Shown: positions 1-10,220 of the stretch, piece by piece
How the letters are laid out: each line of letters begins with the position of its first letter
Numbering within the stretch: position 1 is the first letter of the stretch
Source of the DNA: Candidatus Thorarchaeota archaeon
GTDB lineage: Archaea; Asgardarchaeota; Thorarchaeia; Thorarchaeales; Thorarchaeaceae
Assembly (NCBI GenBank): GCA_016840855.1
Contig: JAEORO010000048.1
Location: forward strand, 1-10,220
Direction: 5' to 3'
DNA: 10,220 bases
Notes under the pieces: generated by a model
What the model was told of the DNA's origin: nothing
The model's input: only the letters and a program-made list of their open reading frames with translations
Databases searched by the model: none
Translations under genes and position numbers: made by a program

Positions 1-136
1 AGCTCTTGAAGTACCCACAGTTGTCACTGTAGGCATTCATTATGATAATGCTAGCAGGACTGAGATTGAGGAAATCATTTCAGTCGTGAATGCTCTTGTG
101 GACGAGATTATAGCGCACTATCAAAAGGCTGAATAG
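1..136 (+). CDS. 3' part of an LpdD-like (prenylated-flavin chaperone / PAC4-like fold) protein, truncated by the window edge
   Basis: The frame starting at base 2 reads ALEVPTVVTVGIHYDNASRTEIEEIISVVNALVDEIIAHYQKAE* with TAG at 134-136. The VVTVGIHxDxAxxxEI motif is typical of the LpdD family (recognised from memory). Confidence 0.6.
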   Translation, partial: ALEVPTVVTVGIHYDNASRTEIEEIISVVNALVDEIIAHYQKAE

Positions 137-168
137 CAATCTTACTTTCAATTAAACTGGTTAGATAT

Positions 169-450
169 TTGAATGTGAGGTTCAAGTCTTTTGGGCCCGT
201 ACGTAGGCTCTTGAAAGAAAAGGTCATCGATGTTGAGGTTCCCCATGACTCAACGGTTCGACAAGTTGTCAATAGAGTTATTGAGATAGGCGGAAAAGAG
301 CTCAAGAATCTTATAATACATGATGATGACATCAGTGGCAATCTAATTGTGATGCTAAATAAGAAGGATGTTGAAACGTTGGGCGGTATTGATATAGTCG
401 TTCATGATGGTGATGAGGTTGCTATTCTTCCTCACGTCCAAGGCGGTTAG
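169..450 (+). CDS. MoaD/ThiS-family ubiquitin-like small archaeal modifier (SAMP-like sulfur carrier)
   Basis: 93 aa with a TTG start, a beta-grasp pattern (VRFKSFG...IVMLN...DGDEVAILPHVQGG) and a C-terminal di-glycine. Confidence 0.92.
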   Translation: MNVRFKSFGPVRRLLKEKVIDVEVPHDSTVRQVVNRVIEIGGKELKNLIIHDDDISGNLIVMLNKKDVETLGGIDIVVHDGDEVAILPHVQGG

Positions 451-461
451 GTGTTGTGAAT

Positions 462-1757
462 ATGGGTCTCAAATATTACCTTGAAACGTATGGTTGTTCA
501 CTAAACGCAGCAGATTCTGATATCATTGTAGGGCGTCTTGAGGCTATCGAAGGAAGGCGAGTCAAAAACATTAGTGATGCCGAACTGATACTACTGAATA
601 CGTGTGGTGTAAAGGAACCCACTGAGGATAAAATCATCCATAGACTTGAGGAATTAGCACATGAAACCACTCCAATTGTGGTGACTGGATGCCTCCCAAA
701 GATATCTCTTGAACGAGTTGAGAATGCAATTCCAGGATTTGCTGCATTGTTGGGACCACAATCCATCGAAACATTAGCATCAATTATTCCTCGTATTCTT
801 GAGGGTGAGAGAGGAATTCAACACATCGAATCTGACGGTACTTACAAACTGAAATGGTTTGCTGGACCCCCTGATAGTGTGATTTGCACCATTCCCATCT
901 GTGAGGGATGTCTAGGAAGCTGTGCTTATTGTGCAGTGAAATTTGCGCGGGGGAAGGTCAGAAGTTACTCAATTGAGGATATCCACCAAATTATAGAACG
1001 TTGTGTCCATCTTGGCTATCGAGAAATCAGACTGACGTCACAGGATGCTGCTGTATATGGAAGCGACACCGGAGAAACACTAGCAAATCTCATGAGATCC
1101 ATAGGCAGCATTGACGGACCACATAGATACAGATTAGGGATGTTCAATCCTAACATTGTGATGAACTCGATAAATGACTTGATAGAATCAATGGACAACG
1201 AGCACTTTTTCAAGTTCTTCCACATTCCTCTCCAATCCGGAAGTGACCGACTTCTGAAAACAATGAAGCGTCGTTATATCGTTAATGAATGGGAAAGCGT
1301 GGTTCAGAGAGTCCGGAAACGATTCAAGAATGCAACGATTGCTACGGACATCATAGTTGGATTTCCTGGTGAAACTGAAACTGATTTTGAACAAACCTTA
1401 GATCTGATTAGACGCGTAAAACCTTCAGTCACCAACATCTCAAAGTATGGCGACAGACCCAATACCTTGGCTTCAAGATCAAAGGATAAAGTGGAAACCT
1501 CCTTGAAGAAACAGCGAAGTAGAATTTTGACAAAGCTTGTAGACGAAATCCTTGTAGAGTCCAATGAAGAATGGATTGGATGGGTTGGTCCAGTCATAAT
1601 CACCGAAGAGGGCTCCAAGGGTGGTATGCTCGGACGTAACGAGTCTTACAAGACAGTGATTGTTCATGGGAATTTGAGTCCAGGAACTATAGTCGATGTG
1701 GAGATTACATCATCAGCGCGAACGCATCTGAATGGTGAGGTCAGGTCCGATGCTTAA
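462..1757 (+). CDS. mtaB: Radical SAM tRNA methylthiotransferase, MiaB-like family, most likely archaeal e-MtaB (t6A37 C2-methylthiotransferase)
   Basis: UPF0004 domain Cys motifs (ETYGCSLN, NTCGVK, TGC), the CxxxCxxC motif GCLGSCAYC, HIPLQSGSD, TDIIVGFPGET and a C-terminal TRAM domain. ATG at 462, alternative GTG at 456. Confidence 0.9.
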   Translation: MGLKYYLETYGCSLNAADSDIIVGRLEAIEGRRVKNISDAELILLNTCGVKEPTEDKIIHRLEELAHETTPIVVTGCLPKISLERVENAIPGFAALLGPQSIETLASIIPRILEGERGIQHIESDGTYKLKWFAGPPDSVICTIPICEGCLGSCAYCAVKFARGKVRSYSIEDIHQIIERCVHLGYREIRLTSQDAAVYGSDTGETLANLMRSIGSIDGPHRYRLGMFNPNIVMNSINDLIESMDNEHFFKFFHIPLQSGSDRLLKTMKRRYIVNEWESVVQRVRKRFKNATIATDIIVGFPGETETDFEQTLDLIRRVKPSVTNISKYGDRPNTLASRSKDKVETSLKKQRSRILTKLVDEILVESNEEWIGWVGPVIITEEGSKGGMLGRNESYKTVIVHGNLSPGTIVDVEITSSARTHLNGEVRSDA

Positions 1758-2763
1758 TCTCTATGTCAATGACCTTTCCTGATTCAGCACTCTTTCTTGA
1801 AGCCTCAACAATCTCCAAAGCACAGATAGCATCATCAATACTTACCTTCGGGGTTTCTCCTGTCTTGATACATCTCAGGAAGTCGTTGAGTACTTCTCTT
1901 ACAGGTTCGCCGTAGACCTTTATCGTAGCACCTCTCTCTGGAAGGCTTATTGTGTCGCCTTTCGCTATCGGAACTTGATCTAGGTGTTGTACCTTGATTA
2001 TTTGACTGAACAAGTCCAGTACTAATGCTCCTTTTGTGCCTGAAACATCCATGTACCGTCGGCGTCCAGCGTACTGTCTGGAGAGATGGAAGAAGTGCTC
2101 TGTTCCTGAATCAAACTTCACCATGATAGTTCCACTGTTGTGAATGCCGCCCATAGTGTTACTCTGAGCATAGAGCCTTGCTGGTCCATGACTTATTCTT
2201 GCCATAATGTCAAAGTCATGGACTCCAATATCTTCGAAGACATCACCAAGCGATGGAATCCTCTCAGGTGCTACAAATCCCCGTCTATCGTGAATCACAG
2301 TTCGAGGTGTCCCAATTGCATCAGTTTCAATGAGAGAGAGGGCTTTTCCAACAATAGGATTATAGATCTCTGAGTGAGAGATAAGGGTGACAATTCCTCG
2401 CTCCTTCAATATCACTGCAACCCTCTTTCCGTCTTCCAGCGTACTTGCCAGCGGCTTTTCAATCAGAATTCCTTTGATCCCATCATAGCTTGTGGCTATG
2501 GTATGAGCGATAGTGGCATGAGTGGCGGTGGGTGTGGCAATAACTACACCTTCTGGGTTTGTTTCATCAAGCATACTCTCGAAGTCAGTGAATGCAATCG
2601 TGTTATGATCCTTAGCCACACGTTCAACAGTGGTCTTGTCCTTGTCAGCCACTCCTACTAGAACTCCCATGTCACTAAGAATACGTGCATGTATACGACC
2701 CATATTACCTGTTCCAATAATTACTATCCTTCGAGATGACGTTATTAACCACTCCTGATGCAT
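1741..2763 (-). CDS. Gfo/Idh/MocA family NAD(P)-dependent oxidoreductase
   Basis: Rossmann motif IIGTGNMG, ATPTATH, IEKP and DIGVHDFD motifs. It overlaps the 3' end of the methylthiotransferase convergently by 17 bp. The start is uncertain. Confidence 0.92.
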   Translation of the reverse strand: MHQEWLITSSRRIVIIGTGNMGRIHARILSDMGVLVGVADKDKTTVERVAKDHNTIAFTDFESMLDETNPEGVVIATPTATHATIAHTIATSYDGIKGILIEKPLASTLEDGKRVAVILKERGIVTLISHSEIYNPIVGKALSLIETDAIGTPRTVIHDRRGFVAPERIPSLGDVFEDIGVHDFDIMARISHGPARLYAQSNTMGGIHNSGTIMVKFDSGTEHFFHLSRQYAGRRRYMDVSGTKGALVLDLFSQIIKVQHLDQVPIAKGDTISLPERGATIKVYGEPVREVLNDFLRCIKTGETPKVSIDDAICALEIVEASRKSAESGKVIDIEIKHRT

Positions 2764-2896
2764 TCAGGCTCTTCGCGTTCGTTTTGGCCTTTATACATTA
2801 CCATAGTTCCCCGCGTGTAATGAGAATGCAAGATTTTAGTAACTTCATGTTGAAAAAGCGGCGATTCTTATCATGACGGTCTTATATTGACTCAAC

Positions 2897-3076
2897 TGGA
2901 TTGATGTATGAATCCAAGATTCACACACACACCTTCAGGGACTCGCTAAAAAGACAATACTGGTCTTGGATCACAATGCCGCGCTGAGTCCCATTACACT
3001 TCAGAAGACAACTCCCTCCCTCGGACCCACCTCGCGCAAGCGGTGCGATTTGCCTCGTCGCACCCGGGGTGGGTCC
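2897..3076. ncRNA. Candidate structured non-coding element (unassigned ncRNA or non-autonomous mobile-element end)
   Basis: 12-bp stem GGACCCACCTCG (3023-3034) / CGGGGTGGGTCC (3065-3076) encloses a 7-bp hairpin GGTGCGA/TCGCACC. A second domain GGGACTC (2938-2944) / GAGTCCC (2986-2992) encloses AAGAC/GTCTT. Small hairpins lie at 2897-2923. Confidence 0.4.
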
Positions 3077-3084
3077 CTATACAA

Positions 3085-3217
3085 CCTCATCGATGACCAA
3101 GAGTCAAAGCCTGAGTCTAAAGAACACTACACCCTTTGTCGCTGTGGTGCATCCAAGAATAAACCGTTCTGTGATAATAGTCACAAAAAGATAGAATTCA
3201 AGGATGACAAGAATTAG
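3085..3217 (+). pseudogene. C-terminal CDGSH iron-sulfur domain fragment (within ORF 2966-3217, whose N-terminal half is probably not real)
   Basis: LIDDQESKPESKEHYTLCRCGASKNKPFCDNSH matches the CDGSH [2Fe-2S] motif. The upstream in-frame sequence coincides with the GC-rich hairpin and has no convincing start. Confidence 0.6.
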
Positions 3218-3441
3218 AACTCTGCTTTAGGCGTGATTTCTTGCAACTCAGGGTTGAGCGGCCGCTGTACACAAGTTCATAAGGAAACCTTCTGAGAAAC
3301 CTATTGCAGGTACACGAAAAGCGAGCAGCGTTTTCAATCGTAGGAATTATCGAGAGTTCTTTTTCAGGCATCGTAAATTTCGTAGAGAGATACTATACTA
3401 GTTTTGACGACTTGCATATCGCATTTAGCGAGTGAACAACA

Positions 3442-3978
3442 ATGGGTTATGAAGAACGTGAGCCAATTGAGGCTACAGTGGCTGAATTAAAGCCACGAAT
3501 GAAGAATGTCACCATTTCCTTCAAGGTGATTAGTATGGGCGAAGAGCGAGAGATTGAATCCCGTCAAGATGGATCATCTCATCGTGTCTGTGATATCACT
3601 GTTGGTGATGAAAGCGGAACTGTTCAGGTTCCACTTTGGGATGAAACTATTGATAGCATTGAAGAAGGTGCTACCTACAATCTAACCAATGGATACACAG
3701 GACTTTTCCGAGGAAACTTACGACTAAATGTTGGTAGGTATGGTAAACTCGAGCAATCTGAAGAAAGCATCGAAGATGTCAATATGACCGTTGATATGTC
3801 CGCTGAAGAACACGAAGATGACCGACCCCGCAGGAGCTACGGCGGTGGTGGTCGAGGTGGCAGCGGTGGATATGGCGGCGGTGGCCGACGCAGTGGCGGA
3901 TATGGCGGCGGTGGCGGTAGTGGTGGATATGGTGGTCGTGATCGCCGTGGTGGCGGTGGCGGCGGCCGTAGATACTAG
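3442..3978 (+). CDS. ssb: Single-stranded DNA-binding protein, crenarchaeal-type single OB fold with Gly/Arg-rich tail
   Basis: VAELKPRMKNVTISFKV...VGDESGTVQVPLWD...FRGNLRLNVG resembles the Sulfolobus-type SSB OB fold. The low-complexity C-terminus is rich in GGYG and RGG. Confidence 0.88.
   Translation: MGYEEREPIEATVAELKPRMKNVTISFKVISMGEEREIESRQDGSSHRVCDITVGDESGTVQVPLWDETIDSIEEGATYNLTNGYTGLFRGNLRLNVGRYGKLEQSEESIEDVNMTVDMSAEEHEDDRPRRSYGGGGRGGSGGYGGGGRRSGGYGGGGGSGGYGGRDRRGGGGGGRRY
3868..3915 (+). repeat. Coding tandem repeat with a 30-bp period in the ssb tail
   Basis: GGATATGGCGGCGGTGGC occurs at 3868-3885 and 3898-3915 and encodes GYGGGG. Confidence 0.75.
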
Positions 3979-4022
3979 ATACCTCTTTGAAAGTAATCTA
4001 AAACAGTAATAGCTGTTGAATT

Positions 4023-4062
4023 GTGGGCAATCATTATTGATTGCTCACCAATCCTTCTTTTT
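4023..4062 (+). terminator. Hairpin plus T-tract terminator after ssb
   Basis: GTGGGCAATCA-TTAT-TGATTGCTCAC (4023-4048, 11 bp including one G-U pair) is followed by CCTTCTTTTT. Confidence 0.65.
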
Positions 4063-4138
4063 GTGGTTAAAATCTAAAACAGATTCTTGTACTATTTCTA
4101 CTATATTCCTAAAGGTTAGAATATAATCCAAGAAATTG

Positions 4139-4161
4139 TGGTATGGAGGCAGAGATTCAGT
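4139..4161 (-). repeat. att-like copy R1 of the tRNA-Leu 3' end (most distal, most degenerate)
   Basis: TGGTATGGAGGCAGAGATTCAGT, 15/23 identical to 9518-9540 (15 of the first 19). Confidence 0.65.
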
Positions 4162-4214
4162 AATCCGGTACTTCTTTATCATATAGGGATTATAGTATAC
4201 ACGAGGTTTCTGAA

Positions 4215-4937
4215 TTGAAACGACTCCCTTTGGGACCTGTATTGGTCCTTCTTGGTGTATTTGGTGGAGGTCTTCTCTGGATTATCCTAATTGAGCTAAG
4301 GTTTTGGTACCTCATCACTGAGGTCTATAATGGTGGAGGTCCAGGAGAAGCAATATGGTCCCTTGACCCTCTCTTCACGATACTTGCTGCAATCCCAGGA
4401 ATAATTCTCGTTTTTGTTGGACTCATTGTTTCAGTCCAATCCCCACCCGAACACACAGAGGAAGTCAAACCCGAAATAAACTATCCTCAGTTGAATTTAT
4501 TCTATGTAGGAGAAATCTGTCTGCTTGTTACAATCGTTGTGAGCCTCATCGGTTTTCTTGGTGTTTCAAATCTTTTTGTTGAAGTAGTTAGAGTTTCTGC
4601 TATAATAATGGGGGTAATTGTGATAACATGCATAACCCACATGTTTTCTTTGGCCCTCTCGGGATCATTCAGTAAACTAGACTCATCAAGACTCTCAAGA
4701 AATACTGCAATACTATTGGCTGCAGAACTTGTGATACTCTTTTTAGTTGTCTTAACACTCCGATTATACACTTGGAGCTTTATCAGGACGACAACATTAG
4801 TGATTACATCATCCGGTTTCCTAGGACTCTTATTCATAACTCCAAGGTTTCTGAAGTTCGAAAGCAGGAATCGTGCGGAGGGCGAGATTCAACCATTGTG
4901 CTTAGACATGAGGATAAATAATGCGCAAATCAATTAG
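4215..4937 (+). CDS. Hypothetical multi-pass membrane protein (cassette 1)
   Basis: 240-aa ORF with about 6 hydrophobic segments. The TTG start is preceded by GAGGT. It reads through repeat R2. Confidence 0.75.
   Translation: MKRLPLGPVLVLLGVFGGGLLWIILIELRFWYLITEVYNGGGPGEAIWSLDPLFTILAAIPGIILVFVGLIVSVQSPPEHTEEVKPEINYPQLNLFYVGEICLLVTIVVSLIGFLGVSNLFVEVVRVSAIIMGVIVITCITHMFSLALSGSFSKLDSSRLSRNTAILLAAELVILFLVVLTLRLYTWSFIRTTTLVITSSGFLGLLFITPRFLKFESRNRAEGEIQPLCLDMRINNAQIN
4871..4893 (-). repeat. att-like copy R2
   Basis: TCGTGCGGAGGGCGAGATTCAAC, 19/23 identical, including a 17-nt exact run. Confidence 0.9.
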
Positions 4938-4968
4938 GTTGAGACTAGTGCCAAGAGGAAGATCGACG

Positions 4969-5520
4969 ATGAGTAGCAAGTCACAATCAATGCAGGAAAT
5001 CGAGGGAATCTTTCACAAACATGGATTTAATGACTACAAATGGATTCATCCAAAGGACATTGTAGTTGCCAACTGGGTACGCATGAAGTGTGTTTATGGA
5101 TGTCCCACATATGGAGAATGTGCATCCTGTCCACCTAATACCCCGTCTGTTTCAGAATGCAGAGATTTCTTTGATGAATATACAGAGATAGCAATTTTCC
5201 ACTTTCCGATAGAAGTGGACAAACCAGAGAATCGACACGATATAGTGACTGAAACTGACAGGAGGCTTCTTGGGTTGGAAAAGGAAGTATTTCTCTCAGG
5301 AAATGAAAAGACGTTTCTTCTGTTTGCTGGTAACTGTAAACTTTGTACGGAGTGCGTCAGCTCCAGAGTAGACTGTAAACACCCAAAACTCTCCCGTCCC
5401 ACCTCAGAAGCACTAGCTATAGATGTTTTTTCAACCGCTCGCGCTGTAGGCTATCCAATTAATGTCTTGCAGGATTATAATGAAACCATGAACAGATACG
5501 CTTTCCTCTTGGTGAGATAA
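4969..5520 (+). CDS. DUF2284-family predicted metal-binding protein (cassette 2)
   Basis: WVRMKCVYGCPTYGECASCPP, GNCKLCTEC, CKHP..RPTSEALAIDV. The ATG at 4969 with upstream GAGGA is preferred over 4921. Confidence 0.85.
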   Translation: MSSKSQSMQEIEGIFHKHGFNDYKWIHPKDIVVANWVRMKCVYGCPTYGECASCPPNTPSVSECRDFFDEYTEIAIFHFPIEVDKPENRHDIVTETDRRLLGLEKEVFLSGNEKTFLLFAGNCKLCTECVSSRVDCKHPKLSRPTSEALAIDVFSTARAVGYPINVLQDYNETMNRYAFLLVR

Positions 5521-5531
5521 TCTAAAAGTTA

Positions 5532-5554
5532 TGGCGCAGAGGGTGAGATTTAGT
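5532..5554 (-). repeat. att-like copy R3
   Basis: TGGCGCAGAGGGTGAGATTTAGT, 17/23 identical (17 of the first 20), 11 nt after the DUF2284 stop. Confidence 0.82.
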
Positions 5555-5570
5555 AGTTGAAGTAGTCAAT

Positions 5571-5583
5571 GAAAATTTAATAC
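5571..5583 (+). promoter_or_regulatory. Putative BRE/TATA promoter of the cupin cassette
   Basis: GAAAATTTAATAC lies about 30-40 nt upstream of ATG 5615. Confidence 0.45.
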
Positions 5584-5614
5584 TCTGATACGCGATTTGG
5601 CAATTGTGAGAATA

Positions 5615-5950
5615 ATGGATGCTGAACCATATCCTGATTGTATCAGGAACCTACCAAAAGCTAAGATTCCACTCCAAGGAGTTCAAGCGTGGATTGCTCA
5701 AGGCGACGCTGTTCAGATTGCCTTTTTTGAGATTGAGCCAATTGGAGTTGTGCCTCCGCATAGCCACAGCGCACAATATGGATTTGTCATTGAAGGCGAG
5801 ATGTTGCTGACAATCCATGATGAAACAAAACTCTACAAGAGAGGTGACTCATACTACATTCCCGAAGGAGTCATCCACTCAGCTGAATTCAAGACTTTCT
5901 TTAGAGCAATGGATTTCTTTGCTGAGCATGGAAGGTACGAAACTGAATAG
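5615..5950 (+). CDS. Cupin-2 domain protein (cassette 3)
   Basis: VPPHSH...QYGFVIEG...GDSYYIPEGVIHSA cupin motifs. ATG at 5615, alternative TTG at 5597. Confidence 0.9.
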   Translation: MDAEPYPDCIRNLPKAKIPLQGVQAWIAQGDAVQIAFFEIEPIGVVPPHSHSAQYGFVIEGEMLLTIHDETKLYKRGDSYYIPEGVIHSAEFKTFFRAMDFFAEHGRYETE

Positions 5951-5978
5951 ACCACATGACTCCTCTGACGTTTGAAGA

Positions 5979-6001
5979 AGGTGTGGAGGGCAAGATTCGT
6001 A
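5979..6001 (-). repeat. att-like copy R4
   Basis: AGGTGTGGAGGGCAAGATTCGTA, 18/23 identical. Confidence 0.8.
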
Positions 6002-6034
6002 GAAAATTCACTCTAGAAACTACGCAACATCTGT

Positions 6035-6047
6035 AAAGATTTAATAC
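6035..6047 (+). promoter_or_regulatory. Putative BRE/TATA promoter of cassette 4
   Basis: AAAGATTTAATAC lies about 35 nt upstream of GTG 6080 and has the same TTTAATAC core as at 5576. Confidence 0.45.
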
Positions 6048-6079
6048 ATTCTGCTGGCTGAATTATCTCGTGGGTATTC

Positions 6080-7201
6080 GTGGAACTTCTAAAGTTTCTA
6101 GACAAGAAGCTAATTGTAGTGAACATTGCTAAACTAGCTTTTGTCTTTCTTTTGCCAGTTCAATTCGATATGTCCATCGGAACAGACGGAACAAGTTATG
6201 GAATATCCAGTCAGAGTTACATCATTATAACAGGGACTGTATCTTCGTCATTCGCGATATTTCGATGGATAATAGTACGATACCCTATATCGTTGATTTT
6301 GGCTCTAGTAGCTATAATTTTCACTATTAGGTTACATCAACTCCATGGAAAATCATATCCAATCAGGTCTGCGTCTGCAGTAGGTCTTTTACTATCAATT
6401 ATACCGATTTACTATTTCATCCAATTCTTCTTGGTAAGTAACCTGTATTGGTTTGATATCATGACGACTGCACCAGTATCAATTGGTTTTTGCAGTAGTC
6501 TAATTCTTATCTTTGTTATTCTTCCTTCGATAAGTTGGTACTCTGATTCAGTATCTGCAGATAGGTCTATCCCGAAGAGAGAAGATGATCAAGAGGATGC
6601 AGAAAAGAAAAGAACGACTCTTACTCCGAAGATGAGTAGTTATCTGATGCTCCTTGCTGCATTTCTTCTTCCTGGAATGATTCTGTTACAAATCTCTGGT
6701 CCAAATCAGATTATTAGGCTCATAGGATTTCTTCTGCAATTCAGTTTTGGTTTCTCTACAGACTTCTCTCAGCTGGGACTGGCGTATACTCTTCAAGATA
6801 TTACTTCATGGGACTTTTTTGGAGTTTCTATTGTTTGCTGTTCTGCAAGTCTTGTCTTTGCATGGACCGTTATGAGGTATGTTCATGGTATGGGTACAAA
6901 GAAACTTGCGATTTTGGTTGGACTTCTTTCCGAAATACCTCCAATTCTATACGCAATAGGCGGACATGCTTATCGGTCAGTCTTGCTAATTCTTCCGCTT
7001 CCTGTAGTTCTTATCATCGGATTACTGGTATTGCGATTTGCTAAAGCAATTGAACCGAGTAGAAAAAGCTCAGAACTAGATCAGTCTGTGATTAAGGTGC
7101 CTTTGAAATTTCGGATGAAATCGCTTTTGTATATGCGACATAAGAAATCAGATGAAACTCCAACAGAGCGCAGCGATGCGAGTGATGAAGAAGCGCACTA
7201 A
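6080..7201 (+). CDS. Hypothetical multi-pass membrane protein (cassette 4)
   Basis: 373-aa ORF with two hydrophobic halves of about 4 TM segments each, separated by a charged linker, and a charged C-terminal tail. Confidence 0.8.
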   Translation: MELLKFLDKKLIVVNIAKLAFVFLLPVQFDMSIGTDGTSYGISSQSYIIITGTVSSSFAIFRWIIVRYPISLILALVAIIFTIRLHQLHGKSYPIRSASAVGLLLSIIPIYYFIQFFLVSNLYWFDIMTTAPVSIGFCSSLILIFVILPSISWYSDSVSADRSIPKREDDQEDAEKKRTTLTPKMSSYLMLLAAFLLPGMILLQISGPNQIIRLIGFLLQFSFGFSTDFSQLGLAYTLQDITSWDFFGVSIVCCSASLVFAWTVMRYVHGMGTKKLAILVGLLSEIPPILYAIGGHAYRSVLLILPLPVVLIIGLLVLRFAKAIEPSRKSSELDQSVIKVPLKFRMKSLLYMRHKKSDETPTERSDASDEEAH

Positions 7202-7286
7202 CTGACAGGAAATCATACCGGTAGACATCATCAGGGCATTTTACTGAGAGTATTAGAATTATGGTGGATGCGATACTAATTCAATG

Positions 7287-7309
7287 TGGTGCGGAGGGCG
7301 AGATTTGAT
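7287..7309 (-). repeat. att-like copy R5
   Basis: TGGTGCGGAGGGCGAGATTTGAT, 22/23 identical. Confidence 0.95.
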
Positions 7310-7337
7310 ATGGGAGTATAACGTATGTGATTATCTG

Positions 7338-7793
7338 ATGGCAGATCACAACTATTCATACATTTGCAAAGAATGTGGCGGATACTGTTGTACACTAGGA
7401 GGAACTCTTGCGACAAAGTTGGAAGTAGACAGAGTCATTGAAGCTGGATATCCGAATAAGTTCATTGAAATTATGGAGAACTGTTATGTTACAGATTTTG
7501 GAAAAGACCTGATTTGTCCTTATCTTAAAGAATCCACCTGTGAAATTTATCCTGTACGCCCCTTAATTTGTAGGAAATATCCGATTTTCTCAACAGATGG
7601 GGAAGAACATTATTTGGTCCATTGTCCCCTGACTCAATACCTTTCAAAGAATGATTTTGCTCAATGTATTGAAGCTGCAATAGAAGTTTCTGAAGACCTA
7701 TATACATGTGCCCAGAGATTTATGGCTCCATTTGGCTCTGGAATTGATGAACGAATGCACAAATTCAAGATGGATAGAATTGAATTGGAATGA
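7338..7793 (+). CDS. YkgJ-family cysteine cluster (CxxCxxxCC, Zn/Fe-chelating) protein (cassette 5)
   Basis: CKECGGYCC...CPYL...CEIYPVRPLICRKYP. ATG 7338 is preferred because the 7284 start lies on the other side of repeat R5. Confidence 0.88.
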   Translation: MADHNYSYICKECGGYCCTLGGTLATKLEVDRVIEAGYPNKFIEIMENCYVTDFGKDLICPYLKESTCEIYPVRPLICRKYPIFSTDGEEHYLVHCPLTQYLSKNDFAQCIEAAIEVSEDLYTCAQRFMAPFGSGIDERMHKFKMDRIELE

Positions 7794-7802
7794 AAACGAT
7801 GG

Positions 7803-7825
7803 TGGTGCGGAGGGCGAGATTTGAG
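7803..7825 (-). repeat. att-like copy R6
   Basis: TGGTGCGGAGGGCGAGATTTGAG, 22/23 identical, 9 nt after the YkgJ stop. Confidence 0.95.
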
Positions 7826-7896
7826 CCCTAATGGCCATAGAAATGACTCATATGCAATACTTCACAATATCTCTACCTCGCGATGGAGGAACTTTG

Positions 7897-8901
7897 ATGG
7901 AGTATAGCGCAGTTCAGGATAGAGCATTTACAAAAGATGTTGACCAGTATCAACACCATCGAAGAGAAAACGCACAATTATTCGAATATCTCAAGAAGTT
8001 TCCACTAATGCCCGAATCATTGGATATCAGCTATGTTGACTTGTGGGACTTTCATTCCTTCAACCTTCACAAGATACAATATTGCGTAGAACCCACACTC
8101 TCTATCTTTGCATATCTTCTCGTGCCAAAAAATCTGAAGAGCAGAGTCCCAGGGATACTTGCATTACATGACCATAATGATGAGTACAAAGCTGGCAAAT
8201 CTGAAACGATTGGACTTGTTCAAAATCCAGAATACACAAAGCTGGAAGCAGTCCTGCCTGATCCCAATCATATCACACCCAAAAGCCATTCGCAGTTTGC
8301 ATACGCAAAGAATCTCTGTGAACGGGGTTTCGTTGTACTTGCGCCTGACTTTATTGGGTTCGAAGAGTATAGAGACGTGAGTGATTATTACGATGAGCCC
8401 GGTTTCATCAGAGGATTTGAGGAGATGCTAAGCTCAAAGTATCTCCTTTATGGGTCATGCTTAATGGCAAAACACCTTCATGATCTCTATGTGGCCGTAT
8501 CTGTTCTGACCTCAGTCAAGCAAGTCGAGCCAGAAAAGATAGGAGTCATTGGACACTCATTGGGGGGTGAAATGGCCTCAATATTGGCAGCCTTTGACAA
8601 TCGAATCAAGGCTGGAGCAGTGTCATGTGGGTTTGTGTCTTATGAGGCTTTTGAGAAGAGTGGTCGCATGGAAACAGCAGAAGCCATCATCCCTAATTTC
8701 CGAGCTGACAAACATGATTTCAATTTCTTCTTGAATATGATTCCACCCACACCATTTCTTCTGACACATGATGCACGAGACTCAGCTCATCTTTCAACTG
8801 AAGTAAAGAAGAATCTCAAGATTTTTGAACATAACAGAGGACATGCTTTTCCCGAAACCGCCCGAGAGCGAGCATATGAATTTCTAGCAACCCATTTGTG
8901 A
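7897..8901 (+). CDS. Alpha/beta hydrolase (dienelactone hydrolase / acetyl xylan esterase-like) (cassette 6)
   Basis: AYLLVP...PGILALH, GFVVLAPD, nucleophile elbow GHSLGG and C-terminal GHAF histidine. ATG 7897 follows a GGAGGA SD at 7885-7890; the ORF is open from 7831. Confidence 0.88.
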   Translation: MEYSAVQDRAFTKDVDQYQHHRRENAQLFEYLKKFPLMPESLDISYVDLWDFHSFNLHKIQYCVEPTLSIFAYLLVPKNLKSRVPGILALHDHNDEYKAGKSETIGLVQNPEYTKLEAVLPDPNHITPKSHSQFAYAKNLCERGFVVLAPDFIGFEEYRDVSDYYDEPGFIRGFEEMLSSKYLLYGSCLMAKHLHDLYVAVSVLTSVKQVEPEKIGVIGHSLGGEMASILAAFDNRIKAGAVSCGFVSYEAFEKSGRMETAEAIIPNFRADKHDFNFFLNMIPPTPFLLTHDARDSAHLSTEVKKNLKIFEHNRGHAFPETARERAYEFLATHL

Positions 8902-8914
8902 ATTCAAGAAGAAG

Positions 8915-8937
8915 TGGTACGGAAGGCGAGATTTGAA
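8915..8937 (-). repeat. att-like copy R7
   Basis: TGGTACGGAAGGCGAGATTTGAA, 21/23 identical. It also shares the flanking AGAAG (8910-8914) with the tRNA flank (9513-9517). Confidence 0.93.
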
Positions 8938-8958
8938 TCGATGAAGTATCCATTTCAA

Positions 8959-9444
8959 TTAACTGTAAGATGTCCTATTGATGACCCCACAATACATGCA
9001 TTTTACAGCTGTTTTTCCATCTGTTTGTTCTAGTGGCGCATGGCAATTTTCACAGACGAGATATCGCGGATCAAACACTCTATCGATTCGTCTAGAATTC
9101 TTGGGTACTGCTACTCTTGCTTTTCTACCAGTAGATAGGTTTACCAGACCCCAAGCTAGACATATTATGGTCATTGGTAAGACAACCATCAAAAAGAGTA
9201 GAATACCAGACCACCAATCAGGATCGGTGAAGAAGGACAGAAAAACAAATACTGAAATTACAATTGCGAAACCAAGTTTATCGTATGCTCCACTTGCATT
9301 TTTGCATGTGACAGAACAATATAACCCGCTTATCCAGCGGGCATCTTCTGCAGTTAGCCACCTTTTACTCTCTGTGGAACCGCACCATTTACATCTCATC
9401 ACCATCTTTCTATCGACAGCAATGTAATGCTTATCATTTGACAT
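8959..9444 (-). CDS. Hypothetical two-TM membrane protein with N- and C-terminal zinc-finger motifs (cassette 7)
   Basis: CKWC...YCSVTC, then two hydrophobic helices, then a CENC...CMYC zinc ribbon. Confidence 0.8.
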   Translation of the reverse strand: MSNDKHYIAVDRKMVMRCKWCGSTESKRWLTAEDARWISGLYCSVTCKNASGAYDKLGFAIVISVFVFLSFFTDPDWWSGILLFLMVVLPMTIICLAWGLVNLSTGRKARVAVPKNSRRIDRVFDPRYLVCENCHAPLEQTDGKTAVKCMYCGVINRTSYS

Positions 9445-9517
9445 AAAGACTCTCAGGACTCAATACGTGCGAAGTGGGATAAACTCTACTCTCTCAGGGT
9501 GTTATTGAAAATAGAAG

Positions 9518-9635
9518 TGGTGCGGAGGGCGAGATTTGAACTCGCGAACTCCTACGAGACAGCCTCTTCGTGGCAAAACACCACAAAGTCTAGGCCCTCA
9601 ACCTAGCGCCTTTAACCTGGCTTGGCAACCTCCGC
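9518..9635 (-). tRNA. trnL: tRNA-Leu(GAG) with encoded CCA and a 30-nt intron at position 43/44
   Basis: Minus strand reads GCGGAGG TT GCCAAGCCAGGTTAAAGGC G CTAGG TTGAGGG CCTAG [intron] TCTCGTAGGAGTTC GCGAG TTCAAAT CTCGC CCTCCGC A CCA. Anticodon GAG at 9599-9597, long variable arm, A73, mature length 88 nt. Confidence 0.95.
9560..9589 (-). other. tRNA intron with bulge-helix-bulge motif
   Basis: Intron ACTTTGTGGTGTTTTGCCACGAAGAGGCTG. Central 4-bp helix GCCT/AGGC, bulges AGA and TGT, intron stem CTTTGTGG/CCACGAAG. Confidence 0.88.
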
Positions 9636-9644
9636 ATATGAAAG

Positions 9645-10148
9645 GACAAGAGCCAATACTCCGTATTCCAGGAGAGCGCTTCCGGAGTATTGAACTATGG
9701 AGTTCATCGTTTTTCGTTGAAGTATGTATGATAAGGATTTCTGTTGCAAGAGAAGATCCTAGTCGAAAAGAAGAAAGTTTGTTCGGAACAGAGGGAGTCA
9801 CACCAAAGTGACAAACCAATCTGTTCTCTTTGTATTGAACTACTTGGATTACCTAGTAGTTCCAGCCAGCCACTCAAAAAAGGCTGGTTTTTGACCCCTA
9901 ACGGGGGGCTTTTCGGTATTTTTGTTATATTTCATTTATTTCACCTATTAGCTATAGATTTTATTTTGATTTCGCTTAAAACTATGGGAACCTGCACAAG
10001 TTTCTGAGTACTTTTCTATGTGAAAATAGAGTGATGGAGCCCCGGGCGGGATTCGAACCCGGGAGTCCATTCTGAGATACGATTATGACCATTAGCTTAT
10101 TGAAGTCCTAGAAATTTTATAACCTCCTTTTTGACAAGAGCCAATACT
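9645..10148. repeat. 16-bp perfect direct repeat
   Basis: GACAAGAGCCAATACT occurs at 9645-9660 and 10133-10148. Confidence 0.8.
10035..10061 (-). pseudogene. 3' fragment of a second tRNA (Thr-like), probable att remnant
   Basis: Minus strand CGGG TTCGAAT CCCGC CCGGGGC T CCA gives a T-arm, acceptor 3' strand, U73 and CCA. No matching 5' half (GCCCCGG) is in the window. Confidence 0.75.
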
Positions 10149-10220
10149 ATTGTTGTGCTTGAGAAGCCCCCCCCACTGAGAAAGATGTTTACGCAATATC
10201 GTATATAAGCTATAGCGGAC

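What the first reader, a model, noticed from the sequence alone, without database searches (positions are those of the whole stretch)
4139..9635. Integron-like array of single-gene cassettes anchored at tRNA-Leu and punctuated by copies of the tRNA 3' end
Seen: the last 23 nt of tRNA-Leu (plus-strand TGGTGCGGAGGGCGAGATTTGAA, 9518-9540) recur in the same orientation at 4139, 4871, 5532, 5979, 7287, 7803 and 8915. The units are 732, 661, 447, 1308, 516, 1112 and 603 bp long. Each holds exactly one unrelated gene (membrane protein, DUF2284, cupin, membrane protein, YkgJ, hydrolase, Zn-finger membrane protein) with very little spare DNA. Established: tyrosine integrases insert at tRNA 3' ends and duplicate the att core, but such islands are normally multi-kb and carry their own integrase; integrons stack single genes but use attC hairpins. 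Inference: this is a gene-capture array in which minimal non-autonomous one-gene circles are serially integrated at a tRNA by a trans-acting recombinase. I do not know of this being described in archaea.
Basis: partly seen in the sequence, partly recalled or inferred. Interest (0 to 1): 0.93.

Follow-up and report, generated by a model that had tools for sequence, protein, structure and literature searches.

The report
Single-gene cassette arrays at archaeal tRNAs
Next to a leucine tRNA gene of a Thor (Asgard) archaeon lies a row of single genes, each bounded by a copy of the tRNA's last 23 letters; related genomes hold similar rows with other genes in other orders, so this looks like a gene-collecting system I did not find described in print.

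Summary
tRNA-Leu(GAG) lies on the minus strand at 9518-9635. Seven copies of its last 23 nt stand downstream in the tRNA's orientation and tend to decay with distance. Each unit holds one gene.

The same locus carries such arrays in most genomes of the genus (Candidatus Thorarchaeota), with different cassettes in conflicting orders. Homology of the YkgJ cassette across 7 genomes starts and stops at the repeats. Its identity does not track that of the flanking core gene. In this genome 9 of 35 tRNA genes have such downstream copies. In 80 metagenome contigs holding the site, 91 units have a median length of 603 bp and 68 hold exactly one ORF.

No recombinase was found. Tyrosine, SSV-type and serine recombinases, Y1 transposase and reverse transcriptase gave 0 hits here, and 20 of 28 genomes of the genus lack a tyrosine recombinase.

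Best reading (0.6): integrase-less one-gene cassettes are added and shuffled by recombination at a site formed by the tRNA's T-loop-to-CCA segment, by an enzyme acting in trans and not identified. Circles were not testable. The two commonest intron positions in these tRNA-Leu genes coincide with the two boundaries of the repeated block.

Verdict: new variant of tRNA-targeted integration that works like an integron.

The parts
9518..9635 (-). tRNA-Leu(GAG) gene with encoded CCA; its 3' 23 nt (9518-9540) are the master copy of the repeat
   Evidence: Rfam RF00005 47.7 bits. The 5' half is conserved at this place in 13 related loci.
9560..9589 (-). 30-nt insertion (non-canonical intron) in the tRNA, after position 46 of the intron-less form
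   Evidence: Alignment with the intron-less ortholog of G005; position computed.
8915..8937 (-). repeat copy 1 (2 mismatches)
7803..7825 (-). repeat copy 2 (1 mismatch)
7287..7309 (-). repeat copy 3 (1 mismatch)
   Evidence: left boundary of YkgJ cassette homology
5979..6001 (-). repeat copy 4 (5 mismatches)
5532..5554 (-). repeat copy 5 (6 mismatches)
   Evidence: aligned with degenerate copies upstream of cupin orthologs
4871..4893 (-). repeat copy 6 (4 mismatches), lying inside the 3' end of ORF 4215-4937
4139..4161 (-). repeat copy 7 (8 mismatches), decayed
   Evidence: Not significant by count. Orthologous to a 2-mismatch copy on C127.
8959..9444 (-). cassette gene: membrane protein with weak zinc-finger hit, the only cargo gene on the tRNA's strand
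   Evidence: ortholog next to the tRNA in G007 (family F57)
7831..8901 (+). cassette gene: alpha/beta hydrolase (DLH)
   Evidence: no homolog in the 20 related loci
7338..7793 (+). cassette gene: YkgJ-type CxxCxxCC protein (family F9)
   Evidence: Present in 10 loci (window included) at different array positions.
6080..7201 (+). cassette gene: membrane protein, no Pfam family
   Evidence: This whole unit is missing in a metagenome contig about 97% identical to the window.
5597..5950 (+). cassette gene: cupin (family F20)
4921..5520 (+). cassette gene: DUF2284 (family F38)
4215..4937 (+). cassette gene: membrane protein (family F55)
3442..3978 (+). ssb (Ssb-like OB fold), probably an eighth and oldest cassette whose left repeat is eroded
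   Evidence: Flanked by 0- and 1-mismatch repeats in L001 and absent from several related loci. Five paralogs in this genome.
2966..3217 (+). CDGSH iron-sulfur protein gene: conserved flank that marks the far end of the variable region
10035..10067 (-). 3' part only (about 33 nt, to CCA) of tRNA-Thr(CGT); the 5' part is replaced by unrelated sequence
   Evidence: Alignment with intact orthologs. No tRNA called here.

Best explanation
The interval between the CDGSH gene and tRNA-Leu(GAG) is an array of very small mobile cassettes. Each cassette is one gene (rarely two) plus a copy of the tRNA's T-loop-to-CCA segment and a pyrimidine-rich trailer, and none carries a recombinase gene.

Inferred mechanism: a free cassette, presumably a circle, recombines with the tRNA gene inside the shared 22-nt block. 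The cassette's own copy then becomes the new 3' end and trailer of the tRNA. The old 3' end is pushed away as a fragment, so new cassettes enter next to the tRNA and old fragments decay. Excision and re-entry, and exchange between species, shuffle the order. The enzyme acts in trans and is not identified. A tyrosine integrase of a passing mobile element, or an unrecognised host enzyme, are the candidates.

Shown here: the repeats, their link to the cognate tRNA, the cassette boundaries, the conflicting orders, the incongruent cassette identity, the variant lacking one unit, and the lack of a recombinase gene in cis.

Inferred: the circle, the crossover site, entry at the tRNA-proximal position, and the enzyme.
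For: 1. Repeats far above chance: 8 observed against 0.017 expected at <=6 mismatches.
2. Genome-wide, copies of a tRNA's own 3' 23-mer lie 21 times downstream in the same orientation and 2 times upstream. One of the 21 and both upstream hits are other tRNA genes. 9 of 35 tRNA genes are affected.
3. The same locus in genomes of the genus carries arrays with different numbers and spacings.
4. Cassette families recur in conflicting orders: thioesterase before YkgJ in G005 but after it in G009 and G022; cupin before YkgJ here but after it in G018 and G002.
5. The YkgJ unit aligned from 7 genomes is homologous from the left repeat to the end of the right repeat, with unrelated flanks. Cupin units behave likewise.
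6. YkgJ identity against radical-SAM identity gives Spearman 0.18 over 45 pairs, whereas the neighbouring GFO gene gives 0.73. The closest YkgJ (86.8%) sits in the genome whose radical-SAM protein is 63% identical.
7. A 1030-nt metagenome contig, about 97% identical, joins 5949 to 7294. It lacks exactly the 5979-7287 unit, with 109 nt on its shorter side.
8. In 80 metagenome loci with the site, 51 have >=2 copies. The 91 units have median 603 bp. 68 of 91 hold exactly one ORF >=50 aa, and 65 of the 74 units <=1300 bp do. The 125 ORFs fall in 76 families, 52 of them singletons.
9. The 10 nt before each copy are 85% purine against 51% in a control stretch, over 190 copies. Read on the tRNA's strand this is the pyrimidine-rich trailer that a cassette would have to supply.
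10. Mismatches rise with rank from the tRNA: means 2.25, 2.24, 2.79, 3.67, 6.0 and 5.0, Spearman 0.30, 86 fragments in 40 arrays, not independent.
11. Repeat orientation is fixed while cargo orientation is not: 51 against 37.
Against: 1. No recombinase was found. PF00589, PF16795, PF00239 and PF01797 each gave 0 hits in this genome, which is 92% complete.
2. 20 of 28 genomes of the genus have no PF00589 hit although most carry arrays.
3. The PF00589 loci I fetched from the 8 genomes that have hits (14 loci, not all 20 hits) showed no array. ARAGORN called no tRNA in any of them, and only one (L043) has a tRNA-3'-end-like motif beside the gene.
4. No homolog of the ORFs of those loci occurs in the 80 metagenome loci.
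5. The decay gradient is weak, with rank 1 about equal to rank 2.
6. In the tRNA-Ala array some copies carry another T-stem sequence. If the crossover lay in the T-loop, this would have given the resident tRNA an imperfect T stem (my reading of those sequences).
7. Some cargo looks like housekeeping genes (ssb, prephenate dehydratase).
8. Some gene runs downstream of tRNAs have no detectable repeats: G013, and C8 in this genome.
Confidence: 0.6

Rival explanations
1. No dedicated recombinase is involved. Classical tRNA-integrating elements once seeded the first tRNA-end duplicates. The host's homologous recombination between the 22-23-nt direct repeats now loops cassettes out, puts them back at any copy, and swaps them with DNA taken up from relatives.
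For: No recombinase was found in this genome, and 20 of 28 genomes of the genus have no PF00589 hit. The decay gradient is only weak, as expected if entry is not restricted to the tRNA. Cassettes are fused where a repeat was lost (YkgJ plus cupin in G018 and G002). That archaeal recombination can use very short homology is recalled, not tested.
Against: The block boundary is the same (T-loop position 54/55) at Leu, Ala, Cys, Met, Glu and Gln tRNAs. A second discrete boundary exists at Leu: 12 of 115 fragments. This fits fixed crossover sites better than free homology. This rival does not explain why each cassette family carries a tRNA end plus a purine-rich tract in the first place. Twenty-three nucleotides is short for efficient single crossovers.
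Confidence: 0.2
2. The units are the worn-down remains of ordinary multi-kb integrated viruses or plasmids that entered one after another at the tRNA and lost nearly all their genes, the integrase included.
For: Tandem integration with partial tRNA copies and degenerate remnants is known. Passages read: tycheposon preprint 10.1101/2020.12.28.424599; archaeal review PMC8371274 on tandem integration and integrase loss. Elements of 9-23 kb with 44-bp repeats are described in Thermococcaceae (PMC9897764). Some units here are larger, up to 6116 bp.
Against: The size distribution is narrow and small: median 603 bp, 65 of 74 units <=1300 bp with exactly one ORF. The same 513-516-bp unit keeps identical boundaries in 7 genomes in different contexts. 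Orders conflict, which deletion alone cannot produce. No integrase fragments were detected.
Confidence: 0.1
3. The repeat is a working signal for the neighbouring genes, such as a terminator, a processing site, or an antisense pairing site for the tRNA. It was spread by duplication and not by mobility.
For: In the sense of most cargo genes of the window the repeat is complementary to 22 nt of the tRNA's 3' end and lies in the untranslated regions.
Against: Each array uses the end of its own tRNA: Leu at Leu, Ala at Ala, Cys at Cys and so on. Copies decay with distance. Repeat orientation follows the tRNA while cargo genes face either way, 51 against 37. The junctions have no fold above shuffled controls, z from -0.62 to +1.01.
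Confidence: 0.04
4. Retro-copying: the tRNA's 3' end primes reverse transcription on transcripts that carry the complementary site, as at a retroviral primer-binding site, and the copy is joined to the tRNA gene.
For: The repeat starts with TGG and is complementary to the tRNA's 3' end including CCA, like a primer-binding site. This is read from the sequence; the comparison itself is recalled.
Against: PF00078 gave 0 hits in this genome. The CCA is encoded in the tRNA genes of this genome anyway. Cargo genes face both ways. Most cassette genes have no close second copy in the genome that could be their source.
Confidence: 0.03

Closest known systems
Integrons (bacterial; also reported in archaeal MAGs, enriched in Asgard: PMC9668308, passages read)
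   Same: Arrays of mostly single-gene, very diverse, recombinase-less cassettes separated by a recombination site. Cassette order differs between relatives. Clusters without an integrase (CALINs) are common.
   Different: The site here is a direct copy of a tRNA 3' end, not a folding attC hairpin. No intI or attI is present. The array hangs on a tRNA gene, and many tRNAs of one genome carry one. Cargo faces both ways. The archaeal integron paper has no occurrence of 'tRNA'.
Tycheposons and the tRNA-bound genomic islands of Prochlorococcus (bioRxiv 10.1101/2020.12.28.424599, passages read)
   Same: Integration at several tRNA genes. Neighbouring elements are separated only by a partial tRNA copy. 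New arrivals push old ones inward. Partial tRNAs remain as remnants. Cargo is niche genes and defence genes.
   Different: [quoted passage not shown] Many also carry replication genes, and cargo reaches 10 kbp or more. Genomes hold 1-2 elements on average. Here the units are about 0.45-1.3 kb, hold one gene and have no recombinase or replication module, with up to 8 or more in a row.
Classical tRNA-integrating archaeal elements and 'gene capture' (She et al. 2001: only its reference entry seen, in PMC8371274, content recalled; review PMC8371274 passages read; PMC9897764 passages read)
   Same: A direct repeat made of the tRNA's 3' part. The tRNA is restored by the incoming copy. Integrase loss fixes the DNA in the chromosome. 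Tandem integration occurs.
   Different: Those elements are viruses or plasmids of about 9-23 kb with repeats near 44 bp. One-gene units, long arrays and cassette reshuffling between species are not in the passages I read.
att-flanked elements without recombination genes that are moved in trans by a related element's integrase (CIMEs of streptococcal ICEs; recalled, no paper read)
   Same: Flanked by att sites, no integrase of their own, accreted in tandem at a tRNA-type site.
   Different: CIMEs are a bacterial case in which the cognate integrase-bearing element is known. Here no cognate element was found.
Casposons at tRNA 3' ends (recalled; PMC9939771 seen only in a search listing)
   Same: Insertion next to the 3' end of tRNA genes in archaea, sometimes in tandem.
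   Different: Casposons carry Cas1 and a polymerase, have terminal inverted repeats and make about 14-15-bp target duplications (recalled). Here the direct repeats are 22-23 nt or about 42 nt, and no inverted repeats stand at the unit ends.

Membership tests
Integron | IntI-type tyrosine recombinase gene next to the array | tested here: not met
   PF00589 gave 0 hits in the whole genome. Nothing recombinase-like was found among the window's ORFs.
Integron | attC sites: imperfect inverted repeats that fold as single strands at each cassette end | tested here: not met
   Junctions fold no better than shuffles, z -0.62 to +1.01, both strands of 3 junctions out of 7. No inverted repeats at unit ends. 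The repeats are direct copies of the tRNA end.
Integron | Array of mostly single-gene cassettes of diverse function | tested here: met
   7 of 7 units in the window. 68 of 91 metagenome units hold exactly one ORF, and the ORFs fall in 76 families.
tRNA-integrating genomic island / integrative element | Flanked by a direct repeat that is the 3' part of the target tRNA, with an intact tRNA at one end | tested here: met
tRNA-integrating genomic island / integrative element | Own integrase gene inside the element | tested here: not met
   No homolog of the ORFs of the genus's integrase loci in 80 metagenome loci.
tRNA-integrating genomic island / integrative element | Multi-kb size with several genes | tested here: not met
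   Units of 447-1308 bp here. Median 603 bp in 91 metagenome units.
Tycheposon | Tyrosine (or large serine) recombinase plus replication module | tested here: not met
   for the recombinases. No primase or helicase family among the cargo I scanned.
Element mobilised in trans by a cognate integrase (CIME-like) | att sites on both sides and no recombination genes | tested here: met
Element mobilised in trans by a cognate integrase (CIME-like) | A cognate integrase-bearing element using the same att site in the same genome or population | tested here: not met
   0 PF00589 hits in this genome. The integrase loci I fetched from the genus showed no array, and ARAGORN called no tRNA in any; one (L043) has a tRNA-3'-end-like motif beside the gene. 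The 22-mer site is absent from the viral contig collection.
Casposon | Terminal inverted repeats and a Cas1 gene | tested here: inconclusive
   No inverted repeats at unit ends. No room for Cas1 in units of 0.45-1.3 kb. Cas1 itself was not searched in the genome.

The most novel reading that the evidence does not exclude
Thorarchaeia possess a gene-cassette system of their own that works like an integron. A recombinase that is not a recognisable tyrosine or serine enzyme, or is supplied only transiently, uses the 3' segments of many different tRNA genes as universal docking sites for one-gene circles. The same activity also creates, or selects for, the non-canonical tRNA introns. In 64 tRNA-Leu genes, 34 of 53 insertions sit exactly at the two boundaries of the repeated block, after positions 46 and 65.
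Probability: 0.3. Interest if true: 0.92.

Novelty: new variant of a known kind. Interest (0 to 1): 0.82.

Why it matters
Asgard archaea are the closest known relatives of eukaryotes, and how they gain and shuffle genes is an open question. If these arrays are active, they are a second way, independent of integrons, to build libraries of single genes. That way would rest on tRNA genes, which every cell has. The arrays carry metabolic genes and defence-type genes (a TIR plus PLD pair at tRNA-Ala). They move between species. They also explain why many assemblies break at these places.

The unknown enzyme would be of interest as a tool, because its target is a short and nearly universal sequence. 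The coincidence between the boundaries of the repeated block and the intron positions gives a concrete and testable handle on the old question of where archaeal non-canonical tRNA introns come from.

Tried and rejected

2. Recombinase hunt. PF00589, PF00239, PF01797, PF00078 and PF16795 were searched in the own genome and all gave 0 hits. PF07282 (TnpB-like) gave one copy on C54, not near any array. I fetched 14 PF00589 loci of the genus, not all 20 hits. None showed a tRNA array and ARAGORN called no tRNA in any. L043 has a tRNA-3'-end-like motif at its contig end.

3. Viral contigs. The Leu 22-mer and an Ala-variant 22-mer gave 0 matches.

4. Reads. Only Logan contigs were on offer, so circles, starts and ends could not be tested. 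No joint that goes back was listed, which says nothing about rare forms. Seven of the nine joints have a shorter side of 29 nt or less, and most of these end inside a repeat, so they cannot be placed and I do not use them. Stretches without cover in some runs are not used either.

5. Cassette homologs elsewhere in the genome (C8, C108, C126, C144, C147, C257, C259) mostly lack recognisable tRNA-end copies. Movement of a cassette between different tRNA types is therefore not shown. The exceptions are the GNAT and F59 genes beside tRNA-Leu(TAG) and an ssb paralog just beyond the tRNA-Glu repeat.

6. Outside the class, one complete genome of another Asgard class (G036) was checked: 0 of 13 tRNAs have a downstream copy within 6 kb. 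This is one genome only, and only 15 tRNA matches were returned for it.

7. Alignment A1 mixed in a cupin by mistake and used a wrong start. It was replaced by A2.

A script with a wrongly oriented probe gave empty rank counts and was repeated.

9. Literature. Eight searches listed no paper describing one-gene cassettes bounded by tRNA 3' fragments in archaea. Supplements of the tycheposon and archaeal-integron papers could bear on this.

Full report
**The observation**

The window is a whole 10,220-bp contig (C209) of a 3.36-Mb, 259-contig genome bin that is 92% complete and 6% contaminated.

A tRNA lies on the minus strand at 9521-9635 (Rfam RF00005, 47.7 bits, E 7e-8), followed by an encoded CCA at 9518-9520. 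The anticodon loop in that alignment reads UUGAGGG, so the anticodon is GAG (Leu). Default ARAGORN finds nothing. With introns allowed it calls the gene Ser(tga). I read this as a mis-typing caused by a 30-nt insertion in the variable region.

The 23-nt 3' end recurs on the same strand at 8915 (2 mismatches), 7803 (1), 7287 (1), 5979 (5), 5532 (6), 4871 (4) and 4139 (8). With 300 shuffles, 0.017 copies with <=6 mismatches are expected and 8 are seen; one of them is the end of a second tRNA at 10035. The 4139 copy cannot be told from chance by its count alone. It does align with a 2-mismatch copy that stands upstream of the orthologous membrane-protein gene on contig C127, and homology upstream of that copy is lost.

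The unit lengths and the one-gene-per-unit statement hold, and Pfam confirms the family names.

**Not a peculiarity of one tRNA**

I took the last 23 nt (with CCA) of each of 35 Rfam-called tRNA genes of the genome and searched 8 kb on either side. This gave 21 copies with <=5 mismatches downstream in the tRNA's orientation and 2 upstream. One of the 21 and both upstream hits are other tRNA genes.

Nine of the 35 tRNAs have at least one downstream fragment: Leu, two Ala, Cys, Met, Glu, Asp, Gln and Val. tRNA-Ala(GGC) on C201 has seven to nine. The cargo there includes a TIR-domain gene next to a PLD-nuclease gene, a DNA methylase fragment, a FilR1-type regulator and proteins without a family, on both strands.

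Each array uses the end of its own tRNA.

**The organism and its relatives**

Loci found with the YkgJ cassette protein are titled Candidatus Thorarchaeota or Promethearchaeota MAGs.

The radical-SAM gene at 456-1757 has an ortholog in 24 of 24 sampled genomes of the genus, at 58-88% identity. There is also a second copy (79%) on C127 of the same bin, either a co-binned relative or a paralogous locus.

I fetched the region downstream of that gene from 20 genomes. Many contigs end within a few kb of it. In most loci long enough to tell, copies of the Leu 3' end stand between the conserved CDGSH gene and the tRNA, in varying numbers and spacings. The 5' half of the tRNA follows the last copy in 13 related loci. 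Rfam misses several of these genes because their insertions differ.

**Cassettes are the units of change**

Clustering the ORFs of these loci shows recurring cargo families: YkgJ, cupin, GNAT, acyl-CoA thioesterase, DUF2284, PrcB_C, TauE, prephenate dehydratase, ssb and several without a family.

Their orders conflict:
- The thioesterase precedes YkgJ in G005 but follows it in G009 and G022.
- GNAT follows YkgJ in G005 but precedes it in G018 and G002.
- The cupin precedes YkgJ in the window but follows it in G018 and G002.

Deletions alone cannot give this.

Seven YkgJ units with 80-nt flanks align from the left repeat to the last base of the right repeat, and nowhere outside. The base after GATTTGA travels with the gene on its right. 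The purine-rich tract before each repeat travels with the gene on its left. Cupin units behave the same way. In G018 and G002 the repeat between YkgJ and cupin is gone and the two genes abut.

The ssb gene is flanked by 0- and 1-mismatch repeats in G016 and is missing from the locus in about half of the relatives. It has five paralogs in this genome, one of them just beyond the tRNA-Glu repeat. The array therefore most likely starts at the end of the CDGSH gene, and ssb is its oldest recognisable cassette.

**Exchange between species and variation between populations**

Pairwise identity of YkgJ proteins does not follow that of the radical-SAM protein (Spearman 0.18, 45 pairs, not independent). 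The neighbouring GFO oxidoreductase does follow it (0.73). The YkgJ closest to the window's (86.8%) is in G024, whose radical-SAM protein is 63% identical.

Among four public runs laid as contigs, one 1030-nt contig about 97% identical to the window covers 5064-5949. It then has 35 other letters and continues at 7294-7402. It thus lacks the 5979-7287 unit. Loose ends to the left of 9518 differ between runs. Only contigs were available, so circles could not be looked for.

**A wider sample**

The first 22 nt of the site occur in more than 115 metagenome contigs; 80 were returned.
- 51 of the 80 hold two or more copies with <=6 mismatches.
- The 91 units between copies have a median of 603 bp (quartiles 495 and 1034; range 144 to 6116).
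- 68 of the 91 hold exactly one non-overlapping ORF of >=50 aa. For units <=1300 bp it is 65 of 74.
- The 125 ORFs fall into 76 families, 52 of them singletons.
- The longest ORF lies antisense to the tRNA in 51 units and sense in 37. Coding cover has a median of 0.81.
- The ten bases before a copy are 85% purine against 51% thirty bases further out (190 copies).
- Mismatches rise with rank from the tRNA: means 2.25, 2.24, 2.79, 3.67, 6.0 and 5.0, Spearman 0.30, 86 fragments in 40 arrays.

Across the class (87 genomes, 17 genera) every genome has the few hits expected from the Leu isoacceptors. Clusters on one contig also occur in other genera of the family. The single genome of the second family shows five hits on five contigs. 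One complete genome of another Asgard class has no downstream copy at any of 13 tRNAs.

**What makes the arrays**

The repeated block from the T-loop to CCA, with the incoming copy restoring the tRNA, is the classical signature of integrase-mediated insertion into tRNA genes. (Williams 2002 is recalled; only its reference entry was seen.) Most arrays share the same boundary, at T-loop position 54/55. The Asp and Val arrays have longer blocks of about 61 and 48 nt. At Leu, 12 of 115 fragments have a second, longer block of about 42-45 nt.

No enzyme was found:
- Tyrosine recombinase (PF00589), SSV-type integrase (PF16795), serine recombinase (PF00239), Y1 transposase (PF01797) and reverse transcriptase (PF00078) each give 0 hits in this genome. 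The control genomes do give hits.
- In the genus, 8 of 28 genomes have PF00589 hits and 20 have none, including genomes with clear arrays.
- The PF00589 loci I fetched (14 loci, not all 20 hits) sit mostly on short contigs and showed no array. ARAGORN called no tRNA in any. One (L043) has a tRNA-3'-end-like motif beside the gene at its contig end.
- None of the ORFs of those loci has a homolog in the 80 metagenome loci.
- The site is absent from the viral contig collection.
- The junctions do not fold, so an attC-like mechanism is not supported.

I therefore commit to recombination at a tRNA-derived site by an enzyme acting in trans and not identified (0.6). Plain homologous recombination between the repeats is the main rival (0.2).

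**Comparison with what is known**

The array works like an integron: diverse one-gene cassettes, no recombinase in the cassettes, and shuffled order. It fails both defining features of an integron, IntI and attC. The paper on archaeal integrons does not mention tRNA (PMC9668308, passages read).

It shares the tRNA target, the partial-tRNA separators and the pushing-inward of older elements with tycheposons. All 937 elements in that study carry a recombinase, and many carry replication genes as well, and are several kb long (bioRxiv 10.1101/2020.12.28.424599, passages read).

Archaeal reviews describe tandem integration and integrase loss for viruses and plasmids (PMC8371274, passages read). 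PMC9897764 describes elements of about 9-23 kb (passages read). Aloposons of Heimdallarchaeum integrate at tRNAs but carry giant genes (PMC8813620, passages read).

Eight full-text searches gave no description of one-gene, tRNA-fragment-bounded cassette arrays. I rate the finding a new variant of a known kind.

**A side result that may matter**

Orthologous tRNA-Leu(GAG) genes of the genus differ in their insertions:
- none in G005;
- 30 nt after position 46 in the window and G022;
- about 30 nt after position 65, directly before the T-loop, in G013 and G009;
- two, one after position 46 and one in the T-loop region, in G002;
- one in the T stem in G007.

Over 64 distinct tRNA-Leu genes sharing this 3' end there are 53 insertions of >=8 nt. 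Of these, 24 lie after position 46 and 10 after position 65. Those are the first bases of the long and short repeated blocks.

This fits models in which integration of mobile DNA creates tRNA introns (Sugahara 2012, PMC3293823, abstract read) or in which introns shield tRNA genes from integration (recalled). It could also be a trivial result if the long fragments were copied from intron-bearing genes. I could not separate these readings.

Noticed in passing
window 9560-9589; related loci L003-L020; metagenome loci L059-L138: Orthologous tRNA-Leu genes carry insertions at different places. 34 of 53 insertions in 64 distinct genes sit after positions 46 or 65, exactly where the long and the short repeated blocks begin.
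   Followed up: partly
window 10035-10067, 9645-9660 and 10133-10148: Only the 3' third of tRNA-Thr(CGT) is present; relatives have the whole gene at this place. An identical 16-mer stands upstream of tRNA-Leu and again upstream of this fragment. The contig ends 150 nt further on, so this may be the far end of another array.
   Followed up: partly
G000 contigs C127 (L038) and C45 (L041): The bin holds a second version of the locus: a radical-SAM gene 79% identical, other cassettes, and Leu repeats at C127 534, 775 and 1408. C45 ends in the 5' half of a tRNA-Leu. This is either a co-binned relative or a duplicated locus.
   Followed up: partly
window 3442-3978; G000 C161:8205-8639, C259, C257, C147: There are five ssb paralogs with 48-88% identity to a relative's copy. 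At least two lie in tRNA-linked variable regions.
   Followed up: partly
L034 (G000 C201) 10048-11691: A TIR-domain gene and a PLD-nuclease gene form the two-gene unit nearest to tRNA-Ala(GGC), a defence-like pair. Some repeats of this array carry the T stem of another tRNA-Ala.
   Followed up: no
genus, 28 genomes: 20 of 28 genomes have no PF00589 match at all, so a Xer-type recombinase was not found in them either. One short contig of G020 has three integrase genes in a row.
   Followed up: no
L008 7402-8210 and L010 (G002): YkgJ and cupin genes abut or overlap with the repeat between them lost, so two cassettes have fused into a two-gene unit.
   Followed up: partly
L136 4856-5446 and L097 4250-5350: TnpB-like genes (PF07282) lie between a Leu-fragment array and a tRNA-Leu(TAG) gene of the opposite orientation, which may mark an inversion between Leu sites.
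   Followed up: no
L001, L002, L007, L011-L013, L016, L017, L019: In many MAGs the contig ends within a few kb of the radical-SAM gene, inside or at the edge of the array. In this genome several tRNAs lie within about 130 nt of a contig end. Assemblies seem to break at these arrays.
   Followed up: no
window 4215-4937: This ORF reads through repeat 4871-4893 and overlaps the start of the next gene (4921), so its last 22 codons are encoded by the repeat and by the next cassette's leader.
   Followed up: no
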